From a virus: 37,787 nt of DNA. Positions 1 to 37,787 of the stretch are shown piece after piece; the stretch's first letter is position 1, and each line of letters begins with the position of its first letter. The translations under genes and the position numbers were made by a program. The stretch covers positions 1 to 37,787 of IMG/VR virus record IMGVR_UViG_3300008266_000182; one strand, given 5' to 3'. Below the pieces are notes generated by a model. It was given only the letters and a program-made list of their open reading frames with translations, was not told where the DNA came from and ran no database searches.

Positions 1-114
1 GACCGACAAAAGCCACGTCCATTTATGGGTGAGGTTGCCTGACCGCACTCTGGTTTATGACGCATCAGCATCGCAAGAGCTGGGCCAGCCGGTATGGTTT
101 CAGCTTACAAGCGC
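1..114. repeat. Terminal direct repeat; identical copy at 37674-37787 (circular assembly overlap)
   Basis: Bases 1-114 (gaccgacaaaagccacgtcc...cagcttacaagcgc) read identically at 37674-37787; implies unit genome of 37673 bp. Confidence 0.95.
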
Positions 115-565
115 CCTGACAGGATTCAGCGAGTACCGCGCCAAAGACTTGGTTTATGCGTATGACCGCTGGACTATTGGCGACTCGGTAAACCCTAACG
201 TAGGCTACCTAACAGATGAGGTTTCTTCTCACTATGGCGCAATAGTGCGGTGGGAGTTTGGGACTCTGATTGTTTATAACGAAGGGCGCGGAGCCATCAT
301 CCATGAATTAGAGCTTGTCTGTCTGACTGGCCGCACTGCCTTTGGGTTAGACCCTGTTATCCGCACATCATATTCACTTGATGGGGTGGAGTGGAGCCAA
401 GACAAATACGTCAAGGTAGGCAAGCTGGGCGACCGTGCTAAACGCATCGTATGGCTAGGCCAAGGAGCCATGAGGAATTGGCGCATACAGCGATTTAATG
501 GGGATAGTCAAGCCTTCATGTCAATTGCACGTTTAGAGGCTCGTGTAGAGCCATTGGCGGTGTAA
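1..565 (+). CDS. P22 gp10-like packaged-DNA stabilization / tail hub protein, C-terminal part (gene starts at 36838 and crosses the circular junction)
   Basis: In frame with the ORF opening at ATG 36838 (36838 to the copy of base 29 = 864 nt). Joined product is 466 aa, against about 472 aa recalled for P22 gp10. Recalled gp10-family motif LPDRTLVYDASAS..PVW lies here. Confidence 0.85.
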   Translation, partial: TDKSHVHLWVRLPDRTLVYDASASQELGQPVWFQLTSALTGFSEYRAKDLVYAYDRWTIGDSVNPNVGYLTDEVSSHYGAIVRWEFGTLIVYNEGRGAIIHELELVCLTGRTAFGLDPVIRTSYSLDGVEWSQDKYVKVGKLGDRAKRIVWLGQGAMRNWRIQRFNGDSQAFMSIARLEARVEPLAV

Positions 566-1740
566 TGGCAACTGACAAGCCCATAACCCGCAATCAGCTT
601 GCAAAGTTTCTGCCTGACCATGAGACGATCAAAGCGTTTGAGCGTCTTTTGCGGGTCACTGCGAACCTAACCCCTGATGACGTTGCAAACCTCACGCAGC
701 TAATCGTTGAGTCTGGTTACTCCGCTGGAGTGGCTGAGAACCGCGCAGAGGCAACCCCGATGCACTCCGTATTGGATTACATCGACTTCACCAAGCGGCC
801 AAAGCACGTCAACAAAGTGGCGCGGGTGGCTTGGAATGATGACGACGACACAATCAACATACACCACACCGGAGGCGTGACCCAGCAAGTAGGCCTAGAG
901 GCTTACATAAGGGTGACCAACAATACCGGATTGACTCTGCCCAATGGCTCTGTGGTGGGATTCTCTGGTGCGTCTGGGTTGATTGAAGTCTCTCCGTTTC
1001 TCGCTGACGGTTCTATGCCTTCGCTTTACGCCATTGGGGTGTTGACGCAAGACATACCAACCGGAGCAACGGGCCGCGCAACCGTATTGGGTGCCGTGCG
1101 TCAAATCAACACCACAGGCGCACCCTACGGGGAAACTTGGCTGGTTGGAAACATCCTCTACGCAAGTCCGACAACCGCAGGCGGGTTAACAAACATCAAG
1201 CCAACCGCCCCGAGTGTTTCTGTTCCTCTTGGTGCAGTTCTTTCCGTGGGCGCGACTGGCTCTATTTTTGTCCGTCCGGTAATTGAACAGCAGAAGTATT
1301 ACGGCACGTTTAACAAGACCACATCGCAAACCCCCGCAGCGATTAACACGGCCTACGCAATCGGGCTTGATTCTGCATCAGTGTCTAACGGGGTAACTAT
1401 TGGCAGCGGTTCACGCTTAATCGTGGCTCATTCTGGCCTGTATGAGTTCAATTGTGCTTTCCAGCTTGCATCAGGTAGCGCAAGCACTAAAAACGTATGG
1501 CTATGGTTTCGCAAAAACGGGGTAGACGTTGCGAATAGCTCATTCAAGGTATCGCTAGAAAGCAACTCCGCACTGGCGACACCATCGCGGAGTATGGTTT
1601 TCTCGCTTGCGGCTAATGACTACATAGAATTGATGTGGGCGGCTGATAGCACGGCTGTTACCTTATCGCCCTTCGCTGCGACGGCATTTGCCCCCGCCGC
1701 TCCCGCTTGTATTGTCTCCGTAGATCAGGTGCAACAATGA
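565..1740 (+). CDS. Tail needle / tail fiber-like protein with C-terminal C1q/TNF-like jelly-roll knob
   Basis: ATG overlaps preceding stop (TAATG). Last ~130 aa show a C1q-like pattern (SGLYEFNCAFQL, VWLWFRKNGVDV, LAANDYIELMW). It occupies the slot after the gp10 homolog, where P22 has needle gp26. Confidence 0.6.
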   Translation: MATDKPITRNQLAKFLPDHETIKAFERLLRVTANLTPDDVANLTQLIVESGYSAGVAENRAEATPMHSVLDYIDFTKRPKHVNKVARVAWNDDDDTINIHHTGGVTQQVGLEAYIRVTNNTGLTLPNGSVVGFSGASGLIEVSPFLADGSMPSLYAIGVLTQDIPTGATGRATVLGAVRQINTTGAPYGETWLVGNILYASPTTAGGLTNIKPTAPSVSVPLGAVLSVGATGSIFVRPVIEQQKYYGTFNKTTSQTPAAINTAYAIGLDSASVSNGVTIGSGSRLIVAHSGLYEFNCAFQLASGSASTKNVWLWFRKNGVDVANSSFKVSLESNSALATPSRSMVFSLAANDYIELMWAADSTAVTLSPFAATAFAPAAPACIVSVDQVQQ

Positions 1741-2069
1741 CCACAACTATCTCTAACATCATCCCCCGCAAAGAGGCCGAAGTAGGGATTACTTCGCAAT
1801 ACATAGCCGACAGCCGAAAGACGGTTATTGATAAATTCACCGTGACCAATACCGGCGCGAGTGAATCGAATATCTCGATCTACTTGCCCGACGTTAGCTC
1901 ATCCCCCTCCGCTAGTAACTGCGTTTTGTCCGTGCGCGAGATCGCAGCGGGTGAGACGTACCTGTGCCCCGAGCTAGTGGGCCAAGTAATCGAAGTGGGC
2001 GGTTCTATCCACACTGACGCATCCGCATTGGGTTTGACCATCAGCGCGTCGGGCCGTGAAATAACTTGA
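1737..2069 (+). CDS. Hypothetical virion-module protein (110 aa)
   Basis: ATG 1737 overlaps upstream stop (ATGA); the track ORF start at 1707 lies inside the upstream gene; no recognisable motif. Confidence 0.6.
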   Translation: MTTTISNIIPRKEAEVGITSQYIADSRKTVIDKFTVTNTGASESNISIYLPDVSSSPSASNCVLSVREIAAGETYLCPELVGQVIEVGGSIHTDASALGLTISASGREIT

Positions 2070-2142
2070 TCGTATATAGACCCCCATGCTAATATCAGCC
2101 TAGCTGAGTCCAAGCCTTCCAGCGGGTCTAAACAGGATTTAT

Positions 2143-2577
2143 ATGGACTCACTCAAAGCCAATTTAGAGAAAATTCTCCCGCCTCATGCGGTGGATTGGC
2201 TTTTGATGCTATTCCAAGCCATCCAGTTATTTGATGACGTTGCCGATGGTGACGAAGTTAAACGCGAAGACCTGAACGCAGTTATCTGGAACACCCTAGT
2301 TTGTATGGGGCAAAACCCGTTCTATCGAGAAAACATCAGCACACTCGCCCCGCTACTTGGCGCGATGATTCTCAAGTGGCAAGCATCCGACACTGTAGAG
2401 CGTGCAGGCAACGCAGACGCTAAATCATTCAACTGGCGTGCAGGGTATTACGACCTTGTGTTGATGGCCGTGCAACTCACGCGAGGCACTGAGTTTGCAA
2501 CACAAAACGCGCATATCGTTTTAAGTCTCTACGGCGAAACCCTAGAGGACTATTTGAAGGAGTTTCATCATGCCTAA
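2143..2577 (+). CDS. Hypothetical protein in the P22 gp14 slot (ejection-protein associated?)
   Basis: 144 aa ORF preceding three ejection-protein-like genes; size and position resemble P22 gp14; no motif recognised. Confidence 0.45.
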   Translation: MDSLKANLEKILPPHAVDWLLMLFQAIQLFDDVADGDEVKREDLNAVIWNTLVCMGQNPFYRENISTLAPLLGAMILKWQASDTVERAGNADAKSFNWRAGYYDLVLMAVQLTRGTEFATQNAHIVLSLYGETLEDYLKEFHHA

Positions 2578-3208
2578 TGCAGTAACCGCTTTAATTACGG
2601 GCGGCACAAGCTTGCTTAGTGGGATGTTGCAATCCGATGCAGCAAGCGAATCCGCAAGCATTCAGGGCGACGCATCAGCCGCAGGCATTGCAGAGCAACG
2701 CGCCGCACGTCTGGCAATGGAGAAACTACTCTCCCCATACTTGAGCGCAGGCACTACCGCACTCGGCCAGCAACAGGCGCTATTGGGTTTGTCTGGTGCA
2801 GACGCACAGCGCAACGCCTATTCAGCTATTGAAAACTCCGCAGGGTTTCAGGCTCAGGTGCAGCAAGGTGAAAATGCAATGCTTCAAAACGCCTCGGCAA
2901 CTGGTGGGCTGCGTGGTGGAAACATTCAGGGCGCATTAGCTCAATATCGCCCCGCCATGCTGACCAACGCCATCAACCAACAATATGCAAACCTCGGCGG
3001 GTTGACCCAGATGGGGCAAAACTCCGCAGCGGGTGTTGGTAGCTCTGGGATGACCTCGGCAAACAACGTAGCAAGCCTACTGGCTCAACAGGGTGCAGCG
3101 TCAGCCGGTGGTGTACTCGGCCAAGCAAACGCATACAGCGGACTATTGAACGCACCCATGCAGCTATTAGGTATGCAAGCCGGTGCCGGTGGCTTGAAAA
3201 TATTTTAA
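2570..3208 (+). CDS. Internal virion / ejection protein candidate (P22 gp7 slot)
   Basis: 212 aa, Gln/Ala/Gly/Ser-rich low complexity typical of podovirus internal proteins; overlaps upstream stop; size close to P22 gp7. Confidence 0.5.
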   Translation: MPNAVTALITGGTSLLSGMLQSDAASESASIQGDASAAGIAEQRAARLAMEKLLSPYLSAGTTALGQQQALLGLSGADAQRNAYSAIENSAGFQAQVQQGENAMLQNASATGGLRGGNIQGALAQYRPAMLTNAINQQYANLGGLTQMGQNSAAGVGSSGMTSANNVASLLAQQGAASAGGVLGQANAYSGLLNAPMQLLGMQAGAGGLKIF

Positions 3209-3217
3209 GGGGGCGCT

Positions 3218-4537
3218 ATGGTTGCACCGATTGACTACTCACTCAACGTAAAAAGCCCCTTTGAGGCCGCTGTCCAAGGTTACGGCATTGGGGCGAACAT
3301 GGCCCAGATGCAAGCCCAGCGCGATGCAACAATGGCCCAGCGTGACGCAATGCAAGCAAAGGCAGACGCAGAACGGGCCGAAGCCCTACGACAAGCCGAG
3401 GCGCGAGACGCTACAAAGGCACTGTTTAGCAACCCCAATCCAACCGCGCAGGACTTCGTGCGCGTGGCGTCCATGCTCCCCGAAAAAGAAGCCGCATCTA
3501 TGCGAGCTAACTGGGACTTGATGAACAAGGACAAGCAGGAAAACACCCTCAAATTTTCCGGTCAAGTGCTATCGGCATTTAACTCTGGCAGCCCTCAAGT
3601 CGGGGTGCAACTCTTGAAAGACCGAGCCGAAGCAGAGCGCAACGCAGGCCAAGAAGATCAAGCCAAGGCTTACGACACATGGGCGCAGATTGCCGAGGCC
3701 AACCCGCAGGCCGCTATGAAGTCTATGGGCATCATGGTTGCACAGGTGCCGGGCGGTGATAAGGTCATTGAAAGCGTGACCAAGATAGGCCAAGAGTCCC
3801 GCGCAGAGGCCAAAGCCCCCGCAGAGCTGAAAGAGGCAAACGCCAAAGCCGAGAAAGCCGCAGTTGATGCGAAATTCGCAGAATCCAACGCAGTCCAAGA
3901 GATTGAAAAGCGTGGATGGGACATTAAAAAGCTGCAATCTGACATTCAGATCAACAAGGAAAACGCACGAATCGCGGCCATCAATGCGTCTATTGCCCGA
4001 GAAGGCAACCAGATCAAGCGCCAAGAGCTAGGCTTAAAGCTGGAGGAAATGAAGCAAAAGCGAGATGAGGTTATCCGCACCAAAACATCAGAGATTGAAT
4101 CGGCTCGCGGCGATATGGACAACTTCCTGAACACCGCAGATCGAGTGCTAAAAACCCCAATGTCGGTGATTGGCTCCGCTGCTGGCCCTATCTCTGCGCG
4201 TATGCCTACACTAAGCCAAGACACGGCAGACTTTGAGGCGCTTGTGGAAACGATGGGTTCTCAAGCGTTTATGTCGCAGATTCCAAAGATGAAGGGAACC
4301 GGCGCACTGTCTGAAAAAGAAGGCGACAAGCTGCAATCCTCCCTGCAAAACCTGAGTTTGAAACAGTCCCCCGAGCGACTGGTAGAAAACGTCAAGGAAG
4401 CGCAGCGCCTGATTCTCAAGGCTCGAAAGAACCTAGCGGACAAATACGGAGTCCCTGAGTCTGTGCCAGACACTCCACAAGCCGCACCAACACCCGAAGA
4501 GACTAACGCGCTACTCAAGAAATACGGGGGCAAGTAA
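3218..4537 (+). CDS. Internal virion / ejection protein candidate (P22 gp20 slot)
   Basis: 439 aa, Ala/Glu/Lys/Gln-rich predicted coiled coil; synteny and size close to P22 gp20. Confidence 0.5.
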   Translation: MVAPIDYSLNVKSPFEAAVQGYGIGANMAQMQAQRDATMAQRDAMQAKADAERAEALRQAEARDATKALFSNPNPTAQDFVRVASMLPEKEAASMRANWDLMNKDKQENTLKFSGQVLSAFNSGSPQVGVQLLKDRAEAERNAGQEDQAKAYDTWAQIAEANPQAAMKSMGIMVAQVPGGDKVIESVTKIGQESRAEAKAPAELKEANAKAEKAAVDAKFAESNAVQEIEKRGWDIKKLQSDIQINKENARIAAINASIAREGNQIKRQELGLKLEEMKQKRDEVIRTKTSEIESARGDMDNFLNTADRVLKTPMSVIGSAAGPISARMPTLSQDTADFEALVETMGSQAFMSQIPKMKGTGALSEKEGDKLQSSLQNLSLKQSPERLVENVKEAQRLILKARKNLADKYGVPESVPDTPQAAPTPEETNALLKKYGGK

Positions 4538-6456
4538 TGGCAACTATTACCGAGCTAGAGATTGCCCTGAAGAACGCAGACAAAGCGGGGGACATGGATG
4601 CGGCTAGAAAGCTCGCAGCCGTGCTAACCCGTGCCCGTCAAGTGCCTGCGAACATGGTGCCTGATACCGACGTGCCTGAAACCATCGTGCGCCCCAAAGA
4701 GTCTACGGTAGGCGAAAAGGTTATCGGAGGCCTAGACGCAGCCGCAACCCTTGCAACCGCGCCCATTGGTGCGGTGGGTGCTATCGGTGGCGCACTCAAG
4801 GGACTCGCGCAGCAGATTCTTGATGGCAAGTTCGGAACCCCTGAAGCCGTGAAGATGGTGGAAAAAGCAGCGGCAGAGGGTATGCAAGCAGGTATGCGAA
4901 CCCCCGCAACTCAAGCAGGCGGTGAGATGGTGGAGTCCGTAGGAAAGGCGCTAGAGTTTCTACCCCCAGTCATCCCCGTGGCAGGCCCTATCGGGGCCGT
5001 AGGACGCGCAGCGCAAGGGATGGCTCCATTGGCAGAGGCAACCGCAATGCGAGGCCTAGCAGCCGCTAAACCAATCGTGCAAAAGTCCGCGCAAGCTGTC
5101 CAAGCCGTGCCAGAAGGCATGGGCAAAATGGTAATGGGTGATTCTGGCCTGCCTGAAGGCGTATCGGTGGCCCGCAAAGGCAGTGGCGGCGCGGCTGCTA
5201 CGCCTATTGAGCTACAACGCGCAACCGAGGCAGAAATGGCCGGCCTGCGCCTTACTGAGGGCGAGACAAAGCGCAGCCCCCAGATGCTCGCTTGGGAAAA
5301 AGAGAAAGCCAAAACGCCAGAATATCAAGCGCAGTTTTTGGAGCGCCAGCAAGAGAACAACCGCGCAGCCTTAACCAAGTTTGACCAACTGATAGACGAT
5401 ACCGGCGCAGAGACTGGCGATATGTCCAATACAGGCATCAAGGTTGTAGACACTTTGATGAAGGGTTACGCGCAGGAGAAGGCCAAGACCAACGCCCTAT
5501 ACGAAGGCTTCAGGAATTCGCCAGAAGCACAAATGCCGGTCAACCAGACACCGGTGCTGGAGTTTCTCAATTCGCAGCCGGTGGGCGTGTCTGGAATGAC
5601 TGGGGTTACTGACCTAGCCCGACAAAACGCAGTCCGATTGGGTATCGCCCAGATGGATGACGCTGGAAACCTAGTCCCCGCACCTACTACCCTCGGCAAG
5701 CTGGAGGAATTCCGGCAATCCGTCTCCGCTATCGGCGCATCTACTCCCAATGATCGCCGCCTTGTGACCATCCTAAAGCGTCAGATTGACAACGTAGGTG
5801 ACCCCGTAGGCGGTCAAGTCACTCGCGCCATGAGAGCGCAACGCCAACGACAGGCGCAGAAGTACGAAAACCGTGCAATCGTGGCTAACTTGCTTGCCGA
5901 GAAAAAAGGCATGAGTGATGCGAAGGTGCCAATTGAAGACGTTTTCCAGAAAACGATTCTCTCTGCCCGACCTTCTGAAATTCAGCACATCAAGCGCGTT
6001 TTGCTGGTGGCTGGTGGAGACGAAGGCAAACAGGCTTGGAAGGAACTACAAGGCGCAACACTTCGCCACTTGAATGATTCCGCAGTGTCTGGAATCGGCG
6101 CGGATAACCTTCCCGTGGTATCTGCTGCGAAACTCCGCAAGGCCGTGGACACGATGGACAAAAATGGCAAGCTGAATATGGTTCTAGGTGTATCGGGTGC
6201 CGAGCAAGTCCGCAACCTTGCGCGAGTTTTGGAATATATCCAGACCAATCCCCCGATGACCTCTATCAATAACTCAGGCACGGCGCGGACGGTTATGGCA
6301 TTGATAACTGAGGCTGGACTAACCGGCGCGGCGACTGGCGTACCTTTGCCAATCATTCAAGGCATGAAAGCCATTCGGGATTCTGTCAAAGATCGAAAGA
6401 TTAAAGCGCGGATTACTCAGGCGCTAAACTACAAACCTCAAGGAGTCTCGCAATGA
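4537..6456 (+). CDS. Internal virion / ejection protein candidate (P22 gp16 slot)
   Basis: 639 aa; ATG overlaps upstream stop (TAATG); synteny and size close to P22 gp16. Confidence 0.5.
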   Translation: MATITELEIALKNADKAGDMDAARKLAAVLTRARQVPANMVPDTDVPETIVRPKESTVGEKVIGGLDAAATLATAPIGAVGAIGGALKGLAQQILDGKFGTPEAVKMVEKAAAEGMQAGMRTPATQAGGEMVESVGKALEFLPPVIPVAGPIGAVGRAAQGMAPLAEATAMRGLAAAKPIVQKSAQAVQAVPEGMGKMVMGDSGLPEGVSVARKGSGGAAATPIELQRATEAEMAGLRLTEGETKRSPQMLAWEKEKAKTPEYQAQFLERQQENNRAALTKFDQLIDDTGAETGDMSNTGIKVVDTLMKGYAQEKAKTNALYEGFRNSPEAQMPVNQTPVLEFLNSQPVGVSGMTGVTDLARQNAVRLGIAQMDDAGNLVPAPTTLGKLEEFRQSVSAIGASTPNDRRLVTILKRQIDNVGDPVGGQVTRAMRAQRQRQAQKYENRAIVANLLAEKKGMSDAKVPIEDVFQKTILSARPSEIQHIKRVLLVAGGDEGKQAWKELQGATLRHLNDSAVSGIGADNLPVVSAAKLRKAVDTMDKNGKLNMVLGVSGAEQVRNLARVLEYIQTNPPMTSINNSGTARTVMALITEAGLTGAATGVPLPIIQGMKAIRDSVKDRKIKARITQALNYKPQGVSQ

Positions 6457-7952
6457 GCGTAATTACAGTTATGCCCCCGTTTCCTATCTTTAACGATGCG
6501 AACGGAGTTCCTTTGCAATCGGGTTATGTTTATGTCGGTGTAGCCGGTATGAACGCAGAGGCAAACCCTATCCCTGTATTTTGGGACAGCGCTCTGACCA
6601 TTCCAGCGGAACAACCCTTGCGCACTTCTGGTGGCTATGTTTCCCGCAATGGCAGCCCCGCGCAGGTTTATGCTGATGCAGTTGACTTTTCTTTGCTTGT
6701 CAAAAGCAAACGCATGGCGCTTGTTTGGTCGTCTCTTTATGCATCTGGCATCAGCGCAGATTCTTCGGGTGTTGATTACTTACCGGCAGGCACAGGTGCA
6801 GTACCTACCGATGTTCAGACCAAGCTGCGAACAACTGTCACCCGCAGCGAGTACACCAGTGACGCAGATTTCAACGCCGCAAGGGTAGGCAAACCCAACA
6901 CAGACGGCGCTGGAAACTTTGACGCACCGGTCACACCAACGGGTGAATCTGCACAAATTCAGCTTGCAAAAGCTGTGCAGCCGGTGGCGGCAGGGTCACG
7001 CGATGCCGTTGTGTACAACAACGCGACGAGCGTTAAGGTTTTTCGCAACCATGCAGTAATGGGCGGCTTTCGATTCCGTGGGCAGTACAGCAAAGGCCGT
7101 GCCCCAATGTTCCCCATGCCTGCAAGCAAAATTGCCTCCGTGTCTACAGGGCTAGGCGCAGAGTCCGCGGTGCGAACTGAAAACTGGTATGCCGTGTTTG
7201 CCTGCGCCAACAATGGCGATGCAACCGCTACGCTAAAGGTGATGCCATTCCTCCGCGCCGGTACGGTATCTGGCTCAAACGTGCCGCTCATCAAAGCGGG
7301 CGAGGGCATCCACGCACTGACTGCACAAAACTACGCTTGGAGCACGGCAAACAATCTGGCAGACGTGGAGTGTCTGGTAATCACCGAGGGCGGCAAGTTC
7401 TCAGGGCGCACCACCACAATCGCGGCTAACAGCGCGGGGCAGATCACCTTGGCAAACGTGGGAACCGTGGCGGCTTATGACTTCTTGTTGCCAGCGCCGC
7501 CAAACTTCACGAATTACGTGTATCTCGGCAGCTTCTACTTCGACACGGCAGAGGTACGCAACATTGCTGACGCTGGCGTGGTCGTGAAGGCCAAGATGAT
7601 TCAGCTGGCTGACCCCAATTTCACGGCATCGGGGGCTGTAACTTCATGGACTGAGCTGCGTTTCGGCGGGTATATCTGCCCACTGGCAACGGCGGTAGTT
7701 GTGCAAGACACGCACACCCTGAGCACTGCATCCACTGGTGACCATGCAAACTACTTCGGCTCGGACGCATCCGACCACGAAATCCAAGCGAACTACGAAA
7801 AGAAAACAAGCGCCACCAGCGATACTTATGTGTGGGATGGGGTGGAATTGCCTTTTTCACAATGGCAAAGCGTCTGGTACAAAAACGGCGGAAGCTTGGC
7901 CGCCCAGCGATCTGCTGCCAAGCTTGAAATCAAGGGATGGCTGGAGCCATGA
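6453..7952 (+). CDS. Tailspike / tail fiber (receptor-binding) protein
   Basis: N-terminus FNDANGVPLQSGYVYVGVAG...NPIPVFWDSALTIPAEQPLRTSGGY matches the recalled N-terminal motif of podovirus tailspikes/fibers; last large gene of the tail module. Confidence 0.6.
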   Translation: MSVITVMPPFPIFNDANGVPLQSGYVYVGVAGMNAEANPIPVFWDSALTIPAEQPLRTSGGYVSRNGSPAQVYADAVDFSLLVKSKRMALVWSSLYASGISADSSGVDYLPAGTGAVPTDVQTKLRTTVTRSEYTSDADFNAARVGKPNTDGAGNFDAPVTPTGESAQIQLAKAVQPVAAGSRDAVVYNNATSVKVFRNHAVMGGFRFRGQYSKGRAPMFPMPASKIASVSTGLGAESAVRTENWYAVFACANNGDATATLKVMPFLRAGTVSGSNVPLIKAGEGIHALTAQNYAWSTANNLADVECLVITEGGKFSGRTTTIAANSAGQITLANVGTVAAYDFLLPAPPNFTNYVYLGSFYFDTAEVRNIADAGVVVKAKMIQLADPNFTASGAVTSWTELRFGGYICPLATAVVVQDTHTLSTASTGDHANYFGSDASDHEIQANYEKKTSATSDTYVWDGVELPFSQWQSVWYKNGGSLAAQRSAAKLEIKGWLEP

Positions 7953-8042
7953 ACTACCAAGACCTTATCAATCTGTCCGATGGCTCCGGCTTTTCGGTCG
8001 GTTGCTTGATTTGCGCGATAACCTCAAGAAACTTTCATCAAA

Positions 8043-8285
8043 ATGACACCTGAAGAACGAGCGGAGTTAGTCGCAGCGGTTGTTTCCGCCGTTAAGGCGT
8101 CAGAGCCTGTATTGACCGAGGATGAGGTGCGATACGTAAAGCTCGCACTCAAGAAAGAGGCCCAAAAAATAAAAAGATGGGAGGCCGTGATCGAGAAGTC
8201 TCTTGGCGGTCTTGCTTGGGCCTTCATTCTTGGACTCTTCTACATGCTCAGGGAGTGGGCTATTAATCACGGGTACAAGCCATGA
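8043..8285 (+). CDS. Small membrane protein (C-terminal TM), lysis-cassette associated, possible holin
   Basis: 80 aa; hydrophobic segment GGLAWAFILGLFYML near the C-terminus; first gene of the cluster containing the endolysin. Confidence 0.4.
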   Translation: MTPEERAELVAAVVSAVKASEPVLTEDEVRYVKLALKKEAQKIKRWEAVIEKSLGGLAWAFILGLFYMLREWAINHGYKP

Positions 8286-8689
8286 TTGCAAAACAACTCT
8301 CTTTTTTGATCGTTGCAGCGGTTTTCTTTTTCGCCGCTCAGTTTATTGAAAATCAATTTTTCCCCGTAGTGGAGAAGTTCACAGTAACGGAGGTTACCCG
8401 CTATTGGGCTAATGTGGTGGTATCTGGCACGATTGATAAGGCACGGCCCTGCGTACTGTTACAAGACGTTCAGGCATTTACGAAAGATGGCGAAGCGCTA
8501 GAGGTTGAGTTTTTAGACCGCAGCGCCGGTTATATCTCGCGCCCTGTCATTCGCGGAGCTAGTCAACCATTCGGCCCGTGGGTCATCAAAGGCGGTGCGA
8601 ATGAGGTGTTTAGCCTGTATTCTCTGCACCGGTGTCACGCTTTGTGGACGCAGGAAACGAAGCTAGTAACTATTGAGGATTCCAAATGA
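8282..8689 (+). CDS. N-terminally membrane-anchored protein of unknown function (lysis cassette)
   Basis: 135 aa; N-terminal TM LSFLIVAAVFFFAAQFI; ATGA coupling to both neighbours. Confidence 0.5.
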   Translation: MIAKQLSFLIVAAVFFFAAQFIENQFFPVVEKFTVTEVTRYWANVVVSGTIDKARPCVLLQDVQAFTKDGEALEVEFLDRSAGYISRPVIRGASQPFGPWVIKGGANEVFSLYSLHRCHALWTQETKLVTIEDSK

Positions 8690-9030
8690 AACTATCTGAA
8701 CGTCAGCGCCTATTCGTAAAGCTTTTGCCTCGATTAGTGGACTTTGCCTACCAGCAGGGCTACGAGCTAACATTGGGAGACGCCTATCGTGACCCCAGAT
8801 TGCACGGCGCTGTAGGCGTAAAGCTGGGCTACGGGCACGCCAACAGCAACCACAAAAACCGTCTCGCAATTGACCTCAATCTGTTCAAAGACGGCGTTTT
8901 CCTGCAAGCCACAACAGACCATACACCGCTTGGCGAGTTTTGGGAAAAACTGCACCCGCTATGCCGGTGGGGTGGTCGTTTCAATGATGGCAACCATTAC
9001 TCAATTGAATCGCCAGAAGGCATGAAATGA
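8686..9030 (+). CDS. Endolysin, peptidase M15 (VanY / D-Ala-D-Ala carboxypeptidase-like zinc peptidase)
   Basis: Motifs LGDAYRD, HKNRLAIDLNLF and WGGRFNDGNHYS fit the recalled H..D / H zinc-ligand pattern of M15 phage endolysins. Confidence 0.8.
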   Translation: MKLSERQRLFVKLLPRLVDFAYQQGYELTLGDAYRDPRLHGAVGVKLGYGHANSNHKNRLAIDLNLFKDGVFLQATTDHTPLGEFWEKLHPLCRWGGRFNDGNHYSIESPEGMK

Positions 9031-9041
9031 GGGGAATCTAA

Positions 9042-9557
9042 ATGGACCCAATCTCTATAGCATTCGGGCTGGCTCAGTTCGCCCCTCAGATTATCAAATG
9101 GATTACGGGCAGCGACAAGGCCGCAGACGCAGCCGGTGCGGTGGTGGACATTGCCGAAACAGTAACAGGCCGCAAAGGTGCAGACGCACTAGACGCGCTC
9201 AAGGCAGACCCCGCGCTTGTCTTGCAGTTTCGCCAATCCGTGATTGCTCAAGAGGCCGACTTGGATAAGGCATATCTGGCAGACCGCGCAGACGCCCGTA
9301 AGCGTGACGCCGTGTTTATCAGCTCTGGCACTCGCAACTATCGCGCTGATGTGATGTTCTTCTTAGCGGTGGCAATGATCGCCGGTCTAGTCTGGCTAGT
9401 GTGGAAAGACCCAAGCATTAACGAATACATGAAGGGCATTTTTACCCTAGTGCTAGGCCGCTTCCTTGGTTACTTGGACAACATTTATAACTTTGAATTT
9501 GGTAGCACAAGAGCAAGCAAGGCAAAAGACGCCACTATCGAGAATCTAACGCGCTAA
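9042..9557 (+). CDS. Holin-like membrane protein (resembles the 3TM GTA-type holin family)
   Basis: 171 aa; short hydrophobic N-terminus, ADRADARKRD segment, then TM segments VMFFLAVAMIAGLVWLVW and IFTLVLGRFLGYL; directly follows the endolysin. Confidence 0.45.
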   Translation: MDPISIAFGLAQFAPQIIKWITGSDKAADAAGAVVDIAETVTGRKGADALDALKADPALVLQFRQSVIAQEADLDKAYLADRADARKRDAVFISSGTRNYRADVMFFLAVAMIAGLVWLVWKDPSINEYMKGIFTLVLGRFLGYLDNIYNFEFGSTRASKAKDATIENLTR

Positions 9558-9639
9558 CGGTCTTGGCCAAGGCCTTCGCAGACCTTGCCAAGCCGTGCCA
9601 CTTGCACACCAAAGCCCGACTACCTAGAACGAATTTGAT

Positions 9640-9682
9640 CTGGTGCGGCCCTTCGGTTTTCTTACCGCAGACAGCACACCAG
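9640..9682. terminator. Possible bidirectional terminator between convergent operons
   Basis: CTGGT/ACCAG outer stem and GCGG/CCGC inner stem around cccttcggttttctt; imperfect, weak U tracts. Confidence 0.3.
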
Positions 9683-9686
9683 CGAT

Positions 9687-10322
9687 TCATAGCGTTTCCC
9701 CGATAGCCGCGGCTACTTTCACTATGCCGCGGTGGGTGGCTACTAGTGCTTTTGCCTCGTTCTCAGTCTGCACAGTTTTGATGTACTTCCCATCTATCAG
9801 AACACGATAAGTTCCGTTTTTGAGTTTGCTGTAACCTTGCGGAACGTACTTGTGAATCTTTTGTGCTTTTACGCTGGGTGTAAGAATCGCCTCAGTCAAA
9901 TCCCAGCCAGACGCCTCACGCGCCCTAACTTGGCCTTTACTCAATCCCATTTCACGTTCCCACGCGCTAATTGATTGGGTGCGATCACCAATTGAAACCA
10001 TGCGGACTACTGTTGTATTGTCTGCCTGCTCTTGCTGAGTCGCCCACCGCACGTTATTAGGTGCGTAATCGCCGTTTACATTGATGCGGTCAAGTGAGTG
10101 CTTGTTAGATGGCTTTGCCCCGATGTGGGCATAGAAAGCTGAAAATGAATTCATCCACTCTTCGCAAACTTTGATGCCGCGACCTCCGTAGTGCGGATAC
10201 TCCCTCTTCTTTGGGTTTTTGCATCTTTGCTTCATGCCTAGCCATGATTGATATTCGGGAGTCCATCTCATGCCGTGGCGCTCTACTTTTCTTGCTTTCT
10301 CCAATAGCTCACGATCTGTCAT
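9687..10322 (-). CDS. DNA-binding protein with C-terminal AP2-like domain (homing-endonuclease-associated family)
   Basis: Recalled phage family motif YQSWLGMKQRCKNPKKREYPHYGGRGIKVCEEW...DRINVNGDYAPNNVRWAT. C-terminal GTYRVLIDGKYIKTVQTENEAKAL is AP2-like. ATG 10322 preferred over the GTG at 10334. Confidence 0.55.
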   Translation of the reverse strand: MTDRELLEKARKVERHGMRWTPEYQSWLGMKQRCKNPKKREYPHYGGRGIKVCEEWMNSFSAFYAHIGAKPSNKHSLDRINVNGDYAPNNVRWATQQEQADNTTVVRMVSIGDRTQSISAWEREMGLSKGQVRAREASGWDLTEAILTPSVKAQKIHKYVPQGYSKLKNGTYRVLIDGKYIKTVQTENEAKALVATHRGIVKVAAAIGETL

Positions 10323-10405
10323 CACTTCCCCCACACCAAAAGCAAAACAGTAACCACACCCGCGAGGAAACTAGCCCTCATCACTATCACATCGCTTTTG
10401 TCCAT
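10322..10405 (-). CDS. Possible 27-aa membrane peptide
   Basis: GGAG 8 nt upstream of ATG; MDKSDVIVMRASFLAGVVTVLLLVWGK; its stop overlaps the downstream ATG; below the track size cutoff. Confidence 0.3.
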   Translation of the reverse strand: MDKSDVIVMRASFLAGVVTVLLLVWGK

Positions 10406-10535
10406 TTTCAAACTCCTGTGCAAGTAGTAGGGCATCAAGGGCAATCGCCCTCAGTGCCTCGATTGGTTTAGCCTGTAGAACGTTTGCTTTAACGTCCTCC
10501 AAGAAAGTGTATAGGCGGTGGTCTATTGATTCCAT
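10371..10535 (-). CDS. Possible 54-aa hypothetical protein
   Basis: GAGGG RBS then ATG 10535; MESIDHRLYTFLEDVKANVLQAKPIEALRAIALDALLLAQEF...; fills an otherwise empty gap in the leftward operon. Confidence 0.4.
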   Translation of the reverse strand: MESIDHRLYTFLEDVKANVLQAKPIEALRAIALDALLLAQEFENGQKRCDSDEG

Positions 10536-10541
10536 AGGTGT

Positions 10542-10811
10542 TTACCCTCGTGCCTTGAGCATTGCGTCTGCCATTTCATAAGCTCGTTTTGCATAATCAT
10601 GCTCCGAGAAACGTGATGATTCGTAAGGGAGGCCAAACCCCCATCGGATGGCCTGCCAAAGACTGCGAGGGAATCGCGGCTGAGAAACAATTGCTTTTGA
10701 CGCAAAGTAATCACGGATTGTTAGTCCGTAAGATTCAACGCCACCAAAAGTAAACCCTTCAACTGGTGGGTGAACAATGGGAAACACTGGGCCGCCTGTA
10801 TTTGTAGTCAT
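10542..10811 (-). CDS. Hypothetical protein (89 aa)
   Basis: ATG 10811 preceded by GAGAGGTGG; the longer track start at 10826 overlaps the ssb stop. Confidence 0.6.
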   Translation of the reverse strand: MTTNTGGPVFPIVHPPVEGFTFGGVESYGLTIRDYFASKAIVSQPRFPRSLWQAIRWGFGLPYESSRFSEHDYAKRAYEMADAMLKARG

Positions 10812-10822
10812 GTTGCCACCTC

Positions 10823-11269
10823 TCAAAAAGGGATTTCGTCAGAGTCCATGTCATCGAACCCGCTGCCCTGTGAACCACGAGGCGCAGGCGCTTTGCGGCT
10901 AGGTGCTGGCCGTTGGCTTGGTGCGGCTTGGCGCGGTGCGGGTTGCGAGTCATCCTTGCGACCACCCTGCAACGCAACGTCAGATACACGAATCTCCATA
11001 GCCGTCTTGTCTACGCCATCCTTTTGATAGGTGCGCTGTGTGATGTTGCCAGACACGGTGACCGATTGACCCTTGGTCAGATACTGCGACAGTGACTCAG
11101 CGCGTTTGCCGAACAGCTGGCAATTCCACCAGATAGTGGTCTTGTCTTTGCCCTGCGAATCAGCAACGCTAAAGTTAGCTACAGGGTCGCCGTTTGGCAG
11201 GTATCGCACTTCCGCATCGCGTCCAAGTTGACCTGCTATTGTGATGTTGTTCATTCTGGTTTCCTTCAT
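10823..11269 (-). CDS. ssb: Single-stranded DNA-binding protein
   Basis: OB-fold N-terminus NNITIAGQLGRDAEVRYLPNGDPVANFSVA, Gly/Pro/Gln-rich linker and acidic tail DDMDSDEIPF. Start may be 11254 instead (AAGGAA RBS). Confidence 0.9.
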   Translation of the reverse strand: MKETRMNNITIAGQLGRDAEVRYLPNGDPVANFSVADSQGKDKTTIWWNCQLFGKRAESLSQYLTKGQSVTVSGNITQRTYQKDGVDKTAMEIRVSDVALQGGRKDDSQPAPRQAAPSQRPAPSRKAPAPRGSQGSGFDDMDSDEIPF

Positions 11270-11769
11270 TTGATACGCAGTCGCGTAGTTTGGGTTAATC
11301 GTGCGCCGGTCACTTCTTCACCGGCCTTTAGTGCTTTCAGAATCTTTACCTTGTCGGGCTGTGGCGGCGGAGTTTCAGGCTGTCGCATGTAGTCCGCAGG
11401 TATGCTCATGGCGTCGTACATTTCCACCGCTGGCGGGTTCTTCACAATCGACATTTCGCACAGTGGGCAGGTAATCTTTTCAATCTGCATCCGTTGCATA
11501 TTGTCGTAGATGTATTTGCGCACGTTTGCGGCGATCTTGGTGCGCTGCTCTTTGAGTGCCTTGAGTCGTTCAATCTCCGCATCAATCGCATCATTGTGAG
11601 CCTCAGAGCTACGGGCGACATACTCCAAGGCTTGCGACTTTGTGGATATCTCATCAGTGATGCCGCTGGCCTCGATAGTGTCTGCCACTGTCTCAGCATC
11701 AAAATCACCGTTAGCAAGCGTATTGGCAAGCTCTAGATACTGATTGGCAAGGTTGTAAAGCGCGGTCAT
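11266..11769 (-). CDS. Siphovirus Gp157-like protein
   Basis: MTALYNLANQYLELANTL...IDAEIERLKALKEQR...IPADYM matches the recalled Gp157 family layout; ATG 11769 overlaps the upstream stop (ATGA). Confidence 0.6.
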   Translation of the reverse strand: MTALYNLANQYLELANTLANGDFDAETVADTIEASGITDEISTKSQALEYVARSSEAHNDAIDAEIERLKALKEQRTKIAANVRKYIYDNMQRMQIEKITCPLCEMSIVKNPPAVEMYDAMSIPADYMRQPETPPPQPDKVKILKALKAGEEVTGARLTQTTRLRIK

Positions 11770-12416
11770 GCTGGCCAAGCCTCCGACAGCTTGTCTTGTG
11801 TCTCTGCGTCAAGTAGCTCCCAAATGGCGTTTAGTGCCTTTTCATTCAGCGTGGACAGGGCTTGCGCCTCATCTCGCGCATTGCCGCCCTTTACGTGCGC
11901 AATGATGTTGATTGCCTTCTCTTGCAACTCTTGTAGTTTTTGATCTTTCTTTTGTGGTGGCTCGTATTGCTCCCGCGCCCAATCGACATACTTTGAGTCA
12001 TTCCACAAGCCGCTGAAAATGTCACCAGCGAAACCAATCATTGACAGACATTTCACCATGCCATCAGTCACTGATTTTTTACCGGCGTCTTCATCAACCA
12101 TCAAAACGCCCTTGCTTGTCATATAAGCTGCCTTTGTGCCGCCCATTTGATCGAAGGTTTCCGAGCGCACGCCGTTATGCAAATACCATACGGACACAAC
12201 AGCAACGTGCAAAACATCTGTATCGCTCATACGCTCAAATCGCTCAGACTTCACCACAACACCCCATCCGATGCCAATGGGGCCAAATACATCGGTAGCG
12301 CGTTCAATCAGCCAGTAAGGCTTAGGGCTGTCGCCTTTGTAGCTCTTGCCTGTGATGGGCTTTACAGCGCTTGGGTCTGTAACCTTGACGCTATCCCATA
12401 GGGCCTTGTTGCTCAT
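11766..12416 (-). CDS. Rad52-superfamily single-strand annealing protein (Sak/DUF1071-like)
   Basis: GKSYKGDSPKPYWLIERATDVFGPIGIGWG and DEDAGKKSVTDGMVKCLSMIGFAGDIFSG resemble recalled Rad52-like SSAP motifs; sits next to Gp157-like and SSB genes. Confidence 0.55.
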   Translation of the reverse strand: MSNKALWDSVKVTDPSAVKPITGKSYKGDSPKPYWLIERATDVFGPIGIGWGVVVKSERFERMSDTDVLHVAVVSVWYLHNGVRSETFDQMGGTKAAYMTSKGVLMVDEDAGKKSVTDGMVKCLSMIGFAGDIFSGLWNDSKYVDWAREQYEPPQKKDQKLQELQEKAINIIAHVKGGNARDEAQALSTLNEKALNAIWELLDAETQDKLSEAWPA

Positions 12417-12418
12417 TT

Positions 12419-12502
12419 TCACACCTTCCAAGCACGTTTGAGAGAGTTAAGCACCGTGAAACCGGCACGGCGGTAGATCAGATATTGGCGGATGTATTTC
12501 AT
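12419..12502 (-). CDS. Possible 27-aa basic peptide
   Basis: ATG overlaps upstream stop (ATGA); MKYIRQYLIYRRAGFTVLNSLKRAWKV; fills the gap between two genes. Confidence 0.3.
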   Translation of the reverse strand: MKYIRQYLIYRRAGFTVLNSLKRAWKV

Positions 12503-12792
12503 TTCGATTCCTCCGTAAAAACTTCCAACTCTTCCAATTTCTGCGCCACAAAGCAAGCCTGAATTGTCTCTTTGTAAGCCTTGACTAGTGGGCATTCGCT
12601 TTTCTCGATCATTGCGATAAAAGCGTTTTGTGATGCTGTTTCACCGTGGTAGTCGTTGAAAACGGCCTGCATCGGATATTGTGAAACACGTCCGCCAATG
12701 CTTTTGGCATAGCTCACATAAGGAACGCTCAGGGATGTGAAAGGCACCTTGCCAATAGCGGCGAAGGTTTGATTGATGATGTCTAGGTACAT
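12499..12792 (-). CDS. Hypothetical protein, first gene of the leftward operon
   Basis: 97 aa; ATG 12792 preceded by CCGGAGCGAGTAAATG, the conserved leader shared with other promoters of this phage. Confidence 0.65.
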   Translation of the reverse strand: MYLDIINQTFAAIGKVPFTSLSVPYVSYAKSIGGRVSQYPMQAVFNDYHGETASQNAFIAMIEKSECPLVKAYKETIQACFVAQKLEELEVFTEESK

Positions 12793-12821
12793 TTACTCGC
12801 TCCGGTTGGTTGATGTGATGG

Positions 12822-12865
12822 ATTGTCTAGCAGAAATTTGAAGCTGTACATTAGGGTATACCCTA
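12822..12865 (-). promoter_or_regulatory. Leftward early promoter: palindrome TAGGGTATACCCTAAT, TGTACA (-35-like), 17 nt, GACAAT (-10)
   Basis: Minus strand reads TAGGGTATACCCTAAT-22 nt-GACAAT, then the leader ...CCGGAGCGAGTAAATG; same architecture as at 19160, 23701 and 26250. Confidence 0.55.
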
Positions 12866-12873
12866 GGTATAAT
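12845..12873 (+). promoter_or_regulatory. Rightward sigma70-like promoter TGTACA-17-TATAAT with the palindrome filling the spacer
   Basis: Consensus -10 TATAAT at 12868-12873. The -35-like TGTACA at 12845-12850 is itself palindromic and shared with the leftward promoter. Confidence 0.55.
12852..12865. promoter_or_regulatory. Perfect 14-bp palindrome TAGGGTATACCCTA (putative operator / activator site)
   Basis: Self-complementary as read; near-identical copies at four other promoter-proximal positions. Confidence 0.6.
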
Positions 12874-12879
12874 CGCGTT

Positions 12880-12985
12880 GTCGAGTGCTGCCACATGAGA
12901 CACAATAGAGGCCCCTAGCTTCTGTTCTTGCCCGTTCAATCGGGAGCATGTGGCAGCATGCGAGAGCAGAGACTAGGGGTTTTTG
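12880..12985 (+). ncRNA. Candidate ~105-nt structured sRNA / leader RNA
   Basis: Starts just after TATAAT. It has a 13-bp helix 12885-12897/12947-12959 (extendable to 12881/12963) and an inner hairpin CCCG-ttcaat-CGGG. Loop bases CCCCTAG..TCTG (12912-12924) pair with CAGA..CTAGGGG (12967-12979), followed by TTTTT. Confidence 0.45.
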
Positions 12986-13276
12986 CTTTCTACGTCAGGG
13001 CGCGTAGACACAGCTAATGGGCCATGTCGGGGCTGCACCCATATACCGATGGCGTTTCACTGATACCCCCGACGCCGTGGCGTTTCCTAGCGACCACCAA
13101 AACACGCAACGCAAACTGACAGGTAGTCTGGCCCACTTAACGGGCGCGTGATAGTTGAATAGGACGTTCTGCGAGTAGTAGGGAGCTTTCCATAGGCTCT
13201 TGGCTAAAGGCTTCGAAAGCTGCCCACTATGGGTATCAGGAGCCTCGGGGGTATCTCATGGCCTTCTGAATGTACC

Positions 13277-13317
13277 TAGGGTTTCTACCTATGAGACAAC
13301 CCGCCGAACCGTGTAAT
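13277..13317 (+). promoter_or_regulatory. Rightward early promoter with degenerate palindrome TAGGGTTTCTACCTAT, 19 nt, TGTAAT
   Basis: Left half-site TAGGGT intact, right half degenerate; followed by the conserved leader TCATCAATCACGGAGAGAACATG. Confidence 0.45.
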
Positions 13318-13347
13318 CATTCAATCCTCATCAATCACGGAGAGAAC

Positions 13348-13692
13348 ATGAAACTCAACGAACGCCTGAGAACCATGCTCACAGCAATCGCACAATCCCC
13401 ACGCCGCGCCAACTACTTTACGCACGGTGACCGCCGCAGCCAGATTCACCCAGACATTCTGAAAACGTGGCTCGATCAAATGTGCGAGGCTGGCTACTGT
13501 TTCGAGGCAGAGCAGGCCTACCACATCACGACGCTCGGCCGCGCAAAGCTAGACCAGAAAGACCTTGCGGGGGTGCGGCAGTACGTTATCGGGCGGGGCA
13601 CTTATCGAACCGGAGATGGTGAGCATCAGCCGCCGTTCTGTCGTCCGGGGTCTGACCATTCACACATCAAGAGCAAAGGGATTCGGTGCTAA
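13348..13692 (+). CDS. Hypothetical protein, possible winged-helix DNA-binding protein; first gene of the rightward operon
   Basis: ATG 13348 has the conserved leader/RBS CGGAGAGAAC; the track start at 13270 lies upstream of the promoter elements. Confidence 0.6.
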   Translation: MKLNERLRTMLTAIAQSPRRANYFTHGDRRSQIHPDILKTWLDQMCEAGYCFEAEQAYHITTLGRAKLDQKDLAGVRQYVIGRGTYRTGDGEHQPPFCRPGSDHSHIKSKGIRC

Positions 13693-15065
13693 ATATGGAC
13701 TACGAAACATTTTTACGTAACAAGACGCACAGCACAGGAAACTACGGATTTGAGGCCGTATGGATGCCTGATTGCGCGTTTGACTTTCAGCAACACATTA
13801 TTGCCAAAGCAGTACGCAAAGGCCGTATCGGTATGTTTGCGGACACCGGACTAGGCAAGACGCTTATGCAAGTCGCCATTGCCGAGAACATTATCCGGTA
13901 CACAAACAAGCGTGTACTCATTTTGACGCCTTTGGCTGTGGCTTTTCAATTCATCGACGAGGCTACCCGCATCGGAGTGGATGACATTGCGCACAGCAAA
14001 GACGGCACATTGTCAAAGAAAATCACGGTCTGCAACTATGAGCGCCTGCACCTGTTGAATCCTGACGACTTCGTTTGCGTGATGCTGGACGAGTCATCCA
14101 TCCTGAAAAACTTTGCAGGCAAGACACGGGACGCCATCGTCGCCTTCATTAAGCGGGTTCCGTATCGTTTCTTGTCTACAGCTACACCTAGCCCTAACGA
14201 CTTTATTGAGCTGGGCAATAGCTCCGAGGCCTTGGGGTACATGGGTTATATGGACATGCTGACAAAGTTCTTCAAAAGCAACCAAAACAGCGTGGACAGC
14301 AATAACCGCAACATCGGGGAGAAATTCTACCTAAAACCACATGCCGAACGTGATTTTTTTGCATGGGTCAATCAATGGTCTGTAATGGTCAAAAAGCCAT
14401 CTGACCTCGGATTTTCTGACGAGGGTTATGGTTTACCCGCATTGCACACACGCAAGCACATGGTACAGAATGAGGCTACATGGTGCATTGACGACCAAGC
14501 ATCCCTATTTGCAATGCCTGCCAAAAGCATGACGGAGGTTCGCGAAGAACAGAAGCTGACCGTCAAGGAACGATGCGAAAAGGCTGTGCAATTAGCCGAG
14601 GGTAAGACTTCGGTTTACTGGTGCAACCTGAACGAAGAAAGCGATTTATTGAACAACCTAGACGCCGAAGCCGTGGAGATCATTGGCGGAATGTCTATTG
14701 AAAAGAAGGAGGAGATTCTTGTCGCCTTTGCCCGTGGCGACATTAAGCGTCTGATTACCAAGGCCAAGATGACCAGCATGGGTCTTAACTGGCAACACTG
14801 TAATCACACCGTATTTTTCCCCACTTGGAGCTATGAGCAGTATTACCAAGCCATCCGCCGGTTCTGGCGATTTGGCCAAAAGTCAGAAGTAGTATGCGAC
14901 ATGGTTATCAGCGAGGGGCAAGAGCGTGTACTTGAAGCACTTGAGCAAAAGACACAAAAAGCCATTGAGCTATACGGAAACCTAGTAGCCGCTGCAAACC
15001 GCGACTTCAGTTTTTCAACCAAACAATTTACACAAACCGTTCAACTACCCGAGTTCCTCAAATGA
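13686..15065 (+). CDS. SNF2/DEAD-like superfamily 2 helicase
   Basis: Motif I ADTGLGKT, motif II MLDESS and a C-terminal helicase domain (RLITKAKMTSMGLNWQ, AIRRFWRFGQ). GTG 13686 (AAGGGA RBS) or ATG 13695. Confidence 0.8.
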   Translation: MLNMDYETFLRNKTHSTGNYGFEAVWMPDCAFDFQQHIIAKAVRKGRIGMFADTGLGKTLMQVAIAENIIRYTNKRVLILTPLAVAFQFIDEATRIGVDDIAHSKDGTLSKKITVCNYERLHLLNPDDFVCVMLDESSILKNFAGKTRDAIVAFIKRVPYRFLSTATPSPNDFIELGNSSEALGYMGYMDMLTKFFKSNQNSVDSNNRNIGEKFYLKPHAERDFFAWVNQWSVMVKKPSDLGFSDEGYGLPALHTRKHMVQNEATWCIDDQASLFAMPAKSMTEVREEQKLTVKERCEKAVQLAEGKTSVYWCNLNEESDLLNNLDAEAVEIIGGMSIEKKEEILVAFARGDIKRLITKAKMTSMGLNWQHCNHTVFFPTWSYEQYYQAIRRFWRFGQKSEVVCDMVISEGQERVLEALEQKTQKAIELYGNLVAAANRDFSFSTKQFTQTVQLPEFLK

Positions 15066-16099
15066 AAACAAAAGACCAGATCATCACTCCGCAATACGCC
15101 ATTTACAACTCTGACTGCATGGAGGTATTACCCACACTGCCGGACAACTCTGTGGACTTGTCGGTGTACTCTCCCCCATTCGCGGGGCTGTATAACTACA
15201 GTTCAAGCGAACGCGACTTTTCCAACTGCGAAAGCAAAGAGCAATTTTTGGAGCAATACGAATTCCTAATTGCCCAAATGGCCCGAGTAACAAAGCCCGG
15301 ACGCATTACCGCTGTGCATTGCACGGACGTCTTTGATAACGCTTGCCGCTTATGGGACTTCCCCCACGAAATCATCCGCTTGCATGAAAAATACGGATTT
15401 CAGTACCGCAACCGCATCACCATTTGGAAACAGCCTTTGAAGGTGCGTATGCGCACGATGGTCAAGAGCCTGATGCACAAATTGATTGTTGAGGACTCTA
15501 CTCAGTGCTTTACGGCAATGCCTGATTACATGCTGATTCTGACCAAGAAGGGGGACAGCGAAGTGCCAGTTACACACCCGCACGGACTGAAACGATACTT
15601 TGGCGAAACTCCGATTCTGCCGAACATTCTTCGCGCTTTTAACAACGCAAACGAAACACGGTTCACCGAAGAAGAATTGTGGGAATACCTGAAGAACACA
15701 TTTATCGACCACAAAGACCCAAAGAGCAACAAGCTGTCACATTACATCTGGCAGCGTTACGCCTCCAGCGTTTGGGATGACATTCGTATTGATAACGTTT
15801 TGCCATTCCGCGACAGCCGCGAGGAAGATGATGAGAAGCACGTACACCCGCTACAGCTTGACGTCATCGACCGGATTGTCGAGATGTACAGCAACGAAGG
15901 CGAGGTTGTCCTGACTCCATTCATGGGCGTAGGCTCCGAGGTTTACAGCCCCGTTTCTATGGGCCGCAAAGCCATTGGGATTGAACTGAAAGATAGCTAT
16001 TTCAAGCAAGCCAAGATCAATCTTGAACTAGCGTCAAAACGGTTTGAAACCGGCCAAGTTTTCAAGCAAGAATCCTTGATTGAATCGGAAGAAATGTAA
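15062..16099 (+). CDS. DNA methyltransferase, N4/N6 (beta-class) family
   Basis: Motif IV SPPF (DLSVYSPPFAGLYNY) precedes the AdoMet motif LTPFMGVGSE; ATGA coupling to the helicase gene. Confidence 0.85.
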   Translation: MKTKDQIITPQYAIYNSDCMEVLPTLPDNSVDLSVYSPPFAGLYNYSSSERDFSNCESKEQFLEQYEFLIAQMARVTKPGRITAVHCTDVFDNACRLWDFPHEIIRLHEKYGFQYRNRITIWKQPLKVRMRTMVKSLMHKLIVEDSTQCFTAMPDYMLILTKKGDSEVPVTHPHGLKRYFGETPILPNILRAFNNANETRFTEEELWEYLKNTFIDHKDPKSNKLSHYIWQRYASSVWDDIRIDNVLPFRDSREEDDEKHVHPLQLDVIDRIVEMYSNEGEVVLTPFMGVGSEVYSPVSMGRKAIGIELKDSYFKQAKINLELASKRFETGQVFKQESLIESEEM

Positions 16100-16368
16100 T
16101 GAAACAACACCGCCCTGACAAGCGGTTAGAGCGTGGGGAATATCTCTCCCGCGCTCGTTCTATGGCCCTACGGGGCCAAGAGCTACCGCAAACCAAACTG
16201 CTAGACCTCGACATTGTTTCAATCCGTAGTGCCGCTAAACAACGCGAAAACCTGCGCAAACACATCCGCGAGAACCTGAGCAATGAAGCATTGGCCAAGC
16301 AATACGGGGTTCACGTTCGCACGATAGAAAAAGCCCTATCGTATGAAACAGGCAGTCATATCCCATGA
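16099..16368 (+). CDS. Small HTH protein, Mor/C-like transcriptional activator candidate
   Basis: C-terminal NEALAKQYGVHVRTIEKAL resembles the recalled Mu Mor HTH (ELTTRYGVTFNTVYKAI); 89 aa. Confidence 0.45.
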   Translation: MKQHRPDKRLERGEYLSRARSMALRGQELPQTKLLDLDIVSIRSAAKQRENLRKHIRENLSNEALAKQYGVHVRTIEKALSYETGSHIP

Positions 16369-16565
16369 AATGCGTTCGATGCGGTAAGGAAATGGACAAA
16401 GCCGCCGCATGGGTAGGCGCTTACCCTATCGGGCCTAAGTGCCTAGAGAAAATGGACGGTAAACGGCTGGCCGTCCATGTGAAGGTAGTTAAAAGCGAAC
16501 AGCCTGATTTATTTGGAGATCAAGATGAAAACCACCCAAGGCCGCAAACTGATCGCCATGCTTAA
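16365..16565 (+). CDS. Small hypothetical protein with a Cys pair motif (possible zinc ribbon)
   Basis: CVRCGK...GPKC; ATGA coupling to the upstream gene. Confidence 0.5.
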   Translation: MKCVRCGKEMDKAAAWVGAYPIGPKCLEKMDGKRLAVHVKVVKSEQPDLFGDQDENHPRPQTDRHA

Positions 16566-16734
16566 AAGGCGCGGTATGTCAACCCTTGAGCTACAACAGG
16601 CGGGGCTATCAACCTGCCCTTGGAAGCGAATTGTCGAGCAGCTAACCCAGCGCGAAGAGCTAACCAAAACCAAGCGATACCCCGATAACGGGCGCTGGTT
16701 TTATGTTTATCGGGTAGTGACTCGAAAGGCGTGA
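16525..16734 (+). CDS. Small hypothetical protein, possible winged-helix
   Basis: ATG 16525 preceded by GGAGATCAAG; MKTTQGRKLIAMLKRRGMSTLELQQAGLS...; the track start at 16513 is TTG. Confidence 0.55.
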   Translation: MKTTQGRKLIAMLKRRGMSTLELQQAGLSTCPWKRIVEQLTQREELTKTKRYPDNGRWFYVYRVVTRKA

Positions 16735-16776
16735 TCGGGTAAAATGCAGTCATCCCTTGGCGGGGATTATTTGGGC

Positions 16777-16858
16777 AAGCCCTAGACGGTATTCTGCTGG
16801 TGCCCACCAGTCCGCCAACACGCGAAAGCGTGAGAGTACCGCCTAGGGCTTTTTTATT
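16777..16858 (+). terminator. Complex intrinsic terminator (three-way junction) before the replication genes
   Basis: The outer stem AAGCCCTAGACGGTA/TACCGCCTAGGGCTT has 1 mismatch. It encloses CTGGT-gccc-ACCAG (16797-16810) and CACGC-GAAA-GCGTG (16819-16832), and is followed by TTTTTTATT. Confidence 0.55.
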
Positions 16859-16867
16859 GGGATAAAC

Positions 16868-17632
16868 ATGGCAGGCGATTGGATAAAGCTCCAAAAAGAC
16901 ACGCCGGATAAGCCTGAAGTGCTCGCAATGGCATCTAGGCTTGGCATTGATAGTGACGCAGTTGTTGGCAAGCTGGTGCGCATCTGGTCATGGTTTGACA
17001 CTCACACGACATCCGGTAACGCATCATGCGTTACATATTCGTTTCTAGATCGTCTCGCAGGCGTTACAGGATTCGCAGAGCAGATGGCTTTAGTTGGGTG
17101 GCTTGAGCAAAACGGGCACGATCTAAGCCTTACAAACTTCGGTTATCACAACGGAGAGACTGCAAAAACCCGCGCTTTGGGTAAAAACAGGGTGGAAAAG
17201 TCTAGGAGTAACGCAAACAGTAACGCTCCTACCGTTACAAATCCGTTACCAGAGAAGAGAAGAGAAGATATAAATACAGATATGTCGCCAGCCAAGCTGC
17301 CGACCTGTCCGACAAGCCTTGTCATTCAAAGTTATCACGACCACTTGCCGACATTGCCAACAGTCAGGCTGCAAAGCGAATCGCGAACTAAGGCCATTGG
17401 TGCATTCTGGAAATGGGTTCTGACAAGCAAGAGAGCAGACGGGACACATCGAGCAGAAAACGAAGATCAAGCGCTGCAATGGATAGGCGAATATTTCAAC
17501 CGTGCAAACGACAATGATTTTCTGATGGGCCGAAATGCCCAATCTGGAAAACATGCCAACTGGAAAGCAGATTTTGATTTTCTGTTGACCGAAAAAGGCA
17601 AGCGCCACGTCATAGAAAAAACAGGGGGATAA
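16868..17632 (+). CDS. Replication initiation / helicase-loading protein candidate
   Basis: N-terminal WIKLQKDTPDKPEV...AVVGKLVRIWSWFD is typical of recalled phage replisome-organizer-type proteins; directly precedes dnaB. Confidence 0.5.
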   Translation: MAGDWIKLQKDTPDKPEVLAMASRLGIDSDAVVGKLVRIWSWFDTHTTSGNASCVTYSFLDRLAGVTGFAEQMALVGWLEQNGHDLSLTNFGYHNGETAKTRALGKNRVEKSRSNANSNAPTVTNPLPEKRREDINTDMSPAKLPTCPTSLVIQSYHDHLPTLPTVRLQSESRTKAIGAFWKWVLTSKRADGTHRAENEDQALQWIGEYFNRANDNDFLMGRNAQSGKHANWKADFDFLLTEKGKRHVIEKTGG

Positions 17633-17633
17633 C

Positions 17634-18953
17634 ATGGATATATTGCCAAGCGTTCAAACTTCGGAAAGCTCAGTTCTCAGCATCTTGATGAACAAGCCCG
17701 AGGCGTTCGATGATTGCACCGAGCTACAGCCCGAGCATTTCCCTACCGACTGGCTCCGCACGTTGTTTGTGGAGATGCGCCGCCAACACGCAAAAGGCCC
17801 GTTTGATCTGGTGAGTCTGGCTGATGCGCTGAAGGACCACATTGCACTTGCCGACCTTCACGCGATTTTCGAGTACAGCGCGCACAGTGCTCGAGCATTT
17901 GCAGTCCACGTTCAAAAGCTAATTGATGCGCGCAAGAGTCGCCAGCTTTACGATATGTCGGGGCTTTTACACGAGCTTGCATTTGAGACAAGCCCTATTC
18001 AGGAGCGCATAGACCGTGTGCAGGGTGAGCTAATCAAGCTGGAAGACGCGAAAGACGCAGATGAATGGGTAGATGCCTATCAAGCAAGTATTGAGCACCT
18101 AGACCTCATAGAGGCTCGAGAGGCCGGTACGGTGAAGGGCATACCCACTGGCCTAACGGACTTGGATGAACTGTTAGACGGCGGTTTCCAGCGCGGGAAC
18201 CTTGTAGTAATCGGCGCACGGCCTGCTATGGGTAAGACCGCTATGGGTTTGACCATTGGATTGCATGTGGCTCAGGATTACCACGTCGGGCTATTGAGCA
18301 TGGAAATGCCACACGCTGACGTTAGAGACCGTCAAACAGCCATCTTGGGAAATGTCGCCATTGGAAACATCAAGCGTCCACACAAGGGGCTCGAGTTTGA
18401 CAGAATCAGCGATGCCATTGAAAAAAGCAAAACCCGCAAATTCTACGTTTCCGACAAAAGCGGACTAAACATCCTGCAAGTAAGGGCCAAGGCTCGAGCA
18501 TTGAAGCGCCGCAAAGGGCTAGATGTTCTGGTGGTTGATTACATTGGCCTAATGTCTGGGCTAGACCCAAAGGCTCCGCGCGCTTACCAGATCGAGGAAA
18601 TATCTCGAGGTCTAAAGACGCTTGCAAAAGACCTGTCAATCATTGTTATCTGCTTGGCTCAGGTGAATCGTGGCGCGGCTGACCGTGGCAACCAATGCCC
18701 CGCATTGCACGACTTGCGAGACTCTGGGGCTATTGAGCAAGATGCAGACGTGGTGGGGTTCATTCACCGGCCAATTCAGGCAGATCCTAATTTAGGCGCT
18801 CAGTGGGCTGATTACGGTCTTTTGCGTATTGCAAAGAACCGCCAAGGCCGCACTGGTGACGTGCATCTGTATTACGTTGCCAATCAAACTCGCTTTGGAG
18901 CATGGGGCGGCGAACCTCCAACAAATTCAACACAAGGAAGTAAATCACTATGA
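17634..18953 (+). CDS. dnaB: Replicative DNA helicase (DnaB family)
   Basis: Walker A GARPAMGKT, Walker B-like VLVVDYIGLM, SRGLKTLAKDL..IVICLAQVNR, RDSGAIEQDADVV. Confidence 0.9.
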   Translation: MDILPSVQTSESSVLSILMNKPEAFDDCTELQPEHFPTDWLRTLFVEMRRQHAKGPFDLVSLADALKDHIALADLHAIFEYSAHSARAFAVHVQKLIDARKSRQLYDMSGLLHELAFETSPIQERIDRVQGELIKLEDAKDADEWVDAYQASIEHLDLIEAREAGTVKGIPTGLTDLDELLDGGFQRGNLVVIGARPAMGKTAMGLTIGLHVAQDYHVGLLSMEMPHADVRDRQTAILGNVAIGNIKRPHKGLEFDRISDAIEKSKTRKFYVSDKSGLNILQVRAKARALKRRKGLDVLVVDYIGLMSGLDPKAPRAYQIEEISRGLKTLAKDLSIIVICLAQVNRGAADRGNQCPALHDLRDSGAIEQDADVVGFIHRPIQADPNLGAQWADYGLLRIAKNRQGRTGDVHLYYVANQTRFGAWGGEPPTNSTQGSKSL

Positions 18954-19162
18954 AAACCGAACAATACGCGCTCGAATGGTCGCGCAAGACAAATAATTTT
19001 CATGTTCAGACACTGGCCCACGCGCTCGCATCTGCGCAGCGAGCTTTTCTAAAAAACAGCAGCAATGACTATCACATCATCATGGTAGGCACTCAAGATG
19101 CTTGCTTGGCGATGGCTGAAAACAATCGCGACAAATTGAACGAGCGAAAACGAACTATCTAG
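18950..19162 (+). CDS. Hypothetical protein (70 aa)
   Basis: ATGA coupling to dnaB; its stop codon lies inside the palindrome at 19160. Confidence 0.6.
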   Translation: MKTEQYALEWSRKTNNFHVQTLAHALASAQRAFLKNSSNDYHIIMVGTQDACLAMAENNRDKLNERKRTI

Positions 19163-19202
19163 GGTAAACCCTAATTCACAAAATGACCGCACTAACGATA
19201 AT
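19160..19202 (+). promoter_or_regulatory. Promoter with palindrome TAGGGTAAACCCTAAT, TTCACA (-35-like), GATAAT (-10)
   Basis: The motif starts 37 nt before GATAAT (19197-19202); TTCACA-16 nt-GATAAT. Confidence 0.55.
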
Positions 19203-19264
19203 TGGCCTATCCCTAGCGGTTTACGGACTGTCTAGGCTTATAGGTAGACTTTTAGGAGGTGAGA

Positions 19265-19687
19265 ATGTTACTGAGTGACGATGAAATCAAAGCGGTCAAC
19301 TTTGTAGACCTGAACCGACTTGACTACGAAGTGTTCGAGGTAGATCAAAGCTCCGTTATGGAGTTTGCCCGAGCCATCGAAGCCGCGATTCTGGCGAAGC
19401 TGGGGGCGATGGAGCTGCCGGAGCCTGCTGGTGCGTATAAGGAAGGTTCCTTCATAGCGATGCGGAATGGCTTTCCTTCCGAGATGATCGAAATGAGCGA
19501 CGCCTATTCAGCCGCCCAACTTCACCAAGCCTACGCACAGGGAGCAGCGGCACAGCTTTCACAGGAACCGATTGCACTTCTGAGGAAAGATCAAAAGCAC
19601 GTAATTCTTGCTGATGACTTGCCCAACTACATGCGCGGAGAAGATCGTTTTCCCACGCCACTCTACACACGGAGGGAAGCCAAATGA
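19265..19687 (+). CDS. Hypothetical protein
   Basis: ATG 19265 five nt after AGGAGG; the track GTG start at 19259 overlaps the RBS. Confidence 0.65.
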   Translation: MLLSDDEIKAVNFVDLNRLDYEVFEVDQSSVMEFARAIEAAILAKLGAMELPEPAGAYKEGSFIAMRNGFPSEMIEMSDAYSAAQLHQAYAQGAAAQLSQEPIALLRKDQKHVILADDLPNYMRGEDRFPTPLYTRREAK

Positions 19688-19914
19688 CACAAGAATTGCG
19701 AAAGCTGGCTGAGGAAGCTGATTCAGCGATGACATACGAGCGGGAATGGACAGAGTTTAAAAAAGCCTGCACCCCCGCCGCAATCCTTGAGCTGCTGGAA
19801 AGGGTGGAGAAGGCTGACGCTCTGGTGAAAGCAATCAAAACAGACCGGCACGATTGGGAAGACTGGCCCGACGATAGCCGTGAAGCATTCCGCGCAATGG
19901 AGGCAAGCAAATGA
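19684..19914 (+). CDS. Hypothetical protein (Ead/Ea22-like small coiled-coil protein)
   Basis: ATGA coupling; CTPAAILELLERVEKAD resembles the recalled Ea22-like motif. Confidence 0.55.
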   Translation: MTQELRKLAEEADSAMTYEREWTEFKKACTPAAILELLERVEKADALVKAIKTDRHDWEDWPDDSREAFRAMEASK

Positions 19915-20609
19915 CCGACTACAAAAGCACAATTGCAGAACTGCGCTACTTGGCAGATTGGGCAAAGCATCACTTGGACAAGGCGAAGATTGCCAATGAC
20001 GCCGCAGAAGCTATTGAGGCGCTGCAATCCAAGCTAGGCGACGCCATCCGATCATTGGCGAACTGGCAGCATCAATGCACTGAGTTGCAAGCAGAGAACG
20101 AGCGGCTGAAGTCTGAGCTTGATAAGGCGCAAGACGAAATTAACTGCGCCGAATCTTCTCTGGAGGCTTTTAGTTGCGAGTTTGAATCGGAAGTGTTCAA
20201 CCAAGGATTTGACTGCCTTGGTGATTTTGCTCAGGCGCTTTGGACTGCCTCAAACGATCAACGCAACGCCCTGCAATCCCGATTGGACGCTATGGGCAAG
20301 GGGGAGGCGGTGGCGTGGTCTGTGACCGTTGGCGATGATTACAAAAACTGCATTGAAATCAGTCATTGCGAAAGTGATGTTGTTGCTCAGTATGAAGAAT
20401 CAATTGCGGGCGGATTTGAGAGCATTTACACGCTGCATAAGCTTTACGCAGCACCCAAGGCGCTGGCACCGTTTGCCATCCCTGCCGATGTGCTGGAAGC
20501 GGCGACCAACATGCAAAAGAACCACTATCGCGGACCATTGGCGTGGGCTGTGAAGGTCATCGACTTTGTGGCAGCTCACGGAATCCACGCAAAGGGAGGC
20601 CAGCAATGA
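19911..20609 (+). CDS. Hypothetical protein with N-terminal coiled coil
   Basis: 232 aa, ATGA coupling on both sides. Confidence 0.65.
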   Translation: MTDYKSTIAELRYLADWAKHHLDKAKIANDAAEAIEALQSKLGDAIRSLANWQHQCTELQAENERLKSELDKAQDEINCAESSLEAFSCEFESEVFNQGFDCLGDFAQALWTASNDQRNALQSRLDAMGKGEAVAWSVTVGDDYKNCIEISHCESDVVAQYEESIAGGFESIYTLHKLYAAPKALAPFAIPADVLEAATNMQKNHYRGPLAWAVKVIDFVAAHGIHAKGGQQ

Positions 20610-20809
20610 CTGAACCGCTACTTACATGCCCTGAGTGTGGCACTGACCAAGTGATTGTGAAAGAAGTTACATCCCTGATGGTCAACACCTTTGAACACTA
20701 CTGCCACAGCGTGAAAGCACACGACTCCGACGCCAAGTGCAGTTGCTTGCAGTGCGAATGGTCTGGTGAACGCAAGGACTTGAAGGGAGGCCAGCATGAA
20801 GATGCCTGA
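20606..20809 (+). CDS. Small zinc-ribbon-like protein
   Basis: ATG 20606 after AAAGGGAGG; CPECG ... CLQCEW Cys pairs. Confidence 0.6.
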   Translation: MTEPLLTCPECGTDQVIVKEVTSLMVNTFEHYCHSVKAHDSDAKCSCLQCEWSGERKDLKGGQHEDA

Positions 20810-21029
20810 GCCTAAAGCGTGGATTAAGTACCTGATCGGCGCAGAAGCAAAACCGAACGGGCAGTGCTACGACATTGTTTTTACGCCGGTTGATGGCTAC
20901 TCGCCACTCTACGACAAGCAAGCCCTGATCGACTTGCTCGAAGAAGCGGCAGAGATGTGTGAGCTTTTTGACGCAACAGACCCGAAATACTTGGCGGTGG
21001 AGATTCGCCGCATGAAGGAAAAGCTATGA
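20796..21029 (+). CDS. Hypothetical protein
   Basis: ATG preceded by the same AAGGGAGGCCAGCA junction sequence as 20606. Confidence 0.6.
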   Translation: MKMPEPKAWIKYLIGAEAKPNGQCYDIVFTPVDGYSPLYDKQALIDLLEEAAEMCELFDATDPKYLAVEIRRMKEKL

Positions 21030-21280
21030 CCACCAAAGACGTGCGAATTGCCGTTGTTTGCACCGCTGGCTTGTTGAACACATCAGTGATCGCAGCACTG
21101 GCAGCAAAAGGCATATCAGTTGAGCTGGAAGGTGAGCGCGTGCTGACGGAGGCAAGCCCTGAGCCGCTGCGCCTGCCAATCTTGCGCGACCCCGAGCCAA
21201 TCGGCCCTTGGTGGGAGCCGTCAACCGGCAAGAAAAAGGCTCAGTGGAAGCAGGAAACCTACGGGAGAAAACTCAAATGA
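21026..21280 (+). CDS. Hypothetical protein (starts MTTKD)
   Basis: ATGA coupling; begins with the repeated 16-mer ATGACCACCAAAGACG. Confidence 0.6.
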   Translation: MTTKDVRIAVVCTAGLLNTSVIAALAAKGISVELEGERVLTEASPEPLRLPILRDPEPIGPWWEPSTGKKKAQWKQETYGRKLK

Positions 21281-21480
21281 CCACCAAAGACGCCGGACTG
21301 GTGACTACACATTGCGGGACACGGGCGGTATGCGTAGAAGAACAAAGCCGGTCCTATGGCTGGGTTCTTTACAAACATCGTGACGGTCAATGGGTTACTG
21401 AGCGCAGGGCGCTGCCTCATGAATTGCAGCGAGCCATCGAAATCCACAAAAGCCACGACACCGAACCGCAAAGGGGATGA
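21277..21480 (+). CDS. Hypothetical protein (starts MTTKD)
   Basis: ATG 21277 overlaps upstream stop (ATGA); the same 16-mer at the start. Confidence 0.6.
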   Translation: MTTKDAGLVTTHCGTRAVCVEEQSRSYGWVLYKHRDGQWVTERRALPHELQRAIEIHKSHDTEPQRG

Positions 21481-22091
21481 CTATGACCACCAAAGACGTA
21501 TTATCACTGGCGCTGGAGGCGCTGGCTGCAAATGAATTTCACCTTGTTGAAATTGGTCAGCGGGGCAATGGCTTGCATGCGCAGACTGTTAAAGCCATCA
21601 CCGCCATCAAGCAAGCTATCACACCAGAAACCGGAAACGCTGCCACGCCCGATGCGTCGGCTATCACAGCGGGAAACGGACAGCAAGCGCAAGAGCCGGT
21701 GAGCGAATTGGAAAAGCTACGTGACCCCGCAGTGCTTCACGCAAACCTGTTGCGAGGCTTCCCCGCATTACTGACCACCGAGCAGCTATGGCACATCATT
21801 GGCGAAGTGCAGCAAAAGGCGCTGATTGCAAAGTTCGCAGAGCCAGCACCCAAGCAAGCGGAGCCAGCATGGCAGCCGATTGAAACAGCGCCGAAGGATG
21901 GGAAAATCTTGCTCGGTGTTTGGGAGGGAGACTGGAACAACCCGAAACAACGATTCAAAGTGTACGAGGCAACTATGTACAAAACAGGGCCATCGTGGGC
22001 AATGAAAGCAAGCTACCGCACCGAGGAAGGTGGAGCATACGAGATTGCCGGATGGATGCCACTGCCAACTCCACCGGAGGCGAAAGCATGA
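21477..22091 (+). CDS. Hypothetical protein with DUF551-like C-terminal domain
   Basis: C-terminus WQPIETAPKDGKILLGVW...IAGWMPLPTPP matches the recalled DUF551 pattern; starts MTMTTKD. Confidence 0.6.
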   Translation: MTMTTKDVLSLALEALAANEFHLVEIGQRGNGLHAQTVKAITAIKQAITPETGNAATPDASAITAGNGQQAQEPVSELEKLRDPAVLHANLLRGFPALLTTEQLWHIIGEVQQKALIAKFAEPAPKQAEPAWQPIETAPKDGKILLGVWEGDWNNPKQRFKVYEATMYKTGPSWAMKASYRTEEGGAYEIAGWMPLPTPPEAKA

Positions 22092-22339
22092 CCCACAAAA
22101 TCGGATGTGCACAGCACGACTGCGAGGCTTGCGCAACTCAGGCCGCAGAGCTTCGCCGCTTGCAGGCTGAGAACGAGGCCCAAAAAGCCCGAGTGCGCGA
22201 ACTGTGCGACTTAATCCGCAAGGTTCACAAAGCGAAGGGCCGTTATCACACTCAGCTAGCCATGTGCGATCTATTTGATGGACTTGGCCTATCCAACGAA
22301 CGACCAGACGCAGCACGGGCAAAGGAGCAGACACCATGA
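22088..22339 (+). CDS. Hypothetical coiled-coil protein
   Basis: ATG 22088 overlaps upstream stop (ATGA); the track start at 21920 lies inside the upstream gene. Confidence 0.6.
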   Translation: MTHKIGCAQHDCEACATQAAELRRLQAENEAQKARVRELCDLIRKVHKAKGRYHTQLAMCDLFDGLGLSNERPDAARAKEQTP

Positions 22340-22482
22340 GCGACGGAGGCAAGGGCGACACACAGCGCCCGACAGATATGGACGAATTCCGCAAGAACTG
22401 GGAGCGCATTTTTGGCAAACCACCCGTTAGCGAACATCCGAAACCGGCTGATAACGCACATCCTATGGATGAAAAACATTGA
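22336..22482 (+). CDS. Small hypothetical protein (48 aa)
   Basis: ATGA coupling; MSDGGKGDTQRPTDMDEFRKNWERIFG resembles a recalled small phage protein family; below the track cutoff. Confidence 0.5.
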   Translation: MSDGGKGDTQRPTDMDEFRKNWERIFGKPPVSEHPKPADNAHPMDEKH

Positions 22483-22497
22483 TGAGGACTATGCACG

Positions 22498-22914
22498 ATG
22501 GGCACTGAAGAACTACGAAGCAATGGTACCGGAGCTGGAGCTAATCAAGGGAGTGAAGGAGCGATTGTCCTGCCTTGGCCCCCAAGCGTTAACCACTACT
22601 GGAGACGGTCAAAAAACGGAATGATGCACATTAGCGCGGAGGGCGTTGCCTTTCGTGAGGCCGTGCATTGGCAGGTATTGCAGCAGTGCCCGTTAAAAAG
22701 CCTTCATGGCGATTTATCGGTAGACATTGAGGCATTCATGCCAGATCGACGCAGACGCGACCTAGACAACATCCTGAAGGCTCTGTTAGATGCGATAACC
22801 CATGCCGGTGTATGGATGGATGACAGCCAGATTGTTGACCTACGAATCAGGAAGGCTAAGACCATTGGCGGAATGGTGAAGGTAAAAATCCTGCAAGTTT
22901 CCGACGAACGGTAA
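22498..22914 (+). CDS. rusA: Holliday junction resolvase RusA
   Basis: LPWPPSVNHYW, HISAEG..FR and PDRRRRDLDNILKALLDAITHAGVWMDDSQIVDL closely parallel recalled E. coli RusA. ATG 22498 is the only canonical in-frame start and gives a ~17-aa Gly-rich N-extension. Confidence 0.85.
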   Translation: MGTEELRSNGTGAGANQGSEGAIVLPWPPSVNHYWRRSKNGMMHISAEGVAFREAVHWQVLQQCPLKSLHGDLSVDIEAFMPDRRRRDLDNILKALLDAITHAGVWMDDSQIVDLRIRKAKTIGGMVKVKILQVSDER

Positions 22915-22923
22915 AAATACTGC

Positions 22924-22951
22924 TTGCAATTGTTTGTTGTGGGCCTATAAT
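22924..22951 (+). promoter_or_regulatory. Sigma70-like promoter TTGCAA-16-TATAAT
   Basis: Near-consensus hexamers in the rusA-downstream gap. The leader TCATTCATCGCAACACAC resembles the leaders at 23745 and 26294, but no palindrome lies upstream. Confidence 0.55.
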
Positions 22952-22977
22952 TCATTCATCGCAACACACTTAGGGGA

Positions 22978-23172
22978 ATGAAAATGACCACAGCAGAAAA
23001 CATCATCGAATTGCGTGACGGCGGTTTCGAGGCGCAGGCAATTCAAATGTGCGAATCTCAGTCAGTGTCAATCGAGATTCACAACGATGTAGAAAAGACA
23101 TATTTCTTTGCGGACGGCTCTTGGGTAACTCGCGCAATCTTTGATGATCTCGATGCGATTTGGTCACTCTGA
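22978..23172 (+). CDS. Hypothetical protein (64 aa)
   Basis: AGGGGA RBS; ATG 22978 or 22984. Confidence 0.6.
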   Translation: MKMTTAENIIELRDGGFEAQAIQMCESQSVSIEIHNDVEKTYFFADGSWVTRAIFDDLDAIWSL

Positions 23173-23185
23173 AAGGCGGCAAATC

Positions 23186-23329
23186 ATGAAAGCATTCAAC
23201 ATCACCACCGGCTGCACTGTCTACATTGCTCCCTATCAAGATGGCAAGGTATGGGTAAGCGAGACAGAGGATGACTTCAAGCGCTGCATGGGTCGTTGCG
23301 ACTATGCAGAAAACTACAAGCAAGCATGA
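23186..23329 (+). CDS. Hypothetical protein (47 aa)
   Basis: ATG 23186 follows the junction repeat TGAAAGGCGGCAAA; the track start at 23141 overlaps the upstream gene. Confidence 0.5.
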   Translation: MKAFNITTGCTVYIAPYQDGKVWVSETEDDFKRCMGRCDYAENYKQA

Positions 23330-23342
23330 AAGGCGGCAAACA

Positions 23343-23546
23343 ATGACCACACTAGGCTCAATATTCGATGAAGAAGAAGCCGCAATGCTTGCCCGAGCTA
23401 AGGCAGAGATTGCAGCAGAGGCATTGCGCTATGAGGCAGACCCCGTTTACCGCGCTGCTGTAGATGCAAAGCGCATAGCCGCTGAAGACATCCTTAGCAA
23501 CATTCCAGACGATCAGCCCGAGGATGATGAGGATGATGAGGAATGA
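23343..23546 (+). CDS. Hypothetical acidic protein (67 aa)
   Basis: ATG 23343 follows the junction repeat TGAAAGGCGGCAAA; C-terminal DDQPEDDEDDEE. Confidence 0.55.
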   Translation: MTTLGSIFDEEEAAMLARAKAEIAAEALRYEADPVYRAAVDAKRIAAEDILSNIPDDQPEDDEDDEE

Positions 23547-23728
23547 AAGGCGGCAAACGAGAGGGGGCAGGACGGCCCCCAGCCGACAACCCTGCAAAGC
23601 ACATCGTCAAGGCGCGGCTGACTGACGAGCAAAAGGCAAAGTGGGACGAGCTGGGCGGTTCTCGCTGGGCAAAACGGATGCTAGACGAATCGCCAAAAGT
23701 TAGGGTTTCCCCTAATTCGCAAGCGTGA
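23543..23728 (+). CDS. Small basic protein with GGKREGAGRPP motif (possible DNA-binding)
   Basis: ATGA coupling; here the junction repeat is translated (MKGGK); the 3' end carries the palindrome at 23701. Confidence 0.55.
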   Translation: MKGGKREGAGRPPADNPAKHIVKARLTDEQKAKWDELGGSRWAKRMLDESPKVRVSPNSQA

Positions 23729-23744
23729 AAAAGTGCTAGACAAT
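23701..23744 (+). promoter_or_regulatory. Promoter with palindrome-like TAGGGTTTCCCCTAAT, TTCGCA, GACAAT
   Basis: The motif starts 38 nt before GACAAT (23739-23744); leader ATTCATTCATTAACAACACGGAGAGAGAAATG. Confidence 0.55.
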
Positions 23745-23771
23745 TCATTCATTAACAACACGGAGAGAGAA

Positions 23772-24467
23772 ATGAACGCTAAATATGAGTTTGTAGACGG
23801 CGACGTAATCACGATTGCACCGGGGCGCACCTTAAAGCGAATTCGCGCATTGGTAGCTATTTCTTGGATTGCAGCGCCCGGCTCATTAGGTGGATATATC
23901 GAGTCTGAAAAATGCCTTGATGTGTACGGCGATGCGTGGGTGTCCGGCAATGCGCGGGTGTACGGCGATGCGCAGGTGTACGGCGATGCGCGGGTGTACG
24001 GCGATGCGTGGGTGTCCGGCAATGCGCAGGTGTCCGGCAATGCGCAGGTGTACGGCAATGCGCAGGTGTACGGCGATGCGCGGGTGTACGGCGATGCGTG
24101 GGTGTCCGGCAATGCGCAGGTGTACGGCAATGCGCAGGTGTACGGCGATGCGCGGGTGTCCGGCAATGCGCGGGTGTACGGCGATGCGCAGGTGTACGGC
24201 GATGCGTGGGTGTCCGGCAATGCGCGGGTGTACGGCAATGGCCTGATTTTTTGGGCTTCAAAAGTCGGCAGCGAAAATGGCACCCTGACCGTCTACAACA
24301 CAAAAGACAATGATTTAGAAGTAACCCGTGGATGCTTTAAAGGTTCCGTTGATGAGTTTTTATCTGCTTCTGAGGCAAAGCACGATGAGCAAACGCACCT
24401 TGAATATCGACTTTTGATTGAAGTCGCACATAGCCGCATTACACGCGCACGAAAGGATACAAAATGA
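23772..24467 (+). CDS. Hexapeptide-repeat (beta-helix-like) protein of unknown function
   Basis: ATG 23772 after GGAGAGAGAA. There are 17 perfect-length repeats of V-[YS]-G-[DN]-A-[QRW], flanked by non-repeat N-terminal (GSLGGYIESEKCL) and C-terminal (TRGCFKGSVDEF) domains. Confidence 0.75.
   Translation: MNAKYEFVDGDVITIAPGRTLKRIRALVAISWIAAPGSLGGYIESEKCLDVYGDAWVSGNARVYGDAQVYGDARVYGDAWVSGNAQVSGNAQVYGNAQVYGDARVYGDAWVSGNAQVYGNAQVYGDARVSGNARVYGDAQVYGDAWVSGNARVYGNGLIFWASKVGSENGTLTVYNTKDNDLEVTRGCFKGSVDEFLSASEAKHDEQTHLEYRLLIEVAHSRITRARKDTK
23922..24245. repeat. 18-bp tandem repeat array, 17 full units plus one partial
   Basis: Unit GTG-T(A/C)C-GGC-(G/A)AT-GCG-(TG/CG/CA)G; variation is confined to 4 nucleotide positions per unit. 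Confidence 0.95.
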
Positions 24468-24649
24468 AAACAATCAACGTAAGCGAAGACGCACTAAACA
24501 CCATCAAGCGCATGGCGGTGGAGCGAGAGCAGCAGATTGAAGCGATGCGCGAGGCTTTGAAGGCTATTCAAGACGTAGCAATGAACGCAACCGCAGACGA
24601 GCATTGGGCTCGGGTGGATAGCCTTTGCAATCAGGCATTGGCAGAATGA
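24464..24649 (+). CDS. Hypothetical protein (61 aa)
   Basis: ATGA coupling both sides. Confidence 0.6.
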   Translation: MKTINVSEDALNTIKRMAVEREQQIEAMREALKAIQDVAMNATADEHWARVDSLCNQALAE

Positions 24650-24972
24650 AACGCGACCCAGAAGAGGCGGTTGACTTCATACTAGCCAACGCTAAGAAGT
24701 TCGCCAGCGCAAAGGCGGACCGCATTTACTTGGAAGAGTTCAGGAAGAGCAAGAAGGCCATTCTGATGAAGGAAAGCGCGGAAAAAAGCGCAGCCGCTAA
24801 GGAAATGGACGCCTATGCACATCCTGACTACATCGAGCTAATCAAAGGACTGCGGGAGGCCGTGGAGATTGAGGAGCTTTTAAAGTGGAAGCTGATAGCT
24901 GCCCAGATCGTGCCTGAAATATGGCGCACTGAGCAGGCTAACAACCGAAACCAAGACAGGGCAGCGCGATGA
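24646..24972 (+). CDS. Hypothetical protein (108 aa)
   Basis: ATG 24646 overlaps upstream stop (ATGA). Confidence 0.6.
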   Translation: MKRDPEEAVDFILANAKKFASAKADRIYLEEFRKSKKAILMKESAEKSAAAKEMDAYAHPDYIELIKGLREAVEIEELLKWKLIAAQIVPEIWRTEQANNRNQDRAAR

Positions 24973-25244
24973 CCAATGACGAAAAGCGCCATAAAGCAAA
25001 GCTGGCAGACATGGCTTGCATCATCTGTGAACGCATCTATGGGCAACACGCTGGAGGCAATGTAGAGCTACATCACTTGAGGGCTGGAGGATGGGGAAAA
25101 GGCGACTATAGAACGCTAATCCCACTATGTTTCAACCATCACAGGGGTACAGAAGGCATACACACAATGGGAACAAAAGCATGGGAGCGCCATTTTGGCG
25201 TGAGTCAAACGGATTTGTTAAACGAGATATTGGAGCGGATTTAA
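24969..25244 (+). CDS. HNH-type nuclease, Ref / DUF968-like
   Basis: CIICE...VELHHLR...IPLCFNHHRG..GIH fits the recalled RecA-dependent nuclease (P1 Ref-like) pattern. Confidence 0.55.
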   Translation: MTNDEKRHKAKLADMACIICERIYGQHAGGNVELHHLRAGGWGKGDYRTLIPLCFNHHRGTEGIHTMGTKAWERHFGVSQTDLLNEILERI

Positions 25245-25729
25245 TGCGTAAAAAGTGCAATCGCAAGGTGTGGCTCAAAGTCAACCCCATTGAACACGCC
25301 AAGTATCAGGCCAGCCTGTTGACCCATGCCGAGTGGAATGACCAGATGACGCCAGTTATCGCCGCCTTAGACCGTTTAAGCCGTGGCGATTGGGATAAGG
25401 TGGAGTGCTGGCAGCCGATGTTCGAGTGCCTGAACCGAATCGAGAGCATGATTGTCTTGAATCGGGTGGACGCGATGCCGTTTGTCAAACAAGCGCAGGC
25501 GGCAATGGTTAACGCGCTAGACCGTCAGAAGCGCATGGGAACCCAGTCATTCAAGGCCGAGGAACTGGCGACACTACGAGAAGTGGTGAGCGTTTACGGC
25601 GATCTATTGAAAGAGGTAACCCATGCTCAATTTCAACGGGCTACGGCGCACACAAACGCCAACGTCACGCGAATTCTCAAGAACAAGGGCAATATGAAGA
25701 ACATTAACGATTGTGTATTTGAAGCATGA
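25244..25729 (+). CDS. Hypothetical protein (161 aa)
   Basis: ATG 25244 overlaps upstream stop (TAATG); no motif recognised. Confidence 0.6.
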   Translation: MRKKCNRKVWLKVNPIEHAKYQASLLTHAEWNDQMTPVIAALDRLSRGDWDKVECWQPMFECLNRIESMIVLNRVDAMPFVKQAQAAMVNALDRQKRMGTQSFKAEELATLREVVSVYGDLLKEVTHAQFQRATAHTNANVTRILKNKGNMKNINDCVFEA

Positions 25730-25977
25730 ACATCGAAGTAATTTTTGATTGCCTAAAGCGTGGCATTGTTGACCGTGGCGAGATGGAAAAGCGCACGGGA
25801 CTGACCAGAAAGCAGGTAAACGGCGCACTAGGCCAGCTACACAAGAGCAAGCGCATCAAGGTCAAGGAAACGCTAACCGTGAGGGGGCAGGCCTTTCATG
25901 TGTTTGAGGTAAACGGGGGCTTTAAAAAGCACATTTTCGACGGGGTGAACTCTATTTTTAACGTGGGGGCTGTATGA
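25726..25977 (+). CDS. Small winged-helix-like protein (possible regulator)
   Basis: EMEKRTGLTRKQVNGALGQLHKSKRIKV resembles a wHTH recognition region. Confidence 0.5.
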   Translation: MNIEVIFDCLKRGIVDRGEMEKRTGLTRKQVNGALGQLHKSKRIKVKETLTVRGQAFHVFEVNGGFKKHIFDGVNSIFNVGAV

Positions 25978-26144
25978 ATGATGGACACTTCGCAATTCTT
26001 GTATCAGCCTTTTTTGCTGTGATTGGCCTTTTCTGCGGTGGATATGTTTTTGGCGAAGAAGCTGGCCGCAAAACTGCCTGCGAATCTGTAAAGCTGGAGT
26101 GGGTGCAAGGCAAGTGCATGAAGGTAACAAGGGAGGCCGTATGA
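25974..26144 (+). CDS. Small membrane protein (56 aa)
   Basis: ATGA coupling; MNDGHFAILVSAFFAVIGLFCGGYVF TM segment; below the track cutoff. Confidence 0.5.
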   Translation: MNDGHFAILVSAFFAVIGLFCGGYVFGEEAGRKTACESVKLEWVQGKCMKVTREAV

Positions 26145-26257
26145 ACGACGAAGAATTACAAGACGCAGAGCTAGACGCGCTTGTCTCTGGTGGGCTGTTT
26201 GTGGTGACTGTAGCGTTTGCTGTGGTCGGCGCAATTATTTTGCTGAACCTAGGGTAA
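26141..26257 (+). CDS. Small membrane protein (38 aa)
   Basis: ATGA coupling; MNDEELQDAELDALVSGGLFVVTVAFAVVGAIILLNLG; its stop lies inside the palindrome at 26250. Confidence 0.45.
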   Translation: MNDEELQDAELDALVSGGLFVVTVAFAVVGAIILLNLG

Positions 26258-26293
26258 ACCCTAATACTCAGACACCAAAGCAGGCCCGATAAT
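26250..26293 (+). promoter_or_regulatory. Promoter with palindrome TAGGGTAAACCCTAAT, 22 nt, GATAAT (candidate late promoter)
   Basis: The 16-mer is identical to the copy at 19160 and starts 38 nt before GATAAT (26288-26293); leader ...ATCAACAACGCAACCGGAGAGAGAAATG. Confidence 0.55.
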
Positions 26294-26324
26294 TGAGCTA
26301 TCAACAACGCAACCGGAGAGAGAA

Positions 26325-26519
26325 ATGACAAACGTAACCCGCGCACAAGTCAACAAAGCAATCAAGAGCTTGGGACAAATTGAGCTAATCAAGGGCAACG
26401 GCTATTTCTACTTCGTGGGCGACTCCGTGAGCGTTGATGCTTCTGGTGTTTATGTGAACTCCATCGGCCAGCTGACGCTAGATCAATGGATTGACGAGGC
26501 AAAGCAAGTAATTCAATAA
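26325..26519 (+). CDS. Hypothetical protein (64 aa)
   Basis: Strong conserved leader/RBS; KGNGYFYFVGD...LTLDQWIDEAK. Confidence 0.65.
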   Translation: MTNVTRAQVNKAIKSLGQIELIKGNGYFYFVGDSVSVDASGVYVNSIGQLTLDQWIDEAKQVIQ

Positions 26520-26523
26520 ACCC

Positions 26524-26539
26524 AAGGGCTACGGCCCTT
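26524..26539 (+). terminator. Stop-proximal hairpin AAGGGC-tacg-GCCCTT (no U tract)
   Basis: 6-bp GC-rich stem 5 nt after the TAA of 26325..26519. Confidence 0.3.
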
Positions 26540-26704
26540 AAGTGCTAAAATAGAACAAAGGGCGGCTCATTATCTCCCTCCGATAGTCTCAATCCTAGAC
26601 TAGACAATTCTCTCAAGTGCGACCACTGGCAGCCCGATTGTTTTGGCAGTGCAAGCATCAAAAGCGCCGAGCCTTAAACATTAGCGCAATTTTGAGAATG
26701 GATG

Positions 26705-26861
26705 CATGAAGTAAGCGCATCGAATACGGTGAGTATCCGCGGCCTCGTCGGAGCCGTCACCGGAGAGTACGAGGTGGTGCGCTTACTTGATGTCTCATGA
26801 ATCAAGCCGCTTGGCATCATTAACCCCGATGCAGCTAAAGTAACAGGCGGTTTGATTGATG
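26705..26861 (+). ncRNA. Two consecutive long hairpins in ORF-free DNA (part of a candidate structured RNA)
   Basis: H1 is closed by AAGTAAGCGCA/TGCGCTTACTT (26709-26719/26778-26788). H2 is closed by ATCAAGCCGC/GCGGTTTGAT (26801-26810/26847-26856). Confidence 0.35.
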
Positions 26862-26904
26862 GAACGGGCTTAGATTTTTAATCACTTCTGCCAAACAAAC
26901 AATT

Positions 26905-26990
26905 GAAGTAGCCGCGCTGAGATTGCTCGCGCACCATCAACCATCACGCATGTGGACTATGGAGCCGGTTCGACTCCGGTAACTTCGCCA
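26905..26990 (+). ncRNA. tRNA-like cloverleaf (non-canonical) ending in G-CCA
   Basis: Acceptor GAAGTAG/TAACTTC, then two hairpins with 2-nt and 1-nt tRNA-like linkers, then T arm GCCGG-TTCGACT-CCGGT (26964-26980), then GCCA. No canonical D loop and no U33 equivalent. Confidence 0.4.
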
Positions 26991-27126
26991 TACGACTCTA
27001 GCAGTCTGAGGCCAAGGCGGAACCAGTCCACAGCCGTGATGGTGAAGAAAAAGCGTTTCAAGGGTCAAGTAGTGGGTCACCCCTTGGTGAGCAAGTAACG
27101 CCATCAATTAATCAACAGGAGGAAGA

Positions 27127-27252
27127 ATGTCAAACACAGAAATCAACGCAGTAAGCGCCGCACTAACAATCGCCGTCATCGCCGCTGGAGGTGTCGCAGG
27201 ATATGCGGCCTATCGCTTTACGATGTGGTTCGCTCAATTCATGGTATGGTGA
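27127..27252 (+). CDS. Small membrane peptide (41 aa)
   Basis: AGGAGG RBS 6 nt upstream; MSNTEINAVSAALTIAVIAAGGVAGYAAYRFTMWFAQFMVW. Confidence 0.55.
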   Translation: MSNTEINAVSAALTIAVIAAGGVAGYAAYRFTMWFAQFMVW

Positions 27253-27256
27253 GATC

Positions 27257-27379
27257 ATGAAACTCTACGAATGGTGTTTGGGCCTTGGACTCTGCGCAAT
27301 CGGACTGCCTTTGCTGGGTATCGGATACATCGCAGTGGTAAAGCTGTTGATTGAGGATGAGCAGAGGGGCAAACGATGA
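27257..27379 (+). CDS. Small membrane peptide (40 aa)
   Basis: MKLYEWCLGLGLCAIGLPLLGIGYIAVVKLLIEDEQRGKR; its stop overlaps the terS ATG (ATGA). Confidence 0.5.
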   Translation: MKLYEWCLGLGLCAIGLPLLGIGYIAVVKLLIEDEQRGKR

Positions 27380-27867
27380 CAGGACGACCAAGCAAGTACA
27401 AGAAAGAGTTTGTTGAGCAGGCTGTGAAGCTGTGCAAGCTTGGTGCGACTGATATAGAGCTGGCTGACTTCTTTGAGGTGAACGTCGCAACGCTTTACCG
27501 ATGGAAGAACGAATACCCCGACTTTTGCGAGGCCTTAAAGATTAGCAAGGCTGTAGCTGATGACCGAGTAGAGCGCAGCCTGTTTGCCCGAGCTAATGGC
27601 TACGAGCATGAGGAAGTTGATATTCGTGTAGTGTCTGGAGAGATTGTCAAGACGCCTATTCGCAAGTTCTATGCGCCCGATACAACTGCCTGTATCTTCT
27701 GGCTGAAGAACCGCCGACCTGAAGCATGGCGCGATAAGGTAGAGACAGAGCTATCAGGCCCGAATGGTGGGCCGTTGGAGACCAAGGCAACCCTTGATGT
27801 GGGCTCTCTGTCTACAGAGGCTCTAGCGGAGATCATGGCGCTTAAAGATGCAACTAAGCCACGATGA
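27376..27867 (+). CDS. terS: Terminase small subunit
   Basis: N-terminal HTH GRPSKYKKEFVEQAVKLCKLGATDIELADFFEVNVATLYRWK is typical of recalled small terminases; directly precedes the large terminase. Confidence 0.8.
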   Translation: MTGRPSKYKKEFVEQAVKLCKLGATDIELADFFEVNVATLYRWKNEYPDFCEALKISKAVADDRVERSLFARANGYEHEEVDIRVVSGEIVKTPIRKFYAPDTTACIFWLKNRRPEAWRDKVETELSGPNGGPLETKATLDVGSLSTEALAEIMALKDATKPR

Positions 27868-29302
27868 ACTATTGAACGCAGAGCGGGAACTGTGCAAGCG
27901 GTCACTCGCTCACTTTGCGCGCAGGGCGTGGCATGTGCTGGAGCCTGTAGCAGAACTCAAATGGGGATGGGCGCTAGACGCCATCTGCCTGCACCTTGAA
28001 GCGGTGACCGATGGGCGAATCACTCGCCTATTGATGAACGTGCCGCCCGGCTCTATGAAGTCTCTGTTAACGGGTGTTATCTGGCCTGCGTGGGAGTGGG
28101 GGCCAAAGAACATGCCAGAGATGCGTTTTATCGGCACGGCACATGAGGAAACCCTAGCCATCCGAGATAGCCGCAAGTGCCGCGACTTGATTAAATCTGA
28201 GTGGTATCAAGAGCTTTGGCCGGTAGAGCTGGCAAGCGACCTAGACGGGAAGCGCGAGTTCGGCAACACCAAGAAGGGCGTCCGTCAGGCGCGATCATTC
28301 ACCAGCATGACAGGCGTTCGTGGTGACCGTGTGATATTGGACGACCCTATCAGCGCGGACTCTGCTAACTCTGACTCGAAACTAGAAGCAGCAAGAATCG
28401 CGTTTACCGAGACGCTACCAACACGAGTCAACAGCGAAAAGAGCGCCATTGTCGTAGTGATGCAGCGACTGAACGAGAAAGACGTCAGCGGCATCATTGT
28501 TGAAATGGGCCTGCCTTATGTGCATCTGCGTATTCCAATGCGCTTTGAGGCTGCTAGACGCTGCACGACAGAGATAGGGTGGACTGACCCGCGCACCAAA
28601 GAGGGAGAATTGATGTTCCCCGAGCGGTTCGGAGAGCAGCAGGTAAGCGAGCTAGAGAAAACGCTTGGCACCTATGGCGCAGCAGGCCAGTTGCAGCAGC
28701 GACCAGCGCCTCGTGGTGGCGGCATCTTGAAGGAACACTGGTACAAGTACTATACCGTGTTGCCGCGCCTTGAATATCGAATGATCTACGCCGATACAGC
28801 GCAAAAGACAGGGCAAGAGAACGACTATTCTGTTTTCGAGTGCTGGGGGCGATCATTGGCCGGTGATGCTGTACTGATTGACCTTATCCGAGGTAAGTGG
28901 GAGTCGCCTGAGCTACTGGTCAACGCCCGTGCGTTTTGGTTGAAGCATCTAGCCATCAAGGGCGCACCGCTTAGGGCGATCAAAGTAGAAGACAAGGTAT
29001 CTGGAACCGGCTTAATCCAGACGCTACGCCGTGAGCGTGTACCAGTCTTGGCGATACAGCGAGGCAATGACAAGATCAGCCGCGCACACGATAGCGCACC
29101 ATTTATCGAGTCTGGCGGGGTGATGCTGCCCATTGATGCGCCTTGGCTGTCAGACTTTCTTAAAGAGTCGTCAACCTTCCCCGGTGGAGCCAATGACGAC
29201 CAGCTAGACCCGATGTTTGACGCCATTAAAGACGCGCAAACCCTGCCGGTGCAGAACATATCGGAAACTGTAACCGCTTTACCTACCGCTAATAGGTGGT
29301 GA
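27848..29302 (+). CDS. terL: Terminase large subunit
   Basis: ATPase P-loop-like NVPPGSMKS, Walker B RVILDDP, and a C-terminal nuclease region with DDQLD; position between terS and portal. Confidence 0.85.
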   Translation: MQLSHDELLNAERELCKRSLAHFARRAWHVLEPVAELKWGWALDAICLHLEAVTDGRITRLLMNVPPGSMKSLLTGVIWPAWEWGPKNMPEMRFIGTAHEETLAIRDSRKCRDLIKSEWYQELWPVELASDLDGKREFGNTKKGVRQARSFTSMTGVRGDRVILDDPISADSANSDSKLEAARIAFTETLPTRVNSEKSAIVVVMQRLNEKDVSGIIVEMGLPYVHLRIPMRFEAARRCTTEIGWTDPRTKEGELMFPERFGEQQVSELEKTLGTYGAAGQLQQRPAPRGGGILKEHWYKYYTVLPRLEYRMIYADTAQKTGQENDYSVFECWGRSLAGDAVLIDLIRGKWESPELLVNARAFWLKHLAIKGAPLRAIKVEDKVSGTGLIQTLRRERVPVLAIQRGNDKISRAHDSAPFIESGGVMLPIDAPWLSDFLKESSTFPGGANDDQLDPMFDAIKDAQTLPVQNISETVTALPTANRW

Positions 29303-29324
29303 TAATCGGGGAAAAGGAAACATC

Positions 29325-31412
29325 ATGGCACGTTTAACACTAGAGCAGCGCTTATCAAACCTTCACGCCGAAGCCGTGGCAGAGTTTGACAACATCCAAG
29401 GCGCTATGCGAGATGAGCGCTTGCAGGCATTGCAAGACCGCCGTTTTTACTCACTCGCAGGCGAACAGTGGGAAGGCGCACTCGGTGAGCAGTTCGCCAA
29501 TAAGCCGAAGTTTGAGGTGAACAAGATTCACCTCGCAGTCTTGCGCATCATCAGCGAGTACCGAAACAACCGAATCACTGTTGACTTCCTGAGCAAAGAG
29601 GGCAACGAGTACGACAAACTAGCCGACACTTGCGACGGACTCTACCGCGCAGATGAGCAGGACTCGGGAGCCGAGGAAGCCTACGATAACGCCTTTGAAG
29701 AAGCTGTTGGCGGTGGCTTTGGTGCGTGGCGTTTGCGCACTTGCTACGAGGACGAAGAAGACGACGAGAACGAAAAGCAACGAATTCGCATCGAGCCAAT
29801 CTTCGACGCTGATAGCTCTGTTTTCTTTGACCTTAACGCAAAGCGACAGGACAAGGCAGACGCTAAAAAGTGCTTTGTCATCACTTCAATGACGATTGAG
29901 GCGTACAAAGAGCAGTACAACGACGACCCCGCAAGCTGGCCCAAAGACATTCAGCAACTCGAATTTGATTGGGCAACGCCTGATGTTGTTTATGTCGCCG
30001 AGTATTACAAGGTCGAGGAAGTGGGTGAGACAGTTCGCATATTCCAAGCGCTAGACGGCACCGAAGAGCGCTACACCGACGCAGATTTTGAGAATGACGA
30101 GAACCTAGAGGAAACGCTGGCCGCGATTGGTAGCCGCGAGGTGCGTCAGAAGAAGGTCAAGCGCAAGAAGGTACACAAGTACATCCTATCCGGTGGTGGC
30201 GTCTTGGAGGATTGCGGCTACATTGCAGGCCGCTGTATACCTGTCGTGCCGGTTTACGGTAAGCGGTGGTTCGTGGACAACGTAGAGCGCTGCATGGGCC
30301 ATGTGCGATTGGCAAAGGACTCGCAACGCCTGAAGAACATGCAGCTATCCAAGCTGGGTGAAATCAGCGCACTGTCCAGCGTGGAGAAGCCTATTCTGAC
30401 CCCTGAGCAGGTAGCAGGGCATCAGATCATGTGGTCCGAGGATAACCTGAAGAACTACCCTTACCTGTTGGTAAACCCGATTCTTGACGCTAACGGACAA
30501 CCGACAGTCGCAGGGCCAATCGGATACACCAAGCCGCCACAAATCCCGCCAGCAATGGCCGCACTATTGCAGATCACAGAGCAGGACATACAAGACGTTT
30601 TGGGCAATCAGCAGCAGGGTGACAAGATGGTGAGCAACATCTCAGGCAAGGCTGTGGAGATGATTCAGCAGCGCCTAGATATGCAAACGTTTATCTACGT
30701 GTCCAACATGTCCAAGGCCGTGCGCCGTTGCGGTGAAATCTGGTTATCTATGGCGCGGGATGTGTACGTCGAGAAGGGCCGCAAGATGAAATCAATCGGC
30801 TCACAGGGTGAAATGACCAGCGTGGAGCTAATGCGCCCCATGATGGCAGAGTCCGGTGAGCAGGAAATGGAGAATGATCTATCCTCCGCTCAGTTTGATG
30901 TGACTGTGGATGTAGGCCCGTCATCTAGCTCTAAACGTGCGTCAACTGTCCGCGCACTCACAGGCATGGCCGCGATCACTGAAGACCCAGAGACTAAGCA
31001 AGTCTTGGGAGCGATGGCAATGATGAACATGGAAGGAGAGGGCATTGAAGAAGTGCGAGACTATTTCCGACGCAAGCTGCTAAACATGGGCGTCGTTAAG
31101 CCTACCGAGGAAGAAGCCAAGCAACTCAAAGAAGCCAAGGACAGCGCGCAACCCGACGCCAATACAATCTACATGCAAGCCGCCGCGCAGGAAGCCAGCG
31201 CAAACGCAGCACTGAAGAACGCGCAGACGGTCAAGACCATCAAAGACGCTGAATTGACCGAGGCAAAGACAATCGAAACCATGACCAACATCGACGCATC
31301 AGAAGTGCGCACCGCAATGGAGGTCATTGATAAATTTGGGCAATCGCCGCAACCCCCAGAGGTTAATGCGGTAGTCGTAAGTCCTAATGAGGTTCCCGCG
31401 CAGCCTCTTTAA
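29325..31412 (+). CDS. Portal protein, P22 gp1-like
   Basis: GGGFGAWRLRTCYEDEE and IRIEPIFDADSSVFFDLNAKRQDKADAKKCFVITSMT parallel recalled P22 portal segments; long helical C-terminal barrel region. Confidence 0.9.
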   Translation: MARLTLEQRLSNLHAEAVAEFDNIQGAMRDERLQALQDRRFYSLAGEQWEGALGEQFANKPKFEVNKIHLAVLRIISEYRNNRITVDFLSKEGNEYDKLADTCDGLYRADEQDSGAEEAYDNAFEEAVGGGFGAWRLRTCYEDEEDDENEKQRIRIEPIFDADSSVFFDLNAKRQDKADAKKCFVITSMTIEAYKEQYNDDPASWPKDIQQLEFDWATPDVVYVAEYYKVEEVGETVRIFQALDGTEERYTDADFENDENLEETLAAIGSREVRQKKVKRKKVHKYILSGGGVLEDCGYIAGRCIPVVPVYGKRWFVDNVERCMGHVRLAKDSQRLKNMQLSKLGEISALSSVEKPILTPEQVAGHQIMWSEDNLKNYPYLLVNPILDANGQPTVAGPIGYTKPPQIPPAMAALLQITEQDIQDVLGNQQQGDKMVSNISGKAVEMIQQRLDMQTFIYVSNMSKAVRRCGEIWLSMARDVYVEKGRKMKSIGSQGEMTSVELMRPMMAESGEQEMENDLSSAQFDVTVDVGPSSSSKRASTVRALTGMAAITEDPETKQVLGAMAMMNMEGEGIEEVRDYFRRKLLNMGVVKPTEEEAKQLKEAKDSAQPDANTIYMQAAAQEASANAALKNAQTVKTIKDAELTEAKTIETMTNIDASEVRTAMEVIDKFGQSPQPPEVNAVVVSPNEVPAQPL

Positions 31413-31434
31413 TGCGTGAGTATGGAGTAGAGAA

Positions 31435-32295
31435 ATGCGATTGAAGAAGTTTGTACTGCGAAACGAAGTCCAAGACGAATCCGGCACTGAGGTGCTGGAG
31501 GTCGAGCAGGAAGTAGCGGAGCCGGTAGAGGAAGTCACCGACGCAGCGCCCGAAGAGTCGGCGGGGTCTGAGGATGTGGTTATCAGCATTGGTGACGAGC
31601 CAATCGAAGAAGCCAAAGAGCAGGCCCCCGAGTGGGTGCGAGAACTGCGCCGCTCTCATCGTGAGCTGCAAAAGGAAAACCGCGAACTGAAAGCGGCAAT
31701 CAGCAAACCCGCCGATAAGCCGACGATCACGCTAGGCAAAAAGCCCTCATTGTCTGATGATGGTATTGACTACGACGCCGAGGTGTTTGAGCAGCGCCTG
31801 ACTGAATGGCACGACCGCAAGCGCCAGATTGAGCAACAAGAGAACGAGCAGAAGCGCGAGCGCGATGCACAAGAGCAGGCATGGAAAGACCGCCTAGACG
31901 CCTATGCAAAGTCTAAGGAGTCGCTAAAGGTCAAGGACTACGAAGACGCCGAAGCAGTTGCACAGGAAACCCTGAACGTTACACAACAAGGCATACTCGT
32001 ACAAGGCGCAGACAATCCAGCATTAATCATTTATGCGTTAGGCAAGAACCCCGCCAAAGCGAAAGAACTTGCAGGCATCAAAGACCCTGTAAAGTTCGCC
32101 TTTGCAATCGCAAAACTGGAGACACAATTGAAAGTAACCAACCGCAAAGCCCCGCCACCGCCTGAGAAGGTAATCCAAGGCACAGGCCGCGCCTCCGGTG
32201 CGATTGATTCGACTCTTGAACGACTCCGCGCAGAGGCTGAGAAAACCGGCGATATGTCCAAGGTACTCGCGTACAAACGAAACAACCGAAAGTAA
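31435..32295 (+). CDS. Scaffolding protein
   Basis: 286 aa, acidic, highly charged helical sequence between portal and coat. Confidence 0.7.
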   Translation: MRLKKFVLRNEVQDESGTEVLEVEQEVAEPVEEVTDAAPEESAGSEDVVISIGDEPIEEAKEQAPEWVRELRRSHRELQKENRELKAAISKPADKPTITLGKKPSLSDDGIDYDAEVFEQRLTEWHDRKRQIEQQENEQKRERDAQEQAWKDRLDAYAKSKESLKVKDYEDAEAVAQETLNVTQQGILVQGADNPALIIYALGKNPAKAKELAGIKDPVKFAFAIAKLETQLKVTNRKAPPPPEKVIQGTGRASGAIDSTLERLRAEAEKTGDMSKVLAYKRNNRK

Positions 32296-32299
32296 TGTA

Positions 32300-32328
32300 T
32301 TGCGCACTTTTTGAAGGTGCGCGATAAT
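32300..32328 (+). promoter_or_regulatory. Possible internal promoter TTGCGC-17-GATAAT ahead of the coat gene
   Basis: Hexamers read directly; the spacer contains the hairpin GCGCAC/GTGCGC (32302-32322). Confidence 0.3.
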
Positions 32329-32335
32329 TAAGACA

Positions 32336-32392
32336 CGGCCCCGCCTCCGTCATGGTGAGTAATATCGGCACCGCCTCCGTATGGTGAGATAA
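32336..32392. repeat. Two direct repeats CGGC(C/A)CCGCCTCCGT(C)ATGGTGAG, 30-nt period, in the coat 5' leader
   Basis: 32336-32359 and 32366-32388 differ by one substitution and one 1-nt indel. Confidence 0.85.
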
Positions 32393-32436
32393 GCGCAGGT
32401 AACTGCAATCATTTCATTTTTAAGGAATTACTCATC

Positions 32437-33705
32437 ATGGCCAATCAATTCAGCAAAGAAGAGCGCGTAGCCTTTGAGGACGTACTCGAAAAGTTCAACG
32501 ATCAACTCGTTCTTTCCCGCAACGTCAACAAGTACAACACCGACTCCGTGACAATGGAGCGGACTAACGACACCATCTGGCGCCCACAGCCGTACATTGC
32601 CCAGTCTTACGACGGCACTGACGCAACATCCAACTTCAACGACCAGACTCAACTGTCTGTACCTTCTACCATTGGCTTCGCCAAACACGCCACTGCAATC
32701 CTGACCGCAACCCAATTGCGCGACCTGTTGCAAGAAGGCCGACTGGGTGAAGCTGCTGCGCAGAAGCTGGCGTCTGATGTGAACGTGGCCGTTATGAACG
32801 TTGCCGCACAGCAAGGCTCTCTGGTGGTGAAGCGCACCTCTGCCGCATCCGGTTTTGATGACATTGCGCAAGCTGAAGCCATCATGAACGAGCAAGGCGT
32901 TCAAGCGTTTGACCGTTACATGGCCCTGTCCACACGCGACTACAACGGCATGGCTTCCAACTTGGCAGGCCGTCAGACCTTGACCCCCAAAGCCCTGACA
33001 GCTTACGAGAAGGCCTACATTGGTCAGTTGGCATCGTTTGATACCTACAAGCTGGACTACGCAAACAGCTTGCCAGCCGCTGCCGGTGGTGCGTCTATCA
33101 CCATCAACACATTGGACGCAGGTAACAACCACTACACACCTAAAGCGACTTCTACAGCCGCAACAGGTGAAGTGTCCAACGTTGACAACCGCTACCAGAC
33201 CGTGACCGTTTCCAGCACCACTAACGTGGCTGCCGGTGACTGCTTCACTATCGCTGGTTTGAACGCTGTGCATCACATCACCAAGGGCGACACCGGCCAG
33301 CTCAAGACCTTCCGTGTGATCTCCGTGACCAACGGCACTACTATGGTGATCTCGCCCCCGATCATCACCAACCAAGTGGCAAACGCTGCCGCCGCTCAGT
33401 ACCAAAACTGCAAGATCAACACCAAGGCGTCTAACAGCGCTATCGTGTGGTTGAACACTGTGCGCGCCAACGTTAACCCATTCTGGCAAAAAGACGCCAT
33501 CGAATTGCTGCCCGGACGCTATGCCGTGCCAACCGATGCGGGTGCTGCTGTGATGCGCGCTACCACCGACCAAGGTATCGAGATCGTCCTGCAAAAACAG
33601 TACGACATTGACACCATGAAAACCAAGTATCGCTGGGATACCCGTTTTGGCGTGGTGATGACGCAGCCGCAGATGGCGGGTATCGTTCTCTTCTCGCAAT
33701 CCTAA
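32437..33705 (+). CDS. Major capsid (coat) protein, P22 gp5-like
   Basis: ERTNDTIWRPQP, NVDNRYQTVTVSSTTNVAAGDCFTIAG and NPFWQKDAIELLPG parallel recalled P22 coat segments. Confidence 0.9.
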   Translation: MANQFSKEERVAFEDVLEKFNDQLVLSRNVNKYNTDSVTMERTNDTIWRPQPYIAQSYDGTDATSNFNDQTQLSVPSTIGFAKHATAILTATQLRDLLQEGRLGEAAAQKLASDVNVAVMNVAAQQGSLVVKRTSAASGFDDIAQAEAIMNEQGVQAFDRYMALSTRDYNGMASNLAGRQTLTPKALTAYEKAYIGQLASFDTYKLDYANSLPAAAGGASITINTLDAGNNHYTPKATSTAATGEVSNVDNRYQTVTVSSTTNVAAGDCFTIAGLNAVHHITKGDTGQLKTFRVISVTNGTTMVISPPIITNQVANAAAAQYQNCKINTKASNSAIVWLNTVRANVNPFWQKDAIELLPGRYAVPTDAGAAVMRATTDQGIEIVLQKQYDIDTMKTKYRWDTRFGVVMTQPQMAGIVLFSQS

Positions 33706-33710
33706 GTAAT

Positions 33711-33733
33711 AGGGGCTTCGGCCCCTGTTTTTT
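33711..33733 (+). terminator. Rho-independent terminator after the coat gene
   Basis: AGGGGC-ttcg-GCCCCT followed by GTTTTTT. Confidence 0.85.
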
Positions 33734-33790
33734 GATTCAACCAAAGACCTCCGCTAGAAATAGCGGGGGCAGAAATTACAGGGTATTGCC

Positions 33791-35296
33791 GTGGAAAAAA
33801 TCATTTACGCTAATGGGACTGCTGAAGTATTAGTCCCCGCCGGTCAGAAAATCGCAATCGCAACTTACGGGAACGAATACGCAACTCTCTCATTCAAGCG
33901 CGGCAATAACCTAGAGTTCATTCAGCGACTCAATAACGCGCAGGTAACGCTAGGCCCTTGGACTGATGTTCGCACCGTCAACATTGAAGCCGCACAAGAC
34001 CCAGTTTCTTACGATGTGGGCACTGCGCCGTTCCTTGAGAGCAATGTGCGGATGAGTTCTAATCCTTTCACCGGGGGGGTCACAGGGATTCAGGCACCAG
34101 ATGGAAGCCGCATCGCGCTCGCTCCCATCGCAGGCAGCGGCTGGACGCGCCCATTCAGCGGAGGCCCAGCCTCTGCCACCCCCTTCACATTCTGCAACCA
34201 GCATCCCGTGGTTCCGCGCTTCGTGGGTGTGCAGCTTGGGTTTCTCAACTTGGGTACTGCTGCCTACACCGTGGCGGGCGCTAAAGTCGCAGTGGCACCG
34301 ACTGACGGTAACAATGGACAGGCACTCACATGGGTCGATGCAACATTCGACAATGGTGTTTCCTCTACCGCCACTCCCAAGGTGATTGCGGCTGGCTCTG
34401 GTGCAACCGTTAACGCTGTGCCCGGTGGACTGACAGCGACTGACGTTATCCCCCTGTTGCCGGTAGATCGCACGGACATTCCGGGCAATCCTTTTCTGGT
34501 GCAGACACGAAGCTACATCAGCACAAACTCCACTTTGCACGCTACGCAGGCGGGGGGTATTACGGCATTCCGCGCCGCCACCGGCTTGGAGTTCGGCTCT
34601 ATGATTTCTCCCGGCGATCAAGTTACAAACCCTGCAACCCAATCAGTGGTGCCATCAGCAGCAGGCACATGGATTTGCCCAAGCGTGGTCAAGTTCTACT
34701 ATGAGGCCCCCACTATCAACGTCGCTGGTATTGGTGACTCGCTAATGCGCGGCCAAGGCTCCACATCGGGGCATAACAGCGGCGAAGAAATTGCCTGCCG
34801 CCAGCTATCCAGTGCGAGTAAGGTTTACGCTTATGCAAATTACGGCATCTCGGGCCAACAGATCGCCGCAAGTTTTGCAACAGCTCAGGCTGTATTGGCA
34901 TCCGACACATTCCGCCCACAGGTGCTAGTCTGGAAAGCGTTTTCCCCCAACGACGCCTACACGCAAGCGAACTTTGACGCGGCCTATCTCTACTTGTTGC
35001 GCTTGATGGATTTGTGCAACCAGAAGGGCGTGGCCCTGATTGTTCGCAATGCACAGCGCTGGAATCAATCGCCGGGCAACACTGCACTGATCGAGGCATT
35101 CAATGCTCGGGTGGCAAAGTTGTCAGGGTTGGCGATTAACGACGACTACGGCATTCTTTCTGCGGGTGCCCCAGACGGAATAAAGAACAACCTTGCATAC
35201 ACCGTTAGTGCAGGCGACCAGCATTTAAGTGATGCGGGTTATGCAGCTATCTCTGCAACGCTCAAGAAGTTGATTCTTGCGGCTTACCCTGCCTAA
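33791..35296 (+). CDS. Two-domain protein: unknown N-terminal ~300 aa plus C-terminal SGNH/GDSL hydrolase domain
   Basis: GDSL block INVAGIGDSLMRGQGS, block III-like FSPNDAY and block V-like GDQHLSDAGY; GTG start at 33791. Confidence 0.7.
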   Translation: MEKIIYANGTAEVLVPAGQKIAIATYGNEYATLSFKRGNNLEFIQRLNNAQVTLGPWTDVRTVNIEAAQDPVSYDVGTAPFLESNVRMSSNPFTGGVTGIQAPDGSRIALAPIAGSGWTRPFSGGPASATPFTFCNQHPVVPRFVGVQLGFLNLGTAAYTVAGAKVAVAPTDGNNGQALTWVDATFDNGVSSTATPKVIAAGSGATVNAVPGGLTATDVIPLLPVDRTDIPGNPFLVQTRSYISTNSTLHATQAGGITAFRAATGLEFGSMISPGDQVTNPATQSVVPSAAGTWICPSVVKFYYEAPTINVAGIGDSLMRGQGSTSGHNSGEEIACRQLSSASKVYAYANYGISGQQIAASFATAQAVLASDTFRPQVLVWKAFSPNDAYTQANFDAAYLYLLRLMDLCNQKGVALIVRNAQRWNQSPGNTALIEAFNARVAKLSGLAINDDYGILSAGAPDGIKNNLAYTVSAGDQHLSDAGYAAISATLKKLILAAYPA

Positions 35297-35318
35297 GCCC
35301 CTCAGCACGAGGATCACA

Positions 35319-35336
35319 AACCCGCTTCGGCGGGTT
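35319..35336 (+). terminator. Stable hairpin AACCCGC-ttcg-GCGGGTT (no U tract)
   Basis: 7-bp stem 23 nt after the stop of the SGNH gene. Confidence 0.35.
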
Positions 35337-35355
35337 AACCTAAAATAGGAACGAT

Positions 35356-35604
35356 ATGGAATACCCCCTAAACCTTTACAAGTCCGCTGAGTTATTTGTC
35401 AATGTGGCAAACGACGAAGAAAAAGACGCAGCCCTAGCCGATGGCTGGTTTCTCACAGTTCCAGAAGCACTCGCAGGAAAAGCGGATGACAACTCCGCAC
35501 CCACCCGCGAAGAACTAGAACTCAAGGCAACCGAGCTAGGAATCAAGTTTGACGGGCGCACCACTGACGCTAAACTTGGCAAATTGATCGCTGAAAAGGT
35601 CTAA
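35356..35604 (+). CDS. Small head-associated protein with SAP/HeH-like motif
   Basis: REELELKATELGIKFDGRTTDAKLGKLIAEK resembles the Rho-N/HeH motif common in phage head-module proteins. Confidence 0.55.
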   Translation: MEYPLNLYKSAELFVNVANDEEKDAALADGWFLTVPEALAGKADDNSAPTREELELKATELGIKFDGRTTDAKLGKLIAEKV

Positions 35605-35606
35605 CC

Positions 35607-36074
35607 ATGACAACAAAACGCCAGTTCGTTAATCAGGCTTTTGAAGAAATCGGGCTGGCGTCTTATGTCTATGACTTGACCCCCGAGCAGCTAACAAGCG
35701 CAGTGACTAAGCTTGATTCCATGATGGCAACATGGAGCGCGAAGGGAATCAGATTGGGTTACCCGCTTGTGTCAAACCCAGATCAAAGCGATATTGAGTC
35801 TGACACTTTTGTGCCTGATTCTGCGTTTGAAGCCATCACGACAAACCTAGCGATTCGATTGGCTCCGAGCTACGGCAAGACCGTATCACAAGACACCAAG
35901 GCCATCGCAAAGGATGCGTTCAATACGCTGCTATCCCGCGCTGCTGTACCTCCTCAGATGCAATTGCCGGACTCCATGCCACTAGGCGCAGGCAACCGCT
36001 TGTACGACAATCCATTCACCCCGCCGCCCTTTGACCCGCTGACCGCTGGCCCTGATAGCGTGATTACTTTCTAG
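35607..36074 (+). CDS. Head-to-tail adaptor, P22 gp4-like
   Basis: FVNQAFEEIGLAS...LTPEQLTSAVTKLDSMMATWSAKGI...NLAIRLAPSYGK parallels recalled P22 gp4. Confidence 0.75.
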   Translation: MTTKRQFVNQAFEEIGLASYVYDLTPEQLTSAVTKLDSMMATWSAKGIRLGYPLVSNPDQSDIESDTFVPDSAFEAITTNLAIRLAPSYGKTVSQDTKAIAKDAFNTLLSRAAVPPQMQLPDSMPLGAGNRLYDNPFTPPPFDPLTAGPDSVITF

Positions 36075-36081
36075 GACTACC

Positions 36082-36525
36082 ATGACAGACATTAACCGAC
36101 TCTCAGCCCTAAGCGAGGTATCCGCAGGCGACCAAATCCCCGTCTATGCGCCTAATAACGGCGATGCGCGGCGAATGTCTGTCAGCCAATTGCAGGCCTT
36201 CATTCTGGCTAACCTGTTGCCCGAGGTGAAGCAGAACGCATCGCCTAGCGCTACCGGATTCAACATCTACGTCAACTCCGTGCGCGCGTCTGTCTGGCTG
36301 ATTGTGCAACCCGCCGCAGGGTATGCCGCTGGCACGATTACCCTACCCGCTGGGCCTGTTGACCTGCAAGAGTTGACAGTGAATTGCACCCAGTCCATAG
36401 GCACTCTGACAATCGCCCCGAATGGCGCTCTTGCTGTAACCGGTGCCCCCACTTCACTCGCTGCTAACGGATTTTTTAAACTCAAGTACGAACTGGCCTC
36501 GAATAGCTGGTATCGCGTAGCATAA
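36082..36525 (+). CDS. Hypothetical virion protein (147 aa)
   Basis: ORF between the gp4-like and gp10-like genes; no motif recognised. Confidence 0.6.
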   Translation: MTDINRLSALSEVSAGDQIPVYAPNNGDARRMSVSQLQAFILANLLPEVKQNASPSATGFNIYVNSVRASVWLIVQPAAGYAAGTITLPAGPVDLQELTVNCTQSIGTLTIAPNGALAVTGAPTSLAANGFFKLKYELASNSWYRVA

Positions 36526-36535
36526 GGAACACACC

Positions 36536-36838
36536 ATGATTCGCTCTCCATTCCAACCCCTGCGCGGTGGCAACAAAGTTGTAACCCCTGCGGCTACATC
36601 CGCATCTACAACCATAGACCCTGTTTCGCAGTCGGTGCGCTTTGTCAACTCAGGAACAAACATCTGTTATGTGCGGATGGGCACATCCGTGAGCGGTACA
36701 CCTGCGACAACCGCAGATACACCGGTACTGCCCAACTCTGAGGTCATTCTGGACAAAGCAGAGGGAGAAAATACCGTTTCGTATATCTCCGCAACAGGCA
36801 CTACCCTGAATATTCAATCGGGCGAAGGCGGCATCTAA
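36536..36838 (+). CDS. Hypothetical virion protein (100 aa)
   Basis: Its stop overlaps the ATG of the gp10-like gene (TAATG). Confidence 0.6.
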   Translation: MIRSPFQPLRGGNKVVTPAATSASTTIDPVSQSVRFVNSGTNICYVRMGTSVSGTPATTADTPVLPNSEVILDKAEGENTVSYISATGTTLNIQSGEGGI

Positions 36839-37787
36839 TGAAAATACCGGTACTCAATGGGATTTTTTCGGATGGTGCCGCAGATTTTCGGACGTCATAT
36901 CCGGTCAATCTCGTACCAGTACCGAAGGACAACGGCATCAGCAAGGGCTACCTGCGTCCTGCTGAGGGGCTAGTCTCTAACGGCATGGGTCCGGGTCTTA
37001 GTCGCGGAGGCATCAACTGGAACGGCGTCTGTTATCGGGTAATGGGGACTAAATTAGTCTCTGTTTCCGGTAGCGGCTCCGTTTCCGTCTTGGGCGATGT
37101 GGGCGGCACTGGTCAAGTGGTGTTTGACTACTCATTTGATCGGCTTGGTATAGCGTCTGGCGGCGACCTTTACTACTGGAATGGGGCAACCCTAACCAAA
37201 GTAATAGACCCAGACATTGGCGAGGTGGTTGACTTCTGCTGGGTGGATGGATATTTCCTGACCACTGATGGCGAGTTTTTGGTTGTCACTGAACTGACCG
37301 ACCCGACTCAAGTAAACCCACTCAAATACGGCAGCTCTGAAGCAGACCCCGACCCTATCAATGCGCTGTTGAAGCTGCGCAACGAAATCTACGTTTTGAA
37401 CCGCAACACAATTGAGGTGTTTGATAACGTGGGCGGCGAGGGATTCCCATTCCAACGAATCGAAGGCGCGCAGATTCAAAAGGGCGCGTTAGGCACTTTC
37501 TGCTCATGTGTGTTTGCCGACACTATCGCATTCTTGGGCGGTGGGCGCAACGAGTCCCCCGCTATCTATGTAGCCGCTAACGCAAACGCAATCAAAATCA
37601 GCACCCGCGAAATTGATACGCTGCTTTCTGCCTATACAGAGGCCGAGCTTGCAAACTCCATTTTTGAGTCCAAGACCGACAAAAGCCACGTCCATTTATG
37701 GGTGAGGTTGCCTGACCGCACTCTGGTTTATGACGCATCAGCATCGCAAGAGCTGGGCCAGCCGGTATGGTTTCAGCTTACAAGCGC
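36838..37787 (+). CDS. P22 gp10-like packaged-DNA stabilization / tail hub protein, N-terminal part (open to the window end; continues at base 115 via the repeat)
   Basis: ATG 36838 with no stop before the window end, so it is absent from the ORF track. SYPVNLVPVPKDNGISKGYLRP and SRGGINWNGVCYRVMGTKL parallel the recalled gp10 N-terminus. Confidence 0.85.
   Translation, partial: MKIPVLNGIFSDGAADFRTSYPVNLVPVPKDNGISKGYLRPAEGLVSNGMGPGLSRGGINWNGVCYRVMGTKLVSVSGSGSVSVLGDVGGTGQVVFDYSFDRLGIASGGDLYYWNGATLTKVIDPDIGEVVDFCWVDGYFLTTDGEFLVVTELTDPTQVNPLKYGSSEADPDPINALLKLRNEIYVLNRNTIEVFDNVGGEGFPFQRIEGAQIQKGALGTFCSCVFADTIAFLGGGRNESPAIYVAANANAIKISTREIDTLLSAYTEAELANSIFESKTDKSHVHLWVRLPDRTLVYDASASQELGQPVWFQLTS
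37674..37787. repeat. Second copy of the terminal direct repeat (equals 1-114)
   Basis: Identical 114 nt as read. Confidence 0.95.

Follow-up and report, generated by a model that had tools for sequence, protein, structure and literature searches.

Ahead of its packaging genes, a P22-like freshwater phage probably has a diversified tRNA-derived array of about 600 nt, which lies in the + strand leader of the packaging and late operon. Decayed tRNA-like units alternate here with long hairpins whose stems covary between relatives, the structure belongs to the + strand and homologous arrays in other phages hold bona fide tRNA genes. A sequence-only reading had instead proposed a single 86-nt tRNA-like cloverleaf with an encoded CCA at positions 26905–26990. 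That claim is largely refuted, and what is real is the conserved, structured, tRNA-derived array: 26905–26990 is not one RNA, as it straddles the end of a decayed unit, U0, and the start of a spacer hairpin, M2 (Table 1).

The window, i.e. the whole stretch of 37,787 nt that was analysed, is a 37.8-kb P22-like podovirus genome, which encodes SSB, DnaB, RusA and an HNH endonuclease in addition to the P22-type portal, coat and terminase genes, and has uncultured freshwater phages as its nearest database relatives. Because the sequence was recovered with 100% identity in three independent datasets (a JGI metagenome contig, an NCBI assembly and a Logan assembly), it is genuine and no assembly artefact. 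The surroundings of the array are ORF-poor, as the sequence-only reading had noted: a 607-nt stretch (26520–27126) holds short ORFs only and is bounded by a 64-aa ORF and a 41-aa ORF, the latter followed by a second small ORF and then by terS at 27376. Exact-protein look-ups of the two bounding ORFs returned identical copies of the window genome only, and in MW202867, the nearest annotated relative, gene order upstream of the terminase gene differs. Nothing convincing as a sigma-70-like promoter or intrinsic terminator was seen within 26200–27400. A 161-aa ORF (25244–25729) was considered as a Q-like antiterminator and rejected, with no PDB match and no significant Pfam match.

Table 1. Positions of array elements and neighbouring genes in the window, with helix 2 variants from relatives.
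Feature	Position	Strand	Sequence or evidence
M1 hairpin	26705–26792	+	stem CATGAAGTAAGCGCA / TGCGCTTACTTGATG, 58 nt between arms
M1b hairpin	26798–26859	+	AATCAAGCCGC... / ...GCGGTTTGATT
U0, decayed tRNA-like unit	26856–26943	+	ends ACCA
U0 acceptor-like stem	26856–26862 / 26934–26940	+	TTGATGG / CCATCAA
U0 arm	26885–26889 / 26905–26909	+	ACTTC / GAAGT
Hairpin H, T-arm position of U0	26914–26932	+	GCGCtGAG-ATTG-CTCGCGC
U0 acceptor 3′ strand, discriminator, CCA	26932–26943	+	CACCATC-A-A-CCA
U0 terminal CCA	26941–26943	+	CCA
M2, 102-nt spacer hairpin	26941–27042	+	folding, inverted repeat, covariation
M2 helix 1	26941–26948 / 27035–27042	+	CCATCACG / CGTGATGG
M2 internal loop	between helix 1 and helix 2	+	CA / GC
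M2 helix 2, window variant	26951–26958 / 27025–27032	+	TGTGGACT / AGTCCACA
Helix 2 variant, L065 and L071			TGCGGATT / AGTCCGCA
Helix 2 variant, L066 and L067			TGCGAATT / AGTTCGCA
Helix 2 variant, L067			TGTTGCTT / AAGCAGCA
Helix 2 variant, L071			TGCAATATA / TATATTGCA
Helix 2 variant, L002			CTTTAGATTGG / CCAGTCTAAAG
Helix 2 variant, L048			CTTCAGTTTGG / CCAGACTGAAG
M2 apical part	26959–27024	+	hypervariable
T-arm-like hairpin, apical part of M2	26964–26980	+	GCCGG-TTCGACT-CCGGT
M2 predicted third arm	26984–26989 / 27016–27021	+	TTCGCC / GGCGGA, pair probability 0.72–0.83
U1, second decayed unit	27038–27044 ... 27099–27106	+	GATGGTG ... CGCCATC-A
Shine-Dalgarno sequence	27117–27122	+	AGGAGG
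41-aa ORF, first gene after array	27127–27252	+	
terS	27376–27867		
terL	27848–29302		
P22-type portal	29325–31412		
Coat	32437–33705		

M2 is built on an inverted repeat (26940–26958 / 27025–27043) that is among the best in the genome. The interval 26938–27046 folds at −46.2 kcal/mol (z −3.93; none of 200 shuffles reaches that), and the long stem has a pair probability of about 1.0 whether 26880–27126 or 26690–27260 is folded; in context, hairpin H has a pair probability of 0.97 and the T-arm-like hairpin 0.8. We define the spacer-hairpin family (CYATCAMG ... CKTGATGG) by an 8-bp helix 1, a small symmetric internal loop, a covarying helix 2 of 8–11 bp and a variable tip, with CRCCATCA(A) required in front, and 26941–27042 of the window belongs to it. 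Further upstream, the M1 region (26690–26900) has a folding z of −3.95. The base of M1 is of the CTTGATG type common to other hairpins of the array; M1 is missing in L001 and L048, and another hairpin takes its place in L055. Neither the spacer hairpins nor a second class of hairpins, with AGATCAGYA loops, matched any Rfam 15 family when the window and the relatives’ loci were scanned.

Contigs of relatives were fetched via terS, via members of its 90% cluster and via a conserved 25-mer. They retain 26820–26945 at 91–99% identity and diverge fully from about 26945, with similarity returning near the 3′ strand of the stem and the ribosome-binding site. Even close relatives with 98–99% identical terS carry unrelated apical sequence, extra hairpins or none, and phages with >90% identity elsewhere have apical parts that bear no relation to each other. 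A leader has anything from no M2-type hairpin (L051, L069) to at least four (L063, L067); the 22 distinct ones listed are 68–120 nt long.

The long stem itself is kept in these relatives, with sequences that differ. Across 12 distinct stems, 97.9% of the cells in its 16 pairs are paired (29–45% in slid controls), and seven of the 16 pairs have changed on both sides, in 24 cells. The covariation score is 0.425 compared with 0.175 in shuffles, and none of 500 shuffles reaches the observed value. Two stem positions have U.G pairs, in eight and nine of the 12 sequences respectively, where the − strand would have A.C mismatches; the M2 structure therefore belongs to the + strand, which is also the sense strand of the genes flanking the array. 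In M2, compensatory changes preserve the stem, and related phages exchange the tip freely. Two further accounts of the hairpins were rejected: MITE-like mobile palindromes, as the hairpins are confined to arrays with none dispersed in the genome, and protein-binding DNA repeats, as helix 2 covaries without sequence conservation and the U.G pairs point to a single-stranded + strand RNA.

A scan of IMG/VR for the 5′ boundary of the hairpins gave 80 pattern matches with bimodal stem pairing: chance matches have 9–13 of 16 pairs and 18 real hairpins 14–16. One hairpin match, in L006, falls inside terL and looks like chance. The real hairpins extend the family to larger, different contigs of more distant freshwater phages, where they adjoin a tRNA-Arg in L084 (60.3 bits), a tRNA-Gly in L116 and a tRNA-Asn in L121 (59.3 bits). 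They are accompanied by tRNA-like units that score above the Rfam tRNA gathering score of 29 bits—44.7 bits for L111 9851–9955 and 34.1 bits for L116 3017–3122, both with an anticodon arm enlarged by a long insert of about 43 nt—and have an acceptor GATGGTG / CA(C/T)CATC (e.g. GATGGTG/CACCATC) followed by A and CCA. The layout of such a unit is GATGGTG-TA-GCTCAGTGGGTAGAGC ... GCTGG-TTCAAAT-CCGGC-CATCATC-A-CCA. The array lies upstream of the terminase genes in the window and in L116, between head genes in L111 and after the lysis genes in L121.

This layout accounts for both boundary motifs of the hairpins: the CACCATC-A-(A)CCA that each hairpin has in front of it is a tRNA acceptor 3′ strand with discriminator and CCA, and within the TGATGG-TG that closes each hairpin lies the acceptor 5′ strand of the unit that follows. 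The leader therefore consists of alternating units in tRNA register and spacer hairpins, which also explains the local excess of CCATCA (five copies in 250 nt, against about one per kb genome-wide). In the window, the unit-boundary sequences are GATGGTG (27038), CACCATCA-ACCA (about 26939–26943) and CGCCATCA (27106). When 32 distinct boundary contexts were compared, most had a hairpin of 4–6 bp directly beside the CRYCATCA boundary. These fall into true T arms, hairpins with an AGATCAGYA loop and compensatory stems (GCCGG/CCGGC, GCCAG/CTGGC, GTCAG/CTGGC), a GTAGGG-NNTT-CTCTGC class and the class of hairpin H. Even without a T-loop consensus, the units therefore retain the arrangement of acceptor and T arm.

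U0 is the positional homologue of the tRNA-like genes in L113, L116 and L111. Its start, GGTTTGATTGATGG, is identical to that of the L113 unit, and the boundary motif at its 3′ end recurs throughout the arrays. Folded alone, it forms a four-way junction (−22.8 kcal/mol, z −2.36), although its ACTTC/GAAGT arm is broken in some relatives (GAAGAAG, TAAGTAG, deletions). Hairpin H, which the earlier reading had made the ‘D-like arm’ of its cloverleaf, adjoins the acceptor 3′ strand of U0, that is, it stands at the T-arm position of this upstream unit. An alignment places it against the T arms of L116 and L111 (GCGCGCTGG... / GCGCGCTG... in common), its stem is invariant in relatives and its loop is either ATTG or ATCA. 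Matches of an nhmmer profile of the tRNA-like units extend into H in L071, L065 and L066, and the match to the window covers 26928–26958 only. Neither U0 nor U1 has an Rfam or ARAGORN match in the window, so that with this short profile match it is flank identity and position that support the tRNA ancestry of U0. The suggestion of a degenerate tRNA, one of several made earlier, holds in altered form, in that the region is tRNA-derived, and fails for a single cloverleaf.

U1, which immediately precedes the Shine-Dalgarno sequence, is more decayed than U0, and its opening five bases are shared with the 3′ strand of M2. Such sharing recurs in the array: helix 1 of every spacer runs into the 5′ acceptor strand of the unit that follows, which makes formation of the units incompatible with that of the full spacer stem. 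The array model offers no explanation for this competition, nor for the very fast turnover of the hairpin tips.

The closest known kind of system is the phage tRNA cluster with pseudo-tRNAs. Like such clusters, the array is a tandem, tRNA-derived, non-coding stretch in the late region, with recognisable acceptor, T-arm and CCA remnants, and the homologous arrays of L084, L116 and L121 hold bona fide tRNAs. It differs from them in that no unit of the window is detected by ARAGORN or Rfam and in that its units alternate with long covarying spacer hairpins bearing hypervariable tips. The closest functional analogue is the t-element of plant mitochondria, a non-canonical tRNA-like structure with a conserved GGTTCRANYCC arm that occurs in mRNA leaders and trailers and has been proposed or shown to direct cleavage of these mRNAs by RNase Z/P (PMC1920247). 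As in t-elements, the units of the array keep a hairpin stacked beside an acceptor-like strand; unlike them, the array is found in a phage and includes spacer hairpins, most of its units have lost the T-loop consensus, and processing is suggested here by analogy.

On this model, the array would be co-transcribed with the late operon, units of the U0 and U1 type would have kept the acceptor/T-arm ‘top half’ as a site for cleavage by host RNase P, RNase Z or RNase E, and the spacer hairpins could then serve as stable processed ends or be released as RNA products. A role as RNase P/Z punctuation is plausible for U0 and U1 rather than for the proposed 86-mer. If the units are indeed cut by tRNA-processing enzymes, they would amount to a phage version of the t-element punctuation known from mitochondria and would be well suited for studying why tRNA-like relics are retained before the late genes of phages; if they are not, the array would clearly illustrate how tRNA genes decay and modules are exchanged in the non-coding DNA of phages. 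In either case, related freshwater phages have tRNA-derived elements here that have decayed to different degrees. A bolder reading, speculative and rather unlikely in our judgement, is that the leader represents an undescribed class of modular phage RNAs, in which a covarying stem of 16–19 bp would carry a rapidly exchanged apical ‘cargo’, one version of which mimics a T arm. These RNAs would be released by tRNA-like punctuation units, and an arms race would be behind the exchange of tips, with the cargo acting, for example, as a decoy or sponge for host RNA-binding or tRNA-directed defence factors.

Within the tRNA-derived array, the T-arm look-alike in the tip of M2 needs an origin of its own. 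Its features are those of a tRNA T arm: a 5-bp stem, a 7-nt loop, T54-T55-C56-R57-A58 and a G53-C61 pair. The T-loop motif GGTTCGANTCC occurs once in the window where shuffles lead us to expect 0.01 occurrences, and it was seen in none of the 21 other distinct M2-type hairpins listed. Since it is unique to the tip of the window’s M2 among these hairpins, the T arm is an allele-specific feature and no part of a conserved cloverleaf; most probably it is a relic or paralogue of the tRNA-like units of the array. We give a modest chance to the alternative that a T-loop arose by chance or convergence on an existing GCCGG...CCGG hairpin of the M2 tip, or was selected there as an RNA structural module, with neither tRNA ancestry nor tRNA function. 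Apical parts are hypervariable and many; the T arm sits inside a spacer hairpin and not in a unit; the arrays repeatedly have GCCGG/CCGG(C/T) stems capped by other loops, the GCCGG/CCGG stem being common to hairpins of the AGATCAG class; and L063 has a non-T-loop hairpin in the corresponding apical region, L065 only TGGAGCC in common. Against convergence stand the rarity of the motif, the variable-loop-like TGGA before the T arm and the CCA after it, and the demonstrable derivation of the array’s other members from tRNAs. A nested ‘minihelix’ within the tip (TATGGAG, T arm, CGCCATA) was also considered and rejected, lying 6.1 kcal/mol above the best fold with a probability of 0.00.

An attP remnant, in which 26959–26990 would be the 3′ end (T arm, acceptor and CCA) of a host tRNA gene, is very unlikely. 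It would fit the onset of tRNA-likeness only at the variable loop and T arm, typical of att cores, and the ordinary tRNA character of the T arm, whose sequence, variable loop included, recurs as 21 identical nt in a phage tRNA-Asp. However, a scan of the genomes of 185,579 species for GGTTCGACTCCGGT(0–2 nt)AACTTC found three exact matches, none of them in a tRNA and about as many as the three expected by chance on our own estimate, and no integrase domain was found among the approximately 40 ORFs scanned with Pfam, which confirms the earlier observation for those ORFs; together the two results argue against a remnant. Nucleotide searches with 26400–27400 and 26895–27100 likewise gave nothing meaningful against phages, plasmids and E. 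coli genomes, and an exact 29-mer was not found in IMG/VR. Furthermore, one base is missing for the geometry of a tRNA 3′ end, and the hairpin that encloses the element covaries and is itself part of an array of tRNA-derived units.

The proposal that 26905–26990 is a functional tRNA mimic, folded into a four-way junction with an encoded CCA and acting as a substrate for RNase P/Z or as a decoy or target of tRNA-directed enzymes, is highly improbable. Its ingredients are all present and the four helices can all be drawn: GAAGTAG (26905–26911) can pair with TAACTTC (26980–26986) through five Watson-Crick pairs, one G-T and one A-A, hairpin H follows, CCAT/ATGG and CCAT/GTGG lie within 26934–26962, and the T-arm-like hairpin, whose loop motif is rare by chance, is followed by G and CCA at 26987–26990. 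The isolated 86-mer does have the four-way junction as its minimum-energy fold (−26.9 kcal/mol), but with a z of only −1.12, 27 of 200 shuffles folding as well. Once the flanks are included the junction is gone: the acceptor and both anticodon-like helices have a pair probability of 0.00 in 26880–27126 or 26690–27260, and imposing the cloverleaf in context costs 15–16 kcal/mol. Its strands find other partners there, with GAAGT (26905–26909) of the proposed acceptor 5′ strand pairing locally within the U0 fold, the 5′ strand of the proposed anticodon arm forming instead the 16-bp stem of 26941–26958 with 27025–27042, and two bases of the ‘CCA’, C26988 and C26989, predicted to be paired inside the third arm of M2.

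The geometry and the comparative evidence point the same way. The model counts T26980 twice, once in the T stem and once in the acceptor stem, which leaves it one base short of a tRNA. There is no 7-bp acceptor stem continuous with the T stem and ending in discriminator and CCA. The D-loop G18 G19 and the U33 of the anticodon loop of a tRNA are lacking, as the sequence-only reading had itself observed (the loop of H is ATTG, and the ‘anticodon’ loop CACGCAT has A at position 33). ARAGORN predicted no tRNA or tmRNA gene in the window, permuted forms included, and Rfam gave no match at gathering scores in the window and none at E ≤ 10 within 26700–27150. In the alignment of relatives, covariation supports a long stem that two of the four helices exclude, and the 3′ half (3′ anticodon strand, T arm, acceptor 3′ strand and CCA) is missing in every relative that keeps the 5′ half. 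Close relatives have unrelated sequence in its place, and the two halves belong to different evolutionary modules rather than to one 86-nt element. A hand-drawn cloverleaf can evidently arise from pieces of two unrelated neighbouring elements, and it takes comparative data to see this.

A modular non-coding RNA of the YrlA type, with a long protein-binding stem and a permuted tRNA-like apical domain, is scarcely credible for M2: the order of its parts (long stem, ATGGA, T arm, another arm, stem), its T-arm-like apical hairpin and the tandem arrays recall bacterial Y RNAs, whose genes can be tandem and of which YrlA is known from phages, but YrlA has a GNCGAAN0-1G motif near its 5′ end that binds Rsr (PMC4201824), near-invariant T and D stem-loops that flank an acceptor-like stem-loop, and a Ro60/Rsr (TROVE) gene within about 4 kb on the same strand, whereas on reading 26925–27050 the motif is absent, M2 has a T-like hairpin plus one further predicted arm and no D arm, the approximately 40 ORFs scanned include no TROVE/Rsr domain, Rfam gives no match and the other apical parts are without a T arm.

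Assignment of the proposed element to tRNA, tRNA-Sec, tmRNA or YrlA was tested on the defining features of each and rejected in all four cases. For tmRNA, no tRNA-like domain with a tag reading frame was found by ARAGORN in the window or by Rfam. The resemblance to tRNA-Sec suggested earlier came from the long ‘D-like’ hairpin with its 4-nt loop, but that hairpin belongs to U0. Whereas tRNA-Sec has a 13-bp stack of acceptor and T stems (8/5), a long variable arm and a UCA anticodon, the proposed cloverleaf would have at most 7 plus 4–5 bp and neither of the other two, and the Rfam tRNA-Sec model gives no match at E ≤ 10. What we take to be the T arm of E. coli selC, GCAGG-TTCGACT-CCTGT, has the same loop as the T-arm-like hairpin in the tip of M2.

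Two phage contigs that are related to the window or share its leader hairpins, L111 and L116, carry tRNA-like units in which the acceptor, D and T arms are all canonical and CCA is encoded, with an extended arm in place of the anticodon stem-loop. The tip of this arm is an 8-nt loop, AGGAAAUG, common to both units, on stems that are not alike (UGCGGG/CCUGCA versus GCGGU/ACCGC). ARAGORN called neither unit, and additional relatives occur in L113 and in L080/L095/L098.

In seven contigs (L001, L002, L055, L071, L080, L085 and L094), the T-arm position is occupied by a hairpin with the loop AGATCAG(C/T)(A/G), in every case immediately adjoining the CRCCATCA boundary, the acceptor-3′-strand-like motif that precedes the spacer hairpins. 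Stems of this hairpin vary in a compensatory manner (GCCGG/CCGGC, GCCAG/CTGGC, GTCAG/CTGGC); conservation of the loop suggests that it is a recognition motif in its own right. T-loop hairpins were also found at L084 10594 and L085 1170, with a compensatory stem change (AGAGG/CCTCG versus AGTGG/CCACG). A reverse-strand hairpin of L084, with its T arm close to the 3′ strand, was reported by ARAGORN as ‘tRNA-Pyl(cta)’ and scored a sub-threshold 24.7 bits on the Rfam tRNA model; it is probably one more tRNA-like element, not a tRNA that takes part in decoding.

Features of the window and of related contigs.
Feature	Sequence	Position	Details
tRNA-like unit	L111	9851-9958	Rfam tRNA 44.7 bits
tRNA-like unit	L116	3017-3126	Rfam tRNA 34.1 bits
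TCATCAAAGCA / TGCTTTGATGA-type hairpin	L084	10300-10398	reverse strand; T arm TGGG-TTCAAGT-CCCA inside
Inverted repeat AAGCCCTAGACGGTATTCT / AGAGTACCGCCTAGGGCTT	window	16777-16851	19 nt, 89% complementary, 37-nt loop
Inverted-repeat cluster	window	12484-13255	pairs 12484/12682, 12531/12823, 12881/12947, 13062/13242
501-aa ORF	window	33791-35296	directly 3′ of coat gene; GDSL/SGNH lipase-esterase domain at the C terminus (Pfam E = 3e-9)
HNH / Ref-like endonuclease ORF	window	24969-25244	PHROG 1588 and 8048; ~2 kb upstream of terS

In minimum-energy folds of the window and L002, a conserved CACUUCUGCC (window 26884-26893) pairs with GGAGGAAGA (27117-27126), the Shine-Dalgarno region of the 41-aa ORF that follows the array, across a span of ~230 nt enclosing the whole array. 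The predicted pairing could sequester the ribosome-binding site, or could be a folding artefact.

Some leader alleles contain intrinsic-terminator-like hairpins, GACCCAAGCAGCTTCGGGATTTTTTT and GCCGGACAATACATAACCGGCATTTTTT, at L001:2243-2545 (= L068) and L063:~860-880, and in these late transcription would need read-through. The L001 leader carries a 305-nt insertion exactly 3′ of CACCATCAAC. Between two array spacer hairpins of L071 (~490-800) lies a small ORF that has a ribosome-binding site of its own (GGAGGGATTGCTGTG...), an insertion resembling a moron. A small hairpin, GCCTCGGAAAGACGAGGGC, preceded by a conserved CGGCCTCCCGCTGCGGGGTT, recurs in the L001, L065, L069 and L071 leaders, where either the ribosome-binding site or a spacer hairpin follows closely.

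Other RNA-family matches comprised L111:6981-7047, matching Rfam int-alpA RNA at 36.5 bits, barely over the gathering score of 35.8, and L121:4680-4735, immediately 3′ of the L121 tRNA-Asn, which reached 32.7 bits for a Betaproteobacteria toxic sRNA family (sub-threshold; gathering score 50).

Elsewhere in the window, the top-ranking inverted repeat of the genome adjoins ORF 16868-17632, just upstream of it; its sequence is not related to that of the leader hairpins. The inverted-repeat cluster lies where the leftward (−) and rightward (+) gene blocks diverge, in the early control region, and may represent operators or promoters. Among the protein-coding genes, the HNH / Ref-like ORF lies upstream of the packaging gene terS, and the position of the GDSL/SGNH ORF just after coat is unusual for a P22-like head module.
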